Sequence record: NC_049462.1
Reading direction: 5' to 3' (one strand)
DNA from: Klebsiella phage Magnus
Length of the DNA stretch: 64,000 bases
This document shows, one piece after another, positions 1 to 64,000 of the stretch (position 1 is the stretch's first letter; every line of letters starts with the position of its first letter). Both the position numbers and the translations under genes were made by a program. A model generated the notes under the pieces. That model made no database searches. It saw only the letters and a list, made by a program, of their open reading frames with translations, and had not been told where the DNA came from.

Positions 1-18
1 GACAACACTGGGATTACA

Positions 19-300
19 ATGGATTTTCGTGAGCGCATAGGCCACTTCGAAAATAAGAAAGAATCACAGCGTGAAAAGGAAAGACAAAAACAAGCCGACC
101 TCAAAGAAGACGAAAAGAACAAAAAGATTCCAAAAGGTATACTTCAATGTCTTCGTGGACCACAAAATAATGCTACCGCACAGGCCGAAGATGATTCAGA
201 ACAAGACTTCGGCAAAACCCAATTCAGCCTTGAAGAAATAATGGATAGCCCTACGCTGCTATCCGAATTATCAGGAGAAAAGAATAATGGCGATTGCTAA
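19..300 (+). CDS. Hypothetical basic/acidic small protein (possibly begins upstream of the window); its stop overlaps the gp47 start
   Basis: ORF in frame to 300; lysine/glutamate rich; ends in overlap ...GAATAATGG with the next gene; no recognisable motif. Confidence 0.3.
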   Translation: MDFRERIGHFENKKESQREKERQKQADLKEDEKNKKIPKGILQCLRGPQNNATAQAEDDSEQDFGKTQFSLEEIMDSPTLLSELSGEKNNGDC

Positions 301-1405
301 GATCGGCGATTTACACATCGGGAGCCGCAATGGCTCTCGTTATGTTCGTGACTTCATTAAGAATTATCTCATCAACTATTTCATTCCTGAACTCGTTGAT
401 GCCGATATCAAAGAAGTCTGGCAATTCGGTGATACATTTGATGTCCGCAAATTCATGTATGGGCGCGACAAAGATTGGCTAAAAGATGAGTTGGTCCCGG
501 CTCTGCGCGCTGCTGGTATCAAATGGAATGGTCTGATCGGCAACCATGACATTACTTTGGAAGAGTCCAACCGCATCAACTGGCCTTCTTATTTGGTTGA
601 ACTTGCTCCCGATGTCTTTACTTACTACTCAGAACCGACGGAAGTTATGGTCGAGGGCAAAAAAGTTCTGGTGCTCCCGTGGATCAACAAAGAGAATTAT
701 GCGCGGTCGGTACAGATGTTGCAAGACACTGATGCAGAGTTCTGCTTTGCACACCTGGAACTGGCTGGTTTCAAAATGTATCAGTCCTCCACTTGTGACC
801 ATGGCCAGATCGATTTGTCTCTGTTGAGTAAGTTCACTCGTGTAGACACAGGACACTTCCACACCCGTTCGTTTGAAGGGAATGTTCAGTACCTGGGAAC
901 GCCGTATCATCTGACATGGGAAGACCACAAAGACGGGGATAACCGTGGATTCTACGTGGACGACCTGACAGAAGGTGGTGAGCTGTTCATCCCCAACAAC
1001 GCCAGCCAAACTCTATTCCGGTATGTGGAATATGATTACACCAAACTTTCATCTGATGACGAAGGTAATTGGATTGATCCGGAATGGCTAAACACCAAGT
1101 TGGGTATTGAAGGACAGATCGTTAAGATTATCGTAACCAATCGCGATAATTCTAAACATTACGAGAAGTTCTGTGATGCGATGAAGCGCTGTAAATGTAT
1201 TGACTACAACTTCATCGATAAGACCGTGACCGTTTCGGCTGAAAAGGTTGAAGTCACCGAAGAAATGATCGCGACCGATGCCGTGGAAGTTCTGAAGAAT
1301 GATATCCGCGCTGCCGACAATATCCAGCGCCCAGAATCGGTCTGTAAACTGGCCGAAGCATTCTATACAGCCGCCCAACAACGTCTTAATACTCTGGATG
1401 CATAA
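287..1405 (+). CDS. gp47: Recombination endonuclease subunit gp47 (Mre11/SbcD-like calcineurin-fold phosphoesterase)
   Basis: N-terminal DLHIG, GDxFD, GNHD and GHFH phosphoesterase motifs; immediately followed by the Rad50-like partner; RBS AGGAGAA upstream. Confidence 0.8.
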   Translation: MAIAKIGDLHIGSRNGSRYVRDFIKNYLINYFIPELVDADIKEVWQFGDTFDVRKFMYGRDKDWLKDELVPALRAAGIKWNGLIGNHDITLEESNRINWPSYLVELAPDVFTYYSEPTEVMVEGKKVLVLPWINKENYARSVQMLQDTDAEFCFAHLELAGFKMYQSSTCDHGQIDLSLLSKFTRVDTGHFHTRSFEGNVQYLGTPYHLTWEDHKDGDNRGFYVDDLTEGGELFIPNNASQTLFRYVEYDYTKLSSDDEGNWIDPEWLNTKLGIEGQIVKIIVTNRDNSKHYEKFCDAMKRCKCIDYNFIDKTVTVSAEKVEVTEEMIATDAVEVLKNDIRAADNIQRPESVCKLAEAFYTAAQQRLNTLDA

Positions 1406-1407
1406 CG

Positions 1408-3735
1408 ATGACAGATATCCTTGAAAAATTTGGCAACCTGTTAAAAGAAGCTGCGACGCCGGAAGATATCCCGGTTCCATTTGATGTGCGTGGTGATGTT
1501 ACCCACAAACTCACCTTCCGTAAGGGGCGGGCGAAGAACTTCCGTTCTATTGGTAATGAATTCATGGAAATTGATTACCAACGAAACCCAGCAACCCTTG
1601 TTACATCTGATGATAATGGTGCCGGGAAATCCACTATGTTGGTCTGGCTGTTATTCTTTGTCCTGTACAACGATACATACAGCAAGAAAGAGAAGAAGGC
1701 CGGGCTGGTAAATTCTCAGAACAAAAAGGACTGCGTTGGTGAAGTAGAATTCGCCTGCCGGGGTAGTGAATGGAAGGTCCGCCGTGGGATCAAACCCGAC
1801 TTCGTTGAAGTTCATCAGCTGGTTGACGGGGAATGGAAACAGGTTGTAAACGAAGCGGCTAAAGCCGACATGAACAAGTATATCGTCAACCTGATCGGCA
1901 TCGACCAGAAGATGTTTGAGAACTCCCTGGTGTTGGGTAAAGAGAAATTCATCCCGTTCACGGAAATGTATACGGCTGACCGCCGTACCATGGTAGAAGC
2001 GATATGGGATCTTGGTTTCTTCAGCCTGATGAATGAGGATGTTAAGGCAAAGATCAAGGTGCTCAACAAAACGTTGGAAGATATCTCCAATGAGTTTGGT
2101 ATGAAAATGATTGATCATACCAACAAAAAGACGCAGCTGGCACAGATCATTGAATCTAATAATCGTATCCAACAACAATCTGCTGAGATCCTTGAGCAGG
2201 AACGGATCCGGCTTTCCAGTCTGGATGCGGATATTTCTTCGTATCAAGATGAAATGGCCCGGCTACAGGAAGTCGAAGTCAACACCAAAAAGGAAATTGG
2301 TGAAGTAGAAAGTCGTCTCAATCAAGAATCTACTGAAGAGATAGAAAACCTAAAGGCACAATATGCCGAGAAGATGAAAGCAGTAGATGACATTGCATCA
2401 GATAAAGCTGAGGACTATGAGCGTATAGAATTGTCTTCGGCTGAGCAGGCGCTTAACAATATCCGAGACCAAGCCCGTAAGGTCACTGAACGCAAAAACG
2501 AAGTACTCAACCAGCGCAATGAGAATCTGAATGTTCTCAACGAAGCGATGGAAAGGATGCGTTATGGCGAAGGTTTCAGGATCAAATTCCAAACCGAAAA
2601 AGAAGGGTATCAGGAATCCATTCAGAAGTTCCATGATATGGGTACTTGCCCAACTTGCCAACAAGAAGTATCTGAAGAAGCTAAATCCCAGGTCCAATAC
2701 GAAGGCAACATCAAAATTAAAGATGTAGATTCCCGTATTGAACGACTGGAAACTATGCTGGAAGAAATCAATACCACCATAGCAGAGCACAAAGCGAAGG
2801 ATGATGAATTTGTTCGCCAAGTCGCTGAAATCGATGCTGAGTTAAGTTCTCTGCGAGACCAAGCGGCAGAAGCGCATAATGGTATTGAAACGATTAAACG
2901 GGATATTCAAGAGTTCTACAAAACTGCTGAAATTGAGAAGGCTTCTCTTGACCGTGAACTCAAATCTCAAATCCTGTCTAACCGCCAGGCGCTGAACACC
3001 AGGTTCGATGACATTACGGCATCATTACAACAAACGTTAGAGACAGCCTCTCAGGGACGCGCAACTGTCAAGGATAAGATCGGCGAGCTGAAAGCCCGTC
3101 GTGCCCCTCTCGTTGCTTCGATTGCCGATTTGGAGCGTAAACTATCCGTACAGCCGACTCTAACTGCCGACCTGGAAGCAGTCATTGCAGGTATTGAACA
3201 ATCTCTGAAAGATCTGGAAGAACGGCGTCAAACGACAGATGAAGAACTTCAGGATCATAATCATCTTCTCCACTTCTTGAAGGATGACCAGACCAAGGCC
3301 CGCATTATCTCCTTGTACCTGCCATTCTTGAATAAGAAGATCAATGAATATCTGGAAGGGATGAATATGTTCTTGGACATTTCTGTGGACGATACGTTTG
3401 ATATCACCATGGGAACCGCCGGGCGTAAAGGGCAAAGTCTCTTCAGCTTATCTTCCGGTCAGCGCGTCCGTGTTAACATTGCCATCACCATGGCTCTGCG
3501 TGACGTCGCTAACCTGAAAGCATCTGTCCAATGTAACATACTGGTGTTTGACGAAGTGCTGGAGAACCTTTCTGAGCGCGGTGTACAAGAATGCATTGAG
3601 ATGCTGAAATACAAATTCAGCAATAATAATCTCTTCGTCATCAGTCAACGTGAGCAGGAATTCCAGGAATATTTTTCTAATAACATTCGTTATGGGCTGC
3701 GAAATGGTATGACCCAGGTGATCAGCAAGGAGTGA
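1408..3735 (+). CDS. gp46: Recombination ATPase gp46 (Rad50/SbcC-like SMC ATPase)
   Basis: Walker A DNGAGKST near N-terminus, very long coiled-coil middle with zinc-hook CPTC, C-terminal signature LSSGQ and Walker B LVFDE; 775 aa (longer coiled coil than T4 gp46). Confidence 0.8.
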   Translation: MTDILEKFGNLLKEAATPEDIPVPFDVRGDVTHKLTFRKGRAKNFRSIGNEFMEIDYQRNPATLVTSDDNGAGKSTMLVWLLFFVLYNDTYSKKEKKAGLVNSQNKKDCVGEVEFACRGSEWKVRRGIKPDFVEVHQLVDGEWKQVVNEAAKADMNKYIVNLIGIDQKMFENSLVLGKEKFIPFTEMYTADRRTMVEAIWDLGFFSLMNEDVKAKIKVLNKTLEDISNEFGMKMIDHTNKKTQLAQIIESNNRIQQQSAEILEQERIRLSSLDADISSYQDEMARLQEVEVNTKKEIGEVESRLNQESTEEIENLKAQYAEKMKAVDDIASDKAEDYERIELSSAEQALNNIRDQARKVTERKNEVLNQRNENLNVLNEAMERMRYGEGFRIKFQTEKEGYQESIQKFHDMGTCPTCQQEVSEEAKSQVQYEGNIKIKDVDSRIERLETMLEEINTTIAEHKAKDDEFVRQVAEIDAELSSLRDQAAEAHNGIETIKRDIQEFYKTAEIEKASLDRELKSQILSNRQALNTRFDDITASLQQTLETASQGRATVKDKIGELKARRAPLVASIADLERKLSVQPTLTADLEAVIAGIEQSLKDLEERRQTTDEELQDHNHLLHFLKDDQTKARIISLYLPFLNKKINEYLEGMNMFLDISVDDTFDITMGTAGRKGQSLFSLSSGQRVRVNIAITMALRDVANLKASVQCNILVFDEVLENLSERGVQECIEMLKYKFSNNNLFVISQREQEFQEYFSNNIRYGLRNGMTQVISKE

Positions 3736-3737
3736 TC

Positions 3738-4058
3738 ATGAAAGTCGTCCATTTCAAGAAGGAACCATATGACATCTACATCGGGAGACCCGGAAAATGG
3801 GGGAACCCGTTTGAGGTCAAATATCATGGGCGCGGTAATTGCATCGAATTATTTGAAGATGATCTTTACCGACGCTTGATAAATGGAGATATCACGGAAG
3901 ATGAACTCCTTGAATTGGACGGAAAGGTCTTAGGGTGTTGGTGTAAGCCGCGCCCTTGCCACGGTGATGTTTATGTCAAAGTGGTCAACCGTATTAAACT
4001 ATTCCGATTGATGGGTAAATCCTTTGTAGAGCACTTGAGACAAACATATGGGAAATAA
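3738..4058 (+). CDS. Small conserved phage protein (GRPGKWGNPF motif, DUF4326-like)
   Basis: ATG at 3738 preceded by AAGGAG; overlaps gp46 stop; motif GRPGKWGNPF plus CWC..PC.HGD cysteine/histidine cluster. Confidence 0.45.
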   Translation: MKVVHFKKEPYDIYIGRPGKWGNPFEVKYHGRGNCIELFEDDLYRRLINGDITEDELLELDGKVLGCWCKPRPCHGDVYVKVVNRIKLFRLMGKSFVEHLRQTYGK

Positions 4059-4329
4059 CATAGACGAAATATTCGAGGCATCAAAGATTGCATGTGACAC
4101 CTGGAATAGCAATAACCCGAAGTTTCCTGTGGCCATTGGCGTTATTTCATACCATCTTGAAGGATACGTGATATTTGTTGACGGGAAAATCAACTTTTAC
4201 CGTGATGGGCATGAATTCAACGGATTATTCAAGATCGGGAATTACAAAACTTCATTTGATGACCCTATGGAACTGGTGTATGCCTGGTTAGAATGCATCG
4301 AAGAATGCTATAACGCCAAATTTGAATAA
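4048..4329 (+). CDS. Hypothetical protein
   Basis: 93-aa ORF followed by terminator hairpin at 4334-4369; weak RBS. Confidence 0.35.
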   Translation: MGNNIDEIFEASKIACDTWNSNNPKFPVAIGVISYHLEGYVIFVDGKINFYRDGHEFNGLFKIGNYKTSFDDPMELVYAWLECIEECYNAKFE

Positions 4330-4333
4330 TGAT

Positions 4334-4369
4334 AAAGGGCGCTAATTATCTGGTGCCCTTTATCTTTTA
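4334..4369 (+). terminator. Rho-independent terminator hairpin (aaagggc...gcccttt + T-run)
   Basis: 7-bp GC stem, 14-nt loop, followed by tttatctttt. Confidence 0.5.
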
Positions 4370-4426
4370 ACCCTGTCAGGAGGCTCAATCGAGCTGCAAG
4401 TCGACAAACAAATAAGGAACGCCATC

Positions 4427-5044
4427 ATGACGATGACAACGTTGAAGGCCATGGCTGCTTTCGTGACCTTTACCATTGCCAGCGGGAGTGTGCACGCTTC
4501 CCAAAGTACATCACAATGTGACTATGATTTTTCTGAGCAACAACTATCCACCATGGCGACTGCATACCACGTAGGCAAGTCCCAATCTCTTGGTTACACC
4601 CTGGCAGCTATATCCTGGAGAGAGTCCCGTGCGGGCGAAGACGTCGTGTCTATGCGATCTGGTATCAAAGCCGCCAATATGGGAGCATTTCAAAACAAAG
4701 TTCAAAGTGTTGGGGATCGGGAAGGATGTAAGAACAGAAAGTGCTATGCCAATGTGGCTGTGAAACTTTTGATTGATCAGGAGTATGCTGCCAACGCCGC
4801 GCTGGATGAGATGAATTTCTGGATGAACCAACATAATCAGAATGTACGCAAGTCTCTTTCATCGTATAATGCCGGGCACGCACACAACAGCAAATCGAAT
4901 TCGTATGCTGCCGATGTAGTGAAGAAGGCTAAATATCTGCAAAGATGTGTGTCTTTCAAAGGCATTCCCGCGAGTTCGAAAGTTGATCCTCAGGTGATAG
5001 CCATGAACAAGCGCACTATAGAGAAACTCAAGAGGACGCGATAA
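4427..5044 (+). CDS. Secreted (Sec signal peptide) soluble lytic transglycosylase-like protein
   Basis: N-terminal signal peptide MTMTTLKAMAAFVTFTIASGSVHA/SQ; SLT-like motifs WRESRAGED...AANMGAFQ and YNAG; RBS AAGGAA. Confidence 0.5.
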   Translation: MTMTTLKAMAAFVTFTIASGSVHASQSTSQCDYDFSEQQLSTMATAYHVGKSQSLGYTLAAISWRESRAGEDVVSMRSGIKAANMGAFQNKVQSVGDREGCKNRKCYANVAVKLLIDQEYAANAALDEMNFWMNQHNQNVRKSLSSYNAGHAHNSKSNSYAADVVKKAKYLQRCVSFKGIPASSKVDPQVIAMNKRTIEKLKRTR

Positions 5045-5682
5045 TGAATATCACCCCATCTCAAACAGGTTATGAGCACCTGATGGTCTTCCTGGCTATT
5101 CAGGGAGCCAAAGAGGGCATCATAACTTCAGAATACAGCGGGACCGTCCGCTTGATCGACTACACGGCCAGCGAAGCATTTATCAAGAAATGTATCACGG
5201 CATGGACCAAATATGCCGTTGGGACTTACCCGTCCCCTCCTGCTGGAGAAATGTTATTTGTCGTGCCTACCCTGGCGACAACCGATACTGACGAGATCTT
5301 TGCCGATATGCTGTCCAAAGGATATCTGGCTTATGACACACAGCATGATATCTATGACTTCTCGGCCTTGAATCGAGTGTTCGGTTATACGATCACTTCT
5401 GAAGCGAATATCCCAGATTGGGGGATCCTGGCTTGGGGTAAAGATGGCCTTGGGGCGACATATGCTTCATCTGATGTTGGGCCAGTTCTTATTGATCCGG
5501 GCGTTACTATGGAGCAGTACCTTGCCCAATTCCCTCAGCATGGTGTAACGGGTAGCGACATCATTATCGTATACCCTGGTTCTAACGCCCTTGAGCGTCT
5601 TGTGTCCGGATGGGATCCACATCTGAAAGCGGTCGTAGAAGGTATCCGCTTCTACATCCCGGTAGTAAATCCCACAGCATAA
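5044..5682 (+). CDS. Hypothetical protein
   Basis: TAATG overlap with upstream gene; 212 aa, no recognisable motif. Confidence 0.45.
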   Translation: MNITPSQTGYEHLMVFLAIQGAKEGIITSEYSGTVRLIDYTASEAFIKKCITAWTKYAVGTYPSPPAGEMLFVVPTLATTDTDEIFADMLSKGYLAYDTQHDIYDFSALNRVFGYTITSEANIPDWGILAWGKDGLGATYASSDVGPVLIDPGVTMEQYLAQFPQHGVTGSDIIIVYPGSNALERLVSGWDPHLKAVVEGIRFYIPVVNPTA

Positions 5683-5694
5683 AATAATTCAATA

Positions 5695-5714
5695 AAAGGG
5701 GCTTCGGCCCCTTT
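5695..5714 (+). terminator. Rho-independent terminator hairpin aaaggggcTTCGgccccttt
   Basis: 8-bp GC stem with TTCG tetraloop after gene end. Confidence 0.6.
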
Positions 5715-5740
5715 ACTTATTCAATAACTACCCCTATAAT
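5712..5740 (+). promoter_or_regulatory. Sigma70-like early promoter TTTACT-17-TATAAT with TTCAATAA in spacer
   Basis: -35 TTTACT 5712-5717, -10 TATAAT 5735-5740; same architecture at 12694 and 39291. Confidence 0.5.
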
Positions 5741-5790
5741 TCAATACATAAGCAGTACGATGAAACAAATTGAAACGAAGGAACTACATT

Positions 5791-6126
5791 ATGACACAAC
5801 TCAAGAACTTCACCTCCGATGACATGTTTGCCTTCCAGGGCGCGGAGCACTTTGCTGACGGATCCGTACCTCGCATCTACTACTTCTCCGACGAAGAGAT
5901 GGAAGCGTTCTTCGATCTGATGGAAAAAGACTACGAATCTGGCGACTTCGTTTATATCATCCACCATGCTGAAGGCTTGTCCCTGGGCTGGACGGCCAAC
6001 AGCGAGCCGGAAGAAGTGAACTTCCCAGAAGGCATCATGTCAGAGCGCATAGAATATCTGCTGGAAGCCCTGGATTCACACACCCTTCCGCTCTGGGCGA
6101 TGTCTGTAGCCAAAGTTCAAAAATAA
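5791..6126 (+). CDS. Small acidic hypothetical protein (possible DNA-mimic/anti-restriction-type early protein)
   Basis: ATG 5791 with AGGAA RBS; acidic composition (DDMFAF, DEEMEAFFDLMEKDYESGD); downstream of predicted early promoter. Confidence 0.4.
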   Translation: MTQLKNFTSDDMFAFQGAEHFADGSVPRIYYFSDEEMEAFFDLMEKDYESGDFVYIIHHAEGLSLGWTANSEPEEVNFPEGIMSERIEYLLEALDSHTLPLWAMSVAKVQK

Positions 6127-6127
6127 G

Positions 6128-6150
6128 ATAAGGGGCTATAATGCCCCTTT
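6128..6150 (+). terminator. Terminator hairpin aaggggcTATAATgcccctt (loop is a -10 hexamer)
   Basis: GC stem with TATAAT loop followed by T-rich run; TTCAAA 15 nt upstream. Confidence 0.5.
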
Positions 6151-6200
6151 CCTTTCGCTAATTAATGGAAACCGTCCGTTTTATTATCAGGAGAACCACC

Positions 6201-8978
6201 ATGTCTATACCGAACTTCTTAGATTTCATGAAAGAGCGCGACCAGTTGGACGAAGCGTTCAACTCAGCTCCTTATGAACTCACCATGGGCAAGAAAAATG
6301 CCGGGGACGTTTTCTTCACCTTCATCGATGAAGATGATAAAGAATACCGTATCCAATTCTATACCCCGCAAGGTCTGGGTAAAAACGTCCGCCAGGTCTT
6401 CATCGGACAGAAACGTGGTTCAGTTTATCCTGATGCCATCGCCCGTTTCAAGAACCCGATGCGCGTTATCGCCAGCATGATCGAAGCCACCAAACAATTC
6501 ATGGCGACGCCTCTGGGTAAGACTATCGATGGCTATGCCGTCAACTTCTCTAAGAAAGCGCTGGATCGTGGTATGACCCTGATCCCGAAAATCATTCGTC
6601 AATCCGGCCTCAAACAGAAACTGAACGTCATGGATCTGACCTACGCGCCTGTCCCTGACCGTGGTTACGTTTGGCTGGTCAAAAAAGGAAAAGACCCGGC
6701 TCAGGTATTCGACGGTCCGAAGATGCAGGGTATCACCTGGGATGATCCAGACAAGGTCGGTGACGTCCCGGTTCAGAACAATATTCCGGATGTGGGGGCT
6801 TCATCTTCTGTTGATGATTCCAACGGATGGAAATTAACTTCAAACGGGGATCAGCCCATGTTGATATGGGTTGGTAAGGAGAGAGGCCGCATGAACACGG
6901 CAAATATCGCTCCCCACTACAATGAGCCAGGCGTGTATGTTGGCGCATACATGAATGAGAAATCTGTGCGTGGGCAAAGTGCTGATTTCATCGCTCGTCA
7001 GTTGAAATTACCGCAAGTCCCTATCAGTATCCTGAATGATTTCACCACGGCGTCCACAAAATTTTGGAAAGGTTCTCAGCAGAAGTCCGCGCCAGCTGAC
7101 TCCAACACCACTATTGGTGCTCGGGGTGTGGGAACCGGGGCTGGTTCTTCTGAAATCGAAGTCAACCGCGAGTGGTACAACAGCTCGGACACTGGTCTGG
7201 AGTTGAAGAGCGGGCGAGACCCGATTCGTGGAAACTACGTCCGCCTGATGAGCGGTTCGAAAGAAGTAGCCGCATTCTATGGTTATAATTTTGACAAATA
7301 TCCAGACGGGGCTGAGGTATCTTGGAATATGAAGCGCGGCTTCACCAACCAAGACTTGGTCGGTGCGTCCATGACCAAACAGAAGAAAGGCATGTACGAT
7401 CAGTACACTTTCAAGAAAGGTGCTCAGATAATTCTGGTGGTGGACGTTGACACCAGCAATGACACCGGCAATGACACCAGCGATGAACTTACCAAATCCA
7501 AGTGGCTCAATTTACTGAATTACATTGGCTACAGTAAGGCAGCTGGCGGCAAATTGTTTGGTGATGATGAATACATCAAGAACTTCGTGAAAGACCGTTA
7601 CAAACTGACTCTGTCAATTGCGCGACGTAATCAATCAGTCCAGATGTCTGTTAATGCCTGGAACGCAACAGCAGAAAAATGGGTAGCATTCCCGCCATCT
7701 GTGGGTGTGTTAGAAAATGTTGACATCAGCGATCCAAAACGATTCCCCAAGATTATTGATGATTTTGTTCAAACAGCAACGGACTACGTTGAAAAGAACT
7801 TGGAGAACGTCGTCGTTGGTTGGTATAACAAAACGGCACCTGCTGGACAACCAGTATTGGAGTTCCGTGAGAAATCAGGTATGTATGGTGGTGGTATCAA
7901 TGTGTTACCAAGTTCTGGCACCCCAGTATATGGTGTGTATTACGGTGCTTCCTCAAAATTAAGATCCTTTGCAGAAGTGTCCGGCTCAGACTTGGGTGTC
8001 CTGGCCAAAACCTTGAAACTCCCACCGATTCCGTCTGGTGTGGCTAAAGAGTTTACGAAGGCGGCGACTGCCTGGTGGAAACAGAAAAATATCACCCCAC
8101 CGAACACTGATTCTGGGGAACAATCCGTTTTGGATAATTTGAAGATACCACGTAACGCCACGGTGTTTGGTGAGACTGTCAACGGTATGTCCATCACTTG
8201 GTCCGGCATCAATTTCCCGGAAACTGGGAAATATGGTGGTGCTGTATTGACAACTAATGTGACCTGCTACTATGATAAAGACAAAGTCGCATTCACGCCG
8301 ATGATCTCCCAGAAAGGGCGGCTACTGAACAATCCGAAGACATATGAACTTCCTTTGAAGAAAACTATTGTTCAAGCCGTGATCGATGAAATTTCTTCGA
8401 AAATGGAAATTTTATCTCGGAATATGCAAACTCTGAAAAGCACGTCCTATAATCCGAAACAAGTATTTTTGGACGACATTGTTGTCGACAACAACGGTTC
8501 AGTCCTTTGGCGCGGGCACGACATGGCTGATCGCCGCACTACTGAATTCATGTTGGGTATCTTGAATGACGAAAATAGTCGTCTGGAGAAGGAGGGCGGC
8601 AAAGGGAAGACAGCTGCAGACCTGGCAACATATGCGGCGTCGATTGAAGAAAGTGCTCCAAAGGGGCGTGACCTTGATTGGCGGGTATACTTAACCAACA
8701 ATGGCAATTCCCTGCAGGTTGATTGGGAAATTACTTTCCGCCGCAACACACACGTCGGCGCCATGAAGGAATTCAGCGCTCAGGTCTACCGTGGCAACCG
8801 TTATCTGGAAGACGTATATGCCGATGCTAAGAGCAGAGGCTATGCGCCGGAACAACCGAACCTGATGGCGATGTCCGATGCTCAACGTAGCGATGACATG
8901 GCTATGATGAATGGCGAAGACGCATATTCCGAATACGAGCAGTCAATCGGCGGTAGTTTGAAAATTAATCTGAAGTAA
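6201..8978 (+). CDS. Large (925 aa) hypothetical protein with internal duplicated modules; candidate virion/injected protein
   Basis: ATG 6201 with AGGAGA RBS; two related segments QLKLPQVPISILNDFTTASTKFWKGSQQKS and KTLKLPPIPSGVAKEFTKAATAWWKQKN about 330 aa apart; flanked by terminator hairpins. Confidence 0.55.
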   Translation: MSIPNFLDFMKERDQLDEAFNSAPYELTMGKKNAGDVFFTFIDEDDKEYRIQFYTPQGLGKNVRQVFIGQKRGSVYPDAIARFKNPMRVIASMIEATKQFMATPLGKTIDGYAVNFSKKALDRGMTLIPKIIRQSGLKQKLNVMDLTYAPVPDRGYVWLVKKGKDPAQVFDGPKMQGITWDDPDKVGDVPVQNNIPDVGASSSVDDSNGWKLTSNGDQPMLIWVGKERGRMNTANIAPHYNEPGVYVGAYMNEKSVRGQSADFIARQLKLPQVPISILNDFTTASTKFWKGSQQKSAPADSNTTIGARGVGTGAGSSEIEVNREWYNSSDTGLELKSGRDPIRGNYVRLMSGSKEVAAFYGYNFDKYPDGAEVSWNMKRGFTNQDLVGASMTKQKKGMYDQYTFKKGAQIILVVDVDTSNDTGNDTSDELTKSKWLNLLNYIGYSKAAGGKLFGDDEYIKNFVKDRYKLTLSIARRNQSVQMSVNAWNATAEKWVAFPPSVGVLENVDISDPKRFPKIIDDFVQTATDYVEKNLENVVVGWYNKTAPAGQPVLEFREKSGMYGGGINVLPSSGTPVYGVYYGASSKLRSFAEVSGSDLGVLAKTLKLPPIPSGVAKEFTKAATAWWKQKNITPPNTDSGEQSVLDNLKIPRNATVFGETVNGMSITWSGINFPETGKYGGAVLTTNVTCYYDKDKVAFTPMISQKGRLLNNPKTYELPLKKTIVQAVIDEISSKMEILSRNMQTLKSTSYNPKQVFLDDIVVDNNGSVLWRGHDMADRRTTEFMLGILNDENSRLEKEGGKGKTAADLATYAASIEESAPKGRDLDWRVYLTNNGNSLQVDWEITFRRNTHVGAMKEFSAQVYRGNRYLEDVYADAKSRGYAPEQPNLMAMSDAQRSDDMAMMNGEDAYSEYEQSIGGSLKINLK

Positions 8979-8983
8979 ATGAT

Positions 8984-9002
8984 TAGCCCCTGCGGGGGCT
9001 AA
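8984..9002 (+). terminator. Terminator hairpin tagcccctgcgggggcta
   Basis: Perfect GC stem immediately after stop of the 925-aa gene. Confidence 0.55.
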
Positions 9003-9031
9003 TTATGAATAAATTCTTAGGAGATAAACCC

Positions 9032-9598
9032 ATGAAGACCTTTCTCGAATTCTTTACCGAACAAGCAGCGCAGCCTGTGACCCATGCTGGTGTACAGGGC
9101 AAAAGTGTTACCATCAAAAAGCAAGCTGACGGCACTCAGTGGTGCTCTGGTACTGTTACCCAGATCACTCCGGACAACGCAGCTGACACCTATAACCTGG
9201 AGCTGACCGATGGTAATACCGTCAAAGCAGTGCTGACCCCGGACCAGGTACACGCGGTGTCTCAGGGACAGGAAGTCGTAGCCGTTCATGACGGTTTCGA
9301 ATTCTTCTTTGGTAAGTCTGCTGACAAAGGCCAGGTCACTGAAGCATATGCTCAGGAACTCGCCAATATGGACAAAATGATCGGTAAGGCGCTGGGCGTC
9401 GGTAAATCTCGCAAGAGCGGGCGTACCGAATTTGAATATTCGGGCATCCCCGGTATCGGCAAATCTGTTGCTATCGACTTCGGCGGCGAAGACGACCCGT
9501 ATGTGATCGTCACCATGGGCGGAAAGCAACAGGACATCAGCAAAGGTAAAACGCTGGCTGTCGACATTGCCAAGTACCTGGGTGTCAAGCCTCAGTAA
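9032..9598 (+). CDS. Hypothetical protein
   Basis: ATG 9032 with AGGAGA RBS (first in-frame ATG at 9005 lacks RBS); Gly/Lys rich; followed by strong terminator 9616-9648. Confidence 0.5.
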   Translation: MKTFLEFFTEQAAQPVTHAGVQGKSVTIKKQADGTQWCSGTVTQITPDNAADTYNLELTDGNTVKAVLTPDQVHAVSQGQEVVAVHDGFEFFFGKSADKGQVTEAYAQELANMDKMIGKALGVGKSRKSGRTEFEYSGIPGIGKSVAIDFGGEDDPYVIVTMGGKQQDISKGKTLAVDIAKYLGVKPQ

Positions 9599-9615
9599 AT
9601 CTCCGGTTAGTAAAC

Positions 9616-9648
9616 AATCCCCCTTAAATACAGGGGGATTTCTTTTTC
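9616..9648 (+). terminator. Rho-independent terminator aatccccct-TAAATA-cagggggatt + T8
   Basis: 9-bp stem plus ttctttttc. Confidence 0.7.
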
Positions 9649-9662
9649 TGAGGATGTTTAAA

Positions 9663-10016
9663 ATGGTCAATGCGAGCGCATTTATCAACCGTGGTCTGCT
9701 GGCGATAGCACACACCCATGCTCTCCACTTCGTCACGCATTCATATTCGAAACATAAGGCTCTCGGGGAGTTCTATGGCGACCTCGAGGACTTGCTGGAT
9801 ACCTTCACCGAAGCATATATCGGCGCGGGCGGGACTTATACTCCCGGATTCGAGAACACAAAGTTGTTCAATCCAGACCCGATCCAATATATCCAGAGCA
9901 TCGTTATCGACGTCGACGCCATTTATCGGCAGTGTGATTCTCATCTCCAAAATACGTTAGACGAGATCAAGACCCTTTGCTATCAGACGCTGTATAAACT
10001 GAAGCAACTGGCGTAG
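9663..10016 (+). CDS. Small all-helical hypothetical protein (ferritin/Dps-like histidine/acidic pattern)
   Basis: Second ATG 9 nt after GAGG; motif HTHALHFVTHSYSKHKALGEFYGDLEDLLDTF. Confidence 0.4.
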   Translation: MVNASAFINRGLLAIAHTHALHFVTHSYSKHKALGEFYGDLEDLLDTFTEAYIGAGGTYTPGFENTKLFNPDPIQYIQSIVIDVDAIYRQCDSHLQNTLDEIKTLCYQTLYKLKQLA

Positions 10017-10077
10017 TCTATAGACCCCTCTGATAATATAATTGCCCATTATTTGTCAACTATGGATAAAGATAAAG

Positions 10078-10686
10078 ATGGGCAAGATCTTCGTTCCAAC
10101 TCATTTAGAAGGCTGTCAGATTTCAGCCAAATATCTTCACAAGCAGATGAATTGCGGTGCCGTATTTGTCGAACCGAATCCTCATACCAATTCTGAATCC
10201 CCTGATGCAATCGGTTTCCGCCCCGATGGGTGTAGTATTTTGATCGAGGTCAAAGTCAGCAGGGATGATTTCCGAGCAGATGCCAAGAAGCCTCATCGCA
10301 TCAATCCTGAGCAGGGGATGGGCAGCTATCGTTTTTATGCATGTCCTGAGGGAGTCATCCGGATCGAAGATCTACCACCAAAGTGGGGGTTGTTCTATTT
10401 CACGCCTCGAAAATCATTGAAGGCTATCCATGTCCCCGACGTGCAGATATCTTCCCTGTATTCCCCTCAGCACTATCTGAATATGATAGCCCGCCGAAGC
10501 CCGAATGGCAAGATGCCTCCTTATCTCCTCCATTATCAAAAGATGGTGGAAGACTTCGGCCATGTCGTAAAGAATACCGTCGCTGAACACAATATCCTCT
10601 ATGGGGCTTGGCGCCAGCTCTGTATTGCTCAAACCCGTGGTGTGGCGTATACTGTCAATGAGGTATTCCAGAGGCCAAACATATGA
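10078..10686 (+). CDS. PD-(D/E)xK nuclease-fold protein (Hjc/restriction-endonuclease-like)
   Basis: Motif SESPDAIGF...ILIEVKVSRDD (PD...ExK); stop overlaps start of downstream HNH gene (ATGA). Confidence 0.45.
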   Translation: MGKIFVPTHLEGCQISAKYLHKQMNCGAVFVEPNPHTNSESPDAIGFRPDGCSILIEVKVSRDDFRADAKKPHRINPEQGMGSYRFYACPEGVIRIEDLPPKWGLFYFTPRKSLKAIHVPDVQISSLYSPQHYLNMIARRSPNGKMPPYLLHYQKMVEDFGHVVKNTVAEHNILYGAWRQLCIAQTRGVAYTVNEVFQRPNI

Positions 10687-11354
10687 ACTATAAAAGGATA
10701 CACGACTCCATAATTTCCAGGGCGGTTAATCGGTCACTGCCTTCGGGTTACACAGAGAAACATCATATCATTCCTCTTTCCATGGGTGGTAAAGATAGGA
10801 AATTTAATATGGTGGTTTTGACAGCGTCAGAACATTATATTGTGCATATGTTGTTGGCTAAGATGTTTGGTGAAGTTATGAACAAAGCATTTACCAAAAT
10901 GAAACATCTTACATCCAATCCATCCAATAACAAGGAGTTTTCATTAAGAAGGGAAATGTTATGCACTATTTCTGGAAACAACGCTAAAACTGAAAGAAAC
11001 AGAAAGGCTCATTCTGATAAAATAAAAGGCCGAAAACATACAGAAATTACGAAGAAATCTATTTCGGATTCTATGAAAGGGGTTAATAACCCAATGAAGG
11101 GGACCAGTCCTTGGAGAAATCCGACTAATATAAAACGGGGTTCTCATAAAAATTGGTTGATAGCGGATAAAATATACGACAAATGGTGTAATAACAAATC
11201 TGTTAGAGTCATAGATTTACTCAATGGAAACGATATGCAGACTTCGTATACGACAGTTACAACTATGAAATTGAAATTCGAAGCTGGCTGGGTTCCTAAA
11301 GAAGACGAAGATTGGATTGTCTTTGTCAAGGAGAACAAACGTGAAATTTCTTGA
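10683..11354 (+). CDS. HNH homing endonuclease with NUMOD3-type DNA-binding repeats (T4 Mob-like free-standing endonuclease)
   Basis: HNH core EKHHIIPLSMGGKDRKFNMVVLTASEHYIVH; repeated KHTEITKKSISDSMKG / NPMKGTSPW NUMOD3-like motifs; inserted immediately upstream of primase with 14-nt overlap. Confidence 0.7.
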   Translation: MNYKRIHDSIISRAVNRSLPSGYTEKHHIIPLSMGGKDRKFNMVVLTASEHYIVHMLLAKMFGEVMNKAFTKMKHLTSNPSNNKEFSLRREMLCTISGNNAKTERNRKAHSDKIKGRKHTEITKKSISDSMKGVNNPMKGTSPWRNPTNIKRGSHKNWLIADKIYDKWCNNKSVRVIDLLNGNDMQTSYTTVTTMKLKFEAGWVPKEDEDWIVFVKENKREIS

Positions 11355-12405
11355 TGAACAATTTATCAATTATCTTGCCCCGAGATTGGAAAAATTTGTC
11401 TGGGAAAGAACTGGTTCCGTTGCGAAATTTCGTTGTCCCCTATGCGGCGATTCTCAAAAACACGCCAGCAAACGTCGAGGACATTTCTTCTATGACCATG
11501 ATGAAGATGTGTTTAGATTTAAATGTTTCAATTGCAATGAGATGAGCGGTTGGGCTTTTGAGTTCTGGTTGAAGAAATTTGATGACCGTCTGTACAGCGA
11601 GTACAGCATGGAGAAGTTTAAGGTCATGGGGGATACCCGCGCCCGCCCGGTACAGAAACTGGCACCCTTGAAGAAACTGACACAGACGGCGCGTATCGGT
11701 CAACAAGTGGCGAAGCGGGATGAGGACCACCTCGGCAATATGATCCGACTAGATCTTCTTGACCCAACACATTTTGCTCGCCAATATGTGGAAGGCAGGG
11801 GAATGCCGGAGAGCGCTCTCTCTTTGTTGTATTTCAGCGAGAACTTTAGAAAAGATCTTCTTGATTTTGAAACTGACTCAGAGAAACAGAAGAAGATCCC
11901 TGATGACCCGAGATTGGTTATCCCCTTCTGGACTCAAGATGGTCGGATGAAGATTGTTCAGGGGCGCGCATTTGGTGATAACCTTCCAGAAGGGATGTTG
12001 CGGTATGCAACTGTCAAACCGCGAAACGAGGACACGAAGGTCTATGGCGAAGAACGCATTTTGATGAACCGGGTGAAGTTAGTGGTTGAAGGGCCGCTGG
12101 ATAGTCTCTTCTTACCAAATTGCTTGGCGACGGCAGATGCTGATCTATTGAGCGCCAAGGGGGACATCTATGTGCCTGACAACCAATATAGAAACCCGCA
12201 GGTCTGTGATGGCATCCAGAAAATGATTGACAAAGGCGTGAAGGTTGTTTTGTTCCCGCCAGAGATACATTGGAAGGATATCAACGATATGGTGAACCCT
12301 AGAAAGGGGAATATCCCGATACGTGACCTTCTGAAAATTATGGCCGACAATGTCTACCAGGGACTTGCGGCTTCCTTACGATTTGCCGATTTGAGGAAAG
12401 TGTGA
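11341..12405 (+). CDS. gp61: DNA primase gp61
   Basis: GTG start 11341 preceded by AAGGAG (track ORF begins at TTG 11317); zinc ribbon CPLCGDS...CFNC and TOPRIM motif EGPLDSLFL; collinear with T4 gp61. Confidence 0.8.
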   Translation: MKFLDEQFINYLAPRLEKFVWERTGSVAKFRCPLCGDSQKHASKRRGHFFYDHDEDVFRFKCFNCNEMSGWAFEFWLKKFDDRLYSEYSMEKFKVMGDTRARPVQKLAPLKKLTQTARIGQQVAKRDEDHLGNMIRLDLLDPTHFARQYVEGRGMPESALSLLYFSENFRKDLLDFETDSEKQKKIPDDPRLVIPFWTQDGRMKIVQGRAFGDNLPEGMLRYATVKPRNEDTKVYGEERILMNRVKLVVEGPLDSLFLPNCLATADADLLSAKGDIYVPDNQYRNPQVCDGIQKMIDKGVKVVLFPPEIHWKDINDMVNPRKGNIPIRDLLKIMADNVYQGLAASLRFADLRKV

Positions 12406-12617
12406 TGGACATGAAAGAACTTGACAAGATGGATGACCAAGAGATCCTCCGGGGATACCAGCAAGCCCGAGCCGGGTATGTCCTCAGTGGGCATGAGTCG
12501 AAGAGTTTTGTTCACGGATGGCGTAATGGCATAGTTGATTCCGGGGCGTGTCAGCCTGATGCTGATCAGATGGATACGGCAAGAAACTATCTGAAGCAAC
12601 TACGCGAACAAAAATAA
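12402..12617 (+). CDS. Small hypothetical protein
   Basis: GTGATGG overlap with gp61 stop. Confidence 0.35.
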   Translation: MMDMKELDKMDDQEILRGYQQARAGYVLSGHESKSFVHGWRNGIVDSGACQPDADQMDTARNYLKQLREQK

Positions 12618-12693
12618 TTCTTCCCTCCAGGCCTCGTAGATAGAGGCCTCGTAAAATAATTCAAAAATATTTTAAATTTTTATTGAAAAAGAC

Positions 12694-12722
12694 TTTACTC
12701 TTCAATAAAGCTGGCCTATTAT
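12694..12722 (+). promoter_or_regulatory. Sigma70-like early promoter TTTACT-17-TATTAT with TTCAATAA in spacer
   Basis: Same architecture as the promoters at 5712 and 39291. Confidence 0.45.
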
Positions 12723-12797
12723 AGTTCACATAGGGCGGTAAACAACACCCCGCCGAATGAAAAGTGAAAAGCACCAACTACATAATGAGGATTTAAC

Positions 12798-13286
12798 ATG
12801 AAAACTATCAAAACCATCATCACCAACGGCTCTGTATCTTTCGAACTGAACACCGAAGTTTCCAAAGCAGAAATGTTCCGCATTGCACAGGAAGCCGGTT
12901 TCCAGGGCGGTAAGACCTCCTTCATGAACCTGCTGAGCGGCAAAACTGAAACTGCTTGCGGCTTCACCATGAAAGACCAGATTGTGGTTGACCAGGCGGT
13001 AGTGGCTAAATCCTCTGACAAAGTCAGCATGCTGAAAATGTTTGGCCTGAACATCCACATCGTCGAAGCGAAGACCGAAACCTACGGCACCCTGAACGTC
13101 GGCAAAGGCCGGGTGCAGCTGAACCCGCTGAACAACGGAACCTACTCGGTGATGGTATTCCCGAAAAAAGGCTACGACAACACAGATATCCTGAAAGCGG
13201 TCGGTGGTGATTCTAAATCTCAGTATGTCAAAATGGGCAAACTGACTCTGATCGAAGTACAGAACATGATCGAGCGCCTGGCATAA
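12798..13286 (+). CDS. Hypothetical protein (strong RBS, likely abundant)
   Basis: GAGGA 7 nt upstream of ATG; 162 aa, no recognisable domain; followed by hairpin gggggaggaaactccccc. Confidence 0.5.
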   Translation: MKTIKTIITNGSVSFELNTEVSKAEMFRIAQEAGFQGGKTSFMNLLSGKTETACGFTMKDQIVVDQAVVAKSSDKVSMLKMFGLNIHIVEAKTETYGTLNVGKGRVQLNPLNNGTYSVMVFPKKGYDNTDILKAVGGDSKSQYVKMGKLTLIEVQNMIERLA

Positions 13287-13338
13287 GTCGCTGAGGGGGA
13301 GGAAACTCCCCCATCCTGGAAAGATGAGGAATAAATCG

Positions 13339-13641
13339 ATGAATAAATTCAGCAGCACAGAAGCGACTAAGATTGCGGAAGAAACCGCACAATTACTGGC
13401 TTCACATACTTTAAAAAATTGGCAGATAGATACATGTTCCTTCTCCCAAATTGTCCTTTCTTGTGGGGATGTGTATGTTCAGCATCTACTCCCCACGAGA
13501 TCTTGGCTTGCTGGTTTTAGAGAATATGACGACAATATTACCAGCGATTATGTTGATTCTGCAATAATGGCATACGAAGGTTTAAAGGCTGCTGTTGCAG
13601 AGTCCATTGACGAGTTGAAAGAAATTTACGACAATATGTAA
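13339..13641 (+). CDS. Hypothetical protein
   Basis: ATG 13339 with GAGGA RBS. Confidence 0.4.
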   Translation: MNKFSSTEATKIAEETAQLLASHTLKNWQIDTCSFSQIVLSCGDVYVQHLLPTRSWLAGFREYDDNITSDYVDSAIMAYEGLKAAVAESIDELKEIYDNM

Positions 13642-13672
13642 CGGAATTTCCTCGAGTGTAATTCACTTTCAC

Positions 13673-13705
13673 TTTAAATACCTCTGCAAACATTGCGGAG
13701 GTATT
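13673..13705 (+). promoter_or_regulatory. Late-promoter-like TTTAAATA followed by hairpin cctctgc...gcggagg that sequesters the endolysin RBS
   Basis: TTTAAATA 13673-13680; stem 13681-13687 pairs with 13695-13701, which contains the GGAGG RBS of the endolysin gene (ATG 13711). Confidence 0.45.
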
Positions 13706-13710
13706 TTCTT

Positions 13711-14505
13711 ATGGCCATTTTAAAGATTGGCAGCAAAGGTCTGGAAGTTAAGAATCTTCAGACCAGTCTCAACAAAATCGGGTTCAATCTGGTTGCCGAT
13801 GGCATATTTGGTAAAGCGACTGACAACGCCGTCAGGGCAGTTCAGGCGGGTGCCGGACTCGTCGTTGATGGTATTGCTGGCCCCAAGACCATGTATGCTA
13901 TACGCAACGCAGGGGAGTCTCATCAGGATCATCTGACTGAGGCTGACTTGATTGACGCTGCTCGTGAATTGTCTGTTGACCTTGCTAGCATCAAGGCAGT
14001 CAACCAAGTAGAATCGCGCGGTACTGGCTTCACCAAGTCTGGAAAGATTAAGACATTGTTTGAACGCCACATCATGTACAAAAAGCTGAATGCCAAGTTC
14101 GGTCAGGCAAAAGCCAATGCTCTGGCCCAGCTTTACCCGACGTTGGTTAACGCCAAAGCCGGGGGATACACAGGTGGAGACGCGGAGTTGGAACGACTCC
14201 ATGGTGCAATAGCGATCGATAAAGATTGCGCCTACGAGAGCGCTTCCTACGGGTTATTCCAGATCATGGGGTTCAACTGTGTTATCTGCGGGTACGCAAA
14301 TGCTGAGCAGATGTTCAACGACTTTCTCACTGGTGAACGTGCTCAGCTCATGGCATTTGTCAAGTTCATCAAGGCTGACGCCAATCTGTGGAAAGCATTG
14401 AAGGACAAGAATTGGGCTGAGTTTGCTCGGCGTTACAATGGCCCGGCGTATGCACAGAACCAGTACGACACCAAGCTGGCTGCAGCATACAAATCATTCA
14501 GTTAG
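13711..14505 (+). CDS. Endolysin: N-terminal peptidoglycan-binding domain + muramidase-like catalytic domain (DUF3380-type)
   Basis: PG_binding_1-like repeats LKIGSKGLEVKNLQTSLNKIGF...DGIFGKATDNAVRAVQ...DGIAGPKT; C-terminal ESRG...YGLFQIMGFN catalytic region. Confidence 0.7.
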   Translation: MAILKIGSKGLEVKNLQTSLNKIGFNLVADGIFGKATDNAVRAVQAGAGLVVDGIAGPKTMYAIRNAGESHQDHLTEADLIDAARELSVDLASIKAVNQVESRGTGFTKSGKIKTLFERHIMYKKLNAKFGQAKANALAQLYPTLVNAKAGGYTGGDAELERLHGAIAIDKDCAYESASYGLFQIMGFNCVICGYANAEQMFNDFLTGERAQLMAFVKFIKADANLWKALKDKNWAEFARRYNGPAYAQNQYDTKLAAAYKSFS

Positions 14506-14507
14506 TC

Positions 14508-14532
14508 GAAGGCCGGAAACGGCCTTTTTCTT
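14508..14532 (+). terminator. Terminator hairpin aggccggaaacggcct + T-run
   Basis: GC stem then ttttctttatc. Confidence 0.55.
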
Positions 14533-14611
14533 TATCTATGACAGAGTTATGCTGGGCGCGTCGCTTAATTAAAGGTGATGAGATAACCCCTGTAGAAATA
14601 GGAAGGTTCAC

Positions 14612-15454
14612 ATGCAATCTGCGAGCAAAGTAGTATCCATGAAGCCAGCTGGTAAAACCAAATCAGCGCGCAAGAAAGAAGTAACCCAGCGCGAAGACGA
14701 ATGGATGAAGTTCTCTAAAGGTGATTTCAAAATCGCTCCATTCCATGGCCTCTCTGACAACCAGAATCTTGCCTACCAATCTGCCCTTGAAAACAATCTG
14801 ACCATCACAATCGGACCTGCTGGTACGGGCAAATCATATTGCGGTGCTGCCGCTGCTATCAAACATCTTATTGATCGCCGTGTCAGTAAAATCATCATCT
14901 CTCGTTCGCCGTTGCCAACCGGACAGACTGCGGGGTTCCGCCCCGGCGACACGTATGAAAAACTCGTTCCGTATCTGCGCCCGCTGATCGAAACCTTCAA
15001 GAAAGTGTTGAAGACCGATACTGGCAGCGACGGCTTCTTCAACTATCTGTGGGAGAAGCACATCATCGAAATTCAGGATCTGGAGACGATCAAGGGTATG
15101 ACCTTTGATGACGCCTTCCTGATTATCGAAGAGGCTCAGGAATGCGACATGGAGCAGCTGAAGAATCTTCTCACCCGTTCTTCTGACTCCACCTATGTGT
15201 TCGTCAACGGTGATATCAAGCAGTCGAACAAACGTCTGCGTGACAGCGCCCTTGACACGTATGTCAAAGCATTCCGTGACTTCAACCAGAAACTGAATGC
15301 CGGTACTCTGGCGGTCTATGGGGTAGAACCGGGGGACGCGTATCCTGAATGGGTTCAACCTTTCAGTATCATCGAGTTCAACAAAGATGACCGTAACGGT
15401 CGCGGCAACTTTACCCGCCTGATGCTAGAGGTCAATGACCTGTACGACATTTAA
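14612..15454 (+). CDS. phoH: PhoH-like ATPase
   Basis: Walker A GPAGTGKSY, Walker B-like DDAFLIIEEAQ; typical phage PhoH length. Confidence 0.8.
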   Translation: MQSASKVVSMKPAGKTKSARKKEVTQREDEWMKFSKGDFKIAPFHGLSDNQNLAYQSALENNLTITIGPAGTGKSYCGAAAAIKHLIDRRVSKIIISRSPLPTGQTAGFRPGDTYEKLVPYLRPLIETFKKVLKTDTGSDGFFNYLWEKHIIEIQDLETIKGMTFDDAFLIIEEAQECDMEQLKNLLTRSSDSTYVFVNGDIKQSNKRLRDSALDTYVKAFRDFNQKLNAGTLAVYGVEPGDAYPEWVQPFSIIEFNKDDRNGRGNFTRLMLEVNDLYDI

Positions 15455-15540
15455 ATACCTCATCACCATTCCCCGCCGCCTTCAATCTATGAGGGCGGCG
15501 TATAATAACAACCTGCATATAACACAAACCGAGGATCTCT

Positions 15541-17823
15541 ATGATTAACGTCATTAAGAGGGACGGATCTTCTGTCTCCTTTGATATTGAAAAACTACAC
15601 ACCGTCGTTGAACGCGCTTGTGATGGGCTGGACGGGGTTTCAATGTCAGAGGTGATTGCAGCATCAAAGATCCAATTCACCGATAATATGAGAACCGACC
15701 GCATCCAGGATATTCTTATCCAGGCGGCTGCGTCTCTCATCTCTGTAGAAAAGCCGAACTATCAGTATGTCGCAGCGCGTCTGAAGTCATACGATCTCCG
15801 CAAAATCGCCTATGGCCAGTACAAGCCGCCCCATCTGCTGGATATCTTTGTCAAGAACATCAAACTCGGTAAATACGACCGGGAATTCCTGGATCTGTAC
15901 ACCACTGAAGAGTTTGATGAACTTCAGGCCACCATCAACCACAAACGCGATAAGAACTTCACCTGGGCGGCCATGGGCCAGCTGACTGAGAAGTACCTGT
16001 TGCGTGACCGTTCTCAAAAAGACAAGAAAGTCTATTGTGAAACTCCTCAGGTCATGTATATGGCGATTGCTATGGCGCTGTTCTCTAATTGGGACAAGGC
16101 CAGCCGCCTGGATATGATCAAAAAGTTCTACAATTATGCCAGCACAGGCAAATTCAGTCTTCCGACCCCCATCATGGCAGGCGTTCGTACCCCTACCCGT
16201 CAGTTCAGTTCATGCGTTCTTATCAAAACTGGCGACACGCTGGATTCCATCAACGCGACAGCCAAATCTATCGTAGACTATGTGAGCAAGCGTGCTGGCA
16301 TCGGTTTCGACGTTGGTGCAATTCGCGGTATCGGCAGTCCTATCCGGGGTGGAGAGATGGTCCACACTGGTCTGGTGCCATTCATCAAATATCTGACCGG
16401 GGCACTGAAGTCGTGCTCTCAGGGCGGTATTCGCGGTGGTGCTGCTACGGCTTATATCCCGCTGTGGCATTACCAGTTCGACGATGTCGTTGTGTTGAAG
16501 AACAACCGTGGTACGGAAGAAAACCGCGAGCGCCGTATCGACTATGGTATTCAGATCAACCGCGTCATGTTTGAACGTCTGGTCAACAAACAACCTCTGT
16601 ATTTGTTCGATCCGAAAGACAACATGGATATGTACGAGGCATATTTCAGCGACGTGGATCAATTCCGTACTCTGTACGACAACATGATCAAAGCAGCAGA
16701 CGCCGGGTTATGTCGAGCCAAGACACTCCAGGCTGAAGAAGTATTCCAGATGTTGCTGGATCAGCGTTCCGATACCGGGCGCATTTACATCGCATTCGTT
16801 GATCACATGAACATGTATAGCCCGTTCAACCTCGACACGATTTACAGCTCGAATTTATGTCTGGAAATCGCGCTGCCGACTCGTGAGTTCCAACAATACG
16901 ATGATGAAAGTGGTCGTATCGCTCTGTGTACTCTGGCATCATTCAACCTGACGGCGTTTGATGAGCCGACGGAAATGGAAGATGTGGCATTCGTATTAGT
17001 GTCCGCGCTGGACATGCTCCTCGAATATCAAGATTACCCGGCCCGCCAAGCCCGCCTGGCTGTTCAGGAATATCGTCCCCTGGGTATCGGTGTTGTCAAC
17101 GTCGCTCACTTCCTGGCGCGGAACTTCACCGGATATGGTTCGCCCGCCGGGTTACAGTTGATCGATGAATGGATGGCACATCTTCACTATTATCTGGTTA
17201 AGGCATCCAACAAGCTGGCAGAAATGTTTGGCCCGTGTGGTAAAGAAACAATCCATTCAAGCGGTATGGTAACAGCTGACCTGGCCCCTCTGCCACTGGA
17301 CATCCTCCCTAATGGCAAAAAGCCTGTTGGGGACGCATACGGTCTGGATTGGGATGGGTTAAAAAACAGGCTCGCCAAATTTGGTATCCGCAATGCTACC
17401 CTGTTGGCGATAGCCCCTACCGAAAGCTCCTCGCAGGTGCTGAATGCCACCAATGGGATTGAGCCGCCGAAAGGCTTGGTGAGCATTAAGGCAAGCAAGG
17501 ACGGCATCTACAAGCAAATCGTGCCGGATGTCGAAACCCTTGGGCCTATCTATGATCTCAAGTGGAACATGGAATGTATCGACTATCTGAAGACGGCGGC
17601 GGTGTTCCAGCGCTGGGTTGACCAATCTATCAGTACCAATACCTTCTATGATCCAGAGAAGTTCCCGGGAGGCAAGATCCCCCGCGCCAAGATGATGCAG
17701 GATATCCTTTCCTTCTATATGTGGGGAGGCAAGACTCTGTACTACAACACAAACAAAGACTCCAAGGAAGATGAAGAGTTGAAAGCAGCAGAAGACCCCG
17801 GCTGCGATTCGTGCATCGTGTAA
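15541..17823 (+). CDS. nrdA: Ribonucleoside-diphosphate reductase large subunit NrdA (class Ia, with N-terminal ATP-cone)
   Basis: ATP-cone VIKRDGS..., active-site region NLCLEI, C-terminal CxxC tail (CDSCIV); GAGGA RBS. Confidence 0.9.
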   Translation: MINVIKRDGSSVSFDIEKLHTVVERACDGLDGVSMSEVIAASKIQFTDNMRTDRIQDILIQAAASLISVEKPNYQYVAARLKSYDLRKIAYGQYKPPHLLDIFVKNIKLGKYDREFLDLYTTEEFDELQATINHKRDKNFTWAAMGQLTEKYLLRDRSQKDKKVYCETPQVMYMAIAMALFSNWDKASRLDMIKKFYNYASTGKFSLPTPIMAGVRTPTRQFSSCVLIKTGDTLDSINATAKSIVDYVSKRAGIGFDVGAIRGIGSPIRGGEMVHTGLVPFIKYLTGALKSCSQGGIRGGAATAYIPLWHYQFDDVVVLKNNRGTEENRERRIDYGIQINRVMFERLVNKQPLYLFDPKDNMDMYEAYFSDVDQFRTLYDNMIKAADAGLCRAKTLQAEEVFQMLLDQRSDTGRIYIAFVDHMNMYSPFNLDTIYSSNLCLEIALPTREFQQYDDESGRIALCTLASFNLTAFDEPTEMEDVAFVLVSALDMLLEYQDYPARQARLAVQEYRPLGIGVVNVAHFLARNFTGYGSPAGLQLIDEWMAHLHYYLVKASNKLAEMFGPCGKETIHSSGMVTADLAPLPLDILPNGKKPVGDAYGLDWDGLKNRLAKFGIRNATLLAIAPTESSSQVLNATNGIEPPKGLVSIKASKDGIYKQIVPDVETLGPIYDLKWNMECIDYLKTAAVFQRWVDQSISTNTFYDPEKFPGGKIPRAKMMQDILSFYMWGGKTLYYNTNKDSKEDEELKAAEDPGCDSCIV

Positions 17824-17897
17824 GTTAGGTCTATATCTCACTGTGTTATATTATCAGGGGTGGAGCAATTCACCCCATTATCCATCAGGAAAGAATT

Positions 17898-19001
17898 ATG
17901 TCTGAACAAAAGCAATTTTCCGTTTTCGACCCGACATCGAATAACCAGGGACTCCCGTTCTTTGGTGATCCGGTATCAATCCAGCGTTATGACGTTGTTG
18001 CTTGGCCGTTTGTACAGAAGTGGTATGAAAAAGGCCTCAGCCAATTTTGGCGCCCGGAAGAAGTAGACATCACCAAAGACAAGGCGGATTTTGCCACTCT
18101 AAGCGATGGTGAAAAGCATATCTATTTCTCCAACCTGAAACGGCAGACCATGCTGGACTCTATCCAGGGCGCGGCCCCGTTTGAAGCATTCGGTGCCTGG
18201 GCTTCTACCCCGGAGGCGCAGTTCGCTATCCTGGAATGGACCCGCCAAGAGGCAATTCACTCTCTGTCCTACACCCATATCCTACGCAACACGGTCAATG
18301 ACCCTGGTATCGTGTTTGACCATGTGCTGGATGTTGCTGAGATCGTAGATTGTGCACACCAAATCAGCACCTGCTACGATGAATCTGTGCGCTGGGCGGG
18401 TATGCGTATGGCGGGCCGGATCTTCACCCGTGAAGATATCATGAATGCCAAGCGGTCATTCTGGCGATCCCTGTTTGCTGCCAACACGCTGGAAGGCATC
18501 CGCTTCTACGTTTCGTTTGCATGCTCCTGGGCATTCGTCCAATTCCTTCAAAAGATGGAAGGTAATGCGAAGATCATTCGCCAGATCGCCCGCGACGAGC
18601 AGGACCACCTGATCCTCACGCAGACATTCCTGAACCGTCTTCCGTTGATGGATCCGGACTTTGCTGCCATTCGTGAAGAACTTCGTGCTGAGATGACGCA
18701 GATGTTCATGGATGTCGTGAATCAGGAAAAACAGTGGGCTGACTATCTGTTCAAAGAAGGTTCTATCCTGGGCTTGAACGCCAAGATCCTTCACCAGATG
18801 GTTGACTGGCTGGCGACCCACCGCATGGGTGCTATCGGCCATCCGTATCCTGGGGAACCGCGCAAAGACAATCCGGTGCCGTGGATTAACGACTGGCTAG
18901 ATAATACTACAATGCAATACGCATTGCAGGAAGCAGAAGCTCCTGATTATCTGATGGGCATACTGACTGGTTCAGTATCTGACGGTCTTAAATTTGCATA
19001 A
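17898..19001 (+). CDS. nrdB: Ribonucleoside-diphosphate reductase small subunit NrdB
   Basis: Di-iron/tyrosyl radical motifs (EAIHSLSYTHI, EGIRFYVSFA, RDEQDH). Confidence 0.9.
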   Translation: MSEQKQFSVFDPTSNNQGLPFFGDPVSIQRYDVVAWPFVQKWYEKGLSQFWRPEEVDITKDKADFATLSDGEKHIYFSNLKRQTMLDSIQGAAPFEAFGAWASTPEAQFAILEWTRQEAIHSLSYTHILRNTVNDPGIVFDHVLDVAEIVDCAHQISTCYDESVRWAGMRMAGRIFTREDIMNAKRSFWRSLFAANTLEGIRFYVSFACSWAFVQFLQKMEGNAKIIRQIARDEQDHLILTQTFLNRLPLMDPDFAAIREELRAEMTQMFMDVVNQEKQWADYLFKEGSILGLNAKILHQMVDWLATHRMGAIGHPYPGEPRKDNPVPWINDWLDNTTMQYALQEAEAPDYLMGILTGSVSDGLKFA

Positions 19002-19010
19002 AGGTGAGAA

Positions 19011-19235
19011 ATGATTACGATCTATTCCAAACAAGGTTGTGCACAGTGTGTTACAGCTGAGAACATCTGTCGCATTCGCGGTATTGAGCATCGTATACTC
19101 AAACTTGAAAAGGACTACAAGTTGGAAGATCTACAAGCTCTGACGGGTAAGCAGCGCATGTCTATGCCTGTAATCGTTCTCTCTGACCAGACTGTGACCG
19201 ACGTTGCTGGTCTCGCCGCAAGCGTTAAACGCTGA
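19011..19235 (+). CDS. nrdC: Glutaredoxin/NrdH-like redoxin (T4 NrdC-like)
   Basis: 74 aa, CAQC active-site motif after beta1, directly downstream of nrdAB. Confidence 0.7.
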   Translation: MITIYSKQGCAQCVTAENICRIRGIEHRILKLEKDYKLEDLQALTGKQRMSMPVIVLSDQTVTDVAGLAASVKR

Positions 19236-19242
19236 TCGTGAC

Positions 19243-19266
19243 AAGCCCCCAAAAGGGGGCTTTACT
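19243..19266 (+). terminator. Terminator hairpin aagcccccAAAAgggggctt
   Basis: 8-bp GC stem after nrdC stop. Confidence 0.6.
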
Positions 19267-19289
19267 TTTGAAAAAGCCAGACCTATACT
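19261..19289 (+). promoter_or_regulatory. Sigma70-like promoter TTTACT-17-TATACT
   Basis: Overlaps 3' arm of the terminator; 40 nt upstream of the next ATG. Confidence 0.4.
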
Positions 19290-19328
19290 TCCTGTACATA
19301 CCAAATATTGAATAGCAGGAACTACATC

Positions 19329-19784
19329 ATGTCGAACATCATCTTACGCAATCCCGGTCATCATTTTGGATACATCCAACTCCCGTTGGTCATCGACACT
19401 TTATACCCTGAAGACAAAGAACAGATTTGTTGGTCTCCAGCGGCCCTCATTGAACGAGAGATATTCAAATCAGAAGTGGATGTCATGTACCGGTTTGGGG
19501 AAACGGGCAAATTGCAATATATGGGCAAGGCCACCGAGTTGCGAACCACCAGAGAACAAAGATTTCTTCGTATTGATACGACAAATTGCGAATTCTTTGT
19601 TCTTCTGAAGGAATATGTGACACGGAATCGCCCGGTTTCCCAGCACCGCCCGTTCTTGTCAAGTGTGCATATTGACAACTTTATCTCTGATGTTCACCTT
19701 GTGGCTTCTACTCTTCACGATGAAGAAACTGGTGTACCAAAGGACACAGTCTTAAATATGGTTGTGATCACATTAGTGGAGTAA
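19329..19784 (+). CDS. Hypothetical protein
   Basis: ATG 19329 with AGGAA RBS. Confidence 0.4.
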   Translation: MSNIILRNPGHHFGYIQLPLVIDTLYPEDKEQICWSPAALIEREIFKSEVDVMYRFGETGKLQYMGKATELRTTREQRFLRIDTTNCEFFVLLKEYVTRNRPVSQHRPFLSSVHIDNFISDVHLVASTLHDEETGVPKDTVLNMVVITLVE

Positions 19785-19790
19785 GCCGCT

Positions 19791-20159
19791 ATGAGCGATT
19801 TAGTCTTGAATACCCAATTCCGTCTTCCTGTGGATTCTCTTGTCCCGTTTCAAATCATGAAACAGATGCTTGAAGAAGGCATGGAAGTTCCGTTAAAACA
19901 TAATGGACAAGATATCGGGCGCTGTATGAGTTGCTCATTTCAGGATGATGCGTATTGGGCAATGGACTATAATGCTCAAATGCCAATTGAGGCTAACACA
20001 CTCATGGAATTGGGTTTCATTTTCAAATTAAAACCACCAATCCGTTTATACGATATCAAGCCTGTAGTAATACAGATACCTGCTGGCAAATCAACTTACA
20101 TGTACTTGATATCGCATTTTATGTTTTATGACGTTGCGCCGTCAGTTGGTCCGTTGTAA
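19791..20159 (+). CDS. Hypothetical protein
   Basis: 122-aa ORF convergent with gp25 (18-nt 3' overlap). Confidence 0.35.
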   Translation: MSDLVLNTQFRLPVDSLVPFQIMKQMLEEGMEVPLKHNGQDIGRCMSCSFQDDAYWAMDYNAQMPIEANTLMELGFIFKLKPPIRLYDIKPVVIQIPAGKSTYMYLISHFMFYDVAPSVGPL

Positions 20160-20522
20160 CCAGATGGTGTCAGTAATCGGTTCAGGATCATTCACGACGT
20201 TAAACGTAATGGTGACTGCCAGGGAATGGTAGTCATCAGACAGAGATACTTCGACAGACTGTAGTTCTGCCCTCGGTTCATAAAGAGCAATAGCATCTTC
20301 AACTTTGTTCTTCACATCCACCTGAATAGTCGGCGTCGTGTTTTCCCCGAGCATCCCATAAAGGCCAGCACCCATATCTGGTAGAGTCCGCCATTCGCCT
20401 GCCGACGACATAACAATATTCCGGACAGACTGTAACACAGCCCATTTCCCAGATTTCATCGTGACGTCTTTGGTAACAGGATGCATCCCAAATTTTAGGT
20501 CCACATCTTTATAATCTTTCAT
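20142..20522 (-). CDS. gp25: Baseplate wedge protein gp25 (GPW/gp25 family)
   Basis: Collinear similarity to T4 gp25 core: ...LYEPRAELQSVEVSL...LAVTITFNVVNDPEPI (T4: YEPRIDKLAVNV...LIVEIRFSVIDNPDDI). Confidence 0.8.
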   Translation of the reverse strand: MKDYKDVDLKFGMHPVTKDVTMKSGKWAVLQSVRNIVMSSAGEWRTLPDMGAGLYGMLGENTTPTIQVDVKNKVEDAIALYEPRAELQSVEVSLSDDYHSLAVTITFNVVNDPEPITDTIWLQRTN

Positions 20523-20585
20523 GTTGAGGCTCCCTCAGCAGCACGGAGAGGCAGTATCCGCCTCTCCTGGTGTAATCGTATGGGG

Positions 20586-22196
20586 TTATTGGCTGGAACC
20601 AAAATTACCGCCATTGTCTTCCAGTTCTGGTTTGATATCGATAGTGCCCGGCCCTGTCGGTGACGCTGGGGTCGCACCACTAAGAGAACTGGCCCGGCCC
20701 GCGCCTTCGGCATATTTGATATTACCGTCGATGGTCTGGGCTACCGTCAATTTGTCAGCGATGATCTCGGACACGAGGATCTTAGGAACCTTCAACGTAC
20801 CTGACACTTCTAACATCTGACAAACGATACGGAAAATATTCTGCGCCTGGATTTCGGCAAGCTGAGAATATTTCATCAAAGATGTCCCGGCAACTACGTG
20901 TGAATGATTGCTGGAATGAAGATGATAAACTTCGCCTGTCTTGCGCTGAACTTCCGTCCCACCAACGGTCAGGTTATGGTCGCGACCGACGTAATACCTT
21001 TTGTCGAACATCGCAATATCATAGTGGTCTTTTACTGATTTATTGACCACGTCACCGTTCGGTAACATTTGTTTATAGGAACCTGACTGGTGCATCCAAT
21101 GAAGACGCTCACCGCCGGGCGTATCATCAACTTCCATAATATGTCCAGAACGGGAAGCCATAACATTGTTGTACGGATATACTGAGCCGCCAGCGGATGG
21201 AACAATAGTTTCGCCTGTGTTATCGATATCCTGTACGCGACCAGATGGTGGTGGTGTCTGCTGTACTTTTGGAGTACGATCAGGAATAGGCTCAGACCAT
21301 TTTCCATTCTGTTGCGCCGGGGATGCAGCAACTGTATTAGCCGGGCCGGGCCAACGATAACCCAAAACTGAAGAACGGCTGAAACGGCTGACCTTCACAC
21401 TGTCAGATTGGTTGCCCCCAAGGCACCACACATAATTCGCATCAAACTTCTGAACAAACGCCACATGCCCAAAAGTCGGGTTGTTCCCTCGACGGAAAAC
21501 GACCACTGCCCCATAACGGGGTTCAGACAAAGGAGAACCCCATTGAAGATATGAACGGGCCAAAGCAGATCGTGTAGATGTGAATCCAGCCTGGAGGAGA
21601 ACCCAACCAACGAATGCAGCACACCAACTCACTTCGTCTTCAGATGCTCCAAGAGAAGTGGTTTTGTGATATTCTACAATCCTTGGGTTGTTGTTGAATT
21701 TACCAGCATATTCCTTCACACCCAATTCGCCTCGAGCGACAGTCATCCATTTTTCAGGATCATACCCATCTTTGGGCGGCTCTGGGTCAGGTTGAGGTTC
21801 GTCTTCTATTTTTACAGGAACATCTGTAACAGCATTATATTTTTGACGTTCAATAGACTGCACAACCTGGCCGAGAGCCAACGGGTTGGTGTCAGAACCA
21901 TTAACCTGGTTGGCTGCTGGCCACACCCACGCTATTCTCAAATTCTGGTATGCTTCGTCAAGGGCGAACCCCATGACTTCACTGTTGACAGTAATACCAG
22001 TCGGAGACCAGCCTAAACCTGCCGAGGACGCATTTGTTGCAGGCATCATGAGCACAGCCCATGGTAACAGCTCAGTAGGCAGGAGAGTAGTGTCTTGGGT
22101 GTGTACGCCGTATACACGGACGGCAACGCGCCCGTTTTCTTCGGGATCATTCACGTCTTCAACGCGCCCATAAAACCAACGCATATTTTCTAACAT
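20586..22196 (-). CDS. gp5: gp5-like baseplate hub/cell-puncturing protein with N-terminal OB-fold and a CHAP/NlpC-P60-like peptidase domain (instead of T4 lysozyme domain)
   Basis: N-terminus NMRWFYGRVEDVNDPEENGRVAVRVYGVHTQD (gp5/VgrG OB-fold); central YAGKFNNNPRIVEYHKTTSLGASEDEVSWCAAFVGWVL...GAVVVFRRGNNPTFGHVAF (Cys...His peptidase-like, TIGR02594-type); track ORF starts at TTG 22208, first ATG 22196. Confidence 0.7.
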   Translation of the reverse strand: MLENMRWFYGRVEDVNDPEENGRVAVRVYGVHTQDTTLLPTELLPWAVLMMPATNASSAGLGWSPTGITVNSEVMGFALDEAYQNLRIAWVWPAANQVNGSDTNPLALGQVVQSIERQKYNAVTDVPVKIEDEPQPDPEPPKDGYDPEKWMTVARGELGVKEYAGKFNNNPRIVEYHKTTSLGASEDEVSWCAAFVGWVLLQAGFTSTRSALARSYLQWGSPLSEPRYGAVVVFRRGNNPTFGHVAFVQKFDANYVWCLGGNQSDSVKVSRFSRSSVLGYRWPGPANTVAASPAQQNGKWSEPIPDRTPKVQQTPPPSGRVQDIDNTGETIVPSAGGSVYPYNNVMASRSGHIMEVDDTPGGERLHWMHQSGSYKQMLPNGDVVNKSVKDHYDIAMFDKRYYVGRDHNLTVGGTEVQRKTGEVYHLHSSNHSHVVAGTSLMKYSQLAEIQAQNIFRIVCQMLEVSGTLKVPKILVSEIIADKLTVAQTIDGNIKYAEGAGRASSLSGATPASPTGPGTIDIKPELEDNGGNFGSSQ

Positions 22197-22229
22197 AGTG
22201 ATGTCCAAATGTGTAGAGGATGTTGAAGA

Positions 22230-22237
22230 TATTTATG
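22230..22237 (-). promoter_or_regulatory. T4-type late promoter (CATAAATA on minus strand) upstream of gp5-like gene
   Basis: Plus-strand TATTTATG at 22230-22237 = CATAAATA on coding strand, about 25 nt upstream of the start codon. Confidence 0.45.
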
Positions 22238-22528
22238 CTCTGTCGAATATAATATTATAGGATGCGTCAGCATCCGTTGTATTTGATTTATTTGTTTCAA
22301 CTCGCGTTGCTCGTGAAAGACCGTCTTACGCAGACAGCGCCCTTCCAATGCCAGGGAGGCATAAGGCGAGGAAACAACCATACAGCACAGAATGTCCGTA
22401 GAAAAACGATTTTTATTCCATCCTAAACATTCAATAGCTTAGAAGCCAGGAGTTTGTTCAGGAACAATGGCATTATAAGAAATTGCGTTCAAGAAACAAC
22501 AAATAGACCTGTAAAACAAATAAGCAAT

Positions 22529-22565
22529 AAAAACCCCGCTCATGCGGGGTTTTGGTTCTTTTTAG
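22529..22565. terminator. Bidirectional terminator hairpin aaaccccgcTCATgcggggttt flanked by A- and T-runs
   Basis: 9-bp stem; T-runs on both strands; lies in 490-bp non-coding gap. Confidence 0.6.
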
Positions 22566-22700
22566 CAAGACGAGCTTTCAATGTCTCTGTAAGCATATCA
22601 AGATGCCAGGGCATTAATTCGCTTATTTCAAATATGCTATAGCCTTGTGACTTCAATTCGTCACACATCACGAAGTAGGATAATAAATCAATTTCAAAAA

Positions 22701-23504
22701 TTAAATGAAAATCTCTTCAAGACTATTAAATTCGATCTTGTGCTCTTTACCGCAACCAGGACACTTAATCTTGGTTTCAAAATGAATGCGCGGTATTTTG
22801 GAAAAGAAATCGTCTTTAATTTTCTGGATAATATCCGTTTCCAGGTTATCGCCAACCCATTGTACAAACTCATCACGAGTTTTCTTACGAGCAACTGCTA
22901 CCTGAGGATCAATACCCGGTTCATTAGGGTCATCAAACCGCCAAACCTGACCGTCATCGTCATACAAACAATCGATGAATGTAGCAATGCTCTCTTCGAT
23001 AGAAACCACTTTCTGAAGCACTCCAGCATCAGAGAAGGATGGTTGACGCATCTTGATGTGATAGCCGCCCGGCAGGTCGAAGCATTCTGTAAACCCCTCG
23101 ACGCCCCGCGCCGCCACCTTGTCCAGAGGGATAGGCACAACGAGTTCTTGACCGCATGCTTCTAAATTGTCCCCAGGATAATCAGGATCAACAGAAGGAA
23201 CTTTGATCTGGTTGTTGCATTTGTACCGGATTTTCATTACTTCACCGATTGATATACAACGCATCCGAAGGAAAACTTCTTCTACAACACCGATCGGGAG
23301 TTTGGCAAATGGAACTCCAGCATCTACACAAGACGAAAATAATGATTCCATCGTTGCGATACGTTCATCATCAGGAGTGTTTGGGTCAGCCACCTGAAGT
23401 AAAGAAGTTTGTTGCCCCGCAGTAAACGCGCGATACTTGATGACAGTAGGCCAAAATTGGCTTTTGAGCGTTCTTTCTGTACGAGGCAATGATGGTAAAT
23501 TCAT
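22701..23504 (-). CDS. Hypothetical protein, possibly baseplate-associated (sits where T4 gp53 would be, upstream of gp5); C-terminal zinc ribbon
   Basis: 267 aa; C-terminal CPGCGKEH; same strand and upstream of gp5-like gene. Confidence 0.4.
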   Translation of the reverse strand: MNLPSLPRTERTLKSQFWPTVIKYRAFTAGQQTSLLQVADPNTPDDERIATMESLFSSCVDAGVPFAKLPIGVVEEVFLRMRCISIGEVMKIRYKCNNQIKVPSVDPDYPGDNLEACGQELVVPIPLDKVAARGVEGFTECFDLPGGYHIKMRQPSFSDAGVLQKVVSIEESIATFIDCLYDDDGQVWRFDDPNEPGIDPQVAVARKKTRDEFVQWVGDNLETDIIQKIKDDFFSKIPRIHFETKIKCPGCGKEHKIEFNSLEEIFI

Positions 23505-23549
23505 AATGTATCTCCACGGTATAATGTAGTCTTTTAATTAGGGGGATTT

Positions 23550-24131
23550 ATGGGTAGAAACACTGATGGTATTGTTTGTGGAGTAGGAATAAATGATTCA
23601 CAACAGAAGATTAGTGACATGCCGTCTGGGGTTCAAGTATACAACCGTTGGCGTCAAATGATTTATCGTTGTTATGACCCAGAATATCTGAAATCTTCAC
23701 CAACATATGCGGGGTGTTGGGTTTGTGAAGAGTGGCTAAGTTTTACAAATTTTTATCGTTGGTATATTAGTCATTATATGGTAGGTTATCATCTTGACAA
23801 GGATCTTTTGATTCCTGGTAATAGATGTTATTCCCCGGAAACTTGTATCTTTATTCCTCAATGGTTGAACTCATTCACTATAAATCGTAGTTCTAAACGC
23901 GGTTTATACCCAGTTGGGGTTTGTAAATTTGGAAACCGTTATAAATCTTATTGTAATGACCCTTTTACGGGAAAGCAACGATATATTGGGTATTTTTCTA
24001 CGCCGGAAGATGCACATCAGGCTTGGTTAGAAACTAAATTAAAATATTCTAAAGAACTAAAATCTTACATGGATGCCATAGATACACGTTTGTACCCCAA
24101 TGTGGTTGAAATTATAAAGAAAATGAAATAA
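23550..24131 (+). CDS. HNH (HNH_3) homing endonuclease with AP2 DNA-binding domain
   Basis: HNH_3 motif GYHLDKDLLIPGNRCYSPETCIFIPQWLN; AP2-like GVCKFGNRYKSYCNDPFTGKQRYIGYFSTPEDAHQAW; free-standing between structural genes. Confidence 0.65.
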   Translation: MGRNTDGIVCGVGINDSQQKISDMPSGVQVYNRWRQMIYRCYDPEYLKSSPTYAGCWVCEEWLSFTNFYRWYISHYMVGYHLDKDLLIPGNRCYSPETCIFIPQWLNSFTINRSSKRGLYPVGVCKFGNRYKSYCNDPFTGKQRYIGYFSTPEDAHQAWLETKLKYSKELKSYMDAIDTRLYPNVVEIIKKMK

Positions 24132-24140
24132 GGAACGAAA

Positions 24141-24671
24141 ATGCATGGTTTCTGTTTTAGCCAGATCGGAGAGCAATTGACAATACTTCATCCTGATGCT
24201 GGTACTGATTTCTATTTATTCCTGTCGGATTATGCGAGACATTTGGGTGTAGACACCATCGCGATGTCTAAAGATGATATGAAATTTGGTAAACTGGGAA
24301 CAAAAGATTTATTGAGATATGGATTTAATGTCATTGTCGTAGATCCTGTCTATAGTCCTATTCAGGATGAAGACGTTATACCCGTGGGTGTGCACAGGAA
24401 TATTGAAACATTACACAAATATTATCCCGATTGCATCGTGATCGGAGAGATCATTCCGTATTTTCATAAAAGAAGACGCCTTCAAACGATTAAAAGTTAT
24501 TTTCAAGAAGGCCAAGCGTCCGTTATTATGGATGTCCTCACAAGTGGTTGGGTTGTTAAAAGTACGACTGGCAATAGCCAACAAATCAATTCCCGTGTAT
24601 ATGAATATGTGAAAGAACGAGACTACGAACTGGAGAATAGTAATGCAAAACGAAAAACGCGCCGATCTTGA
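24141..24671 (+). CDS. Hypothetical protein
   Basis: 176 aa, basic C-terminus; no confident motif. Confidence 0.4.
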   Translation: MHGFCFSQIGEQLTILHPDAGTDFYLFLSDYARHLGVDTIAMSKDDMKFGKLGTKDLLRYGFNVIVVDPVYSPIQDEDVIPVGVHRNIETLHKYYPDCIVIGEIIPYFHKRRRLQTIKSYFQEGQASVIMDVLTSGWVVKSTTGNSQQINSRVYEYVKERDYELENSNAKRKTRRS

Positions 24672-25131
24672 GCAGTTGAAAACAGTTATCATCAATCGCC
24701 TAAAGGCCGTCGTCACCAACGATAAAGGTGAAGTCGCACCGGGGTTTGAAGGTATTTTCGATGAATTCCAAACCGACGACATGGGTAATCCGGTCATCCA
24801 AACCGTCGCCGGGATGATCATGATCGATAAAGAGATCCTGGAAAGCGGTTCTGTTCGTTATTCACCGAACATGGGTGTTGAAGCCGAATCCCTCTGTTCC
24901 GAAGTGATGGACATTAACGAAGCGATCAGTGAAATCGGGTACAAACTGCTTATCTGTACCGGCCATTACGTGGATCCTCAGGGGCAGATCGCTTATGGTG
25001 ACGAAGCACGTAAAGTGAAACGTCACGTTGAAACTAGTGTTCTGCTGAACACCATCCGTGAGATGCAGAAAGAGCAGGAAAGCGTCAAGCCGCGCCTGAT
25101 CCTGCCGGATAGCAAAATCGTCACCCGATAA
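24643..25131 (+). CDS. Hypothetical protein
   Basis: GGAG RBS 9 nt upstream; 29-nt overlap with upstream gene. Confidence 0.4.
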   Translation: MQNEKRADLEQLKTVIINRLKAVVTNDKGEVAPGFEGIFDEFQTDDMGNPVIQTVAGMIMIDKEILESGSVRYSPNMGVEAESLCSEVMDINEAISEIGYKLLICTGHYVDPQGQIAYGDEARKVKRHVETSVLLNTIREMQKEQESVKPRLILPDSKIVTR

Positions 25132-25169
25132 ATCGGTCTAAATACCCATAACACCAATGAAACTATGTT

Positions 25170-25781
25170 ATGGGTATTTTTATGAAATATTGCGGAATTG
25201 ACTACTCTTATGGTTGCCCAGCGATTTGTGTCTGGGACGACAAAGATCCTTTGGAATTTAATTCCCTTCGCTTCTATGCATATTACACGGTAGAAAAATA
25301 TTGTCGCCCTATTCGGCCGAACATCAGCATTATGAAGCAACCTGCATATTCCTCCCCTGAAGAAAGATTCTATAACATTTCCAAATGGGCAGAAGCTGTT
25401 CTTCTTACAGAGAAACCTGATTTCATAACCCTCGAGGGTTATGCGATGGGCAACTCTAAGAACTCCAATAATATATGCCAAACCGCTGAGAACACTTCTC
25501 TTTTGAAGCAAGCAATGCGCCGTAATAATATGGAATTCGAAATCATCACTCCTTCTTATACCAAAAAGAATTTCACAGGTAAGGGCACTGCTGACAAACT
25601 TGCTATGATAGCCCACTTCGAGAAGCTGTTCAACGTTAACATGCGCGGTATAATGGATATGTTGGAAGTTAAAGATCCGAAGCCAATCGATGATCTTGTC
25701 GATGGGTTTGCCAATATGGTAGGCGGTTCTGCTTTCAAAGAGAATCATCCCGAATTTAATTCTGAGGTGCACAATGGTTGA
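25170..25781 (+). CDS. RuvC-like Holliday junction resolvase (RNase H fold)
   Basis: RuvC motif order: CGIDYSYGCPA (Asp I), ITLEGYAMG (Glu II), IITPSYTKKNFTGKGTADKLAMIAHF, DDLVDGFANMV (Asp IV). Confidence 0.55.
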   Translation: MGIFMKYCGIDYSYGCPAICVWDDKDPLEFNSLRFYAYYTVEKYCRPIRPNISIMKQPAYSSPEERFYNISKWAEAVLLTEKPDFITLEGYAMGNSKNSNNICQTAENTSLLKQAMRRNNMEFEIITPSYTKKNFTGKGTADKLAMIAHFEKLFNVNMRGIMDMLEVKDPKPIDDLVDGFANMVGGSAFKENHPEFNSEVHNG

Positions 25782-26070
25782 TTATTGGTTATTGGCGAAT
25801 ATTATCACGTTCGCATTATTGATGGCGACGGCGTTCGTTTGGTTAAAGGCGATGCTGACATTCTTGTCTTCGTTGGCGATGCAAATATCGTATTATTCTG
25901 TGACACCGCATGAAGACCAGAATATTCGGGCTGCTCAACAGAGCGAATATCTGTCCAAATATGTTCATTTACGCGAACGCTCGGTCACAATCGTTTTGTT
26001 TTCCACAATGCTGTTTGCGGTTATCTTATTTGTACGATATGTAATGGAGGCCATCCATGCCGTTCTATGA
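25774..26070 (+). CDS. Small membrane protein (3 predicted TM helices)
   Basis: Hydrophobic segments WLLANIITFALLMATAFVWL, TIVLFSTMLFAVILFV; GAGGTG RBS. Confidence 0.45.
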   Translation: MVDYWLLANIITFALLMATAFVWLKAMLTFLSSLAMQISYYSVTPHEDQNIRAAQQSEYLSKYVHLRERSVTIVLFSTMLFAVILFVRYVMEAIHAVL

Positions 26071-26302
26071 TTATGCATGCAAAGGATGTGGTCATTTTTT
26101 CAGCCAGCGCAAGACCTGTGCTGAGCGCCATACTCCTGAACTTGATCCCTGCAGCGAATGTGGTGGTCAGATTTCTATGGTAATTGGCGCTCCAAAAATC
26201 GTTTCCGGTGTCCGTGGTCCTCAATCTGCTCCGGACGGGTTCAAAGATGTTCTTCGGCAGATCAAGAAGACATCGGGTAAGGGGAACACAATCGATGTCT
26301 GA
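26057..26302 (+). CDS. FmdB-family zinc-ribbon protein
   Basis: MPFYDYACKGCGHFF...CSECGG (CxxC...CxxC), N-terminal pattern typical of FmdB zinc ribbon. Confidence 0.55.
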   Translation: MPFYDYACKGCGHFFSQRKTCAERHTPELDPCSECGGQISMVIGAPKIVSGVRGPQSAPDGFKDVLRQIKKTSGKGNTIDV

Positions 26303-26537
26303 CGGACAAATCGCTCAGGTGTTGACGCCTGATTCATTTTCAGAGATGGTATTGATGCGCGCGCAGACCACCAGGGAAAGCCTCCTGGAAACAATGGCCA
26401 GCGTGTGCGAAGAGTATGATATCGAGGAATCTAAGATTCGCAAGATGATTACACCGCCTCTGTTATCCCGTTTAACAGCTGAGTGCGCTGATGCTCGTTT
26501 GTTGAAAGGTGAACTGAAATCCAAGAAAATTTTATAG
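26295..26537 (+). CDS. Hypothetical protein
   Basis: ATGTCTGA overlap with upstream gene. Confidence 0.35.
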   Translation: MSDGQIAQVLTPDSFSEMVLMRAQTTRESLLETMASVCEEYDIEESKIRKMITPPLLSRLTAECADARLLKGELKSKKIL

Positions 26538-26546
26538 GTTGTTAAA

Positions 26547-26786
26547 ATGACTAAAGAACAAGTCTACAAATTGATTAAGGCCCAAGGCTTCTTGCCTGGT
26601 GTTACCCGCTGGCGTGTGGGTAGTCTTAACGAGCACGAAGACCAAACTGACCGGATCAAATTCACGACTCCGGAAGGCGGTGTGTATGTTGTGGAATACC
26701 ACACTCACACCGATGCCAAACGCACTTTGTCTGACGTGTTCGATATTATTGAGATTAACCCGAAAGAACAAATACTTCGCGGTTAA
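26547..26786 (+). CDS. Hypothetical protein
   Basis: 79-aa ORF preceding terminator/promoter hairpin at 26801-26820. Confidence 0.4.
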   Translation: MTKEQVYKLIKAQGFLPGVTRWRVGSLNEHEDQTDRIKFTTPEGGVYVVEYHTHTDAKRTLSDVFDIIEINPKEQILRG

Positions 26787-26800
26787 ATCAATCAAATATG

Positions 26801-26820
26801 CGGGGGTATAATTACTCCCG
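26801..26820 (+). terminator. Hairpin gcgggggTATAATtactcccgc (terminator with embedded -10 hexamer)
   Basis: GC stem, TATAAT in loop/3' arm; precedes gp32. Confidence 0.4.
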
Positions 26821-26882
26821 CTGTGAAAGAAATATTGTGTACAGAATAGCCCCCTGGGGCGATACTATCGAGGAAAGAAAGA

Positions 26883-27929
26883 ATGTCTAGCTTATTTGAT
26901 CGTCTGAAGCAATCCCGTGGTCAGCAATCTGACGCTCTGCAAAAACGTCTGGAACAACAGGGCCAGCGTTCGGCTGCAGCAAAGGATCCGCGTATCTGGA
27001 AATGGACCTGGAACAAGGAAGGTATTTCCGAAAACATCATCCGTTTTCTCCCTATCCCGCTGGTAGATCTGAAAGCACAGGAAGAAGGCAAGATCGATGC
27101 TGAGCAGATTCTTACTCCGGTTGCGATGATCATGCGTCATTCCTTCCAAGGTAAGGGCGGCTGGTACATCGAAAACTCTCCTCAGACCTTCGGCCACGAA
27201 GATCCGGTGCGTGATCATGATCGCCCGCTGTGGGCGCAACAAAAAGAGACCAACGACGAAAAACTGAAAGAAGTTCTCAAAGGTCGTCTCCCGAACACCA
27301 AGTATTATGCCAACATTCTGGTGATCAAGGATGTTAACTCCCCAGAAAACAACGGCAAAGTATTCCTGCTGGAATTCGGCCCGGCGATTAAGAAATTTTT
27401 AGACGCGGCCCAGAACCCGAAATTCGCTACTGATCCGAAGTTTGATCCGTTTGATATGTGGGGCGGCGCCAACCTGATTCTTAACCTGGTTGGTGAGAAA
27501 CGCAAATTCGGAAATTGGGAAGGTCTCGTCCCACTAATGGATAACGTGAAATGGGATGCGGTTTCTTCCCTGGGCGGCGAAGGTGAAGAAGGCGATAAGT
27601 ACAAAGAAGACATCTGGGAAAAAGAACACAGCCTGTTTGAGTTCTTCAACCCGGCCAACTTCAAATCGTACGAAGAACTGGAAAAGCGTCTGCGTAAAGC
27701 CCTGGCTATCCCGGACAGCCAGCCACTGGTAGAAAGTGGTGCAGCAACTGTCGCTACGGCTCCGGTACATCAGGAACCGCAACGCCCGACGGCTCAGGAT
27801 AGCCTGAACCAGCAGCAGTCTCAGCCGTCGCAAGCGCAGCAGAGCGTTCAGACTCCTTCTTCTACTGGCGCTGATGCTAAGCATACATCGTCTCTGGACG
27901 AGTTCGAGCAATTCCTGAAACGTGAATAA
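26883..27929 (+). CDS. gp32: Single-stranded DNA-binding protein gp32
   Basis: Collinear with T4 gp32: IIRFLPIP..., ANILVIKDVNSPENNGKVFLLEFGPAIKKF (T4: [30 protein letters not shown]), acidic Ser/Gln-rich C-terminal tail; GAGGAAAG RBS. Confidence 0.85.
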   Translation: MSSLFDRLKQSRGQQSDALQKRLEQQGQRSAAAKDPRIWKWTWNKEGISENIIRFLPIPLVDLKAQEEGKIDAEQILTPVAMIMRHSFQGKGGWYIENSPQTFGHEDPVRDHDRPLWAQQKETNDEKLKEVLKGRLPNTKYYANILVIKDVNSPENNGKVFLLEFGPAIKKFLDAAQNPKFATDPKFDPFDMWGGANLILNLVGEKRKFGNWEGLVPLMDNVKWDAVSSLGGEGEEGDKYKEDIWEKEHSLFEFFNPANFKSYEELEKRLRKALAIPDSQPLVESGAATVATAPVHQEPQRPTAQDSLNQQQSQPSQAQQSVQTPSSTGADAKHTSSLDEFEQFLKRE

Positions 27930-27936
27930 CAACACA

Positions 27937-27958
27937 AAGCCCCTTCGGGGGCTTTATT
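27937..27958 (+). terminator. Terminator hairpin aagccccTTCGggggctt
   Basis: GC stem with TTCG loop after gp32 stop. Confidence 0.6.
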
Positions 27959-27971
27959 GAGATCCTATATC

Positions 27972-28376
27972 ATGAAATCCATCTTCGTAAAAATTTGCTC
28001 TATTCTGATATCTATCCTGGTTGTTGTGTCCCTGGTTTCCGGTTATGTCGATATCGGAATCCCACCATTTGATGGTCTTGGGGTGGCGCTGGTTTACGTC
28101 AACATCGTGTTGTTGATATTGTTATCTATATTTCTTTTGTTCACTTTGGCGGAAGGTGGTAAATCCATTCTGAAGCAAGAAAAATTATTGGGTCAAAAGA
28201 CATCATATGCGTGGCGTAATACAGAGTCAGCGATCATATTCGTTGTAGTGGCGTTGACAGGACATATTATAACCGCTGTGTTGTATGCCATCGCAATTCT
28301 CATCTATCGGGCGTTTGAATATACCGCCCGCCTAGAATACAAAAAGTTGACTACCGTAAGTGGTAACGAAAAATAA
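27972..28376 (+). CDS. Integral membrane protein (about 4 TM helices)
   Basis: Hydrophobic segments ICSILISILVVVSLV, VALVYVNIVLLILLSIFLLF, IIFVVVALTGHIITAVLYAIAILIY. Confidence 0.5.
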   Translation: MKSIFVKICSILISILVVVSLVSGYVDIGIPPFDGLGVALVYVNIVLLILLSIFLLFTLAEGGKSILKQEKLLGQKTSYAWRNTESAIIFVVVALTGHIITAVLYAIAILIYRAFEYTARLEYKKLTTVSGNEK

Positions 28377-28401
28377 GAAAAGCCCCAAAAGGGGCTTTTT
28401 A
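28377..28401. terminator. Bidirectional terminator aaagccccAAAAggggcttttt between convergent genes
   Basis: 8-bp stem flanked by A-run and T-run. Confidence 0.6.
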
Positions 28402-29346
28402 ATTGCTGGCGACTCTCTTCAACATCCCCAACAGACTACTTTTTTCGGACGCCGTCAGGTTGTCATTGCCGAGAATATCCCTCTGGATGCCGATCGAGAT
28501 GCGCTCGAAGTCGGCCAGGCTTATTCCCGCCATATTGTTTACCAATTGATCGAGTTGCTTGTAGGCAAGAAGGGCTTCACCCGTGAAGTTGCCTTGCTCG
28601 AGCTTCTTATAAAGCTGCCCGGCCTTTGACGCAGCGGTTTCCCAATCTCCGGAAGCAAGAGCATCAGCAATACCCAGAGGAAGAAAGTCGCTGGCGAGGC
28701 TGCGTGTTTCATATTCTGTCTCCGATAGGACTTTGTTGTATGAGAATGAAATATTGTATTGGTTAAATTGATCTGTGGCACCTTTGTCAAGTTCAATAGA
28801 CGAGAAGTTTACAGGATGCGCTTCAACAATATAAACCCGGTGGACAACCTGATCTTCTGTGTCCAATTGTTCAATGCAAATATCGGTTACAAAATCTTCG
28901 TAATAACCCATCTTTGTAGTGAGAGGATCGAAGATTAAATTCTTCCATTTGTCCATAACAGACTTTTCATAATAGTCATTGGCCAAAAGGAATGAGAGTT
29001 CCAAATCAACGTTTGATTTGTTATTCGGCATTTTGATATGGTTGCCGTTATTATTCATAGGTGTCGTGTCGATACCGACACCTGGCAATGACGCAACCAT
29101 ACACATCATTTGGAGAGAACGAGAAGTTTGGTTTGTCCCTCCAAAGAATGCGTTTACGATACGCGCTGTGGAACGGAACAAGTCGCCAAATGACGTTGTA
29201 TCTGAGGTGTACGCTTGACCATCATTGGCTAATGTAGCATTAGAGTCAAAGATGCCTGCAGGCAAGGGGATAGTCACCTGGAATCTGTTCTTCCTTGACA
29301 GACCGCGCTGCAACATCTGTGTAATAAAATTGCGATAGTCTTCCAC
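28399..29346 (-). CDS. Late-expressed structural-type protein (tail/baseplate candidate)
   Basis: Preceded on minus strand by TATAAATA (29381-29388) and GGAG RBS with GTG start at 29346 (track ORF starts at TTG 29406 upstream of the promoter); no confident family assignment. Confidence 0.45.
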   Translation of the reverse strand: MEDYRNFITQMLQRGLSRKNRFQVTIPLPAGIFDSNATLANDGQAYTSDTTSFGDLFRSTARIVNAFFGGTNQTSRSLQMMCMVASLPGVGIDTTPMNNNGNHIKMPNNKSNVDLELSFLLANDYYEKSVMDKWKNLIFDPLTTKMGYYEDFVTDICIEQLDTEDQVVHRVYIVEAHPVNFSSIELDKGATDQFNQYNISFSYNKVLSETEYETRSLASDFLPLGIADALASGDWETAASKAGQLYKKLEQGNFTGEALLAYKQLDQLVNNMAGISLADFERISIGIQRDILGNDNLTASEKSSLLGMLKRVASN

Positions 29347-29380
29347 GATGAGGACTCCACTTAAATAATAGATCTGAAGG

Positions 29381-29388
29381 TATTTATA
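29381..29388 (-). promoter_or_regulatory. T4-type late promoter TATAAATA (minus strand)
   Basis: Plus-strand TATTTATA at 29381-29388; perfect match to T4 late consensus; about 35 nt upstream of GTG start. Confidence 0.5.
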
Positions 29389-29399
29389 GGAGTTGACAA

Positions 29400-30107
29400 A
29401 TGGCAAAGAATGCGATGGGTGAAGAAGATCCGCTGCTGCTTCCAGCCGAAATGGATGCTCCCGAATTGGTGAAGCGCTACATCCGAAAGTACCGCCAGCA
29501 CTTCGGGGCCGAAGCCAAGCGTAATATTCGCCGCTCCCACGTGTGGTTCATGGAACGTGTGTCTAAGGATGCCAACCTGACCCCACAGCATATGATGAAA
29601 GCATTTGCTGAGAACAAGCGCCCGGTACAGGGTGTCCGCTATATGATCGGACGCATGTTCTATTTCAAATATGATGCCCTGACAAAAGAAGAGTTGCCAT
29701 ACTGGGACATGTATCCCTTGGTATTTTTCTTCAATTTTGCCAAGGGGGATGGGATTAATTTTGGTGAGCGTGGCGTGACTTATCTGTGGGGGCTTAACCT
29801 TCATTATCTTCCACCAAAACTCCGGCTTTTGGTATTTGAAGACCTGATTAAATTGAGGAATGAAAGGGCATATCGTTCCAAAACCCGTTTGCGATTAACG
29901 TGGGATGCATTGAAACGGTTCGCCAACCATCCTCTGTATGAACATTGCGTCAAACTTTACAGGGCTGATCGGTTCAGAACACAGCTTTATGAAATCGAAC
30001 CACAATATTGGGAAGTTGTCCTCTTTATGCGTACTGCACGCTTCCAGAAACAAAGCCAGGCCAGCGTCTGGAAGGATGCTCGCATGCGCCATAAACCCAA
30101 AAAGTGA
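29400..30107 (+). CDS. Hypothetical basic protein
   Basis: AGGAG RBS 8 nt upstream; 235 aa; divergent from the late gene. Confidence 0.45.
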   Translation: MAKNAMGEEDPLLLPAEMDAPELVKRYIRKYRQHFGAEAKRNIRRSHVWFMERVSKDANLTPQHMMKAFAENKRPVQGVRYMIGRMFYFKYDALTKEELPYWDMYPLVFFFNFAKGDGINFGERGVTYLWGLNLHYLPPKLRLLVFEDLIKLRNERAYRSKTRLRLTWDALKRFANHPLYEHCVKLYRADRFRTQLYEIEPQYWEVVLFMRTARFQKQSQASVWKDARMRHKPKK

Positions 30108-30173
30108 TTAGTTCTATAACCCGTTTGCAGCGATAATTCGCGAACGGGTTCCCTTCAACAATGAGGCTTTACA

Positions 30174-30908
30174 ATGTCTACTATTTATCGTATTCTCGGT
30201 ATTGAATTTACACCGGCTCGTCTTGACGCAACACATCCGTTATCTAAAGGAAAGACTGGTTTTGAAATCGGCCGGGATTCTTTCTACAAAAACGGTAAAG
30301 TGCCCCCGACTTTTGCTTCCATGATTCGTGCTATGGGAATCAGCGAAGATTCAGAAGCCGAATATGATATGAAAGACCTGCTACGCATCGGCGATAGTGA
30401 AACAATCGACTTCGTGCAGGATTTTATCACAGGATGGTCGCACTCCAGTGATTTGAAGAATAAGGCTAACAAAACGTTGGGCTGTTTTTCATATGCGGTT
30501 GAATATCTCTGTTCAAGAAGCCAAACAATTGAATTCTTCAGGGACGATCTGTTATCGGCTCTTGGTGAATCCGATTTGAGGTTAGTGGATTCTGAAAACC
30601 GTGATTCTAACCTGCGTGACGCGATTGAATCCAATGAAGTTCATATCGTCAAGGAACGCAATATCTTTTTCGGTGGGACCCAGGGGTTCAAGATCCACCC
30701 TGACCTGGTTTACACTGACGAAGTTTGCCGTACTCTCACGAAGTTCTTCGGCAAAATTAATGATTCGTTATATGTCGCTATCGCTTTGATTATGCAAGAA
30801 GAACATTTCGAATCCAAAGTTCGCCAAATTCGTGAACACGTGATCGCAGGAAGTGATTTCAGATTGACCGAACCAAGTGAAATGCCCAATTTCTTTGATA
30901 AAAAATAA
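30174..30908 (+). CDS. Hypothetical protein
   Basis: 244-aa ORF, no recognisable motif. Confidence 0.45.
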   Translation: MSTIYRILGIEFTPARLDATHPLSKGKTGFEIGRDSFYKNGKVPPTFASMIRAMGISEDSEAEYDMKDLLRIGDSETIDFVQDFITGWSHSSDLKNKANKTLGCFSYAVEYLCSRSQTIEFFRDDLLSALGESDLRLVDSENRDSNLRDAIESNEVHIVKERNIFFGGTQGFKIHPDLVYTDEVCRTLTKFFGKINDSLYVAIALIMQEEHFESKVRQIREHVIAGSDFRLTEPSEMPNFFDKK

Positions 30909-30932
30909 TCTGCCGCGCGCCTGGAGATGTCT

Positions 30933-31244
30933 ATGAGAAGGTATTTGAGGCTTAATACAGTTCTAGAATCATTGATAGAATTTTATATCTTACAACATCT
31001 CCGTTCAGGAAACGAGCACATTGACGACTTCCTCTTGTATGATCACCAGATAACGATCCATTCAGTTGAAGTCGTTGATGACGATCTGCTCCTGGCCAAC
31101 ATAGAGCACAGTCTGTATGACAACCAGGCGGGTAAATATTGTGCTCCGGCATTTTCTCAGGTAGAGATAACACCATGCTGGCCTGCCGAAAAAGTTTTCA
31201 ATATAGACGATGTGGTTTATGATGAAGCGAACTCTTTCAGATAG
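30933..31244 (+). CDS. Hypothetical protein
   Basis: ATG 6 nt after GGAG. Confidence 0.35.
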   Translation: MRRYLRLNTVLESLIEFYILQHLRSGNEHIDDFLLYDHQITIHSVEVVDDDLLLANIEHSLYDNQAGKYCAPAFSQVEITPCWPAEKVFNIDDVVYDEANSFR

Positions 31245-31381
31245 AGGGTTGTGAAGAAAGTTTGTTATCTGAACATTCTTTTTATAGAAAGTGGTTTACA
31301 ATCTTCAAAACTACAGTATAGTTGAAAACAAGCGAAACGGCTTTGTCAGCCGACCGATTTACAACATATAGGATCTACACT

Positions 31382-32293
31382 ATGTCTTACATTCTCCATA
31401 TTGAGTCCGGCCTGAAATTTGATATTGAAGGTAAAACTGCGTCTGACGTCCAGTCCGAAATCAAAGACGCTGGTCTGCTGATCGGTAACGTAACCATCCG
31501 CCGTATGCTTGACGGCGTCCTGCAAAGTGCCAACGGGTTTGAGCTGATCGATTCCCTGTCTCAAGAAGAGCAGGAAGAAACCCTGGAGGCTCTCGACCGT
31601 GCGAAGGCCGAAGAAGTCCAGCCGACTGACGTTGCTGGCGTGAAAGAAGGCGCTGGCGCTGCCACTCCGGTTATTGACGCCAAAGAAACCGTTGACCAGC
31701 CGGAAGCGGAACAAACTGCAAACTCCGAAGAATCTACGGAAACTGCTGAACAGGCTGACCCGCAGGAAGTAGAAGCTGTGGCAAACGCAGATGAAGTCCG
31801 CCGCCGTATCCTGGGCACTAACGTGGCAGAAGCGCTGGCCGAAGGTGGCAATGCCGCCGAAGACGCTTCCCTGGCCGCGAAATCTAAGCTGACCAACCTG
31901 ACCCCGGCAGTTGCGCCGGAAGATCGCAAACGTCGCCATAACAAACGCGAAGAAATGGTTGAAGCCGCACGTTCTTCCAATTTCGGCGCGATCCTGGCAG
32001 CAGTAGAAGCAGGCGTCATTCCGGGTGTTTACCTGAGCTATGTCAATCCGGATATGCGCTGGTTCCAGTTCCCGGTCACCGACCTGGCTGATAAAGAAAA
32101 CCCGCATGCGCGGACTAACACCTACGTCGATCTGGCGCCGATCACTTCCGGCGGCTGGGGTTTCAGTCTGTACGTGAAAGGTAAATCTTTCACCAAACGC
32201 CAGAAAATCAAAGAGACCGATGCGGAATCTCTGGTTAAAGCGATCAATGAATGGTTGCCGGGCGCTCTGGAAGAAGCCAAAAACGCAGGCTGA
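31382..32293 (+). CDS. Hypothetical protein with long acidic Ala/Glu-rich low-complexity linker
   Basis: Globular N- and C-terminal parts separated by EEQEETLEALDRAKAEEVQPTDVAG...AEQTANSEESTETAEQADPQEVEAVANADE. Confidence 0.45.
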   Translation: MSYILHIESGLKFDIEGKTASDVQSEIKDAGLLIGNVTIRRMLDGVLQSANGFELIDSLSQEEQEETLEALDRAKAEEVQPTDVAGVKEGAGAATPVIDAKETVDQPEAEQTANSEESTETAEQADPQEVEAVANADEVRRRILGTNVAEALAEGGNAAEDASLAAKSKLTNLTPAVAPEDRKRRHNKREEMVEAARSSNFGAILAAVEAGVIPGVYLSYVNPDMRWFQFPVTDLADKENPHARTNTYVDLAPITSGGWGFSLYVKGKSFTKRQKIKETDAESLVKAINEWLPGALEEAKNAG

Positions 32294-32322
32294 TTTTAAA
32301 TCAGATTCCGTTCAATAGACGA

Positions 32323-32345
32323 AGGGGCTGCTATAATAGCAGCCT
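32323..32345 (+). terminator. Hairpin ggctgcTATAATagcagcc + T-run (terminator with embedded -10; TTCAAT 16 nt upstream)
   Basis: Stem ggctgct/agcagcc, loop ATAAT, then tctttt. Confidence 0.5.
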
Positions 32346-32367
32346 CTTTTGTTTATTGGGGCTTTGT

Positions 32368-33030
32368 ATGTCTTATACGATCAAAGGTCTGTTGAAAAGA
32401 CCTGTCCATTTGTTCCATAAACCGCCTGCCGTTGTCGGGGAATACCCGGCAAGAGGAGAGCTTTATTATGTCAAAGGCTCCAACGGTAGTGGCAAGTCTA
32501 CCGTTCCGTCCTGGATGGCGGAGAATGATCCTCAGGCATATGTCGTGACCCACAATGGTAAGGTGATGCTGACCGTTTGCCCATCATTTAATATCATCTG
32601 TGTTGGTAAGTACGACAAATCGAAATCCAAAGGGGTTGACTCTCTAAAAGACACAGAACAGATGCTATTCGCTGTGTCTATCACCGAGCAACCTGAATAC
32701 ATCGGGTATGATGTGATCTTTGAAGGTATTATCCCTGCTACTTTGCTCAATACGTGGATTGAACGTCTAAACCGCCCGACCCGCCGCCTTGTGGTTCTGT
32801 TCTTGGATACCCCCAAGGAAGTATGCCTGGCACGTGTGAGTTCTCGCAATGGTGGTGAAGACTTCAAACACGAACTCGTCCTGGAGAAATGGAAGCGTGT
32901 CAACTCTCACCGAGAGCGGCATAAAGAGTTGTTCCCTAACATTCCTGCGGGTATGATGAAGTCTAATGGTCTGACCGTTGATCAGGCCGTATCTGCGTTT
33001 CTCAATCGTGATTTTGGGAGTATTGATTGA
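32368..33030 (+). CDS. Polynucleotide-kinase-like P-loop kinase; candidate 5-hydroxymethyl-pyrimidine DNA/nucleotide kinase of a base-modification pathway
   Basis: Walker A YVKGSNGSGKSTV (compare T4 Pnk GCPGSGKST); stop overlaps start of TS-like gene (TGATG); first gene of the coupled operon. Confidence 0.55.
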   Translation: MSYTIKGLLKRPVHLFHKPPAVVGEYPARGELYYVKGSNGSGKSTVPSWMAENDPQAYVVTHNGKVMLTVCPSFNIICVGKYDKSKSKGVDSLKDTEQMLFAVSITEQPEYIGYDVIFEGIIPATLLNTWIERLNRPTRRLVVLFLDTPKEVCLARVSSRNGGEDFKHELVLEKWKRVNSHRERHKELFPNIPAGMMKSNGLTVDQAVSAFLNRDFGSID

Positions 33031-34073
33031 TGGAAATTTTTGCTTTAAACAACAACGACATGCTGAAGAAAGCTGTCCTGGCTATTCGTGAACATGGGAT
33101 TGAGTCTGATCCCGGTAATGCGGAGATTAATACTGATGGCACCCGGTTTCTTGATGGCGTGACCATAACCGTCTCGGACATCCGTGACCGCTGGCTTTCC
33201 GTTGAAGGTCGCAATTCTTCTGCGCTGGCTGCTATTGGCGAGACCTTCTGGGTTCTGTCAGGCCGCAATGACATCCGTTTCCTTTCCCGAGTACTCCCCC
33301 GCGCGGCCAACTTCTCTGACGATGGTGTAACCTGGCGCGGCGCGTATGGCCCACGCCTGTACAATCACGGGCAGCTGGATAGCGTTATCAGCCGTCTACG
33401 CAAGAATCCAAATACCCGCCAGGCGTATCTGACAATCTACGACCCGGCGCTGGACTCTGATGAAGGTTTGGCTGCTCATAATGAAACAGGCGAAGCCAAG
33501 ACCAAGGACATGATCTGTAATCTGGCTCTTTTGTTCTCTATTACAAACGGCTGTCTGAACATGACTGTCATCAACCGTAGCCAGGATGTTCTTTGGGGAA
33601 TGTCTTCGATTAACTTCATTGAATTCTCTATTCTTCAAGAAGTGATCGCTAATGTTTTGGGCGTTAATGTCGGCCAGTACAAGTTGTTCTCCAACAATCT
33701 TCATTACTACAACAATGAAGTAAGTCGTAAACAGCTTGGTGGTATCACCTGGAAAACACAAACTTCTACTGGAGGCCTGGTGTGTTCTTTGCTGTCTTTC
33801 AATCGTGACAAAGTAAAGAACCAGAACGACATCCGCAACCTGTTCCTGGGCGTCCTACACCATTGCGATATCGGAAGCGACTTTGGTGAAGTCCGGGAGC
33901 ATCTTTCTCAGTTTGATGCTGACAAAGGGCTTATGCTAGATATGGCTTATTGTCTATGGTGTCGCCTAAACGATTCGAAGATCGATAAACGCAGCATTGC
34001 TGATGACGGTTTACGGACAGCATTAATGCATTCTTCGGTTGATCGGAAATATATTTGGGGACAAGGCGAATGA
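33030..34073 (+). CDS. Thymidylate synthase-family pyrimidine hydroxymethylase (dUMP/dCMP hydroxymethylase-like), 348 aa
   Basis: Aligns to the ThyA core: KNPNTRQAYLTIYDP (TS: NDPDSRRIIVSAWN), catalytic Cys in DMICNLALLFSI (TS: PPCHALFQFY), NRSQDVLWGMSSINFIEF (TS: QRSCDVFLGLPFNIASY), NLHYY (TS: DTHLY with Asp to Asn change); Asn retained at the uracil-specifying position. Confidence 0.7.
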   Translation: MEIFALNNNDMLKKAVLAIREHGIESDPGNAEINTDGTRFLDGVTITVSDIRDRWLSVEGRNSSALAAIGETFWVLSGRNDIRFLSRVLPRAANFSDDGVTWRGAYGPRLYNHGQLDSVISRLRKNPNTRQAYLTIYDPALDSDEGLAAHNETGEAKTKDMICNLALLFSITNGCLNMTVINRSQDVLWGMSSINFIEFSILQEVIANVLGVNVGQYKLFSNNLHYYNNEVSRKQLGGITWKTQTSTGGLVCSLLSFNRDKVKNQNDIRNLFLGVLHHCDIGSDFGEVREHLSQFDADKGLMLDMAYCLWCRLNDSKIDKRSIADDGLRTALMHSSVDRKYIWGQGE

Positions 34074-34636
34074 TGTATCCTAATCTTGAATTTTTCACGG
34101 GGCGCAAGCGCTCCGGTAAGGACTTCTGCCTGGAGTCCATTATTGAAGCAGACCGGGGTATCCGTGTCGTTCATCGTCTTTCTTTCTCTGATGAGTTGCG
34201 CCGGGTGGCCAATTACATTTACCCTTGGCTCCCGGTTGACGTAGATGATTCCATCAAGGATCTGCCGTTCTCACATCCGGATAACGTACACAACCTGTCG
34301 CCAAGGCAGATCTGGCTCCATCTGGGCAACGATAAGGGTGGTTTGCGCTATGTACAACCCGATCTGTTCCTGGCGTTCTTTAAACGCTTCCAGTTGCCTC
34401 TCGTGGAGGCTAACCCTGGTGTGCACTATATCGTGAGCGACCTGCGTACTCCGCAGGAATATAATTGGGCGCTGAGTACTAAATGTCCCATCACGCGCAT
34501 TTCAAAGCCCAATCGTTCTGGTATAGTAGAGGATGACGTTGAGGCCTATATCGACCAAATGGTTGTTGATTATGATTATGTCAACAACTTTGAAGGTCGT
34601 AACAATTTTGTTGAATTCTACAGGAACAGAAAATGA
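34070..34636 (+). CDS. gp1: Deoxynucleoside monophosphate kinase (T4 gp1-like)
   Basis: FFTGRKRSGKDFCLESIIE (T4 gp1: FLSGVKRSGKDTTADFIMS); overlaps neighbours at both ends. Confidence 0.7.
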   Translation: MMYPNLEFFTGRKRSGKDFCLESIIEADRGIRVVHRLSFSDELRRVANYIYPWLPVDVDDSIKDLPFSHPDNVHNLSPRQIWLHLGNDKGGLRYVQPDLFLAFFKRFQLPLVEANPGVHYIVSDLRTPQEYNWALSTKCPITRISKPNRSGIVEDDVEAYIDQMVVDYDYVNNFEGRNNFVEFYRNRK

Positions 34637-35187
34637 TAACAGCAGATCATATTAAAAGTCTGCTCGAACTCCAAAAGGCCACTAACGTGGCCTACTTCGG
34701 GGAAGAGTGGAAAAACGTATGGAGCCAAAACGCAGTCGTCAACTCTATTTATCGTGAATGGGCAGAATTCCTCGATGAAACGACTGCTGATTGGAAGGTT
34801 TACGGTAATGACATCGGGTTTCACCATACGAACGCAGTTTATGAACTGGTCGACGTGGTTCATTTCATGTTGTGCTTCGTTCTATTGGACCGCACCAAAG
34901 GCGAGATAGAAGAAGAATTTGAAATTCTTGGTAGCCGCGAATTCACTCCATTTGCTTTGGGTGCTGTTGGACATCGAGGTGTGACGTACCGCCTTGGGCA
35001 GTTCATGGATGACCCTTGTGTTGAGACTCTCATGTTTTTCCTGTCGTTTGCGTGTTCTTACATGGAGATCGACATTGAGACCTACATGCTGGCGCACAAA
35101 CGCAAAAATGATCGTAATCGGCTGCGCGCTGCAGGCGGCGCTGACTACGACAAATCCAAAGAAATCCCTCTGACCCTGGAGTTCTAA
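34633..35187 (+). CDS. MazG-like all-alpha NTP pyrophosphohydrolase (candidate dUTP/dTTP- or dCTP-excluding enzyme)
   Basis: MazG core: ...EWAEFLDETTADWKVYG...AVYELVDVVHFMLCFVLL (E..E..ExxD metal-binding helices). Confidence 0.55.
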   Translation: MITADHIKSLLELQKATNVAYFGEEWKNVWSQNAVVNSIYREWAEFLDETTADWKVYGNDIGFHHTNAVYELVDVVHFMLCFVLLDRTKGEIEEEFEILGSREFTPFALGAVGHRGVTYRLGQFMDDPCVETLMFFLSFACSYMEIDIETYMLAHKRKNDRNRLRAAGGADYDKSKEIPLTLEF

Positions 35188-35705
35188 TGTTTACGATTAA
35201 CATCTCCATCTCGGCCGATAACCTTGAGTCATCGGTCAGCAATTTCATTGAGCACATGAAGCCCTTGGGACATGTGATACTCAATTGCACATTAGACGTT
35301 GAAGGCGGGGTTGCGGAGATGTTATTTACGACACCCTCTCCAACAGACGCATTCGTCTTAATTGAGCGCTGGGCATCGGAGGACATTCCTGTTCCAGCGC
35401 CGTTGCAGGATATCTATTTCAGTGAGACGATTTATTCACTCCATACCATGCCCAAAGATGTTAGCCAGGCTGATATTGTTCGTCTGATTAATCATAACAT
35501 GAACTTTGGGTGTATCGTTCGGCGTGATAACTATCGTTTACGCAATCATTTCCTGTATGATAACCAGAACAAAGTGGATGAAGATTCATTATTATCCATC
35601 AAATCGATGCAGGAAGCGATTAATATTTTGTCTAAGAAGGTTCTGGGTGCAGAATTATTAACCACAATTAACAAACAAGAGGAAGTAAAATGGCCAGTTC
35701 ATTAA
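35187..35705 (+). CDS. Hypothetical protein (member of modification/recombination operon)
   Basis: TAATG overlap upstream, 16-nt overlap with uvsX. Confidence 0.45.
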   Translation: MFTINISISADNLESSVSNFIEHMKPLGHVILNCTLDVEGGVAEMLFTTPSPTDAFVLIERWASEDIPVPAPLQDIYFSETIYSLHTMPKDVSQADIVRLINHNMNFGCIVRRDNYRLRNHFLYDNQNKVDEDSLLSIKSMQEAINILSKKVLGAELLTTINKQEEVKWPVH

Positions 35706-36775
35706 TGGATCGCATGTTGAAAGTTGCTAAGAAACATGACGATCAGGCTTCGGTATTGTCTCAGTCAGACGCGCTGGACCCGAAAATTATCTGCTCGACT
35801 GGTATTCCCCTTATTGATATCGCCTGGTCCGGGCGTGTTGATGGCGGTCTGATCTCTGGTATCAAAATGATGGTCGGTGATTCTCGTACATTCAAAACGA
35901 TGTTCGGCCTGGTTGACGTCAAAGCGTACATGGATAAATTCCCCGACGCGATCTGTGTATTCGCCGATTCCGAAAAGGGTGCCAACGCAGACTACTGGAC
36001 ATCCATGGGCATTGACATGGATCGTGTTCTGTATGTCCCGATCGATAACGTTGAACAGACCAAGATCCGTCTGTTGCAGATTCTTCAGGAAGTGAAGAAA
36101 GGCGATAAAGTAATCGTGTTCATCGACTCTATCAGCCAGTTACCTTCCACCAAAGAGGTAGAAGACGCCATCGCGGGCAAAGATACCCAGGACATGACCC
36201 GCGCCCGCGCCCTCAACAGCTTCTGGCGCGTCATTACACCTGAGATCAACAGCAAAGAGCTGGTGTTGGTCTGGATCAACTCGTATTATGATGAAATTGG
36301 CAACCAATATGCTGAGCCTAACATCAAAGGCGGAAAGCAGGGATTCCTATCATCTAACCTGATTTGGTTCATCACCCGTTCCCAGGTAAAAGAAGACAAA
36401 GACCTGCTGGGATGGAACTTCAACATCGGCATCATGAAAGGTCGCCATGTTAAAGAGAAAGCCAAACTCCCTGTCACGGTTCTGTATGATGGTGGTATTG
36501 ATCGTTGGAGCGGCATGCTGGAAATTTCTCGGGCGCTTGGCTATGTCGATATGCCGACTTCTGGCTGGTATGTCCGGACAGCCAAAGGTGGATTTGATCC
36601 GGAAAAAGAGAAGAAATATCAGAAGCGTCAAATGGATGATGACTTTTGGTATCCGCTTCTGGAAAACCCGGACTTCGCCGATGACGTTAAAAAGATGTTC
36701 GGCGTTTCCAACGGTACTGTTATGCCTGCGAACATGCTGGAGCAGATGGACCATGTTATCAACACCAGTGAATAA
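35690..36775 (+). CDS. uvsX: UvsX recombinase (RecA/Rad51 family)
   Basis: Walker A-like GDSRTFKT, Walker B VIVFIDSIS, overall collinearity and length (361 aa) with T4 UvsX; GAGGAAG RBS. Confidence 0.85.
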   Translation: MASSLMDRMLKVAKKHDDQASVLSQSDALDPKIICSTGIPLIDIAWSGRVDGGLISGIKMMVGDSRTFKTMFGLVDVKAYMDKFPDAICVFADSEKGANADYWTSMGIDMDRVLYVPIDNVEQTKIRLLQILQEVKKGDKVIVFIDSISQLPSTKEVEDAIAGKDTQDMTRARALNSFWRVITPEINSKELVLVWINSYYDEIGNQYAEPNIKGGKQGFLSSNLIWFITRSQVKEDKDLLGWNFNIGIMKGRHVKEKAKLPVTVLYDGGIDRWSGMLEISRALGYVDMPTSGWYVRTAKGGFDPEKEKKYQKRQMDDDFWYPLLENPDFADDVKKMFGVSNGTVMPANMLEQMDHVINTSE

Positions 36776-37082
36776 CAATGGAGGGGGAGTCACCTCCCCC
36801 GTTAATTACGAACTCATCGACCCCGGTGAAGGCCAAATATCCATCATCCACATTTTGGAGGGCCAATTCCGTGGTGTCAAATTCCGTATTGGGAAAGTAT
36901 CCTGGGAATGGTCTGATGACGCACCCCGGCTTATTTTCACCACGGATATTTTGAAGAAACCTTGGCGTCTTTTCTTTAATGATTTGAAAAATAACGACTT
37001 GTTCACTGAAGTGTCAGGCCGTATCTTATTAGACTTAATGCAGAAGAACGCTCAGGAATACAACAAAATTTTGGTGGGGTAG
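36753..37082 (+). CDS. Small hypothetical protein between uvsX and gp41 (position of T4 gene 40)
   Basis: In-frame ATG at 36753 overlapping the uvsX 3' end; well-formed 109-aa reading frame to 37082; start uncertain (a GC hairpin ggagggggagtcacctccccc lies inside). Confidence 0.35.
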   Translation: MLSTPVNNNGGGVTSPVNYELIDPGEGQISIIHILEGQFRGVKFRIGKVSWEWSDDAPRLIFTTDILKKPWRLFFNDLKNNDLFTEVSGRILLDLMQKNAQEYNKILVG

Positions 37083-37088
37083 TTGCCA

Positions 37089-38516
37089 ATGTTACTCGAA
37101 TCTGTCGTGCTTTCCCAATTGATTTACAATGAAGAATACCAAAGAAAAATATTGCCTTACCTGAAAGCCGATTATTTCGAAAATGAAGGTGAGAAGATTA
37201 TATTCGGATTAATTGACGATTATTCGTCAGAATATAATGCTCGCCCTTCGGTTGATGCTCTGTCTATTATGCTGGAGAAGACTCCGCTCAACGAGCATGT
37301 GTTTGAACAATCAATCGCCGCTCTTTCTAATATCAATGACAATACATTCAATCAGGAATGGTTGGTAAAAGAAACTGAGCAGTGGGCGCGCAATAAGGCT
37401 GTGCACAACGCGATAAAAACAGCTGTTAACATCTATGGTGACAACAAGCGGCAGGAGGAGATGAATAATATCCCCACCATCCTGCAAGAAGCGTTGTCTA
37501 TCAGTTTTGATTCATATCTTGGTCATATCTATTGGGAAATGGCTGCAGAGCAATATGACCATATGAATTCAGCTGAGGCCAAAATTCCATTCGCTGTTGA
37601 AATATTCAACAAGGCTACGCGCGGCGGTGTAGGCAAAAAGACGCTGAACATTGTTACGGGTGCCATCAACGCAGGTAAGACCACAACCCTGATAGACCTG
37701 GCGGCGGGTTATTCAGAGCAGGGGTTGAATGTTTTCGTGTTTACCCTGGAAGTTGCTGAGAACATTTGGCGTCACCGTCTTGACGCCCGTATTATGCGAC
37801 GTGATTTTGAAGTCGTTGAGAAGATGACCCGCGAAGAGTACATCGGGACAATCCAAAAATTAAGGACAAGGGACAACGGCTCTCTGAAAGGCGATATCGT
37901 CATCAAGGAATACCCATCTGGGGCAGGGCATACTGGATTGTATCGTCGAGATATTCTGGAATATATCTCATCAACAGGCATCTCTCCTGACGTTATCATT
38001 ATCGACTATCTGGGTGAATCGGCGTCTTCGCGTCTTCCGGCTCATCTTATGAACAACACCAACGTGTACTATACATCAGTTGCTCGTGAATTCCGTGCTC
38101 TTGGGTTCGAATTTGATTGCCCGGTGTGGACTGGTATGCAGTTCAACCGTGAGAAGCAATCAGCCACAGACGGGGATATCAGTGACCTGGCAGATGCTAT
38201 CGGTATCCCGAAGGTCGCCGACTTCATCATGGCATTCTATGCGCCGGACGAGTTGGCTGCAGTCAAGAAGGCCCGCGCAAGTATCCTCAAAAACCGTTAT
38301 GCCAACAAACAGAAATTGAAATCGTTCTTGTTTGGTATGGATCAGGATAAGCAGATTTTGTTTGATCTTGATTGGAATGAGGTCAAACGAGATCTCACCG
38401 AAGAAGAAGCCAAATATGTTGAGAATGTCCATATCAAACATGATATGAACAAAACAGGGAACGTTGTGACCGACGCGAAGAAAGCGGAAACGGTCAATAG
38501 CTGGAACTTTGGTTGA
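37089..38516 (+). CDS. gp41: Replicative DNA helicase gp41 (DnaB family)
   Basis: Walker A GAINAGKTT, Walker B IIIDYLGE, DnaB N-terminal domain; ATG 37089 (track ORF begins at TTG 37083). Confidence 0.85.
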   Translation: MLLESVVLSQLIYNEEYQRKILPYLKADYFENEGEKIIFGLIDDYSSEYNARPSVDALSIMLEKTPLNEHVFEQSIAALSNINDNTFNQEWLVKETEQWARNKAVHNAIKTAVNIYGDNKRQEEMNNIPTILQEALSISFDSYLGHIYWEMAAEQYDHMNSAEAKIPFAVEIFNKATRGGVGKKTLNIVTGAINAGKTTTLIDLAAGYSEQGLNVFVFTLEVAENIWRHRLDARIMRRDFEVVEKMTREEYIGTIQKLRTRDNGSLKGDIVIKEYPSGAGHTGLYRRDILEYISSTGISPDVIIIDYLGESASSRLPAHLMNNTNVYYTSVAREFRALGFEFDCPVWTGMQFNREKQSATDGDISDLADAIGIPKVADFIMAFYAPDELAAVKKARASILKNRYANKQKLKSFLFGMDQDKQILFDLDWNEVKRDLTEEEAKYVENVHIKHDMNKTGNVVTDAKKAETVNSWNFG

Positions 38517-38544
38517 TTTCAATAAACGGATCATGAGGTATAAT
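38517..38544 (+). promoter_or_regulatory. Sigma70-like promoter TTTCAA-16-TATAAT (TTCAATAAA element overlaps -35)
   Basis: Located 35 nt upstream of the 38579 gene. Confidence 0.4.
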
Positions 38545-38578
38545 CTTCATGATCTGAATATAAACCCAGGAGCACATC

Positions 38579-38914
38579 ATGTTGCACAATAATTTCATGG
38601 CGGATCTGCTACGCGCCGTTGAGCAGGTGTGCCACACCAAGAAGGATACGATCAATCTAGACTTCGCTCAGACTATCGAATTCTTTAAAGCACGCCATAC
38701 TTGGAAAGACCACAATGTGAAAGTAATGGCGCAAGAAGGGGAATTGGTTGAACTCGATTTGCCATCATTCCCTTTACCGGTACGGACCGAAACTCAGGAA
38801 CAATACGAAATTGAAGGCGTTCGCATTATTCCTAAGTTTGGTTATCATAGTATCGTTTACTTCTTCCTGAGCCGGATTGGGACAAATATCATCCCGACCG
38901 GAATGCGTATCTAA
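38579..38914 (+). CDS. Hypothetical protein
   Basis: 111-aa ORF after predicted promoter. Confidence 0.4.
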   Translation: MLHNNFMADLLRAVEQVCHTKKDTINLDFAQTIEFFKARHTWKDHNVKVMAQEGELVELDLPSFPLPVRTETQEQYEIEGVRIIPKFGYHSIVYFFLSRIGTNIIPTGMRI

Positions 38915-38927
38915 TAGAGGGCTTAAC

Positions 38928-39242
38928 ATGTCTGTAGAACAAATTGGTTTTTATGAAATCCCGAACGACCCGGCGCTGCGCAAGAAACTGTTTGACACCA
39001 TCGAAAACTGCCGCGCCGCTCAAGTCCGTATAAAATCAGAACAGACGTACATCACTGATGCACTGTCTGAAATCGGTAAGGCGACAGGCATCAAAGCAGC
39101 TGATCTGCGTAAAGTCGTGTCAGACCGCGCCGCTGGTACTTACACCAAGACAATCGAAACCAGCGCCAAATACCAGGATCTCTACGAATCCCTGTTCCCG
39201 AACGCCGCGCCGGATCGTGATCCGAATACTTCCGGCGAATGA
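38928..39242 (+). CDS. Hypothetical protein
   Basis: ATG at 38928 (MSVEQIGFYEIPNDP...); followed by hairpin 39250-39280. Confidence 0.4.
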   Translation: MSVEQIGFYEIPNDPALRKKLFDTIENCRAAQVRIKSEQTYITDALSEIGKATGIKAADLRKVVSDRAAGTYTKTIETSAKYQDLYESLFPNAAPDRDPNTSGE

Positions 39243-39290
39243 CAGACCCCAAAGGCCCAACGTTCGTTGGGCTTTCTTATTTTCAAAACC

Positions 39291-39319
39291 TTTACTTCAA
39301 TAAACATCCGCGCTATATT
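39291..39319 (+). promoter_or_regulatory. Sigma70-like early promoter TTTACT-17-TATATT with TTCAATAAA in spacer
   Basis: Third copy of the TTTACT/TTCAATAA/-10 architecture. Confidence 0.45.
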
Positions 39320-39360
39320 TCATTTTATTGAATCGTTGTTTCTAAATCATGAGGTGAAAG

Positions 39361-40554
39361 ATGGACGCCAAAACCTACCAGATCCCGCTCGACAATGTCG
39401 TAATTGTCCAGGAACGCCTGCAAAAATTAGAGCGCACGGCAAATCGACTGGGGCTGGTATTCCCGACGGTGACCATCAGTGAACCATACAGAACCCAACA
39501 CAAAGATTCTACGTCTGGTGAAATTTTCTATCGTTGGTGGCGGGACATTTCTCTTGAAGGTGAAGGCATTGACCGCCCGGTTTCATACGGCGGCTGGTCT
39601 ATCATCGGCCAGTTCAATCATCAATACCCAAAGGTCATTCTCAACAAACTGACCGACGACATCGTCCCGCATTTCATTCAACGGTTCGAGGCAGAGAACG
39701 TCTCGTGGTGTGAGCATTGCAATAAATCAGTTCGCCGCAATAACACATATGTGGTTCGTAATGAAACCAGCGGAGCGCAAATGCTCGTCGGTAGCAGCTG
39801 CATGCATCATTACGTGCCTCACCAGAAGTCCCTGGATGCCGTAATGGGTTATTACCTGTCCATTCACGAGCTGTTTAATAACCAGGACGAGGATGGAATC
39901 TACGGGAGCCATATCCCGACTACCGCCGATACCCGGAGCTATCTGCGTCTGGTGTTCCAGATCTTACTGACCGGAGTCAGCATCAAGTCTAATTTGTATT
40001 CTGTTGTCATGGGTTGCTTTGTAGCAGGTGAAGCTCCGAAGGACAAATCATCTGAAGCATGGGAGATTTATCAGAAGGCAAAGGGGTTCTACTTTGATGC
40101 CCTAAGTGAGATGGATCATATGATGGAATTCATTGCATCGCTGCCTCAGACCAATGACTTCAATGTTCGCCTGACCCGTATGTGTGAAGCTGGGTATCAT
40201 CTGATCAAGGATTCTACCACTGTTCGCTGGGGTGCCGTCAAATATTACGAATACCTCCACCGCGAATGTTCACGTACCAATAAGGCAGAAACACGTTGGG
40301 TGGGTGAAGTCGGGGAGATGATTGAGAAGACCGTCACCTACGTTGATCGCAAGTTCCTCTACAGCGGGGATTGGGGTGATTCCTATCTGTATATCTTCAA
40401 AACCGAAGAAGGTAGTACGATTACATGGAAGACTTCCTATATTGATGCGGACCTGGAAGGACAGATGGTTATCCGGGGCCGGGTGAAAGAACTGACTGAG
40501 TATGAAGATGTCAAACAGACTCAGATTACCAGAGCAAAGTTGAGGACGTTATGA
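39361..40554 (+). CDS. Hypothetical protein with Cys/His cluster (CEHC...CMHH), 397 aa
   Basis: GAGGTGAAAG RBS; putative zinc-binding CEHCNKSVRRN...VGSSCMHHY. Confidence 0.5.
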   Translation: MDAKTYQIPLDNVVIVQERLQKLERTANRLGLVFPTVTISEPYRTQHKDSTSGEIFYRWWRDISLEGEGIDRPVSYGGWSIIGQFNHQYPKVILNKLTDDIVPHFIQRFEAENVSWCEHCNKSVRRNNTYVVRNETSGAQMLVGSSCMHHYVPHQKSLDAVMGYYLSIHELFNNQDEDGIYGSHIPTTADTRSYLRLVFQILLTGVSIKSNLYSVVMGCFVAGEAPKDKSSEAWEIYQKAKGFYFDALSEMDHMMEFIASLPQTNDFNVRLTRMCEAGYHLIKDSTTVRWGAVKYYEYLHRECSRTNKAETRWVGEVGEMIEKTVTYVDRKFLYSGDWGDSYLYIFKTEEGSTITWKTSYIDADLEGQMVIRGRVKELTEYEDVKQTQITRAKLRTL

Positions 40555-40691
40555 CATTATTAGAAATGAATGCTGCGGTGTTAACCAAATTCATTGCAGG
40601 TGAACTCAAGATCGGACTCGCCATATTTGGTATCACTACCGTTGCCTTGGCCATATGGGTTCTGATCTATCTGATTAAGAGGAAAGGTTGA
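40551..40691 (+). CDS. 46-aa single-pass membrane micro-protein (not in ORF track)
   Basis: GAGGA RBS 4 nt upstream, ATGA overlap with upstream stop; MTLLEMNAAVLTKFIAGELKIGLAIFGITTVALAIWVLIYLIKRKG. Confidence 0.35.
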   Translation: MTLLEMNAAVLTKFIAGELKIGLAIFGITTVALAIWVLIYLIKRKG

Positions 40692-40903
40692 TGGAGTGTT
40701 CATGTGGAGGGCAGGGGACGAGTTCTTACACCCGTTACCCCACTGTGAAGGAAGCCGAAGCTGCTGGATTCCGTGTAGAAAAGGCTCCCTGTGTAATCGC
40801 CTTGAAAGACTGTCCGGTCTGTAAGAGGCACTCTCAGGACGTTTGGTATGAGCCAGGCGCTCAACCAAAGACAGTCAATTTGCTGTCCATGATGGGGAAA
40901 TAA
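40691..40903 (+). CDS. Small zinc-finger protein
   Basis: TGATG overlap; CSCGG...CPVCKRH cysteine pairs. Confidence 0.4.
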   Translation: MECSCGGQGTSSYTRYPTVKEAEAAGFRVEKAPCVIALKDCPVCKRHSQDVWYEPGAQPKTVNLLSMMGK

Positions 40904-40904
40904 A

Positions 40905-41093
40905 ATGAAAGACGTTACTGATGACCAATTGAAGGAGATGGGGCGGCTAACTCAAATTATCGCCCGCGATAAAACGAAAACTATCCGAGCGCTCGAAAAT
41001 GAACTCGGGGAACTTACCAAGAACTCTACTAATTTAGAGGTCGAATTAATCAAGCGCGGTTATGTTGTCAAGCGCCGTTTTTGGGAATATTGA
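40905..41093 (+). CDS. Small hypothetical protein
   Basis: 62-aa ORF, basic C-terminus. Confidence 0.35.
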   Translation: MKDVTDDQLKEMGRLTQIIARDKTKTIRALENELGELTKNSTNLEVELIKRGYVVKRRFWEY

Positions 41094-41155
41094 TATGACA
41101 ACTCTCGTAGAACGGAAGAACTGTATCACCATACACAATACCAGGAGAGACACAA

Positions 41156-41257
41156 ATGACTTTCTTTGATGTTTTTCTCACGAATATATTATTCGGATTC
41201 GGGGTTCTGGTGATTTGCATTACGGTACGTTTGTTGAAGCTCAAGAAACGCCGCTGA
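41156..41257 (+). CDS. 33-aa hydrophobic micro-protein (not in ORF track)
   Basis: AGGAGA RBS 7 nt upstream; MTFFDVFLTNILFGFGVLVICITVRLLKLKKRR. Confidence 0.25.
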   Translation: MTFFDVFLTNILFGFGVLVICITVRLLKLKKRR

Positions 41258-41363
41258 AAGAACGTCGACAACATTGTCAGCCAGGCAATATCCCGCACCC
41301 GCCAATAATTTATTGAAGTCTTTGGGGTTATAATTGGATTACAAATAACCCCGGAGACTCAAG

Positions 41364-42785
41364 ATGATTCCTCTGTTAGAAGCAATTCACACTCTTCGTG
41401 AGACCAAAGGCACCAATGCCAAGAAAGAAGTCCTGACCCAAATTTTGAAAGAAAATCCGGACATGGTCGATTTTCTTCAGTATGTGTATGACCCACTTCT
41501 TTCTTATTACCGTACAAAGTTTTTACCGAATGCGTTCCCTCGTATGCTTTCGCGCGGCGTCGTCGGTAGCTGGGATCAGGTGTACGATGTTCTCGACCAG
41601 ATGAGCGAACGTACCCTCAGCGGGCAGAAAGCCGATCATGAATTATCGAAAGCGGCGACCAATATTCACCCGGATTACCACGAACTCATCCAGATGATTC
41701 TGGACAGGGACATTAAAGCCGGTATTGCTGAAAAGGGCATCAATGCGGCATTCAACGCAGCGGGCGGGACCGGGCGGCTGATCAACATACTCCCCTATCA
41801 TCGTTATGACAACATGACGATTGACCTGCTGAAGAAGATGGACTTCCGGCGCGGGGTTTACAGTCAGCTGAAATCAGACGGCATGTTTGCCAACATCATC
41901 TGCCGGCACGGAAAAGAACCCGAAATTCGTTCCCGCTCTGGTTCTCTTATTGCTGGCGGCTCAGTGGACAACCTATCCCTGGTGTTTAAGGATATCATCT
42001 ATGATGCTGGAGTTGGCGAGAGCGTGTTCCACGGGGAACTCTTGGTAGTAGACCTCAAACAAAATGCCATCCTGCCTCGTGCTGTCGGCAACGGTAAACT
42101 CAACAGCGTGATCCAGACGGGGGAACCTTTACCGGAACAATTCCAGGTTATCTACCGGGTATGGGATATCGTTCCGTATGAAAAATGGTTCAATGCCGAG
42201 CGTGTTGATATCCCATATGAAGCCCGTTACAACATCATCTCCCAAATGTTTGACGATGATGGCCTGGTGCAAGTCCAGGAAACCCGTGTTGTTCATTCGT
42301 TTGCAGAAGCGGTCGAGCATTTCAAAGACGCGCTATCCCGTAAAGAAGAAGGCACGATCTGTAAGGCAGCAGATATGCCTTGGGAAGATGGTACGAGCAG
42401 CCAAGGTCTCAAACTCAAAATGGAAATTGAGTGTGATCTGGAGATCATCGGATTTAATCCTGCTGACGCCAAAGGCAAGCATTCCAAGACGTTTGGGTCG
42501 CTACTTTGTAAGACCTCCGATAGTTTACTCATCGTTGGCGTCTCGGGGATCTCAGATGATCTCAGGAAGTATATGTGGGAACACCAAGACGAGTTCCTGG
42601 GTAAGATCGCCGCCGTCCTCTCCAATGGCGTACAGGACAAGACTGATGATGCGTTGAAATCACTCTTCCTGCCACGCCTGGTGGAAGTTCGTACCGACAA
42701 GAAGGTTGCCAACACGCTGGCTGAAGTCTATGAGATTCAAAAAGCGTATGTTGAAAACATTCTGGTTCTATTAGAGGCCGCATAA
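41364..42785 (+). CDS. gp30: ATP-dependent DNA ligase (T4 gp30-like)
   Basis: Adenylation motif I KSDGMFA (KxDG), nucleotidyltransferase motifs GELLV, downstream OB-fold domain; 473 aa. Confidence 0.8.
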   Translation: MIPLLEAIHTLRETKGTNAKKEVLTQILKENPDMVDFLQYVYDPLLSYYRTKFLPNAFPRMLSRGVVGSWDQVYDVLDQMSERTLSGQKADHELSKAATNIHPDYHELIQMILDRDIKAGIAEKGINAAFNAAGGTGRLINILPYHRYDNMTIDLLKKMDFRRGVYSQLKSDGMFANIICRHGKEPEIRSRSGSLIAGGSVDNLSLVFKDIIYDAGVGESVFHGELLVVDLKQNAILPRAVGNGKLNSVIQTGEPLPEQFQVIYRVWDIVPYEKWFNAERVDIPYEARYNIISQMFDDDGLVQVQETRVVHSFAEAVEHFKDALSRKEEGTICKAADMPWEDGTSSQGLKLKMEIECDLEIIGFNPADAKGKHSKTFGSLLCKTSDSLLIVGVSGISDDLRKYMWEHQDEFLGKIAAVLSNGVQDKTDDALKSLFLPRLVEVRTDKKVANTLAEVYEIQKAYVENILVLLEAA

Positions 42786-42786
42786 A

Positions 42787-43044
42787 ATGGATACGCTATT
42801 CACCCTGATGTGTACAATGACTTTCGCGCTGTCCCTGGTTATCAGCTCGTTGTGTGCCCTGCTGGTGTGGATAGCGTTCCCTGACGTTGCCAAATATAAA
42901 ATCTTCATGTTTTTAGCCATTATTGTCATGAGTTTTATTTTAACAATTCACTATGCCAAGCAGGATTATAATCCTGACAAACGTTATTCTTCATTGGCGG
43001 AGAGATATCATGGCTTCGAATTTAAAGACATTACCAGAAAATGA
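42787..43044 (+). CDS. Small membrane protein (2 TM)
   Basis: FTLMCTMTFALSLVISSLCALLVWIAF and IFMFLAIIVMSFILTI. Confidence 0.45.
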   Translation: MDTLFTLMCTMTFALSLVISSLCALLVWIAFPDVAKYKIFMFLAIIVMSFILTIHYAKQDYNPDKRYSSLAERYHGFEFKDITRK

Positions 43045-43270
43045 TTCTGAATATTTGCGTCGAGTTGTTTTGGAATTGGGCGTGAACTATAGCGGAATGG
43101 CCAGATTATTAGATTGTTCGAACGCAGTCGGATTCTGGAAGAAAGGCTATCGTCGGATACCCAAAGCATTCCGCCGGGCGATCTTGATGCTGAAATTTAT
43201 CAATCAAAAAGGACTCATGTCTGAGTTTTTGAGATATGTAGGTGAACAGGAGAAACAAAATGGTAACTGA
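43010..43270 (+). CDS. Small hypothetical protein
   Basis: ATG 43010 with GGAG RBS; overlaps neighbours. Confidence 0.35.
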   Translation: MASNLKTLPENDSEYLRRVVLELGVNYSGMARLLDCSNAVGFWKKGYRRIPKAFRRAILMLKFINQKGLMSEFLRYVGEQEKQNGN

Positions 43271-43922
43271 ATGGGAAAAGATGGAATATGAACGGGCTTT
43301 TAACGTTTATTGTATCTTTATGGCCATCAAACTCCATTTCACGACCAAGGATTATGATTACGGTCTCTATGGCCCGATGAGCAATTACAAATTCGAAACA
43401 TTCTTTGCCAAAGAAGGTATGCGGAAACAGTTTGCTCGATTGGCCCGGCGCTTTGAGACTTCTCAAGGCGAAGTTGTTGAGAATTATATCATTGCAAATT
43501 TCATAAAGTCACCCAAGACCTGGGTAACGACTTTGTTGACTCGGCAGGCGCAAGAGAATTATAACGAATACCGGAAGCTGTATGACAACTTCACATACCA
43601 CTTCCTTGACTTTTTTGAAAAGAATATGATTCCGGAAATTGTTGGGCGCGGTCTCACGTTCTTGGATTATCTTAAAGGTGACGGGCAAAATCATCCGGCA
43701 CTATTGACCGACATCATCATGAAAAAATATCCGATTTGGTTTCTGGTCGGACTGAACAAAATAACCGGGTTCATCGCATTTTACGATAAATTGTTGAAAG
43801 AAGACATTTATTGGAATTCAGAAGCCTTCTTGTTGAAGAAGACGGATGCGGTAGTACCCAATGAGAACACGGATTACGCAAGAAATAAATTCCGTGAGAT
43901 GATCCTTTCCCACGGAATTTGA
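43260..43922 (+). CDS. gp59: Helicase loader gp59
   Basis: Collinear with T4 gp59 N-terminal domain: YERAFNVYCIFMAIKLHFTTKDYDY...YKFETFFAKEGMRKQFARLARRF (T4: GKSVYKLYLMIKQHMNGKYDVIKYN...YQKRRDKYFFQKLSEKY); AGGAG RBS. Confidence 0.6.
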   Translation: MVTEWEKMEYERAFNVYCIFMAIKLHFTTKDYDYGLYGPMSNYKFETFFAKEGMRKQFARLARRFETSQGEVVENYIIANFIKSPKTWVTTLLTRQAQENYNEYRKLYDNFTYHFLDFFEKNMIPEIVGRGLTFLDYLKGDGQNHPALLTDIIMKKYPIWFLVGLNKITGFIAFYDKLLKEDIYWNSEAFLLKKTDAVVPNENTDYARNKFREMILSHGI

Positions 43923-43924
43923 TG

Positions 43925-45910
43925 TTACCAATCCCAGAGCAGACGAGTCTTGTCAGTCTGGTTGGAAGGTTCCAGATTGGTGCTGTTGAAGTTGTTCGTC
44001 GTGCTGACTTTCTTAGAGTTGTCAACATTCTGTTGGATCGGAGCGATTACAGAAGCGGGCGGCTGGCTGTACACAGACTGGATTTGTCCGATGTTATCCG
44101 CTGCCCGCCCCTGTGTCGGTCTCGCCGCACCAAGGCTTCCACCACCGATAGACCCATATGCTTCTTTCAACTGAGAAGTTTTGTCCGTGACGTTCTCAGC
44201 ATCTGACGTTACTCCCGAAGGAATAGGCGTCAGCGTCTGTGCATCCTGGTTAGGGAGTACCGGAGCCGTCGTCTGATCCTGTTTGACTTCAGGCGCTGCA
44301 GGCTGTTGTTTCTGCTGGTCAGATTGTGGTACAGGACTATTGGTCGGCTCTTCCGTTCCGATCATCATAGCCTGACGCGCTTCATCCATTTTCTTCCTAG
44401 CAGCTTCGCCGCCCAGAGCATCAGGGATAATGCTTACAAATTTGTCAACGATATCGAACATGGCATTGACGATGGCGTTAATCATGTTGAAAAACGGCTT
44501 TTTCACATTTTCAGCAAACCCTTTCTTGATGCTATCCAAAGTATTGCTCGCGGCTGCAATCCCGTCATCAATGAATGAACTGATACCGCCAGTGACCCAA
44601 TCAACCAACTTGATGAGTTCACTCTGGAGGTTATCAGCCAACTTACCAGGGATATCAGTGAGAGAGGTGTTCTTGGTGATCCCGGCGAACAGATCGTTGG
44701 ATATCCAGTTGACGATGGAGTTAAGCCACTCAGCGGGCTTCTCAGAGATCCAGAGAGTGAACTGGCGGAACTTCTTGCCCATGTCAGTATCAAACCCAAA
44801 GATCTTGGATACCCAATCGAACAAATCCCCAAAGCTGCCGACCAATTCGGTAATACCCGCCCGGACCCGGTCTACAATGGTTACGGATGCTTTCCCTAAA
44901 ATCTCTTTGGCGTTGATAAATCCTTTACCGAATTCAAATACAGAAGAGATTAATGCCAGCGGACCGATCTTTAAGAATTTCAAAACTTTACCAAATGGAC
45001 CCAGGAGCTTAACAATCCCTTCCCCAATCTTGGAGAACATACCAATGAATGCGCCCACAGCCCAACCGATCGCCTTGAACGGTTTCAGGAGGAACCCTTT
45101 GAGGGCGTTGAGGCCTAACATAGCGGCTATGGCAGCACCTATCCCTGATGAGTTCTCGTCTTTCTGGTCATCATCTTTTGGGATGATGGAAGTCGCCCGT
45201 GGATTGTTCTTACCTTCTTTCCCTTCCTCGCCCCGGCGCATCTCTTCCTTTTCACGCCATTTCTCGTTGCTGTCAAAAATACGGACAAGAGCATTAACGA
45301 TATGACCACCAGTCTTGCCTATTTTCTTCTCAATGGAAGATAACCGGACCAGTTGTTCTGAAGAGTTCTTGTCGATACCTTCTGTATTCCATCTGACTTC
45401 ATCCAGAGTGTCGCCAATACGATTCAAATCTGAACTGATACCGACAAGAGTTCCTTCCTGATTGTCCAACCGCTTGAGGCTGTCATCATTGGCTGCTTTC
45501 AACTGATCTGATATCAGGTTCAAATATTCAGTATTGGTATCATCAGCGGGCTGGCGGATAAGGTCCCCAAGACGGTCAACCTTCTCGCCGATTTTCATCA
45601 ACTCTTCGTTACCATCAACAGCAACATCAACGGTATCTTTCATCCAAATACCATAGTCTCGAGTGAATATCGGACTCACTCGAGCGAAGCCATTGACGAA
45701 GTCGTTGACCGAAGGAATTTTGAACTGGAATTCTGGAACTTCTTTCTGCTTTTCAGCAGTCTGTAGTTTCTCCAGATTTTTGTTCATCTTCACCAGCTGC
45801 TTGTTGGTCTCATTTTGAGCGCGGAGTTGTTTCCTCTCCATGATCTCTTTCTTGATCTTGTCAAGAACTTGAGCAACTTCAGTCTGGGATGTTTGTGCTG
45901 GCTCAGCCAT
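43925..45910 (-). CDS. gp29: Baseplate hub/tape-measure-like protein (T4 gp29-like)
   Basis: N-terminal coiled coil, Gly/Ala-rich hydrophobic middle (GIGAAIAAMLGLNALKGFLLKPFKAIGWAVGAFIGMF...LGPFGKVLKFLKIGPL), 661 aa. Confidence 0.55.
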   Translation of the reverse strand: MAEPAQTSQTEVAQVLDKIKKEIMERKQLRAQNETNKQLVKMNKNLEKLQTAEKQKEVPEFQFKIPSVNDFVNGFARVSPIFTRDYGIWMKDTVDVAVDGNEELMKIGEKVDRLGDLIRQPADDTNTEYLNLISDQLKAANDDSLKRLDNQEGTLVGISSDLNRIGDTLDEVRWNTEGIDKNSSEQLVRLSSIEKKIGKTGGHIVNALVRIFDSNEKWREKEEMRRGEEGKEGKNNPRATSIIPKDDDQKDENSSGIGAAIAAMLGLNALKGFLLKPFKAIGWAVGAFIGMFSKIGEGIVKLLGPFGKVLKFLKIGPLALISSVFEFGKGFINAKEILGKASVTIVDRVRAGITELVGSFGDLFDWVSKIFGFDTDMGKKFRQFTLWISEKPAEWLNSIVNWISNDLFAGITKNTSLTDIPGKLADNLQSELIKLVDWVTGGISSFIDDGIAAASNTLDSIKKGFAENVKKPFFNMINAIVNAMFDIVDKFVSIIPDALGGEAARKKMDEARQAMMIGTEEPTNSPVPQSDQQKQQPAAPEVKQDQTTAPVLPNQDAQTLTPIPSGVTSDAENVTDKTSQLKEAYGSIGGGSLGAARPTQGRAADNIGQIQSVYSQPPASVIAPIQQNVDNSKKVSTTNNFNSTNLEPSNQTDKTRLLWDW

Positions 45911-45920
45911 GGCTCACCTC

Positions 45921-47309
45921 TTACACCTTCTGTGATTGTCCTTTGTCAACAGGGACTGGCGTCGGTTGAGATGCAACAGCCTGATTTGTCTGAGGAGGCA
46001 GAACCTTCTCAATCATACTGTCTTTAGCGATCTCAGCAACACATTGATAATCGTTAGTCAGGCGTGAAATTTTATGACGAATTTTCGTTATGATATAATG
46101 GCCTGATGATAACTTACTTAACTCGGCCAGGTTTTCATTTTGTTTCGGTCTGTTTGATAGATCTTCGATATAATACACCTGACCAACATTCAGACGATTG
46201 TCACCGACCAAAAGCAAACGCATGACCGTAGATGCCAGACTGAATTTGATAACACGTTTTGCATAATCAACCTGCTCGGCACCGTCGGGTTGTGCTTCGA
46301 GATAACGGACGTTCTCACGATTAAATTCGTCAGAGAACAACGGATATGGATCCAGATGCGCTGTGTCAGCAAACCATTCGGTGTACACACGAGAAGTAGG
46401 CGTGACAGTTTTCGTTCTGAAATCATACACCCTTTCGTCTACAGCCAGGACATCATGATAATTCGCCATGAATTGGTCACGGGCCAATTTCTTTTCCGCT
46501 TTGATTATCGTCCTCATGAAACGCTCAGAGTTGAAGTTGTTGTTTTGCAGCAACGGGGCGTCCTGGGGATCACGGAAGAATTTCTTTTCAAGAGCGGCTT
46601 CTTGTTTTTCTTCAGCGGTCATAGTCTGATTACCTTGGTTGAACAAAGTAGTCAGACTTTTGAAATGATATCCTGTGAAATCTTCATAGAAAACAAATGG
46701 CATGAATATTTCATCATAAGACCGCCGGGCCATGTAATCAATGCTCTTGAGTACAGGCCAAAGCGGTGTCGCGAATCGTTCTTGGATACCATAAGTTGGA
46801 TCTATGTCTTCAAATTTAGTGCGCGATTCGAGCATTTCAAATATCTTTGCCGCCATATCGGAATATGACCCTTGGAGACCAACCGATTTACGCAGCATGC
46901 TATCTTTATATGCATCAGTAGTGACCAGGTGCAGCCAGAACGCTTTCTTGGCTGAAGAATTTGACTCATCAGCGACACGCCCAACCCGGCTGACCCGGAA
47001 CGATAATGCGGTGTAATCTGTAGCCGCCGGGGATTTGAATGAAATCACGACTTCTTCTCCACCAAGGATAGGCATCGTGTCCAGAATATCCCAGCCTTCT
47101 TTGATCAACACATTGGCTGTCAATGATGGTGAAACATTCTCTTCCAAACCCAAATCTTGATAGATATTGAATTCTTGGAATAATGAAGTCAGATCATATG
47201 GCGTTGGGGTTCCTCCTTCCGGTGTATGAGGAAGGATGGCCATATATTTCAAATCAAACGTCGTGGACGGGGTTAAAATACCGTCTTGTGACTCTTTGTT
47301 CTCAATCAT
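45921..47309 (-). CDS. Baseplate hub structural protein (gp27-like?)
   Basis: 462 aa; position within hub cluster; weak family resemblance only. Confidence 0.4.
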   Translation of the reverse strand: MIENKESQDGILTPSTTFDLKYMAILPHTPEGGTPTPYDLTSLFQEFNIYQDLGLEENVSPSLTANVLIKEGWDILDTMPILGGEEVVISFKSPAATDYTALSFRVSRVGRVADESNSSAKKAFWLHLVTTDAYKDSMLRKSVGLQGSYSDMAAKIFEMLESRTKFEDIDPTYGIQERFATPLWPVLKSIDYMARRSYDEIFMPFVFYEDFTGYHFKSLTTLFNQGNQTMTAEEKQEAALEKKFFRDPQDAPLLQNNNFNSERFMRTIIKAEKKLARDQFMANYHDVLAVDERVYDFRTKTVTPTSRVYTEWFADTAHLDPYPLFSDEFNRENVRYLEAQPDGAEQVDYAKRVIKFSLASTVMRLLLVGDNRLNVGQVYYIEDLSNRPKQNENLAELSKLSSGHYIITKIRHKISRLTNDYQCVAEIAKDSMIEKVLPPQTNQAVASQPTPVPVDKGQSQKV

Positions 47310-47863
47310 TTACTCAGCTCCTGTTCCAGCTGGCTGACAAACATGGAAACATAATCAGGATCAAGGACTTGAATTGCACGTTTCGCCTGGTTTTTGTTGA
47401 TGGCATCATCGTGGTATGATATCCCGGTCAAACCATAATTTGCAATGATTTGGGAATCATCCATACCGTCCAGACCGTAAGCCATACGGATAGCTCTGGC
47501 ATCTGTTTCATGCCCAAACTGATCTACATAGTATTTGATATCCCACATACCATCCAAACCGTATTGAGCGATCAATTCTTCAACGATCCGTTGCTCTGGC
47601 TTTGGCCAGTCGTTATTGATATCCATTATACTGTTGATCATACATGGTATCCAAAACAGCTCGAAGGAGCCATAGACACGCTCTGCAAAGGACCTTGGGG
47701 TTTCCCCATCATAAATGTTATACGGCAGGAGAAGCCCTTCGATGTCCTTAATCTTCTGTATGATCATCACACGGCGCGATAGGTTCTGTAATAAAACCTG
47801 ATCATCCTGCTGACAATCAATTAGCTGATGCCAGACGAGGGGGAATTTCTCAAAGAATTTCAT
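47306..47863 (-). CDS. Baseplate cluster protein (position/size of T4 gp28)
   Basis: 185 aa; overlapping stop/start with neighbours. Confidence 0.35.
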   Translation of the reverse strand: MKFFEKFPLVWHQLIDCQQDDQVLLQNLSRRVMIIQKIKDIEGLLLPYNIYDGETPRSFAERVYGSFELFWIPCMINSIMDINNDWPKPEQRIVEELIAQYGLDGMWDIKYYVDQFGHETDARAIRMAYGLDGMDDSQIIANYGLTGISYHDDAINKNQAKRAIQVLDPDYVSMFVSQLEQELSK

Positions 47864-47877
47864 AATCGTCTCCTGGA

Positions 47878-48846
47878 TTAGAAGCTGTCGCCTTCAGTGT
47901 CAAAGCGGCCTTTGTGCAGAGGTTCCAGTTCGATAAATGTCATGTCAATTTGGGTAGACACGATGCTATCATCTTTGTGGACTGCATACGACGAATCCGG
48001 GGTTTCGTTGACGAACATGTTTGACAGAACGCATGTCGAAATCCGGTGCAACCATTTGTTGCGTTCACCTTGCACCATGAATGTGATATCAAATGTCGAC
48101 GGGTGCAGGTAAAACGCGCTGGAGTTCTTGTTGTATTTGTATTCAGGATACATATGCATCTTGAACAGACGAATGATCTCCCTGACCATTTTGGCTTCTT
48201 TCTGAGAGCGCGGTGTGAATTTGAAAGTGAATGGGATTTCACGGTTTCGCACCCCCTGGAAGATCATTTCCACGTATGGATTCGTCATAGTGCCGGTGAA
48301 CAACTCCAGAGTGTCATGAGCGTTAATCGTCGGAAGGAACGGGATAGACTCTGAAGCCGATTGGATAGCCTTCGTCGCGGCAAACCGACCCATTTCCTTA
48401 CCAACATTGAGAGCATCACCAAGTTTGAACTGGCTCATATCTTGGGCAGCGCGGGAAAGGAATTGGGCACCCATACCAGCGAGACCCAACTCAGAGCCGT
48501 TCCAGCCAACGCCATAGTTGGTAGTGATGGATTCGGGCATACACAGGACAATGGACTCGTTAGAACGCACGTGACGCGCCCAGGCATATTTGCTGATGGA
48601 CCCTGACTTGGTACCATACACAACAGGGGTATTACCCAGCGGGTTCTGGATAGGGTTCTGAACCGTCTGTGTTGCGGTGCTTCCATAAGAAGAACCAGAT
48701 ATCCTGTTGATGTTGAACAGAACATAATGGCCAAGGGTTTTACCCCCGGTGATATCCAGCGGATAGACCAATTGTTTCTGGGCCTGTGTCAAGCCTTTGG
48801 TGTTCAGAACTTTGATCTTATCCAGGGTAGACTTGAAATTCGCCAT
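47878..48846 (-). CDS. Baseplate tube/tail-tube family protein (gp19/gp48/gp54-like)
   Basis: 322 aa; tube-protein-like beta-rich pattern ...NPYVEMIFQGVRNREIPFTFKFTPRS... Confidence 0.45.
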   Translation of the reverse strand: MANFKSTLDKIKVLNTKGLTQAQKQLVYPLDITGGKTLGHYVLFNINRISGSSYGSTATQTVQNPIQNPLGNTPVVYGTKSGSISKYAWARHVRSNESIVLCMPESITTNYGVGWNGSELGLAGMGAQFLSRAAQDMSQFKLGDALNVGKEMGRFAATKAIQSASESIPFLPTINAHDTLELFTGTMTNPYVEMIFQGVRNREIPFTFKFTPRSQKEAKMVREIIRLFKMHMYPEYKYNKNSSAFYLHPSTFDITFMVQGERNKWLHRISTCVLSNMFVNETPDSSYAVHKDDSIVSTQIDMTFIELEPLHKGRFDTEGDSF

Positions 48847-48899
48847 GGTCTTCAGCCCTTAATTAGAAATAGAATGTTGACACTATTTAGGACTCAATT

Positions 48900-49517
48900 A
48901 TGGCTATGTATCTTCAGGGGAAATATGCCCCCGTAAATCCCAAGAAATACAAAGGTGACATTCATAAAATTGTTTTCCGGTCTTCTCTAGAACTGGTGGC
49001 ATTCAAATTTTGTGATACAAACCCGGCTATTGTCTATTGGTCATCCGAAGAAACTGTCATCCCTTATATTTCACCAGTTGATGGTCGACCGCATCGCTAT
49101 TTTATGGATTTGAAAGTATGGACCAGATCACCCAATAGTGAAGAACTCAAGATCACGTTGATCGAAATTAAACCTAAAGATCAGATTAAAGAACCGAAGA
49201 AAACGAAGACAATGAAGGAATCAACCTTCAATAATTCTATGCGGACTTATCTGGTCAATCAGGCTAAATGGACAGCAACCCGAGAGCATTGTGCAAAGAT
49301 GGGATGGTCATTTATTATCTGGACAGAAGAGCACCTCGTTCCTGGGGAAGATCCTGATGTCAAGAAGCAATTTGCTCTCAGGTCTAAAATAAAAAGAGAA
49401 AAGGAAATACAAGATCGGCGGCGGGAAGAGAACATCAGGGCTCTGAAAGAACAAATGAAAAAGACCATCAAATCGAACGAACCAAAGGAACGTGATGATG
49501 GTCTCTTGTTGCCTTAA
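48900..49517 (+). CDS. gp4: Head completion protein gp4-like (PD-(D/E)xK fold)
   Basis: FRSSLELVAFKF (T4 gp4 FRSGLEDKVSKQ), IPYISPVDGRPHRYFMDLKVW...EIKP (T4: IPASNHTYTPDFLLPNG..ETKG); basic C-terminal tail. Confidence 0.55.
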   Translation: MAMYLQGKYAPVNPKKYKGDIHKIVFRSSLELVAFKFCDTNPAIVYWSSEETVIPYISPVDGRPHRYFMDLKVWTRSPNSEELKITLIEIKPKDQIKEPKKTKTMKESTFNNSMRTYLVNQAKWTATREHCAKMGWSFIIWTEEHLVPGEDPDVKKQFALRSKIKREKEIQDRRREENIRALKEQMKKTIKSNEPKERDDGLLLP

Positions 49518-49524
49518 CTTATGA

Positions 49525-49722
49525 TCAGCTATGCCCGGGAGCTATACATTTTAATTTATCGCGACTGATATACCAACCATCCTTCCGGGCTTCTTTAGCA
49601 CATTCAGCATATGTCTCACCCCCATATATTTTGGGATACGACGTGCTGTATTGGGAAGATCTGTATTGAGTGCAGTCAGCACAATCGCAATAAAGTTCCA
49701 ATGAATAACCAGACACGATCAT
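49525..49722 (-). CDS. Small Cys-rich (zinc-binding?) protein
   Basis: CDCADC...C...C pattern in 65 aa. Confidence 0.35.
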   Translation of the reverse strand: MIVSGYSLELYCDCADCTQYRSSQYSTSYPKIYGGETYAECAKEARKDGWYISRDKLKCIAPGHS

Positions 49723-49724
49723 AA

Positions 49725-50132
49725 TCAGTTATCCAGTTGGTCGTAAATCACGCGACGGAAATCATTACCCTTGGCACAGCCCTTGGCAACAAGACGAGTG
49801 CCGCCAGTACCAATGACGCTGATCGTTGAAAACCGCAGGACGCGCCCGGTGATGGACTGGTCGACCTTTACGGTTTCAACTTTACCCAAACGGAGTTCAT
49901 CTGCATCACGACGGATAAACCCTGTTTTGAAGATAACGCGCTTGTTGGTGACGGCAAATTCAGTCGTCAGGTTCCGAATGACCGTGGGAATCAGGAAAAA
50001 CAGGCTGATACCAAAAGTCGGAACGAGGAATACAGCCACCCAGAAATAGACCCAAAATCCACTCCACCAGGTCGGGCGGGTAAAGCCAATCACGTGTTCG
50101 TTCTGGCCGAGCATACGATCTACATAACGCAT
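49725..50132 (-). CDS. Membrane-anchored bacterial PH-domain (bPH_2/YdbT-like) protein
   Basis: Two N-terminal TM helices (WWSGFWVYFWVAVFLVPTFGISLFFLIPTVI) followed by ...AVTNKRVIFKTGFIRRDADELRLGKVETVKV... typical of bPH_2. Confidence 0.5.
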   Translation of the reverse strand: MRYVDRMLGQNEHVIGFTRPTWWSGFWVYFWVAVFLVPTFGISLFFLIPTVIRNLTTEFAVTNKRVIFKTGFIRRDADELRLGKVETVKVDQSITGRVLRFSTISVIGTGGTRLVAKGCAKGNDFRRVIYDQLDN

Positions 50133-50142
50133 TTTGTTTTCC

Positions 50143-50655
50143 TTATTTGTCGGGGTTTACGCAAAAGGGAGTTGTGGTCAGCTCGCCTTTATCATTAAAA
50201 CTATATTTCAGAATGGCAAATTGGTCAACCATACGATAGACTTCAATGCCGGCATTCATCATTTCTACGATACCAGTGGTGATCCTGTACGGTTCACAGT
50301 AGATCACTTTATCGACCTTGCCGCTGGCAATAATACGTTTGGTGCACTCAGGGCAAGGACTGTGAGTGACGAACATAACCAGGCCACAACAATCTGCCGC
50401 ATGTTGAGGTAAACGGTTCAGAGCATTTTCTTCGGCGTGAATAACACCGTCAGATACCAGCTGGCCGTCTACTTCTATTTCGCACACATTAGGAGCGCCG
50501 GGTGCAGTACCGTTCCAGCCAATAGCCAACGGCTGATCAACCCGAGGATCTACGATAACACAACCAACCTGGAGACGGCGGGCATAACTGGTTTTGCCAT
50601 ATGCCTGGGCTGCTCTCATATGGGCAAACATCATGCGCGGCTTAATCATGGACAT
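50143..50655 (-). CDS. cd: dCMP deaminase (T4 Cd-like)
   Basis: Zinc motifs HAEENAL and SPCPEC; 170 aa. Confidence 0.8.
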   Translation of the reverse strand: MSMIKPRMMFAHMRAAQAYGKTSYARRLQVGCVIVDPRVDQPLAIGWNGTAPGAPNVCEIEVDGQLVSDGVIHAEENALNRLPQHAADCCGLVMFVTHSPCPECTKRIIASGKVDKVIYCEPYRITTGIVEMMNAGIEVYRMVDQFAILKYSFNDKGELTTTPFCVNPDK

Positions 50656-50986
50656 TGACCTCTTGTGAGAACATGAAGATCAGGTCTTCACCGTCAAACT
50701 TACATGAAACCGCCAGGGAAGCAACCCAGCTATGGATGATATTGCTGATGACGGTTCGCATTTCGTCTTTCAGTGTATCATTGACTTCGCGGCCTGCGAA
50801 TTTCTCAAGCGCGGTGGTTATGACATTATCGGCATGAGGATAATGATTGACATAACGCATCAGATATTTCTCACGCAGAACGATTTTGTCCGTAAGGTCA
50901 GACAACTCCGCAGCTTCTTCTGAATAAAGGCGTTCTTTGGCCTTCAATTCTAACACACGTTCATACAACTCTTTTAGCGGCATCAT
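50642..50986 (-). CDS. Hypothetical protein
   Basis: 114-aa ORF in early-gene array. Confidence 0.4.
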   Translation of the reverse strand: MMPLKELYERVLELKAKERLYSEEAAELSDLTDKIVLREKYLMRYVNHYPHADNVITTALEKFAGREVNDTLKDEMRTVISNIIHSWVASLAVSCKFDGEDLIFMFSQEVNVHD

Positions 50987-51048
50987 AATGGCATCTCCTG
51001 ATGAATTAAGGAGAGTATATACTCTCCTTTTTCAATACGCTTTCAAAT

Positions 51049-51444
51049 TTAGTTCAGGCAGATTTCTCGCCCCAGCGCAGTCAGGCGATAGAATTGGATC
51101 ACTTTCCCACGAGCATAGCGGTAATTGCCGTCAGGGGCGTCATGACCGCCATCATGGGTTACAGTAAACCAAGGCTCAATCAACCCTTTCTTGAGCAGAG
51201 ACTCCCCGGTTTGGGTATCCCAAGGATCACCCAGGACGTTGGTCAGATGCCGGCTCGGGGTAAAATTCCAAACGCGGACACCCTTTTCGTTCTTCCAGGA
51301 CTTGACACAGCGTTTTTCATGACGGCCATGACGAGTGAGGCGAACGCCGTCCTCAAAATTACGCATACCCAGCATATAATTCAATTGATGAGCCGTATAG
51401 CGAGGCCACTTTTGAGTTTTCACAACAGTATCTTTCGCTTTCAT
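51049..51444 (-). CDS. Hypothetical protein
   Basis: 131-aa ORF; His/Asp-rich C-terminus (VTHDGGHDAPDG). Confidence 0.4.
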   Translation of the reverse strand: MKAKDTVVKTQKWPRYTAHQLNYMLGMRNFEDGVRLTRHGRHEKRCVKSWKNEKGVRVWNFTPSRHLTNVLGDPWDTQTGESLLKKGLIEPWFTVTHDGGHDAPDGNYRYARGKVIQFYRLTALGREICLN

Positions 51445-51812
51445 AATATTCTCGCTCTTTCAAGGATGATTTCAACTTCACCCCAATCCACGAAGGGGCG
51501 CTTAGACATTGGGTCATAACTCAGAGGACAACCAAGAGCGGCATCGTCAATATACAATTGCGCATATGCTTTTGGTGAATCTGTCCATTCATGCTGTGTC
51601 GGATTCTTGTTGATACCATACAGCGGGATATCAAATGACTGGAACCAATCAACCGCTTCTTCAAGTTGTTTCCCGCTGCGCATGGTGAACAGAATCAGAA
51701 GATGATTTTTATCCACCAGCTTTTTTAGAACCTCTACAGCACCAATATGGCGTCCGATGAGAGGATATTCATGGGTAACACATGTCCCATCAAAATCGAT
51801 ACCGATTATCAT
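51441..51812 (-). CDS. Small HAD-superfamily phosphatase-like protein
   Basis: Motif I IGIDFDGTCV (DxDGT), later YIDDAALG (DD motif). Confidence 0.5.
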   Translation of the reverse strand: MIIGIDFDGTCVTHEYPLIGRHIGAVEVLKKLVDKNHLLILFTMRSGKQLEEAVDWFQSFDIPLYGINKNPTQHEWTDSPKAYAQLYIDDAALGCPLSYDPMSKRPFVDWGEVEIILERARIL

Positions 51813-51875
51813 GATTTATCTCTTAGATTATGGATTAGCTTCAATAATACGTCATTTCGTATATAGAAAAGCCCC

Positions 51876-52172
51876 TTACGGGGCTTCATCTTTATCAGAT
51901 TTATAAACTTCCCATCGGCCTATTCCACGCCATTCACCAAGATCGTTCCAGGTGCGAGTTCCTACCCAGCCACCAACTTCATAATAATGGCATATGCATG
52001 CCCAGAAGTCTTTGAAAGTTACTTTCCGAGTTGGTTTCACACATGCGATTTGCCAGCGGGTTAAGCTGATTGCCTGGAACAATGGATGGATATAATTGCT
52101 ATAGATCAAATATAACGCGATGAGCGCAATGCATCCCACAAATAACATACCGATAGCAGTGAAAACAAACAT
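51876..52172 (-). CDS. Small membrane protein
   Basis: TAATG overlap with dexA stop, AAGGTGGAA RBS; MFVFTAIGMLFVGCIALIALYLIY TM segment. Confidence 0.45.
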   Translation of the reverse strand: MFVFTAIGMLFVGCIALIALYLIYSNYIHPLFQAISLTRWQIACVKPTRKVTFKDFWACICHYYEVGGWVGTRTWNDLGEWRGIGRWEVYKSDKDEAP

Positions 52173-52801
52173 TATTCCACCTTTAATCCCATCAGATCTT
52201 CCATGGTTTTCTGGATGCGGAGCCAATCCAGCGCAGCATCATAACGAGGATCATGGTATACCATGCCTTCCAGTTCCCATGCCTTGATGCCGGCATAGCG
52301 ATCCATCTGGCCAACACCTTTCAGCCAGCTGACGATATCAAATGTGTGGTGATAATCCCACGGCTCATTGGAGTATTGCCCGCAGGTCACTTCAATGATA
52401 TGCTGGGCTTTACGCAGGTCGAATAGATTTCGATCACACCAGTCAACCGACCTGGGATCAACCCCCAGGCGATGACATCCTTTGCGAATTTCATCGGCCA
52501 GCTGATAGATGGAGATATCGTCTTCCTTTGGATACAGGCTGACTTCACGGGCGGCATCACATGGATTATATTTCCCGTTTCCCAGCCACCAGTCTACAGT
52601 CACTTTCTCTTTTACACGACCGAGGTCGATTTGCTCTTTGACATTCAATTTAATGAATGTGGTACGTTCTTCGACTAGTTGCTGGAGAGTATAACGTTTG
52701 GTCAAATCCGCTACTGTCTGCGCCCAGGATAACATAACAGCATCATCCCAGCGGCCCAGGGTTTCACTATCGGCGACCGCCAAAATATTTGATTTATACA
52801 T
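52172..52801 (-). CDS. dexA: DnaQ-like 3'-5' exonuclease (T4 DexA-like)
   Basis: Exo I ILAVADSET, Exo III YHDPRYDAALD; GGAGG RBS; about 209 aa like T4 DexA (227 aa). Confidence 0.6.
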   Translation of the reverse strand: MYKSNILAVADSETLGRWDDAVMLSWAQTVADLTKRYTLQQLVEERTTFIKLNVKEQIDLGRVKEKVTVDWWLGNGKYNPCDAAREVSLYPKEDDISIYQLADEIRKGCHRLGVDPRSVDWCDRNLFDLRKAQHIIEVTCGQYSNEPWDYHHTFDIVSWLKGVGQMDRYAGIKAWELEGMVYHDPRYDAALDWLRIQKTMEDLMGLKVE

Positions 52802-53399
52802 TGTTACCCTCCACCCGGATAATTTCTTCTTCAGAATCGACGACGTTGATATCATCATCCAGCGCGTTCAGATTTTCCATGTCTTCCGCAAACTTGTCTA
52901 CTTCCATGATGTAGAACACGGGGACAACCCGGCGGCGAGTGTCTTCATACAGGGTTTCAGCCAGCGCTTCCACCTGGCGGACAACGTCATACAGATTAAG
53001 ACCGCCGATACCACAACCGATAGCTGGCAGGCCGATATAGACCGTTTCAGAATCCTTCGCTTCCATAATCTCGTGAAGTTGTTCAAACATCACTTGTACA
53101 GAACTGATAACGGAAGGCATACGAGCATTTGGGCCTGTATAGAATTGAGTATACAGGTTGAAGCCCCAAACACCCGTGTCACGGTCAAAGGCATAAGACA
53201 TGCCACCGAGACGCTGCTCCGGCCCGCGCTCATCGTTCTGGTCTGCGCGCCAGACGTCAGGAAACCCCAGCCGAACGAAATTGGCGATACCCGCGCCCAT
53301 CACCGACCAGCAATTGGCGCCATGGGCGAATCCGTTAATAAGATTGAAACTTTTCGCGGCTTCCAACAAATTCCCACCACGAACGATATACGTTGTCAT
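52794..53399 (-). CDS. Macro-domain protein (ADP-ribose binding/hydrolysing)
   Basis: GNLLEAAKSFNLINGFAHGANCWSVMGAGIANFV (macro N-terminal Gly-rich loop) and TVYIGLPAIGCGIGGL (second Gly motif). Confidence 0.6.
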   Translation of the reverse strand: MTTYIVRGGNLLEAAKSFNLINGFAHGANCWSVMGAGIANFVRLGFPDVWRADQNDERGPEQRLGGMSYAFDRDTGVWGFNLYTQFYTGPNARMPSVISSVQVMFEQLHEIMEAKDSETVYIGLPAIGCGIGGLNLYDVVRQVEALAETLYEDTRRRVVPVFYIMEVDKFAEDMENLNALDDDINVVDSEEEIIRVEGNNV

Positions 53400-53629
53400 A
53401 CAATTCTTCTCCAGGTAATGTTGATGTCATCAATAAATTCAAGGCAAAAAACGCCGCCATGTCCTTCACTATTGTTGATGGACATGATAGATGTTCTCTC
53501 GTCGGTGGCGATAAGATTAACCCCAAACCCTTTGGACATCAAACGGAAAGCGATTTCTTTTGCGATCCGATTGAGATACGCAGGGGTGGTTGCCGGATCA
53601 AAATATTTTTCGAACTCAGGCATCACCAA
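53396..53629 (-). CDS. Hypothetical protein
   Basis: 77-aa ORF. Confidence 0.35.
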   Translation of the reverse strand: MVMPEFEKYFDPATTPAYLNRIAKEIAFRLMSKGFGVNLIATDERTSIMSINNSEGHGGVFCLEFIDDINITWRRIV

Positions 53630-53865
53630 TTCCCCTTCATCACGCTTTCCATTGCGTTTTCAGAAATATATTCGATGAAATCATTGTCGGACGCCATCTT
53701 CAACAACTCGAATAATTCACCACCGACGGCGCAACCAAACATCCCTTCTAACATTCCCTTCACGTTTTCATCGATTTCTTCTGGGTTTAATTCATATAAT
53801 TTCAAGCGACGTGAAATAGCCCGAAATTGCGCGATATCACCGGGTTCAAATTTGGCCATGGTCAT
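53623..53865 (-). CDS. Hypothetical protein
   Basis: 80-aa ORF. Confidence 0.35.
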   Translation of the reverse strand: MTMAKFEPGDIAQFRAISRRLKLYELNPEEIDENVKGMLEGMFGCAVGGELFELLKMASDNDFIEYISENAMESVMKGNW

Positions 53866-53908
53866 TTACCAGTTATGGGATTAGGCGGTAATAATACCGC
53901 CTTTTTAT

Positions 53909-54313
53909 TCAATAAAGGTCTTCGGAGAAAAGCTGGTTGAAAGGAGTATTCTTCAGACGAACTTGGTTGACTTGCCCGGCTTCTTTAGCGACGATCGCTG
54001 CCTCTTCACGAGTTAAGAAATTGCCTTGGTTGTCGATGAAACCCTGTTCACGGGTATGGGTTGTGGTAATGACCCCAGCTTCTTTTAGAATTCTTAACTG
54101 GGAATTCATCAATAGGCTGTGGTGACGATCAGCAACCACGATCACGTCACCATATTTGTTGGCTGCGGCCACGATACGGCGCTGCCATTCCCCTTCCTTG
54201 GGGAGGTCACGAGCGTACAGGGCAACCATTGTACCATCCGGGGTTCCTTTGACCTCAGAGAACAATCGTCCAGTGCCACCAGGGAGTTCACGGAAATAAC
54301 CAAGTAGTTTCAT
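53909..54313 (-). CDS. Hypothetical protein (ELPGGTG...FLTREEA motifs; possible Rossmann/SLOG-like nucleotide-processing fold)
   Basis: 134 aa; motifs YFRELPGGTGRLFSEV and GFIDNQGNFLTREEAAIVAKEAGQV; assignment tentative. Confidence 0.35.
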   Translation of the reverse strand: MKLLGYFRELPGGTGRLFSEVKGTPDGTMVALYARDLPKEGEWQRRIVAAANKYGDVIVVADRHHSLLMNSQLRILKEAGVITTTHTREQGFIDNQGNFLTREEAAIVAKEAGQVNQVRLKNTPFNQLFSEDLY

Positions 54314-54316
54314 AAT

Positions 54317-54631
54317 CTATTCAATCCATATTTCAGGTTCAGGAATATCGACCATATCCACAGTTTGATTTTTCAGATCGTGAAAACAGTCGCCAAGAAA
54401 TTGTATTTTTCCATTTGTCAAGAATAAATGACAGCGTGAGCCGGGGCTATCTTTAAACACCAATAGACTTGGAGTGAAAGTGGGTGCAACAACATCGTTG
54501 TTCCACTCCCAGATCGGGCCTTGTTCTGGAGAACCCTTCACGCGATATGGGTGAAGCATATTACAACCAGGACATTGAAAATATAAAGAATCACCCATAG
54601 ACAATAATTTTGAACTCAGGAATCTGCTCAT
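54317..54631 (-). CDS. Conserved Cys/His-cluster protein (CPGC...CH...DCxH)
   Basis: 104 aa with CPGCN, RCHLFL, DCFH motifs (putative metal binding). Confidence 0.4.
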   Translation of the reverse strand: MSRFLSSKLLSMGDSLYFQCPGCNMLHPYRVKGSPEQGPIWEWNNDVVAPTFTPSLLVFKDSPGSRCHLFLTNGKIQFLGDCFHDLKNQTVDMVDIPEPEIWIE

Positions 54632-54921
54632 CAGCTGTCCATCTCCTCATATGGATTGTAAGGGCGCAATTCCCCGATCAGTTTAGGCAACAAGGCGAAG
54701 CCGAACAGATTGAAGGAACGCATAGTGCCTACCATGACAACATCATCGTCTTCGTCAGTGATATCTTTCAAAGAACATATGGGGACATATGCGTCGAAAT
54801 CTTCACCTTCCCCTTCTTCTACAAGGGCGAATGCGACTTCTTCTGATATGAAGCGAGGGATGCATATGTCAAGCACCCAAGCAAGGAATACAAGAACGGA
54901 AATGCTGCGGAAATAGAACAT
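54631..54921 (-). CDS. Small acidic hypothetical protein
   Basis: 96-aa ORF, acidic (EEGEGEDFDAY, DEDDDVV). Confidence 0.35.
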   Translation of the reverse strand: MFYFRSISVLVFLAWVLDICIPRFISEEVAFALVEEGEGEDFDAYVPICSLKDITDEDDDVVMVGTMRSFNLFGFALLPKLIGELRPYNPYEEMDS

Positions 54922-54963
54922 ATTAAAGCCCTCGCAGGTGGCGGGGGCTTTTGGCCCCCTGTA

Positions 54964-56304
54964 TTATAGATCGAGCAGAGTTTCCAACTCGTCTAGATCT
55001 TCGTTGTAAAGATCTATGTCCTGTTTCTTATTTAACTCGTCCCGTTGAATTTCCAGATTCTTGATCTGATTCAACAGGCGCTCGCGGGCGTCCAATGTAA
55101 TCGAGGATAGAGACATCTTGAACAAATCGTCAAGATCACCATCAAAGTCCGGGTAGTCTGTCTGAAATAGTGCTTTCAATTCAGTCAAACTACGACGCAT
55201 ATCTGTCACAACTGCCCAACCAATAAACAGAGCACGATTGTTCATTTTGTGGATACGGGAGTTGAGGTCAGCCAACATATATTGGCGACGATCTTCATAC
55301 CGTTCCAGCCGATAGTTGAAGAATGCATACAGCATATCTTTCCAACCATTGAAACGTTGGATAATACCGCATTCGTTCCAGGATGTCCAGGTCGGCATTT
55401 CAGCTGAGTACAGCCGGAACATCTGTTCAACTTTGGCGTCATCCAGTTTAGACAATTCACCACGTTTGAACACAACAGTGATATCCCAACCATCTTCTGT
55501 GGAATCGTTGGAATACTCCGTGAGAATCCCTGATTTATACAGCGGAAGAATAATCTTGGTTTCATAATCTTTGGCGAACCAGCCCACCGGGACTTCAGTT
55601 ATGCGCAGGGTAGTGGCATTGAGACGTTCGTACACACCGCGACAGTACACTCGACCTTCCTCAGTGTACCCTGTTTCCCCCTTGTAACCATTCCAATACG
55701 GTTTCAAGTCATTTGGGTCTTCGCCACGGAGAAGCGCTCTCAGGGCATCCAGGACAGACTTTATGCTATGGCATGGGGTTTTGGTAGCATAGCCGCTACC
55801 GATACCGTTCAGACCATTCACAAGGAACATTGGGATAACCGGGAGGAAAAACTTTGGTTCCAGCCTTTCCTCACCAAGATAATTGTATTCCAGAATGCCT
55901 TCATCTTCTTTCCGATATATCTTACGAATCACGCCGGATACTGCCACAGAAATATATCGCGGTGATGACGCTTCTTTACCCATGATTGATCCGAACTGAC
56001 CATCACGATCAAAATACGGGATATTGTTCGTCCCTGGGAAAGCCTGTGCCATATTGACGATAGTGTTGCTCATATTCTCACCACCAGATTTGTAATTGGT
56101 ACGGGCGGCGGAAAACATACCCAGGCGGTCAACAATCTCTTCTTTACCGTATTCCAACGCAGCAAACAAAATTTTTCGCTGGCTGGGCTTGAGGCTGTCA
56201 ATTAACAGAGGAATTTGGCGAACGCTGTTAACAACCGAAAATTCCTTATGATCGGTGTTAACAAATGATGTCACAGTAATGCTTTTGGCAACCATCTTAT
56301 TCAT
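54964..56304 (-). CDS. gp52: DNA topoisomerase II medium subunit gp52 (GyrA-like breakage-reunion domain)
   Basis: LKPSQRKILF, catalytic-Tyr region, FGS motif; start taken at MNKM (56304) just after gp39 stop (track ORF extends to 56379 by overlapping). Confidence 0.75.
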   Translation of the reverse strand: MNKMVAKSITVTSFVNTDHKEFSVVNSVRQIPLLIDSLKPSQRKILFAALEYGKEEIVDRLGMFSAARTNYKSGGENMSNTIVNMAQAFPGTNNIPYFDRDGQFGSIMGKEASSPRYISVAVSGVIRKIYRKEDEGILEYNYLGEERLEPKFFLPVIPMFLVNGLNGIGSGYATKTPCHSIKSVLDALRALLRGEDPNDLKPYWNGYKGETGYTEEGRVYCRGVYERLNATTLRITEVPVGWFAKDYETKIILPLYKSGILTEYSNDSTEDGWDITVVFKRGELSKLDDAKVEQMFRLYSAEMPTWTSWNECGIIQRFNGWKDMLYAFFNYRLERYEDRRQYMLADLNSRIHKMNNRALFIGWAVVTDMRRSLTELKALFQTDYPDFDGDLDDLFKMSLSSITLDARERLLNQIKNLEIQRDELNKKQDIDLYNEDLDELETLLDL

Positions 56305-58207
56305 CCTCTGTTTCAAACAAGCAAACGTCACTAAACCAGGTCTTGCGGTAATCCGACGCCTTATCACCGAACCCATCATTCAATGAATTCTTGTAGGCAT
56401 CATCCAGAACGACCGTCGTAGTATACGCATCCAGATTGTTTAGAATACGTTTGAAATCTTCGGTGCTGTTACCACCCAGACCTTTTAGATATTTCTTCTT
56501 TGTGATCTTTTTAGATTCTGGGGTCTTCATGAACTCTTCATATTCGGCGTTGTTCATGAATTCATGCATGGTGTTACCACACCACACGCGCATGTACGGG
56601 GAGCGCAGAAGTTTAAGACGCCCCTGGCGCACATATTCCGGCCAGAACGTACAGTACATGGTAATCAACAGGCCACGGATATGAATGCCGTCATCGTCCG
56701 CGTCCGTAGCGACAACCGTGCAAGGATAACGGCTGGTGTCAATAGGTTGCCCCGGTACTGCGCCGCCGTGGATAGTACACAGGTTCTTGAATTCTTCGTT
56801 GGCCATGACCTTGGCGCGCGAAGCGTTCAAACAGTTGATGAATTTACCGCGCAGAGGAAACAGACCGATTTTCTTGGTGTCACGGGCATTGAGGATAGGG
56901 TTAGACGCGCTATCACCCTCGGTCAACACCAGTACGCAGCCTGAACGATCACCACGGGCCGTCGCTGGATAATACTTTTCAATTTCACGATAATCCCGTT
57001 TAGTGATTTCCTTTTTGGCCTTTTCAAACTCAGCGTCATCCTGGTCATTACGCAGAGCCGCCAGTTCCTTACCCAACCCGATGGTAACATATTCCAGCGC
57101 CTTACGAATCAGGCGGTCAGACGGTTTGTATGTTGTCCCAAATTGGCTGACGGGAGTGGTCATGCGCTCTTTAGTCTGACTATCAAACCGGGGGTTATCG
57201 ATGTCAGCAGATATGAAAAGCATCATATGGTTCTTGATCATTGCTGGCTTCAATTCTGTCTTGAATTTTTTAGACAGCGGAGTACGAATCGCAGCAACGA
57301 TCTGGTCGGCAACATAGTCAACATGCGGGCCGCCGACGTGAGTAGCGATACTGTTGACATATGACGCATGCATGAACGTACCGTTCGAAGGCGCGATAGC
57401 AACAGACCAATCCCCTGATTCGTCTACAGATGAACCCTGGCAGAAGTAATCCACAAAATGACCAAAGCGATCAATCCGGATAGGCTTGCCATTGAGAACG
57501 ATCTTCAGACGAGGGTTACACGCCGCTACTTCAAATGCCCGGCGGTAGATCATCAGCAGATTATTGTTATCCAGACCTTTAATGCCCAGACGCTCATAAT
57601 CTGGGATCCAGGCGATGGTCGTACCCGGCGCGTTCAGGTTACTGATCGTCGGCTCTGAACGTTTGCTCATATTGTTCTCAAACGTCTGGAGATAAGACTT
57701 CTTGCCGTCGTTGGTAGACACCCGGAACCATTTTGAGAATACGTTTACGAGAGAAGCGCCTTCGCCGTTCTGGCCACCGGATTTCTTGTTGTTGTACTCT
57801 TCGTCGTCATCGTTGAAGTTACTACCAGCATACAGGGAGCCGAAGAGCATCTCCGGGAGCCATTCTTTGGTCTCACCGTGTTTTACCACAGGGATGCCGC
57901 CGTTGTCAGCAACGATGATCTGGCCGTTCATCGCCATTACCGTAACAGTGATCTCGTTGAGGCGTTTCCCCTCAGGAGTTTTGCTATGGTCAACACAGTT
58001 CGTGATAATCTCATCGAACTGTTTGATCAGCGCCGGGGAATAGGTAAAGTTGTCTTTGAATACAACCTGATCTTTTACCGGGTCATAAACCCAAACCGTC
58101 CCGGATGTTGAACGGATACTACCCAGATGGCGTTCTGGGCGAAGAAGGATATGCTCTACATGGGAGAGCTTCTTGTACTTTCTTTCAATGTTAACGTTAC
58201 TGGTCAT
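56297..58207 (-). CDS. gp39: DNA topoisomerase II large subunit, fused gp39+gp60 (GyrB-like ATPase + TOPRIM)
   Basis: GHKL ATPase motifs (LSHVEHILLRPERHLGS, ADNGGIPV), TOPRIM EGDSA; 636 aa consistent with non-split gp39/60 as in T4 relatives lacking the gene 60 bypass. Confidence 0.85.
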   Translation of the reverse strand: MTSNVNIERKYKKLSHVEHILLRPERHLGSIRSTSGTVWVYDPVKDQVVFKDNFTYSPALIKQFDEIITNCVDHSKTPEGKRLNEITVTVMAMNGQIIVADNGGIPVVKHGETKEWLPEMLFGSLYAGSNFNDDDEEYNNKKSGGQNGEGASLVNVFSKWFRVSTNDGKKSYLQTFENNMSKRSEPTISNLNAPGTTIAWIPDYERLGIKGLDNNNLLMIYRRAFEVAACNPRLKIVLNGKPIRIDRFGHFVDYFCQGSSVDESGDWSVAIAPSNGTFMHASYVNSIATHVGGPHVDYVADQIVAAIRTPLSKKFKTELKPAMIKNHMMLFISADIDNPRFDSQTKERMTTPVSQFGTTYKPSDRLIRKALEYVTIGLGKELAALRNDQDDAEFEKAKKEITKRDYREIEKYYPATARGDRSGCVLVLTEGDSASNPILNARDTKKIGLFPLRGKFINCLNASRAKVMANEEFKNLCTIHGGAVPGQPIDTSRYPCTVVATDADDDGIHIRGLLITMYCTFWPEYVRQGRLKLLRSPYMRVWCGNTMHEFMNNAEYEEFMKTPESKKITKKKYLKGLGGNSTEDFKRILNNLDAYTTTVVLDDAYKNSLNDGFGDKASDYRKTWFSDVCLFETEDE

Positions 58208-58255
58208 CTTCCTATCCCGTCAATGTAAACACACAAGATTATGTATGGGATTGGC

Positions 58256-58882
58256 TTATAGACCAAATTTGCCCCGCCACTTTTCGACTTTGTGATCAAA
58301 TGCGTGCTCAACTTTTATTCTAATCGATGACGGTTCTGCACAATGATAATACGTTCTTCCTTCATCAGTCCCATATTGAGGGGCGCAACCGTATGACAAT
58401 GCCAATTGAGCTGTGTATCTGATTAAAGTGCTCACCAGGAAGTTTAAATTATCGGTAGATCTTTGTGGCTGGTTTAGCAATCTGGTGATACGCCCTTTCA
58501 TATGATGGATCATAGCTAAATTCTTTTCTGGCCCTGTGGTGGTATCACAGAAAAGGTGGTCTTCAAGGGAATATTGGCGGAAATCAGAATATCCTTGCGC
58601 CGATGCCATTTGTGTAATAATTGAATCAATAATTTCATCTTTCGTCATATTACCATGGATTTGTGCATCTTTGTAATCGCAGACATACAAAAGATCAACT
58701 GCTGAGATAATCACGTCAGCTATTTCTCCATTGAGTGGTTCTGAAGCTGCGATGCCGTGGTAAACATCGGAAAGTTCACATACTTCTTCCACCAGTTTAC
58801 AGAAGACGAAAAATGGAGAACGATCTGGATTGACCGCAGTACATTCATATGACGTATTGACGATATTACGCAGAAATTTCAT
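58256..58882 (-). CDS. Second MazG-like NTP pyrophosphohydrolase
   Basis: LVEEVCELSDVYHG...EIADVIISAVDLLYVC typical MazG EExxE...ExxD helices. Confidence 0.55.
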   Translation of the reverse strand: MKFLRNIVNTSYECTAVNPDRSPFFVFCKLVEEVCELSDVYHGIAASEPLNGEIADVIISAVDLLYVCDYKDAQIHGNMTKDEIIDSIITQMASAQGYSDFRQYSLEDHLFCDTTTGPEKNLAMIHHMKGRITRLLNQPQRSTDNLNFLVSTLIRYTAQLALSYGCAPQYGTDEGRTYYHCAEPSSIRIKVEHAFDHKVEKWRGKFGL

Positions 58883-59364
58883 TTCAAATATCCTTCTAGG
58901 CGGAAGCGGTTGATATGCTGTATGATAAAGTCCATAGAGTTTTGAAAACTATATTTTCCCTGATGTTCATATGCATGTATCAGGGGAAGGCGGCTGTGGG
59001 CTAATTGGAAACGCAGCTTGGGCGGCATCGTAAGCAATTTTTGGCTTGTTGCTGCAATGATGTCACGTTTAAATTTGGGGTCATCAGGAGACAGAACGAC
59101 AATCTGCGACTTGGCCAGAGTCTGACCGAATTGTTTGGCATCATTTCCATAAAGGATACGCAGGTCATCGTGCCGATATTTGAGCCAATACCAGTAGCCT
59201 TCCATCGAGTTGAAAACACCATCGACAGTATCCATGGGATGGTATGCAAAATGAGACAGGAATCTCCCCAGCTCGGTGCGGCTCCGACTGTAAATGTTGT
59301 AATGTGTCTTGCCTTCATCATCCGGCGTCATACGATCTTTTGGAACATTGAGTAATAGGAACAT
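58879..59364 (-). CDS. NADAR (YbiA-like, DUF1768) domain protein
   Basis: HYNIYSRSRTELGRFLSHFAYHP...DGVFNSMEGYWYWLKY matches the YbiA core INFYS..YGDFSNFA...DG..W.TSEHYFQAQKF. Confidence 0.55.
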   Translation of the reverse strand: MFLLLNVPKDRMTPDDEGKTHYNIYSRSRTELGRFLSHFAYHPMDTVDGVFNSMEGYWYWLKYRHDDLRILYGNDAKQFGQTLAKSQIVVLSPDDPKFKRDIIAATSQKLLTMPPKLRFQLAHSRLPLIHAYEHQGKYSFQNSMDFIIQHINRFRLEGYLK

Positions 59365-59407
59365 GATATAGGATTCTCAAATCAATATATTGCTGTGTGT
59401 AGCAGAT

Positions 59408-59599
59408 TTATAATTTCCTGGATGCGATCAGGAAACTGACGACAGATACAGCACCAAACAGCCCAGATAATATAAATCTGACCAAAGGGAAGTCAGGGGC
59501 CGCAACAAGACTGACTGCGTTTTCCAGGCATATCATGAATGATATACCACAAATCATTCCCAGGGCGAACTGATTCGGTTTATGACGTAAACGTACCAT
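59408..59599 (-). CDS. Small membrane protein (2 TM)
   Basis: FALGMICGISFMICLENAVSLVAA and FILSGLFGAVSVVSFLIA. Confidence 0.4.
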   Translation of the reverse strand: MVRLRHKPNQFALGMICGISFMICLENAVSLVAAPDFPLVRFILSGLFGAVSVVSFLIASRKL

Positions 59600-59644
59600 T
59601 TCACACCTCCTCTGGTTGAATATAGGGGCTTTGGCCCCTATTAT

Positions 59645-60127
59645 TTAGCCGAGAAAGACAACTAGTTCAACAGTAAATAATCTTTCTATGTTGTGCGCTA
59701 TCATATTCCATGTTTCTTCTACTCTAGAGGTTCCAATCTCGTCTGTGATTATAAGAATTCTTATATTTCGATTGGATATGATATGATGTTTATTACTGAA
59801 ATCATATTTTGTTATGACGTTGTTTCTATCATCTATCGTTGGAAAGTCTTTGAACATACGTTGTTCTTTATCGTACAAAGCCAAAACTTCAATACCAGTT
59901 TTGGAATAAAAATCATTAGACACTATTTGTTTTAACGCGGCTGTATGCCCTGTTGCCCTCATCACTCTGTAGTATATCGCGTTATCACGAAGAAAATGAT
60001 AATGGCTGGTCTTTGATGTGGATGCCCTATGTTTAACAACTTCTAAAGAATCTATCAATAATTGCTTTATCAATTCAATATGTGGGGTGATCGCGATATT
60101 TACTTCACGTTTGACTAATGAATTCAT
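59645..60127 (-). CDS. Hypothetical protein
   Basis: Start at MNSLVKRE (60127) with GAGGA RBS 8 nt upstream; N-terminal extension in the track ORF unlikely. Confidence 0.4.
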   Translation of the reverse strand: MNSLVKREVNIAITPHIELIKQLLIDSLEVVKHRASTSKTSHYHFLRDNAIYYRVMRATGHTAALKQIVSNDFYSKTGIEVLALYDKEQRMFKDFPTIDDRNNVITKYDFSNKHHIISNRNIRILIITDEIGTSRVEETWNMIAHNIERLFTVELVVFLG

Positions 60128-60215
60128 TTGTGTATCCTCGGTTAAGTTCCGCTCATGGGGAACTGGTGGATTATACCCCGAGTAACACATAAAGAAAAAG
60201 AGGCCGAAGCCTCTT

Positions 60216-60437
60216 TTATTCATCATACTTGCCTGTCCTGAAATTCCATTTCTTGGCTTTGCTGAAGTCAATATCCTTGAAGATATTACCGAAGAGTTTC
60301 TTGAACTCTGATTCCTCTTCAAGATCCTTCGGTTTCTTCACGGGTTCCTTGACCATACCGCCTTCGGGTTTCCCCACATCGGCGGTCGTGGTGGCAGGAG
60401 GAGAAGAATCTTCAAGGAAATCCTTGAAGGTCTTCAT
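60216..60437 (-). CDS. Small lysine/glutamate-rich hypothetical protein
   Basis: 73-aa ORF immediately downstream of the Ig-domain gene. Confidence 0.35.
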   Translation of the reverse strand: MKTFKDFLEDSSPPATTTADVGKPEGGMVKEPVKKPKDLEEESEFKKLFGNIFKDIDFSKAKKWNFRTGKYDE

Positions 60438-60438
60438 A

Positions 60439-61260
60439 TTAGACTACAGCCATTTCACAACGGGTAGAAGTCACTGAATGACCATCGGCGTCAGAAACAA
60501 CACACCAATATTCGCCTTCGTCGGCAGCATCCACAGCAGTCACAACCAGGTTAGCGGTTGATGCAGTCGCGTTGGTGCCAGCGTCAATAACCGAACCTGC
60601 GCCACCCGGCACATCAGAGAAATACCACGCATAAGTGTACGGGGTAGTGCCGCCCGCAGCGACAACGCTAAATGTCGCGTCTTCACCGCTGGTGACGTCT
60701 TTAGTTGCCGTCAGATCGGTTGAAAGAGACAAAGCGCCCGCAACGGTGATGACGGTTGAATCGACATGGTTGCCTTCTACGGTGACGCCATAGACGGTAA
60801 CGGAACCGGACTGAAGCAGTTTGAATTTACCGCCGCCGATATGGACCGCTTTAGTCACGTCACCGGAATACCAGTTGACGCCTTTGTAGGTTGCATTCGC
60901 CGGGGCCACCGTCGCCAGAAGTTCAACCACCTGCCCAATTTCACCATTGGCGGTTGCCGGGGTGATAGTCAGGCCAGTAGTCAGGACTGCGCTGGGATCA
61001 TGAATTTCGTAAGATACCAGGAAGCCGACGGGCTTCGAAGGATCGATTTTGGTCACGCCGTCTGCTTCCAGATTAGATTTGGTCAGCAGTGCATCAAGAC
61101 CTTTACATTCGGTCAGAATTTCGTTCGGGTCTTGGTTCAGACTGGTTTTCTGCCAGCCCTTGGCAACCCCGGTAACAACATGACCACGTTCGGTCTCCGG
61201 TTTGTTGCGTACAACATACGGCGCGACTAATACATTGATTGTTGGCATGGTTTCCTCCAC
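60439..61260 (-). CDS. Ig-like domain protein (Big_2 + I-set-like domains); Hoc-like decoration protein or adhesin candidate
   Basis: Big_2 consensus LTITPATANGEIGQVVELLATVAPANATYKGVNWYSGD...; C-terminal Ig signature DEGEYWCVVSDADGHSVTS; GGAGG RBS. Confidence 0.55.
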   Translation of the reverse strand: MEETMPTINVLVAPYVVRNKPETERGHVVTGVAKGWQKTSLNQDPNEILTECKGLDALLTKSNLEADGVTKIDPSKPVGFLVSYEIHDPSAVLTTGLTITPATANGEIGQVVELLATVAPANATYKGVNWYSGDVTKAVHIGGGKFKLLQSGSVTVYGVTVEGNHVDSTVITVAGALSLSTDLTATKDVTSGEDATFSVVAAGGTTPYTYAWYFSDVPGGAGSVIDAGTNATASTANLVVTAVDAADEGEYWCVVSDADGHSVTSTRCEMAVV

Positions 61261-61619
61261 TCATCCAAATCGTTGTTCAGAGCCATCATCAGCTCGTTAT
61301 CTGGTTCATAAGAACCGGAACATAAATCATCTCTCCATACACCTAACGTCAACAACGCTGCTTTCAGACGAGGATGTTGGGACTTGTCAGTTTTCAACAC
61401 CAACATTCGGCATACTGCTTCAGTCTCAAACGTGTTGAAAAGTGTAATCAATTGATTGATAAGGACTCGGGGACTTTTCCCGGGGACAAATCGTTTCAAT
61501 GATTGATTAATTAGCGAAATTCGCTGAATGTCCACCATCAAATCATCTCTTGAGACACAAGGAGTAATATAATGTCTCAGAGCGTATTCCATTAAATTGC
61601 TTTCATCAACAATAGGCAT
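61227..61619 (-). CDS. Hypothetical protein
   Basis: 130-aa ORF overlapping the Ig-domain gene start. Confidence 0.35.
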   Translation of the reverse strand: MPIVDESNLMEYALRHYITPCVSRDDLMVDIQRISLINQSLKRFVPGKSPRVLINQLITLFNTFETEAVCRMLVLKTDKSQHPRLKAALLTLGVWRDDLCSGSYEPDNELMMALNNDLDEWRKPCQQSMY

Positions 61620-61650
61620 ATAGAATAAGTTCAGCTGTTGTACACTGAAC

Positions 61651-62061
61651 TTATTTAATCTGAAGTTTTTCGATCAATTTGGCGATCAGTTTGTCCCGGT
61701 CTGTTTCTACAATCCCCAGAGGCTCACCCAATACCGACAGATCATTGATATCCAGAAGATTGAGGGTTTCTACTGTAATATCAGTGCTGATGACCGTGCC
61801 CGGTTCTATCGGTCGGCCGAATTTGTCGCGACCATAACGTTTGAGGGTACTGGCAAGCCCGGTTAGCTCCTCCAGAAGCTCCTTATCGCCGTTTTTATGC
61901 TCGCACACCCAACCATAGTCGCCAGCATATACCGTGGCGCCGTCGCCAACGTTCGGGATGTTATCCAGGATGCGCTGCAGGTATGATGGGATTTTCTGTT
62001 CTTCTACTGCGGTGATTGGGTCAACAACAGCAGTATCTTTAACTTTCGGTGTCTTGGCCAT
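61651..62061 (-). CDS. Hypothetical protein
   Basis: Start at MAKTPKVKD (62061) with AGGAGA RBS. Confidence 0.4.
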   Translation of the reverse strand: MAKTPKVKDTAVVDPITAVEEQKIPSYLQRILDNIPNVGDGATVYAGDYGWVCEHKNGDKELLEELTGLASTLKRYGRDKFGRPIEPGTVISTDITVETLNLLDINDLSVLGEPLGIVETDRDKLIAKLIEKLQIK

Positions 62062-62335
62062 GTTCAGTTCTCCTATAGACTTTGATATATTTACCACAGC
62101 AATTGCATTGGTATTCATGCATACAACGCCCGTCGTCATTAAAGTCACATGCCCCACAACGACAGAATAATTTTACGAATTGGCTCCCTTCAATATTCCT
62201 GACCGGGAAATGTTTGTATGAATATTCTCGCATTTCACCGTCAAATTGAAAAGAATCAATTAAGAACTTTTCAGTCGTTCTATAAGGCCCAAATGTCTGG
62301 CGAGCATATTTGAAATAAACATCTCTGGTTTCCAT
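62039..62335 (-). CDS. Cys-rich small protein (zinc-binding?)
   Basis: CRCGACDF...C...CNCCGKY; GGAG RBS after terminator hairpin 62350-62372. Confidence 0.4.
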   Translation of the reverse strand: METRDVYFKYARQTFGPYRTTEKFLIDSFQFDGEMREYSYKHFPVRNIEGSQFVKLFCRCGACDFNDDGRCMHEYQCNCCGKYIKVYRRTEHGQDTES

Positions 62336-62349
62336 GAATTAACTCCAAC

Positions 62350-62372
62350 AAAAAGGGGCCGAAGCCCCTTAT
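62350..62372. terminator. Bidirectional terminator hairpin aaaggggcCGAAgccccttatttt
   Basis: GC stem flanked by A-run and T-run. Confidence 0.55.
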
Positions 62373-62387
62373 TTTACGCTGTCGTGA

Positions 62388-63974
62388 TTAACGATAAAGC
62401 CCTTCAACGTCAATGGATTTGTGTTGACGGTTATATTCAGTGGTGTAGTCGTCTAACACCAGATATTCACAGCAGCGAATTTTACTGGACTTGTAGTCAT
62501 CAGTAATCGACACGATGTCCTTCGGATTCAGCTTACAACGAACAACGCGCTGACCCAAGTGGCCGAAGCATTGCTTCAGATATGCCAGCGAGCAGACGTG
62601 CAGCCCATAGGAGCACAGGTCTTTGTTGTCATCGTTGACAAAGGAACGCGCCATGCGTACAATCGTTCCCGGAGTGTTGTCGATCGTACCAGAGTGCTTG
62701 TCCATGTAATTACCACGGACCGATTTGTACAGAATGATATCGCCGTCTTCGGCAATCTCGATATCCGAGTATGCCATAAACTCATAAATGCGACCAGACT
62801 GTACCAGGGACGAACTCGGGTTCTGGAACATCTTATCCAGGAAGTTCGTCAGGCGCTGCAGGTTATTGTAGTCGCCACGCAGCATCAGCGTCAGGATACG
62901 TTTGGCGACGCTCGTGCCAGTGATATCATGGCCGGACCAACGCACCCGATTTTCGCTAATATCTACCAGGCCGGAAGCGAATTTTCCAATCGCTTCGCGC
63001 GGCTTCATCAGAGTATATGCCAGCTTGATATCGCGAGATTTAATCGCTTCAACGATGCGGTCATAGGACTGATGGCTGGTCGTGATCGTTTCCGGTTTGC
63101 CATCGATTACGATAACAACGCTCTCCGGCAGGATCATGATCTGGTGTTCATTCAAGAACACGCTCAGTTCCTTATCGCCGAATTCGGCCTTGGTCTGTTT
63201 GTCGGCGATTTCCTGCGCTTCTTTCAATTTAACTTTGAAAGTCACCGAAGAAAGAGCGAGACGCAGGGTACGACCGAGGATGCTGTCGTAATAACCGACC
63301 CGGCGGCGGGCGTCCATGGAGCCGCGCATCGGATACGTGTCTTCGTCAGGTAAAATAACCGTGATCTCGGAAGACTCACCTTTGTAACCATCAACCAGAG
63401 CAGATGCCACTTCGGCCAGCGCAACGATTTTATCGCCGTCATTTTTAGAATTAAATTTGTCGGAAGACTCAGACGGTTTCAGCTGATCGCGCGGGATCAT
63501 AGCTGCTTTGATCCCAGCATAACTGCTGTCGTCTGTATAACGCAAACACAGGAATTGGCCGTGGTTCTCCATGAATTTGCCGACATACCACTCTTCGTCG
63601 TCTTTTTCATATACAGCCACGCCGCCTTCCAGGACTTCGAATTCTTCCGTGGCGTCCGATGCCTTGATCGGCGAAATGACGGTGATGTTGTTTGCTTTTT
63701 TGATGATACGGACCATCAGCGCACGGGCAATAGTCTTGGGACTAACCCCATAAGCATGCGCCAGGGCCGCATTGCTTTCCCCGGCCTGGCTCTGAGACTG
63801 GATCAGTTCGATCTGTTCGGTTGTCAGCGATTTCAGAGAAGCCGGGTCAACACCCAGCTCCTGGTCGGACACACGCTGTACCATTGAGCGAGGAACGCCC
63901 AATTCGTTAGCGATAGAATTCTGGCTTTTGCCATCCTTCAACATCCGCAAAATACTTTTTTCGGTAGCAGTCAT
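62388..63974 (-). CDS. Tandem helix-turn-helix DNA-binding protein with large C-terminal domain of unknown function (528 aa)
   Basis: Two HTH units: EKSILRMLKDGKSQNSIANELGVPRSMVQRV and QIELIQSQSQAGESNAALAHAYGVSPKTIARAL; rest unassigned. Confidence 0.5.
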   Translation of the reverse strand: MTATEKSILRMLKDGKSQNSIANELGVPRSMVQRVSDQELGVDPASLKSLTTEQIELIQSQSQAGESNAALAHAYGVSPKTIARALMVRIIKKANNITVISPIKASDATEEFEVLEGGVAVYEKDDEEWYVGKFMENHGQFLCLRYTDDSSYAGIKAAMIPRDQLKPSESSDKFNSKNDGDKIVALAEVASALVDGYKGESSEITVILPDEDTYPMRGSMDARRRVGYYDSILGRTLRLALSSVTFKVKLKEAQEIADKQTKAEFGDKELSVFLNEHQIMILPESVVIVIDGKPETITTSHQSYDRIVEAIKSRDIKLAYTLMKPREAIGKFASGLVDISENRVRWSGHDITGTSVAKRILTLMLRGDYNNLQRLTNFLDKMFQNPSSSLVQSGRIYEFMAYSDIEIAEDGDIILYKSVRGNYMDKHSGTIDNTPGTIVRMARSFVNDDNKDLCSYGLHVCSLAYLKQCFGHLGQRVVRCKLNPKDIVSITDDYKSSKIRCCEYLVLDDYTTEYNRQHKSIDVEGLYR

Positions 63975-64000
63975 CTTGTAGTTCCCACTTTGTGTTAGAC

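Follow-up and report, generated by a model that had tools for sequence, protein, structure and literature searches.

Endolysin synthesized too early is hazardous to a phage, and in phage T4 the hairpin in front of the lysozyme gene is escaped only by late transcripts. The late promoters of this T4 gene, i.e., gene e, are located inside a hairpin that sequesters the ribosome-binding site (RBS) (McPheeters et al. 1986, as reviewed in PMC3014915). A roughly 100-fold effect is cited for gene e in the same review. The mechanism is shared by T4 genes e, soc, 49, and I-TevI, and the same hairpin/late-promoter arrangement is found at T4 segB and Aeh1 mobE (PMC3014915, PMC2988022). In T4 late promoters, the TATA box lies approximately one helical turn upstream of +1, and the segment between the box and the start is A+T-rich (PMC2988020). 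A conserved regulatory motif of Ackermannviridae ('Viunalikevirus'), i.e., CTAAATAcCcc, is quoted in PMC7283392. The gp55/gp33/gp45 late transcription machinery was stated for ViI-like phages (PMC3184105, PMC3121705).

The window, i.e., the whole 64,000-nt stretch of Klebsiella phage Magnus (NC_049462.1) that was analysed, belongs to Taipeivirus (Ackermannviridae) and showed 99.8% identity to Klebsiella phage Madison. The 35 nt before the ATG of its endolysin gene would form a composite switch. The element itself is real, and a composite late-promoter/RBS-hairpin switch is the preferred explanation, with a probability of roughly 0.6. The following features were assigned at the locus.

13324..13641, + strand, upstream ORF of 105 aa without Pfam match, stop TAA at 13639-13641, hypothetical protein in Madison
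13674..13684, + strand, late-promoter-like motif TTAAATACCTC, core TAAATA at 13675-13680
13676..13689, + strand, hairpin 5' arm AAAUACCUCUGCAA, overlapping the promoter core and bearing the anti-Shine-Dalgarno CCUCU
13686..13688, + strand, predicted late transcription start, G13686 to A13688, 6-8 nt past the last A of TAAATA
13690..13692, + strand, hairpin loop ACA of 3 nt (RNAfold)
13693..13706, + strand, hairpin 3' arm UUGCGGAGGUAUUU, Shine-Dalgarno (SD) GGAGG at 13697-13701
13702..13710, + strand, U-rich tract TATTTTCTT located after the G+C stem core and before the ATG, a terminator-like tail
13711..14505, + strand, endolysin gene, 264 aa, PG_binding_1 and N-acetylmuramidase PF11860
14508..14527, + strand, strong intrinsic terminator, GAAGGCCG-GAAA-CGGCCTTT followed by TTCTTTATCT, directly 3' of the endolysin stop

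The endolysin gene and the upstream ORF are on the same strand with an intergenic gap of 69 nt. The hairpin begins 35 nt past the stop of the upstream ORF, and transcripts of this ORF would enter it. The genes 5' of the endolysin are also on this strand, downstream of the primase gene, and a putative middle promoter is annotated three genes upstream of the endolysin in the LIMEstone1 record. The terminator at 14508-14527 is annotated in KWBSE43-6 and LIMEstone1 as well. A TTG start at 13693, taken from the mechanical ORF list, was rejected for the endolysin; all related records use the ATG equivalent to 13711.

The locus resembles T4 gene e in several respects. Genes expressed earlier precede a lysis enzyme gene on its own strand, a helix holds the SD, and the late-promoter box lies in the DNA for the 5' strand of that helix, a strand which late RNAs are predicted to lack here. 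Late transcription dependent on gp55, gp33, and the clamp is a further likeness, known here from the genes. However, the enzymes are unrelated, i.e., T4 endolysin has a lysozyme fold, whereas PG_binding_1 and a PF11860 muramidase were found here. The promoter core is (C/T)TAAATAcc here and TATAAATA in T4, one promoter was found instead of two, and a U tract comes after the stem, which looks terminator-like. The phage also belongs to a different family, Ackermannviridae. T4 gene 49 gives another parallel. The second clear example in the window precedes the gene of a Holliday-junction resolvase, the functional counterpart of endonuclease VII, although this resolvase is RuvC-like and not an endonuclease VII homologue. 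As in the T4 set, the design is used at several genes of one genome, but the set found here includes several genes for tail spikes or tail fibres, a kind of gene without a cited precedent in T4. The regulatory design would thus outlive the replacement of the genes it controls, as the unrelated muramidase and the RuvC-like resolvase illustrate.

In the proposed switch, the 5' arm would house a late promoter of the gp55 type (TTAAATACC, core TAAATA at 13675-13680), and the 3' arm would be the SD region. Early/middle RNA from the primase-proximal genes of the same strand would bring both arms to the endolysin. On this upstream-derived RNA the hairpin would fold and occlude GGAGG, and the hairpin together with UAUUUUCUU would probably stop most upstream transcripts just short of the ATG. 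The host polymerase, redirected by gp55, gp33, and the sliding clamp, would start approximately 6-8 nt past TAAATA, near 13686-13688. Because this start is inside the 5' arm, the late mRNA would lack the anti-SD strand and its RBS would be open. The terminator at 14508-14527, placed after the endolysin stop, would close a one-gene late endolysin unit. The assignment to the T4 gene e-type switches is partly supported, with a mechanism that we infer from in silico evidence. This applies to the use of TAAATA as a promoter, the RNA start, the arrival of upstream transcripts, and the effect size on translation and termination. A T4 gene e-type mechanism had been claimed in an earlier note on this DNA. 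Its hairpin with the buried SD and its late-promoter-like sequence held up, and all computational tests that were run agreed with its core idea, including those on the gp55/gp33 genes and on conservation. The stem length, the position of the motif relative to the stem, the use of TATAAATA, the neglect of a terminator role, and the restriction to the endolysin had to be revised. The model has a big meaning for Ackermannviridae, which are much used in phage therapy and biocontrol, because it gives a testable scheme of late control. For this family, no transcriptomes, transcription start site maps, transcript 5'/3' ends, translation data, or published transcription map were found in the searchable literature.

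The coordinates of the earlier note, i.e., TTTAAATA at 13673-13680, CCTCTGC at 13681-13687, GCGGAGG at 13695-13701, and ATG at 13711, were all correct, and GGAGG is present inside the 3' arm at 13697-13701 as claimed. The Madison record also has an RBS annotated in the 3' arm, overlapping an annotated terminator. The 7-bp stem with one G-U pair was recovered in its pairing but not in its length, since the full stem predicted by RNAfold is 14 bp (13676-13689 with 13693-13706). The motif had been placed immediately 5' of the stem; instead, it reaches into the stem, with AAATA (13676-13680), i.e., five of the eight motif bases, at the foot of the 5' arm. The 41-nt segment 13673-13713 showed a folding energy of -18.2 kcal/mol compared with -3.5 +/- 2.1 kcal/mol for shuffled sequences (z -7.1), and none of 200 shuffles was as stable.

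The cost of opening the endolysin translation initiation region (TIR; positions -15 to +5, in a -100..+30 context) was 19.5 kcal/mol. In this read-through context, the endolysin was ranked third in occlusion among 198 Madison genes, with a median cost of 6.5 kcal/mol. In predicted late RNAs starting 5-9 nt past the motif, the cost dropped to 8.6-9.2 kcal/mol. The truncated late-type RNAs had no more structure than shuffles (z +0.4 and +0.5). However, the cost of the predicted late mRNA, approximately 9 kcal/mol, is still higher than the genome median, which counts against the switch.

The endolysin site TTAAATACCTC shares 9 of the 11 positions of the Ackermannviridae motif CTAAATAcCcc, and 30 nt separate the core of the site from the ATG. 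The homologous hexamer in the LIMEstone1 GenBank record is marked as a putative late promoter, -10 signal (PMC3296691). These sources give the motif or the annotation only; in the texts consulted on the motif and in the LIMEstone1 annotation, no link of CTAAATAcCcc to an SD-complementary hairpin was found. Two features count against the preferred explanation, i.e., a T, instead of the preferred C, precedes TAAATA at the endolysin site, and the segment from the motif to the predicted start is C-rich. The start was predicted at 13686-13688 because of the T4 TATA-box spacing rule and the A-richness at the sixth and seventh nt past the motif (16 of 27 upstream sites of Madison at each position). 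With such a start, no more than 4 nt of the 5' arm would be kept in the RNA.

The position of TAAATA was counted in the Madison genome in sense orientation, up to 80 nt upstream of annotated starts. Of 63 copies, 27 were located 23-48 nt upstream of start codons, compared with 3.2 expected, i.e., an approximately eight-fold enrichment. The endolysin site is one of the 27, which mostly precede structural genes (baseplate, tail spike, neck, sheath, and prohead). The base before TAAATA at these sites was C in 14, T in 6, A in 6, and G in 1, whereas C was found in only 2 of the 36 copies not upstream of starts. Raw counts in the window gave no enrichment for TATAAATA with up to one mismatch (39 against 49.6 expected), exact TATAAATA (1 against 1.5), or YTAAATA (11 against 15.5). 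They were rejected as evidence, and only the position relative to gene starts was informative. The earlier note had taken T4 TATAAATA as its reference consensus. This choice was not borne out, as TATAAATA lacks enrichment in the window and NTAAATA fits instead; on sequence grounds, the relevant consensus is the Ackermannviridae CTAAATAcCcc / NTAAATA.

Directly after TAAATA, CC was found in 8 of the 27 Madison sites, and in six of these eight the C-run has the G-run in the SD region as its pairing partner. This suggests that the 'cCcc' of the family motif reflects the hairpin rather than promoter recognition, which offers an explanation of the C-rich tail in this conserved motif. Genes of the late transcription machinery were identified in the window as follows, and sliding-clamp genes are annotated in Madison.

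1..300, + strand, 3' end of the gp55-type late sigma factor gene, last 99 codons, phrog_234, E 4e-54
26295..26537, + strand, gp33-type late transcription co-activator gene, 80 aa, phrog_254, E 3.9e-22

The endolysin leader was almost invariant among Taipei-, Kutter-, Agtre-, and Limestonevirus. In the helix proper, six of the seven changed cells were still paired, i.e., C-G or U-G, and the variation was confined to three pairs, each varying on one side. The closing A-U pair beside the loop was unpaired in five of six sequences. No double-sided covariation was detected in this hairpin across the four genera, where 10 of 14 pairs were invariant and the test had no power. The two arms are constrained independently, by the promoter on one side and by the SD on the other. 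In Miltonvirus, the leader has diverged (AATAAATACCCTCTG...CAGAGGGTTTTTCATTATG) but still has the motif, a stem that pairs the anti-SD with the SD, and a U tract. The Miltonvirus leaders were folded one by one; MAFFT gave no structural register for them. The promoter-hairpin design at the endolysin is thus kept in five Ackermannviridae genera.

The combination of the motif with a TIR hairpin recurs at approximately nine other late genes, i.e., approximately ten with the endolysin. The design is therefore not specific to the endolysin. In Madison, the median opening cost of the TIR was 11.9 kcal/mol for motif genes and 6.3 kcal/mol for the others (Mann-Whitney p = 8e-6). The top decile of occlusion contained 11 of 27 motif genes compared with 9 of 171 others (Fisher p = 3e-6). 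Truncation relieved the cost by 5.2 kcal/mol in motif genes and by 0.7 kcal/mol in non-motif genes, which were cut at -25 for this comparison (p = 5e-7). In the 20-kb structural regions of four phages of other genera, with 4-6 motif genes each, motif and non-motif genes did not differ significantly. Two sister elements were located in the window.

25138..25184, + strand, sister element of the RuvC-like resolvase, CTAAATA at 25138-25144, arms 25140-25153/25166-25179, ATG at 25182
61619..61659, - strand, sister element of a 130-aa ORF, TTAAATA with a 12-bp hairpin, 61644-61655 with 61624-61635, -14.1 kcal/mol

The resolvase hairpin showed three compensatory pairs across genera, a number reached by 3 of 500 shuffles, and an additional paired G:C insertion. 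In Limestone- and Agtrevirus this hairpin is followed by ACAUG and has no U run. The resolvase element of some genera is perfectly palindromic, and TAAATA can be read there on either strand. The hairpin at 61619..61659 ends 4 nt before the ATG (61619) of the 130-aa ORF, and in the corresponding Madison gene (155076-155468) the opening cost fell from 14.6 to approximately 1.2 kcal/mol on truncation. Hairpins burying the SD but having no U tract were found at the Madison neck gene 45607, gene 15738 (-), and the baseplate wedge gene 23989. The neck-gene hairpin is lost in LIMEstone1. In every hairpin of the class, 2-12 nt lie between the end of the 3' arm and the start codon. Such an inverted repeat is absent from approximately two thirds of the TAAATA sites that precede late genes, and the hairpin class is a subset of the late promoters.

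The hairpin could instead be the terminator of the upstream operon with an overlapping late promoter and no translational switch, the burial of the SD being a side effect. The overlap would follow from the short intergenic space of 69 nt, and there would be no regulatory effect because almost no transcript passes. The position 35 nt past the upstream stop codon fits this explanation, as do the stem-loop stability and the tail. The nine upper stem pairs include five G-C/C-G pairs, the G+C core is followed by the U-rich UAUUUUCUU, and the Miltonvirus tail GGGUUUUUCAUU is even better. Terminator annotations cover the hairpin in Madison and KWBSE43-6 (ARNOLD), and for Menlow, May, and Maynard the features listed under the match include terminators. 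Such a tail could leave few read-through RNAs to silence, and the hairpin at 59599-59649 (-) is fused to CTAAATA without SD contact. However, five of the bases of UAUUUUCUU pair with the upstream AAAUA, i.e., the lower five stem pairs are A-U and use part of the U tract, and the promoter motif lies in the 5' arm, unlike in a plain rho-independent terminator over the next RBS. A simple terminator scan did not list the endolysin hairpin. Members of the class without a U tract exist, i.e., the three hairpins at 45607, 15738, and 23989 bury the SD all the same, and the resolvase hairpin of Limestone- and Agtrevirus is maintained by compensatory changes although it has no U run. Terminators also do not need the constant spacing of 2-12 nt to the start codon. 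The two roles are compatible, and an exclusive terminator role is considered unlikely. The endolysin hairpin probably also terminates upstream transcripts, judging from its tail and annotation. The U-rich UAUUUUCUU and the terminator annotations mean that upstream transcripts may be mostly terminated rather than silently read through, as the earlier note had them. For annotators, 'terminator' features directly 5' of late genes in these phages share sequence with promoters and ribosome-binding sites.

An RNA processing or stability element, i.e., a target of RNase III or RNase E, or a DNA inverted repeat serving the late promoter, would also account for a stem without any translation block. The inverted repeat does take in the promoter core (TAAATA with TATTT), and both the palindromic resolvase element and the divergent late promoters at 29346-29400 could be read in the same way. 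However, with 14 bp the stem is short for an RNase III target, and late transcripts, which would lack the hairpin, cannot be stabilised by it. As approximately two thirds of the late-gene TAAATA sites have no repeat, it is not needed for promoter function, and this explanation seems quite improbable. The chance that an A+T-rich hexamer merely stands beside a stable stem, with the endolysin expressed from upstream promoters like its neighbours, is smaller still. It is consistent with the counts of TATAAATA-like and YTAAATA sequences, which are not over-represented in the window, but the approximately eight-fold positional enrichment, the hairpin z of -7.1, and the recurrence of the two-part design at approximately ten genes and in five genera, including a diverged leader, all speak against it.

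Within the switch reading, a further proposal is put forward tentatively, as it is somewhat doubtful in its full form. CTAAATAcCcc may belong to a three-in-one cassette of approximately 35 nt, comprised of a -10 box, an anti-SD C-run that pairs with the G-rich SD, and a U tract. If so, one hairpin would terminate incoming transcription, lock the read-through RNA, and be disarmed by an internal start. Late genes could then sit in early operons or be swapped as modules, with the endolysin, the resolvase, and the tail spikes as candidates here. The cassette would also explain the same control on non-homologous functional analogues of T4 e and T4 49.

Some other arrangements of these sequences were observed in the window. 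At 59599-59649 (-), CTAAATA is fused to a hairpin that leaves the SD untouched, and at 29346-29400 divergent late promoters are arranged as an inverted repeat. The copy of TAAATACC at 15452-15459 is probably incidental, i.e., it overlaps the phoH stop and is followed by a perfect nrdA promoter, TTCAAT-N14-TATAAT.

A sequence search with region 13000-15500 matched 259 phage records, Klebsiella phage Madison being the top match (99.8%), and the records classify the close relatives in Ackermannviridae, genus Taipeivirus. The window and Madison do not differ between 13600 and the endolysin start; the Madison genome, which is fully annotated (157,834 bp, 198 CDS), therefore served as the genome-wide background. 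The endolysin shares its strand with a primase gene and two small unknown genes, then with downstream phoH and nrdAB, i.e., it is a lysis gene within a replication/nucleotide-metabolism cluster.

Window features:
13711-14505, plus strand: endolysin gene, with PG_binding_1 and N-acetylmuramidase (PF11860) domains
25138-25184, plus strand: putative promoter-in-hairpin element, CTAAATACCCATAACA...TGTTATGGGTATTT, before a RuvC-like Holliday-junction resolvase gene

The promoter-like octamer TTTAAATA (13673-13680), the stem arms, the Shine-Dalgarno (SD) sequence and the ATG named in the earlier note were all located where it had placed them. Its 7-bp stem was correct in pairing but too short, as RNAfold predicted 14 bp (13676-13689 with 13693-13706, loop ACA). 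The octamer had also been placed immediately 5' of the stem; five of its bases belong to the predicted 5' arm, and the 3' arm contains GGAGG (13697-13701). Shuffles of the 41-nt hairpin segment gave -3.5 ± 2.1 kcal/mol, whereas the segment itself was calculated at -18.2 kcal/mol (z -7.1); 0 of 200 shuffles were as stable.

The opening cost of the start region, i.e., the ensemble free energy to unpair -15 to +5 in an RNA of -100 to +30, was computed for all 198 Madison genes. The endolysin ranked 3 of 198 (19.5 kcal/mol; median 6.5, 95th percentile 15.6). For RNAs starting 5-9 nt past the TAAATA motif, the predicted cost fell to 8.6-9.2 kcal/mol, and structure was no greater than in shuffles (z +0.43, +0.49). 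That opening the predicted late mRNA would still cost about 9 kcal/mol is a weak point of the model. Across Madison, genes with the motif upstream had more occluded start regions than non-motif genes (median 11.9 vs 6.3 kcal/mol; Mann-Whitney p = 7.6e-6) and supplied 11 of 27 members to the top occlusion decile, against 9 of 171 (odds ratio 12.4, p = 3e-6). Truncation relieved 5.2 kcal/mol in motif genes and 0.7 in non-motif controls cut at -25 (p = 5e-7).

Nearness to the T4 late promoter octamer TATAAATA, which had been offered as promoter evidence, does not carry that weight, for octamer-like strings are not in excess in the window. Exact TATAAATA occurs once in 64 kb (1.5 expected), one-mismatch versions 39 times (49.6 expected) and YTAAATA 11 times (15.5 expected). 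The signal is the position of TAAATA relative to gene starts. Of the 63 copies on the two Madison strands, 27 precede an annotated start by no more than 80 nt in sense orientation, where chance would give 3.2; their distances to the start codon all fall in the range 23-48 nt. The downstream genes are mostly baseplate, tail spike, tail fibre, neck, sheath, prohead and DNA-end-protector genes. The base 5' of the hexamer is C at 14 of these sites (T 6, A 6, G 1) and at only 2 of the other 36 copies. An A stands at the sixth base after the hexamer in 16 of 27 sites, and likewise at the seventh; this is consistent with initiation at an A roughly one helical turn away from the box, as in T4 (PMC2988020).

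The late transcription machinery was also recognized. A gp55-type late sigma factor gene (phrog_234, E 4e-54) has its last 300 nt at the window start, and a gp33-type co-activator (phrog_254, E 3.9e-22) is at 26295-26537. Homologues of gp55, gp33 and gp45 were reported in ViI-like phages (PMC3184105, PMC3121705). The endolysin site TTAAATACCTC (13674-13684) matches 9 of 11 positions of the reported conserved motif CTAAATAcCcc, as quoted in PMC7283392, and the LIMEstone1 GenBank record annotates the homologous hexamer, 31-36 nt before the endolysin ATG, as 'putative late promoter'. Weak points are the non-consensus T before TAAATA and the segment from box to predicted start, which is C-rich, whereas T4 promoters are A+T-rich there. 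The only exact TATAAATA lies in a divergent pair of late-promoter-like boxes, an inverted repeat on both strands at 29346-29400, where the minus box TATAAATACC faces a baseplate tail-tube gene and the plus box TTAAATAAT a gp2-like DNA end protector gene.

The endolysin is most likely controlled by an occlusion/late-start switch, for which we infer promoter use, start site, read-through and effect size. Upstream transcripts that read through would carry both arms, and the hairpin would form and hide the SD; it would probably terminate most upstream RNAs. Late RNAs dependent on gp55/gp33 would start at about 13686-13688, inside the 5' arm, leaving the SD free. The mechanism is already known from T4; the same arrangement is documented at T4 genes e, soc, 49 and I-TevI, and also at segB and at Aeh1 mobE (PMC3014915, PMC2988022). 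The two clearest cases in the window, endolysin and resolvase, are functional counterparts of T4 e and 49, but belong to different protein families by domain assignment.

The same design was found at other Madison genes, where TAAATA is followed by a C-rich strand pairing with a G-rich SD region, usually GGGGTATTTT, immediately before the ATG.

Members and looser versions in Madison:
27915: tail spike
30846: tail fibre
45607: neck
62615: hypothetical gene, also with a TTTAAATA variant and the same ...GGTATTTTCTTATG 3' end
118258 (window ATG 25182): RuvC-like resolvase
15738, minus strand: looser, 5' arm upstream of the motif and motif in the loop
23989: looser, baseplate wedge
155076 (window 61619-61659), minus strand: looser

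CC directly follows TAAATA at 8 of the 27 upstream sites, and in six of these the C-run pairs with the SD; therefore, we infer that the hairpin, rather than promoter recognition, accounts for the 'cCcc' at the end of the published motif. A hairpin is lacking at about two thirds of the late promoter sites, and when 20-kb structural regions were compared in other genera, the class effect was not significant. The class covers some of the late promoters and is no universal rule. At 61619-61659 (minus), a 12-bp hairpin (-14.1 kcal/mol) comes after TTAAATA and stops 4 nt short of the ATG of a 130-aa ORF that shows no obvious SD; for the Madison counterpart, opening is predicted to cost 14.6 kcal/mol, but only about 1.2 kcal/mol in the late transcript.

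The endolysin leader is nearly invariant across Taipei-, Kutter-, Agtre- and Limestonevirus, and cross-genus DNA similarity begins only about 45-60 nt before the ATG, the gene upstream being different. Three stem pairs vary, on one side only, with 6 of 7 changed cells still paired (C-G or U-G) and one broken; the loop-closing pair is unpaired in 5 of 6 sequences. Because no double changes occur among these genera, a weak point of the model, a covariation test is powerless here. In Miltonvirus (Serratia phages phiMAM1 and 3M), the endolysin is 62% identical and the leader has diverged to AATAAATACCCTCTG-ATATACCAA-CAGAGGGTTTTTCATTATG, retaining the motif, an 8-bp anti-SD/SD stem and the U tract.

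The resolvase element is clearer conservation evidence than the endolysin stem. Its stem, before ATG 25182 (a second in-frame ATG is at 25170), shows three two-sided pair changes across genera (A-U to U-A, A-U to G-C, and outer A-U/G-C), a compensatory level reached by only 3 of 500 shuffles. The conserved core has no broken pair, only the outermost and loop-closing pairs are unpaired in most sequences, and some genomes carry a matched G:C insertion. Among the four classic T4 cases, its parallel is gene 49. In the leader of the neck-protein gene, the hairpin CTAAATACCTTCA...TGAGGGTA is retained in Taipei-, Kutter- and Agtre-like genomes (compared records L053, L065, L068), and LIMEstone1 (L071, about 9965-10003) has an unstructured, A+T-rich leader instead; single hairpins can therefore vanish with the promoter box retained.

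Termination has to be weighed beside occlusion. The G+C core of the endolysin stem is followed by UAUUUUCUU, and terminator annotations for this hairpin exist in Madison (where an RBS feature overlaps it) and KWBSE43-6 (ARNOLD); Menlow, May and Maynard have terminator features listed under the match. A simple terminator scan did not list the hairpin; it listed a strong terminator directly after the endolysin stop (14508-14527). The second conserved Ackermannviridae motif, TTCAAT-N14-TATAAT, stands in perfect form 35 nt upstream of nrdA (15481-15506, plus), where it is probably an early or middle promoter; with up to two mismatches, it occurs 22 times in the window (9.3 expected; 0 of 100 shuffles reach 22). 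With this motif and the terminator, the endolysin resembles a late unit of one gene, insulated within a cluster that is expressed earlier. The U tract is missing in three class members with the SD still buried, and the resolvase hairpin is maintained in genera where ACAUG comes next; therefore, what the class shares is start-region occlusion, with termination a probable additional role for some members, the endolysin included.

Two other hairpins were observed. At 59599-59649 (minus), CTAAATA is fused to ATAGGGGC-CAAA-GCCCCTAT, apart from the GAGGAGG SD of a 63-aa ORF, which looks like a promoter overlapping a terminator with no RBS occlusion. At 9617-9645 (plus), a terminator-like hairpin AATCCCCC/GGGGGATT, then TCTTTTTC, holds TTAAATA in its loop, 23 nt before a 120-aa ORF.

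Taken separately, the motif and the annotations as late promoter and as terminator are already on record for Ackermannviridae. The searchable literature yielded neither a description that unites them as an RBS switch nor any transcription map of the family, and a 2024 Ackermannviridae review nowhere mentions promoters.

In Madison and FKP14, the endolysin and phoH genes are separated by a homing endonuclease gene (Madison 107511-108230; record L001 3029-3748), which is absent from window 14505-14612. Its start region, too, is strongly structured (opening cost 14.1 kcal/mol), recalling the T4 homing endonucleases under hairpin control. The offset between window and Madison shifts repeatedly along the whole length (92887, 92983, 93664, 93076, 93556, 93849), so several further insertions or deletions separate the two phages, and these may be mobile elements.

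Follow-up and report, generated by a model that had tools for sequence, protein, structure and literature searches.

A probable Taipeivirus ortholog of the ViI thymidine hypermodification operon in Klebsiella phage Magnus

Pyrimidine modification pathways in related phages

5-(2-Aminoethoxy)methyl-dU (5-NeOmdU) is the end product of a thymidine hypermodification pathway. It has been reported in the DNA of phages ViI and CBA120 (PMC11721090), and HPLC-MS/MS has identified it in the DNA of the Taipeivirus phiHS2 (bioRxiv 10.64898/2026.05.19.726188). The modified base accounts for ~16% of dT in phiHS2 vs ~40% in ViI, unmodified T thus being the majority in both (~84% and ~60%) (PMC11721090; bioRxiv 10.64898/2026.05.19.726188). 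According to a review, the modification genes are conserved across the family Ackermannviridae (PMC11721090). PhiHS2 is of the same genus as the phage studied here but, at ~80% tANI to the Klebsiella Taipeiviruses, is reported to be a separate species; its authors describe homologs of every ViI modification protein (bioRxiv 10.64898/2026.05.19.726188). The 5-hydroxymethyl-dU DNA kinase (5-HMUDK) of such pathways is found together with a dUMP hydroxymethyltransferase (PMC5889632). Activity of ViI gp67 on 5-hmdU DNA has been demonstrated in vitro, and gp67 and gp243 both phosphorylate this substrate; experiments have likewise identified gp247 as the serine:DNA transferase and gp226 as the decarboxylase (PMC8989533). 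The ViI-type thymidylate synthase (TS) homolog is treated as a dUMP hydroxymethylase in the papers cited here, which report no assay of it.

The strategy is shared more widely. T4 combines a hydroxymethylase, a dNMP kinase and an NTP pyrophosphatase in the same manner (gene 42, gp1 or Dnk, and the dCTPase-dUTPase gp56), and its gene order, 42-bgt-uvsX-40-41, is echoed by the position of the block described below beside uvsX-gp41. In T4, however, cytosine is modified and glucosylated, whereas the Magnus route would lead through uracil/thymine and rely on a DNA kinase plus an amino acid transferase. The hmU phages encode a dCMP deaminase, a dUMP hydroxymethylase, a dNMP kinase and a dUTP/dTTP-degrading enzyme, and 5-hmdUTP replaces dTTP; the Bacillus hmU phages SPO1 and SP8, as well as phiW-14 and SP10, share this pre-replicative logic with the Magnus block (PMC8989533). 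SPO1-type phages end at 5-hmdU, while the Magnus block adds a DNA kinase that starts further modification.

Layout and conservation of the Magnus block

The window analysed here is a stretch of 64,000 nt of Klebsiella phage Magnus (NC_049462.1), a Taipeivirus (Ackermannviridae) with ~98.5–98.8% identity to phages Menlow and UPM 2146. Five intact ORFs, all with ATG starts, lie on the plus strand at 32368–35705. As the earlier note had described, they form an overlapping run of which the last member overlaps uvsX: the junctions read TGATG, ATGA, ATGA and TAATG (overlaps of 1, 4, 4 and 1 nt), the fifth gene reaches 16 nt into uvsX, and uvsX shares 23 nt with the small ORF that follows it. Taking the annotation of the 98.8%-identical UPM 2146 as a baseline, overlapping same-strand junctions amount to 34%, and the run of six overlaps tops all others in the first 50 kb, with ~0.1 such runs expected. 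UvsX itself (35690–36775, plus strand; Pfam RecA plus T4_UVSX_C; phrog_97, E=9e-95) is a neighbour that stands outside the modification chemistry.

Homology and synteny with the Salmonella phage ViI (Kuttervirus) are observed directly. The order and orientation are the same (5-HMUDK, hydroxymethylase, dnk, dUTPase-like protein, ACT-like protein, uvsX, a small ORF, gp41), and amino acid identities to ViI orf67, 66, 65, 63, 62 and uvsX are 79.5, 86.7, 74, 62, 41 and 69%, although Magnus belongs to another genus and infects another host. The junctions overlap alike in ViI. Moreover, 38 of the 40 nt upstream of the TS-like start and 35 of the 40 nt upstream of the ACT-like start are shared with ViI, while nucleotide identity over the whole six genes is 52–78%, below that of either stretch. 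Both 40-nt stretches contain GGGAG/GGAG Shine-Dalgarno-like motifs. The overlaps, together with the conservation of the junctions, lead us to infer that the block is translationally coupled.

The 74-nt gap preceding the operon holds a hairpin followed by a T-run (32313–32358, plus strand), with the core GGGGCTGCTATAATAGCAGCC at 32324–32344. A terminator scan gives it 13 pairs; the MFE of the RNA is -31.5 kcal/mol (z=-6.4), and its 3′ side extends to the ribosome-binding region of the kinase gene. It occurs once in the window and is conserved in ViI, where it is nearly unchanged whereas the flanking coding DNA is ~75% identical. Its form suggests a terminator-like role.

Enzymes encoded in the block

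The first gene (32368–33030, plus strand) encodes a protein of 220 aa with the Walker A motif GSNGSGKST. It matches Pfam PF18748 (HMUDK_HMUD1) over the full length of the profile (1–196 of 196, E=8.1e-106) and is 79.5% identical to ViI gp67 over 220 of 220 aa. As a strong member of this family and the ortholog of gp67, it is identified as a 5-HMUDK, the enzyme that adds a phosphate to the 5-hydroxymethyl of hmdU within DNA, yielding 5-PmdU. The 'terminase small subunit' label that it carries in PHROG and RefSeq is a misannotation. A kinase beside a TS homolog had been read in the earlier note as the arrangement described for 5-hmdU DNA kinases, and the family membership and the gp67 orthology bear this out. 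Its description as Pnk-like stands for the P-loop and falls for the Pnk family: the only Pnk-type match in Pfam is AAA_33 at 22 bits, under the cut-off of 27, and no kinase in the PDB is reached at E<0.01. We rejected a Pnk identity: the likeness is at P-loop level only, and this P-loop kinase belongs to a separate family.

The second gene (33030–34073, plus strand), which overlaps the kinase gene by 1 nt, encodes a 347-aa protein, ~80 aa longer than E. coli ThyA (264 aa) as had been noticed, and 86.7% identical to ViI orf66. We infer from this homology and from a MilA-like fold that it is a TS-family dUMP 5-hydroxymethyltransferase converting dUMP and methylene-THF to 5-hmdUMP. Public annotations name it 'thymidylate synthase'. 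The Pfam profile Thymidylat_synt matches residues 65–232 only (profile positions 52–216 of 266, E=1.7e-14), and the best NCBIfam ThyA equivalog reaches 56 bits where 327 are required. On these scores, and lacking the full-length TS architecture with its folate-closing C-terminal segment, the protein was rejected as a bona fide ThyA. Its best sequence match in the PDB is the CMP hydroxymethylase MilA of mildiomycin biosynthesis (5B6D, 5JNH) at E=5e-18, the best TS following at 2e-7. The AlphaFold model (pLDDT 92.7) aligns over the full length with MilA at a TMq of 0.72 and with TS at only 0.52. Residues 235–347 form in the model a helical region that is common to MilA and absent from TS; both proteins are longer than ThyA by this C-terminal extension. 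Identity to MilA is nevertheless only ~20%; the substrate of MilA is a cytosine ribonucleotide, and the residue that specifies the base is Asp in MilA but Asn in the phage enzyme.

The catalytic residues can be read directly from the alignments. C163, N195, D186, R183, H225 and Y227 are invariant in the family; in the HMMER alignment C163 is the catalytic Cys, and N195 aligns with the uracil-specifying Asn of TS. The corresponding sites of E. coli ThyA are C146 and N177, with R126/R127 as the phosphate pair. That the Cys and the Asn are kept, as the earlier note held, is therefore confirmed, and so is its observation that Asn replaces the conserved Asp of TS ('SNNLHYY' in place of 'GDVHIY'). 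It was also right that the phosphate-binding pair is RQ rather than RR, since 'TRQ' (R130-Q131) replaces 'SRR', but the pair lies mid-protein and not at the N-terminus. The HMM searches and structure prediction that it had proposed for this enzyme support a predicted uracil-type pocket within a full-length fold of the hydroxymethylase, MilA-like type.

The third gene (34070–34636, plus strand) encodes a 188-aa deoxynucleoside monophosphate kinase of the T4 gp1 type (phrog_139, E=2.9e-44) with the P-loop GRKRSGKD and 74% identity to ViI 'dnk' (orf65). Searched alone, the sequence did not reach the T4 Dnk structure (1DEK). With a 45-sequence family profile, 1DEK is the top PDB match (E=5.7e-14, P-loop aligned), which upholds the gp1-like assignment made earlier and marks T4 gp1 as a true homolog. 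The kinase presumably converts 5-hmdUMP to 5-hmdUDP.

The fourth gene (34633–35187, plus strand) encodes a 184-aa all-alpha NTP pyrophosphohydrolase of the dimeric dUTPase family. It passes the cut-off for Pfam dUTPase_2 (PF08761; 29.2 bits vs 22.9, 2–158 of 162 profile positions), belongs to phrog_173 'nucleoside triphosphate pyrophosphohydrolase' (E=1.9e-41), matches the C. jejuni dUTPase 1W2Y at E=0.002 and is 62% identical to ViI orf63. The earlier call of a MazG-type pyrophosphatase holds for the NTP pyrophosphatase and not for MazG: no MazG family proper appears in Pfam at E<=0.1, and we rejected that identity as a kinship at the level of the all-alpha NTP-pyrophosphatase superfamily. 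The enzyme presumably cleans the dUTP pool, possibly the dTTP pool too.

The fifth gene (35187–35705, plus strand), listed in the earlier note as unknown, belongs to the family PF24021 (ACT_phage; E=1.1e-80). All 16 homologs found carry PF24021; source names are given for two of them, both from Klebsiella phages. The 172-aa protein has an N-terminal ferredoxin/ACT-like domain (pLDDT ~88 over residues 1–90, low confidence beyond) and a helical C-terminal part, the last 30 aa of which are nearly invariant among homologs. A fold search with the model returned no significant match, the best being generic ferredoxin-like folds at E=7e-3. At 41% identity to ViI orf62 it is the most diverged product of the block, and its conserved position is what may tie it to base modification.

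A dCMP deaminase is encoded outside the block, at 50143–50655 on the minus strand (Pfam dCMP_cyt_deam_1, E=4.5e-16; phrog_174, E=5.9e-57). By analogy with the hmU-phage scheme it likely supplies dUMP to the hydroxymethylase (PMC8989533).

A proposed 5-NeOmdU pathway in Magnus

We are confident that the block corresponds, as its Taipeivirus ortholog, to the ViI orf67–orf62 operon for 5-NeOmdU thymidine hypermodification; its genes very probably account for the pre-replicative half of that pathway and for the first step after replication. The hydroxymethylase, dNMP kinase and dUTPase-like activities are attributed to the Magnus proteins by homology. In the scheme that we propose, dUMP would come from the dCMP deaminase, and the 347-aa enzyme would put a hydroxymethyl on its C5, with Cys163 as nucleophile and the exocyclic methylene resolved by water, not hydride. 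The gp1-type kinase would yield 5-hmdUDP and host NDP kinase 5-hmdUTP, dUTP and possibly dTTP would be removed by the dimeric-dUTPase-family enzyme, and the phage polymerase would bring 5-hmdU into DNA, where 5-HMUDK would turn it into 5-PmdU. Genes beyond the window would complete the route: a serine:DNA transferase (aGPT-Pplase2/ADDT) giving O-serinyl-T, and a PLP decarboxylase giving 5-NeOmdU.

The transferases had been noted as falling outside the window, and tblastn indeed found no match within it to ViI gp247 (the clade 2 aGPT-Pplase, or amino acid:DNA transferase), gp226 (PLP decarboxylase), gp243 (second kinase) or gp160 (aGPT-Pplase1). In the relative UPM 2146 they lie elsewhere in the genome, beginning ~7 kb past the point that matches the window end. 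The gp247 ortholog lies at 74334–75551 (85% identity; Pfam ADDT, PF18724, E=1.8e-58), and those of gp226, gp243 and gp160 are 87%, 72% and 72% identical. The Pfam assignments of the latter three are PALP (25.6 bits, under the cut-off of 35), HMUD2 (PF18747) and HMUDK_hel (PF18723), the last two above threshold. Given the 98.8% identity of UPM 2146, Magnus itself probably has these enzymes.

The same pre-replicative 5-hmdU module could nevertheless serve a final base other than 5-NeOmdU, either another amino-acid adduct or unprocessed 5-hmdU or 5-PmdU, should the later enzymes be different or absent. The location of these enzymes beyond the window, the indel differences among the compared Taipeivirus genomes and the combinatorial diversity among thymidine hypermodification pathways (PMC8989533) leave some room for this, but in UPM 2146, the closest relative compared, identity to the ViI counterparts is 85% for the transferase and 87% for the decarboxylase, 5-NeOmdU has been found directly in a Taipeivirus (bioRxiv 10.64898/2026.05.19.726188) and family-wide conservation of the genes is stated in a review (PMC11721090), and we consider a different end product improbable. 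Cytosine modification by a dCMP hydroxymethylase, as in T4, is less credible still and strikes us as very improbable. The nearest solved structure, MilA, acts on CMP, and on the T4 map the dCMP hydroxymethylase gene is near uvsX-40-41. Asn195, however, is the base-specifying residue of TS and is invariant in the family where MilA has Asp, the phage-encoded deaminase yields dUMP, the neighbouring kinase belongs specifically to the hmdU pathway, and the modification measured in relatives is on thymidine. Between T and C, both of which the earlier note had allowed for its hypermodification module, the evidence thus favours thymidine, and the functional assignments behind that module are supported.

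A plain nucleotide-salvage operon, with an ordinary thymidylate synthase and a polynucleotide/nucleotide kinase unrelated to base modification, would agree with the public name of the 347-aa enzyme and with its retained TS Cys, Asn, Arg, His and Tyr. We give it hardly any credence: with 56 bits the protein falls well below the ThyA equivalog cut-offs of 327, the Pfam TS match ends at residue 232 with a C-terminal third that is MilA-like and not TS-like, the kinase falls into the 5-hmdU DNA kinase family (E=8e-106) and its ortholog has that activity by demonstration, and relatives carry the modified base.

It is doubtful, though conceivable, that the ACT-like protein and the upstream hairpin serve to regulate hypermodification. 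The protein might sense a small molecule or bind a partner and so determine the share of modified thymidine (~16% in phiHS2 vs ~40% in ViI), and the hairpin might control expression of the operon as an RNA switch or attenuator; the papers cited here describe neither role.

The exact module has already been described, as ViI gp67 with the adjacent 'dU hmt' (Lee et al., 2018, PMC5889632; Lee et al., 2021, PMC8989533), and the locus has little weight as a discovery because for ViI the pathway, genes and product have all been published, with confirmation in a Taipeivirus. We point out that the public labels 'terminase small subunit' for the kinase and 'thymidylate synthase' for the hydroxymethylase mislead. 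For Klebsiella phages of the genus Taipeivirus that are therapeutic candidates, hypermodified thymidine is almost certain, and this bears on restriction digestion, sequencing chemistry and susceptibility to host defences.

The kinase and putative hydroxymethylase genes

The first of the five genes in the operon (32368-33030, + strand) encodes a protein of 220 aa that covers the full Pfam model PF18748, '5-hmdU DNA kinase', at E=8e-106, and is 79.5% identical to gp67 of ViI, a Salmonella phage with 5-NeOmdU thymidine hypermodification. In vitro, ViI gp67 adds phosphate to the 5-hmdU of DNA (PMC8989533), and the assignment of gene 1 as a 5-hmdU DNA kinase (5-HMUDK), made earlier from the sequence alone, is thus borne out. 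Single-sequence PDB searches returned nothing useful for this protein, nor for the products of genes 3 and 5.

Gene 2 (33030-34073, + strand; 347 aa) encodes a predicted hydroxymethylase of the thymidylate synthase (TS) family. It matches the TS Pfam model over residues 65-232 only and scores 56 bits against the NCBIfam ThyA models, where the cut-off is 327. In HMMER alignments to PDB chains the catalytic Cys is Cys163, the base-specifying position is Asn195, Arg130-Gln131 stands for Arg-Arg and NNLHYY stands for DVHIY, all of which are invariant over 36 homologs and were read correctly in the earlier note (Cys, Asn, the RQ pair and Asn for Asp). The best solved relative is the CMP hydroxymethylase MilA (E=5e-18; best TS 2e-7), which, unlike gene 2, has Asp at the base position. 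Structure prediction, proposed in the earlier note as a check, gave an AlphaFold model (pLDDT 92.7) on which MilA superposes at full length (TMq 0.72), whereas thymidylate synthases superpose over the core only (TMq ~0.52). The roughly 80 extra residues that had been remarked on are therefore, in this model, a helical C-terminal region in common with MilA, a known hydroxymethylase, and take the place of the TS C-terminus.

Both genes carry other names in the databases. The kinase is labelled 'terminase small subunit' in PHROG (phrog_800) and RefSeq, and the hydroxymethylase 'thymidylate synthase', labels that have spread through dozens of Ackermannviridae records; in the Klebsiella phage UPM 2146 a different gene labelled small terminase adjoins the large terminase (114819-115505).

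The three downstream genes

Gene 3 belongs to phrog_139, 'dNMP kinase'. With a profile of 45 sequences the best match among solved structures is T4 gp1 (1DEK; E=5.7e-14, P-loop aligned), in agreement with the gp1-like kinase proposed earlier; T4 Dnk was recovered by this family profile only. The MazG call for gene 4 stands at the superfamily level but not at that of the family, as Pfam places the protein, above its cut-off, in the dimeric dUTPase family. A second NTP-pyrophosphatase-like gene (58256-58882, - strand; phrog_1247, 'MazG-like', without a Pfam match) sits in a part of the window that is divergent from UPM 2146, and in UPM 2146 a third MazG-like gene adjoins its aGPT-Pplase1.

Gene 5 (35187-35705, + strand) matches Pfam PF24021, 'phage ACT-like', and its N-terminal 90 residues are modelled as a ferredoxin/ACT-like fold. 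In a Foldseek search with this model no match reached E<=0.001, and the hits were to ferredoxin-like, ACT and PII folds of a generic kind, for which reason we assign no function to the protein. More distant members share 36-45% identity; the body diverges fast, while the last ~30 residues (AINILSKKVLGxELLTTINKQEEVKWPVH), modelled with low confidence, are nearly invariant. We considered that this tail might be a nucleotide-level signal for uvsX and rejected the idea, because synonymous (third codon) sites there are not conserved; the pattern points to constraint on the protein, which might for example be a partner-binding tail.

Operon layout and the upstream hairpin

The five ORFs (32368-35705) are all intact and ATG-started, and overlap as the earlier note had described, through TGATG (1 nt), ATGA (4), ATGA (4) and TAATG (1) junctions in order. 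Gene 5 overlaps the start of uvsX by 16 nt, and the end of uvsX overlaps the next ORF by 23 nt. With the UPM 2146 annotation as background, in which 34% of same-strand junctions overlap, about 0.1 runs of six such junctions would be expected within the first 50 kb, and no other run there is as long as this one. The 40 nt upstream of genes 2 and 5 are identical to ViI at 38/40 and 35/40 positions, respectively, and both contain GGGAG/GGAG motifs; nucleotide identity over the whole of the six genes is 52-78%. The arrangement fits translational coupling, which we infer from these overlaps and conserved junctions. The ORF after uvsX (36753-37082; 109 aa, phrog_3998) is small and conserved and lies just before a gp41-type helicase, the place that gene 40 occupies in T4 (uvsX-40-41).

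A hairpin at 32313-32358, within the 74-nt intergenic stretch that precedes the kinase gene, has a 21-bp stem and a TAA loop containing TATAAT, and is followed by a T-run. It is strong (z=-6.4), unique within the window and nearly identical in ViI, neighbouring coding DNA being ~75% identical. It may terminate the gene upstream or regulate expression of the modification operon. We claim no promoter for the operon, because a sigma-70 scan found 13 sites against 11.3 in shuffled sequence, which is no excess.

UPM 2146 and phage Menlow, both Taipeivirus (Ackermannviridae), match the region at 98.8% identity and a 25-kb part at 98.5%, respectively. On the UPM 2146 record the window covers the final 1.4 kb followed by the initial 67 kb. 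Several indels separate the two, among them those at window positions ~5.8-6.1, 7.1-8.6, 13.3-13.7 and 23.5-24.1 kb; homing endonucleases are annotated in UPM 2146 at 13.3-15.7 kb. A 'QueC-like' gene annotated in UPM 2146 was considered as a possible hint of a second modification; the ~1.9-kb segment (53.5-55.4 kb) in which it lies, together with a gene for a putative Ser/Thr phosphatase, is absent from the window (junction ~51809-51817).

The rest of the pathway and the probable modified base

The downstream transferases had not been seen in the window, and tblastn with ViI gp160, gp226, gp243 and gp247 likewise found no ortholog within it. In UPM 2146 all four are present at 72-87% identity (tblastn), the transferase gene lying, by its UPM 2146 position, ~7 kb past the window end. 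By the same synteny, the four genes would fall ~7-20 kb and ~75 kb past the window end in the present phage. Three of them are above the Pfam threshold (HMUDK_hel, HMUD2 and amino acid:DNA transferase), and the gp226 ortholog has a sub-threshold PALP match only (25.6 bits, cut-off 35).

Cytosine, rather than thymidine, could in principle be the modified base, but we disfavor this option: gene 2 has Asn195 at the position where CMP-specific MilA has Asp, a dCMP deaminase is encoded 14 kb from the operon (50143-50655, - strand), and the modification measured in relatives is on thymidine. The deaminase is the likely source of dUMP for the hydroxymethylase.

A 5-HMUDK gene next to that of a dUMP hydroxymethyltransferase is described in ViI-like phages, and 5-NeOmdU has been reconstituted from gp67, gp160, gp226, gp243 and gp247 (Lee et al., 2018; PMC5889632). 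Lee et al. (2021; PMC8989533) demonstrated the activities of the kinase, the serine:DNA transferase and the decarboxylase, and the modification genes are conserved across Ackermannviridae according to a review (PMC11721090). For one Taipeivirus, a 2026 preprint reports all homologs, and 5-NeOmdU at ~16% of dT by HPLC-MS (bioRxiv 10.64898/2026.05.19.726188). As the ViI-type pathway is published and 5-NeOmdU has been detected in a Taipeivirus, the interpretation of these genes as a hypermodification operon is supported, and the system to which they belong is already known.

Follow-up and report, generated by a model that had tools for sequence, protein, structure and literature searches.

The joint presence of AdfN and AdfM has already been demonstrated in bacteriophage T4 (PMC11257639; bioRxiv 10.1101/2025.11.20.689424), and the idea of a dual protection against DarT toxins is not new: dual carriage and mechanism are already established in T4, and the locus described here brings no new concept in this regard. 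AdfN, which is T4 gp30.3, counteracts DarTG1, and its E36 and K43 alanine mutants are inactive. In vivo it is effective only during infection by Tevenvirinae, and its activity can therefore depend on context (PMC11257639 / PMC11825919); when no phage is present, AdfN does not restore growth to cells exposed to the toxin. The AdfM of T4 is Tk.4; deletion of tk.4 sensitises the phage to DarTG2, a so far purely genetic result that is available as a preprint (bioRxiv 10.1101/2025.11.20.689424). A further AdfM, gp104 of phage PhiKZ, takes the ADP-ribose (ADPr) added by DarT2 off DNA (PMC13309987). Among bacterial macrodomains, SCO6735 cleaves ADP-ribosylated thymidine on DNA, and the Gln that it holds at the position of DarG K80 is essential (PMC9411070). 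A literature search yielded no paper tying Ackermannviridae phages to DarTG, macro or NADAR proteins; a Migulavirinae preprint was set aside because the term "macro" refers there to the host protein ThsA, as was a Klebsiella phage preprint in which DarTG is confined to the reference list.

The window, that is, the whole stretch of DNA analysed here, comprises 64,000 nucleotides of Klebsiella phage Magnus (NC_049462.1), a Taipeivirus-like member of the Ackermannviridae, the Taipeivirus Klebsiella phages being 97-98% identical. The two ORFs described in the initial annotation, here termed ORF A and ORF B, are both present with the boundaries listed in Table 1, are full length in comparison with their respective families, and lie in the minus-strand array on the rIIA/rIIB side, which also holds DNA-metabolism genes. 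The reading that we consider reasonably probable is that the phage encodes two unrelated, stand-alone ADP-ribosylglycohydrolases, which would serve as "orphan antitoxins" when the host defends itself by DarTG-mediated abortive infection.

Table 1. Genes of the minus-strand array at and around the two candidate ADP-ribose erasers; positions are those of the window.
Feature	Position	Strand	Assignment and evidence
DexA-like exonuclease	52172..52858	minus	phrog_255 E 2e-53; annotation in XDRKpn-1
ORF A	52794..53399	minus	201 aa; stand-alone macrodomain, DarG/TARG1 (ALC1-like) class, AdfM (T4 Tk.4) family
DUF7234 small ORF	53396..53629	minus	Pfam PF23881 E 8.6e-33
Topoisomerase II medium subunit	54964-56379 (longest ORF)	minus	ORF list and annotations in relatives
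Topoisomerase II large subunit	56297-58207	minus	ORF list and annotations in relatives
MazG-like pyrophosphatase	58256..58882	minus	phrog_1247 E 4.4e-37
ORF B	58879..59364	minus	161 aa; core-only NADAR-fold protein, phage (gp30.3/AdfN) type

ORF A displays the three-layer alpha/beta/alpha macro fold together with the two Gly-rich ADP-ribose-binding loops, and within the macrodomain superfamily it belongs to the DarG/TARG1 (ALC1-like) class, its nearest relatives in both sequence and structure being DarG, TARG1, SCO6735, BT1257 and Poa1p. The best match by structure and by profile is the DarG2 macrodomain (M. tuberculosis 5m3i, T. aquaticus 5m31), with the family profile of ORF A matching DarG structures at E 9e-14 and SCO6735 at E 2.8e-9. 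Among phage proteins, BLASTP aligns ORF A with T4 Tk.4 at 35% identity (E 9e-18), and the two share phrog_335 (both at about E 1e-65) with PhiKZ gp104, an orphan DarG2-like macrodomain that is only 18% identical to ORF A. The recognizable motifs are H26-G-A-N29-C, M34-G-A-G-I-A, N81-L-Y-T-Q85 and P125-A-I-G-C-G-I-G-G-L, which correspond to the AHGxNC, MGxGxA, FNLYTQ and PxIGxGIG motifs of Tk.4. As a stand-alone phage macrodomain homologous to Tk.4 and matching it in its active-site motifs, ORF A falls into the AdfM family, and the macro-domain claim of the initial annotation is thereby borne out by the DarG profile match, phrog_335 and the identity to Tk.4.

Membership in DarG2 proper is a different matter. 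ORF A and DarG2 have the same GxGxGGL-type loop 2 and the conserved Asn of loop 1; however, the catalytic lysine of DarG2 (K80 in T. aquaticus) is replaced in ORF A by Gln85, and neither a C-terminal DarT-binding domain nor an adjacent darT gene was found, the protein having only 201 aa and being flanked by the DUF7234 and DexA-like genes. Because the DarT-binding domain is missing, ORF A remains far below the cut-off of the NCBIfam DarG equivalog model (40.8 bits versus 250, over positions 5-137 of 338). The invariant Gln85 aligns with "PTKK" of DarG and "ITKK" of TARG1, and the same Gln, within the shared FNLYTQ motif, replaces the DarG lysine in T4 Tk.4, whereas PhiKZ AdfM retains a DarG-type "FPTK" lysine where ORF A reads "LYTQ". 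The absence of the lysine could suggest a catalytically dead "reader" macrodomain, an idea that was rejected since the corresponding Gln of SCO6735 is essential and the functional Tk.4 carries it as well. SCO6735 (Streptomyces coelicolor, 5e3b) resembles ORF A in its DarG/TARG1 class and in the Gln at the catalytic-lysine position, an equivalence drawn through DarG and TARG1, and differs from it in being bacterial, linked to DNA damage and equipped with a long mobile loop. Judged from sequence, ORF A would represent a further case of a Gln-type, lysine-independent active site among DarG-class macrodomains.

Beyond these common features, ORF A diverges from its described relatives in size and surroundings. 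It exceeds the 155 aa of Tk.4, and its conserved C-terminal tail (residues 166-201; 36 aa, 13 Asp/Glu, pI 4.05) is absent from Tk.4, PhiKZ AdfM and the DarG macrodomains. Tk.4 adjoins vs and tk.3, in contrast with the DUF7234 and DexA neighbours of ORF A, and PhiKZ AdfM enters a phage nucleus by import, whereas no such nucleus is known for Ackermannviridae.

For ORF B, sequence comparison is far less informative, and its assignment relies on structure and on phage-specific profiles. The scans with Pfam and NCBIfam gave nothing relevant, the sole match being a spurious one to Methyltransf_4 (E 0.021), and neither PF08719 (NADAR) nor PF08010 (Phage_30_3) was matched in Pfam; just one of 20 members of the ORF B family reaches PF08719, at E 6e-4. 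Since the experimentally validated T4 AdfN likewise lacks a PF08719 match, this model is insensitive for phage NADARs. PADLOC models missed ORF B and also the positive control, T4 AdfN, and for that reason cannot judge NADAR membership. Searches of PDB sequences returned only noise with phmmer (cytochrome P450, E > 1) and zero matches with the family profile, so the assignment required a structural model. The latter shows the fold of the NADAR superfamily, a helical core between two small beta-hairpins, with YbiA as the best structural match and 133 of the 161 residues aligning to NADAR structures. At the profile level, homology to T4 gp30.3 is provided by phrog_652, which is matched by ORF B at E 1.5e-55 (profile positions 112-273) and by gp30.3 at E 9.2e-51 (positions 126-272) over a shared region; the direct pairwise relationship is remote (hhalign probability 74%, with 24% identity in the alignment).

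The candidate catalytic residues of ORF B are E55, K62 and H130. The first two are equivalent to E36 and K43 of AdfN, with the identical spacing of seven residues, and the same Glu or Glu-Lys pair is known from PnNADAR (E43) and E. coli C7 (E88/K95); within the ORF B family E55 is invariant, while distant members have S, G or Y at the position of K62. The invariant H130 aligns with the catalytic Glu in the "LVEH" motif of YbiA by both MAFFT and hhalign, and the His of T4 AdfN (H123) stands one column off in automated alignments. This third position separates the NADAR types: it is Glu in E. coli YbiA (2b3w), Asp in DarG1 (8bat) and His in ORF B, which, like gp30.3, is a core-only phage NADAR with a His near the last beta-hairpin in place of Glu or Asp. 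Nor does ORF B possess the N-terminal extension or the adjacent darT1 gene of DarG1, the DarT1-associated NADAR, and it is accordingly of the phage type and not a YbiA or DarG1 representative. The NADAR claim of the initial annotation is upheld by the modelled fold, the E55/K62/H130 set and the phrog_652 region shared with gp30.3; for both proteins, fold and profile evidence confirm the domain assignment. The catalytic positions of both ORFs are intact.

The surroundings of the two genes provide context. The start of ORF A overlaps the stop of the DUF7234 ORF by 4 nt and its 3' end is overlapped by the DexA-like exonuclease gene, by 8 nt if the start annotated in relatives (52801) is adopted. 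ORF B is flanked by a 63-aa ORF and by the MazG-like gene, whose start codon shares nucleotides with the stop codon of ORF B (ATGA), and because of this overlap the two are probably co-translated. The MazG-like pyrophosphatase is a neighbour of ORF B, and a functional tie between them is putative only; in Erwinia phage Bue1 the MazG-like gene is missing from the interval between NADAR and topoisomerase II. The topoisomerase II genes (54964..58207) stand between ORF A and ORF B and are likewise regarded as context only. Both ORF A and ORF B are conserved, at syntenic locations, in another Ackermannviridae genus, and the order of the genes is maintained between genera of the family. A scan for promoters and terminators returned weak consensus matches only, 31 versus 20 expected by chance.

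According to the proposed mechanism, both genes would be expressed early in infection. ORF A would most likely strip the ADP-ribose that DarT2 places on the N3 of thymidine from single-stranded phage DNA, by a Gln-dependent and lysine-independent chemistry as in SCO6735, and ORF B would most likely remove the DarT1-made ADP-ribose from the N2 of guanine by means of Glu55, Lys62 and His130. Replicating phage DNA would in this way be cleaned, and replication could go on in hosts that carry DarTG. The dual anti-DarT reading, already put forward in the initial annotation, receives support from homology, each protein belonging to the PHROG of a validated T4 counter-defence protein.

Other roles for the pair can be envisaged. 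Both enzymes might mainly act on soluble ADP-ribose derivatives (TIR/Thoeris-type signals, ADPr-1''-phosphate or toxic metabolites) instead of modified DNA, in which case NAD-based signalling immunity would be blunted or ADP-ribose fed into the reconstitution of NAD+. This is rather unlikely: the experimentally tested family members (Tk.4, PhiKZ gp104 and gp30.3) counter DarTG and target ADP-ribosylated DNA, every NADAR family tested hydrolyses base-linked ADPr, and no assay reports these families acting on immune signals. Alternatively, the two proteins may be broad nucleic-acid erasers directed against toxins other than DarT (pierisin/ScARP-like, YarT-like or acting on phosphate ends), with substrates such as guanine or cytidine ADPr in RNA or DNA and ADPr attached to the terminal phosphates of either nucleic acid, and with DarTG being at most one target. 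Such breadth would agree with the removal of guanosine ADPr from RNA by NADARs including the T4 enzyme (PMC11833690), with the cleavage of cytidine ADPr by some NADARs and the several linkages handled by TARG1-class macrodomains (PMC12945103 and its table), and with the existence of an ART-YbiA pair unrelated to DarT. However, the Gln-type relative SCO6735 is inactive on 5'-phosphate ADPr, the known in vivo phenotypes of both phage families are DarTG-specific, and no toxin of this kind is known as a phage defence of Enterobacteriaceae, which makes this alternative improbable.

Housekeeping functions have a very low probability. ORF B would in that case be a YbiA-like N-glycosidase for riboflavin intermediates, as its top structural match and the label "N-glycosidase" of one jumbo-phage homologue could suggest, and ORF A a Poa1p-like ADPr-1''-phosphatase dealing with by-products of tRNA repair, in line with the former annotation of Tk.4 as an A1pp phosphatase. 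However, the Glu that defines the YbiA family is a His in ORF B, a DarTG2 phenotype has meanwhile been described for Tk.4, and the annotation of the close relative FKP10 lists neither an RNA ligase nor a Tpt1/KptA gene, be it near these genes or in the rest of the genome. It is most improbable that the pair reverses or tunes modifications made by Alt/ModA/ModB-type transferases of the phage itself, an option raised in the initial annotation for which the location of T4 gene 30.3 some 3 kb from alt might speak, as the 159-kb FKP10 genome contains no annotated ADP-ribosyltransferase (ART), which does not prove absence because more than half of its genes are hypothetical. The FKP10 "anti-CRISPR" gene, considered as a candidate ART, encodes a Phage_gp49_66 family protein.

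A separate proposal concerns the acidic tail of ORF A, which might constitute a second neutralisation module, for example a DNA mimic or a DarT-binding element comparable to the DarT-binding domain of DarG, with the Ackermannviridae versions specialised for DNA with hypermodified thymidine. The DNA of ViI-like phages contains hypermodified thymidine, whereas that of T4 contains hydroxymethyl-C, and the former modification might already alter targeting by DarT2. The proposal is improbable; if it held true, enzymatic and stoichiometric inhibition would be combined in one small protein.

Should the preferred reading as paired anti-DarT erasers be correct, the T4-type macro and NADAR counter-defence pair would appear conserved and vertically inherited in a second large family of myoviruses, and ViI-like phages of Klebsiella, Salmonella, E. 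coli, Dickeya and Erwinia would be predicted to resist both DarTG1 and DarTG2. Several ViI-like phages are in use or proposed for therapy or biocontrol, and such predicted resistance bears on the prediction of their host range. At the level of annotation, ORF A could be renamed as an AdfM-like macrodomain and ORF B as an AdfN-like NADAR protein. Current labels for ORF A are mostly "phosphatase" or "hypothetical protein", whereas for the ORF B homologue most of the listed Ackermannviridae records give "hypothetical protein" and FKP10 gives "virion structural protein".

ORF A and ORF B encode, respectively, a macrodomain protein of the DarG/TARG1 class belonging to the AdfM family and a phage-type NADAR protein of the AdfN family, AdfM and AdfN being the macrodomain and NADAR types of phage anti-DarT factors (Tk.4 and gp30.3 in T4). 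The initial annotation had placed both domains at coordinates that agree exactly with the ORF list of the window, and the two assignments taken jointly can be regarded as very nearly certain, with fold, family membership and residues directly observed. Pfam by itself is not enough to settle either of them. In the case of ORF A, the two Gly-rich loops ascribed to a macro domain are present (MGAGIA and IGCGIGGL) and the anticipated match to Pfam Macro is seen, but its 15.1 bits fall under the gathering score of 22. The NCBIfam antitoxin_DarG and PADLOC DarG models match with E-values of 1.6e-10 and 2.1e-10, phmmer retrieves the DarG macrodomain structures 5m3i and 5m31 (E 8.5e-5), and a family profile built from 31 sequences finds the structures of DarG (8.8e-14), TARG1 (~4e-11), SCO6735 (2.8e-9), BT1257 (1.2e-8) and Poa1p (4.6e-8). 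The AlphaFold model is confident (pLDDT 94.6). A role as a DarG antitoxin is excluded for ORF A, which has neither a DarT-binding domain nor a neighbouring darT.

Among validated AdfMs, T4 Tk.4 is 35% identical to ORF A (E 9e-18) and shares with it the motifs AHGxNC, MGxGxA, FNLYTQ and PxIGxGIG. Knockout of tk.4 renders T4 sensitive to DarTG2, hence the name AdfM (bioRxiv 10.1101/2025.11.20.689424), and PhiKZ gp104, likewise an AdfM, takes DarT2-made ADP-ribose off DNA in vitro (PMC13309987). The three also have a match to phrog_335 in common (ORF A 6.5e-65, Tk.4 1.3e-65, gp104 8.2e-43). In ORF A, an invariant glutamine, Q85 in NLYTQ, aligns with the catalytic lysine of DarG (K80) and TARG1 (K84). 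This was dropped as an objection to hydrolase activity, since Streptomyces coelicolor SCO6735 also carries a glutamine there (Gln85) and is an efficient hydrolase of ADPr-thymidine made by DarT, an activity abolished in its Q85A and Q85E mutants (PMC9411070). The protein ends in a 36-residue acidic tail (residues 166-201; 13 Asp/Glu, 2 Lys/Arg, pI 4.05), modelled with high confidence and kept in Ackermannviridae homologues, which T4 Tk.4, PhiKZ AdfM and DarG macrodomains lack and which could repay further study.

For ORF B, the NADAR N-terminal core is recognizable (IYS, GRFLSHFA, DG, SMEGY and K62), although the literal string proposed for it was not matched, and the suggested check against Pfam NADAR (PF08719) gave no match; nor did sequence searches of Pfam, NCBIfam and PDB return any NADAR match. 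T4 AdfN has no Pfam NADAR match either, which explains why ORF B is missed by that model. Within the family alignment (n=20), one member matches Pfam NADAR (E 6e-4) and another Phage_30_3 (E 0.0026), one metagenomic relative bears the JGI label "YbiA/DUF1768", and hhalign links the family to E. coli YbiA (probability 88%) and T4 gp30.3 (74%). The decisive evidence is the predicted structure (pLDDT 94.1), for which Foldseek against PDB finds YbiA as the sole credible match (probability 1.00, TM 0.62, 156 columns). Within phrog_652, the matches of ORF B (1.5e-55) and T4 gp30.3 (9.2e-51) cover one and the same region. T4 gp30.3 is AdfN, which takes ADP-ribose off DNA; T4 requires it to resist DarTG1, and it also suffices for that resistance (PMC11257639). 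Phage NADARs have been described as core-only domains, with which the 161 residues of ORF B are consistent.

Regarding the catalytic positions, E55 is invariant across the ORF B family and K62 follows it by seven residues, the same spacing as in T4 AdfN (E36/K43) and E. coli C7 (E88/K95); alanine mutants of T4 E36 and K43 lose function. NADAR families differ at the third catalytic position, where YbiA has Glu, DarG1 has Asp and phage NADARs have His. In the C-terminal alignments, which are of low confidence, the invariant H130 of ORF B shares a column with the YbiA Glu in LVEH, and H123, the T4 His, is one column off. K62, equivalent to the essential K43, is kept in close relatives, whereas more distant ones, including Erwinia phage phiEa2809-type and metagenomic sequences, have Arg, Ser, Tyr or Gly there; R69 and K77, by contrast, are invariant; this variation could also repay further study.

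The substrates, the role in vivo and the time of expression are inferred. On phage DNA, ORF A would most likely remove by hydrolysis the ADP-ribose that DarT2 attaches to thymidine, and ORF B that which DarT1 attaches to guanine. As orphan antitoxins, the two would let replication continue in DarTG hosts. This functional reading, founded on homology to the validated T4 pair and on intact active sites, seems fairly probable. It is possible that both enzymes are adapted to hypermodified-thymidine DNA. It is also possible that they act on broader or different nucleic-acid targets, as NADARs also process RNA guanosine ADPr and some of them cytidine ADPr. A less likely reading, older than the AdfN and AdfM experiments, is that the two enzymes mainly process soluble ADP-ribose derivatives. 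A metabolic role for ORF B like that of YbiA is unlikely despite the shared fold, since ORF B has His rather than the Glu that defines the YbiA family. The alternative raised initially, reversal of modifications made by the phage's own ADP-ribosyltransferases, finds no support, as none is annotated in the whole genome of the close relative FKP10 (a negative softened by its many hypothetical genes) and its "anti-CRISPR" gene is not such an enzyme.

Both genes lie in a minus-strand array (see table), and the 8-kb stretch around them is 97-98% identical to Klebsiella phages vB_KpnS_MDA2066, XDRKpn-1, 0507-KN2-1 and FKP10, the last classified in Ackermannviridae, genus Taipeivirus. The close packing of these genes and the overlap of their ends suggest translational coupling within operons. 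Two conserved small ORFs occupy the interval between the macrodomain and topoisomerase II genes. The PHROGs label of a further ORF of 123 residues is probably misleading, its match being to the NCBIfam BT0820-family HAD-type phosphatase (E 5.9e-25, under the family cut-off).

Features of the minus-strand array in the window
Feature	Position	Strand	Remarks
Array order, part 1		-	rIIA/rIIB, histone-like protein, ORF B, MazG-like pyrophosphatase, two topoisomerase II subunits
Array order, part 2 (after topoisomerase II)		-	several small ORFs, ORF A, DexA-like exonuclease, dCMP deaminase
ORF B	58879-59364	-	161 aa
ORF B K62 codon	~59179-59181	-
MazG-like start/ORF B stop overlap	58879-58882	-	ATGA
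DUF6527 protein	54317-54631	-	104 aa; E 5.5e-13
phrog_839 protein	53909-54313	-	134 aa; "tRNA processing enzyme" in some records, without profile support here
ORF A	52794-53399	-	201 aa
DUF7234 ORF stop/ORF A start overlap	53396-53399	-	4 nt
ORF A acidic tail	52794-52901	-
DexA-like exonuclease start inside ORF A 3' end	52794-52858	-
123-aa ORF	51441-51812	-	"phosphoheptose isomerase" (phrog_1238)

With tblastn, ORF A-like proteins, mostly labelled "phosphatase", were found in 2,646 of 50,697 phage records, among them T4-like, Felixounavirus-like, Vequintavirus-like, PB1-like and other phages. For ORF B the count is 562 records, from Ackermannviridae, jumbo phages and Vibrio phages of ~158 kb. 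Most of the listed ORF B homologues are labelled "hypothetical protein"; phrog_652 is of unknown function class, and the FKP10 homologue (129981-130466) is called "virion structural protein". A survey paper describes NADAR and Macro proteins as often packaged in myovirus virions. Orphan NADAR (AdfN) and macrodomain (AdfM) counter-defences, both together in T4, are already published or in preprint. In the literature searched, carriage of such a pair by Ackermannviridae as conserved genes appears to be unreported; it is of use for annotation and host-range prediction and will not surprise a specialist.

Erwinia phage Bue1, of another Ackermannviridae genus, keeps the order histone-like, NADAR, topoisomerase II, macro and DexA, so both have been inherited within the family and are not recent gains. 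Each protein is full length relative to its own family, a relevant point given that RB69 AdfN is inactivated by the loss of 15 C-terminal residues. Compared with Kuttervirus-type Salmonella/Escherichia phages, ORF B is ~94% identical and ORF A only ~72%, and the macrodomain thus diverges much faster than the NADAR protein, a difference between genera that could merit study. In Escherichia phage Cba120 (NC_016570.1 7414-7895), the ORF B homologue aligns in two pieces (91.7% identity), which could reflect a frameshift or indel in that copy.

Beyond the window, whose positions equal FKP10 positions minus 71150, FKP10 (PP974338.1) carries adjoining Prs-like and NAMPT-like genes (56289-58792), the former with Pribosyltran and Pribosyltran_N domains and the latter with a NAPRTase domain (E 2.6e-32). 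The pair resembles NARP1, a phage pathway of NAD+ reconstitution reported by Osterman et al. (2024); if so, it would provide this lineage with a third counter-defence linked to NAD/ADP-ribose.
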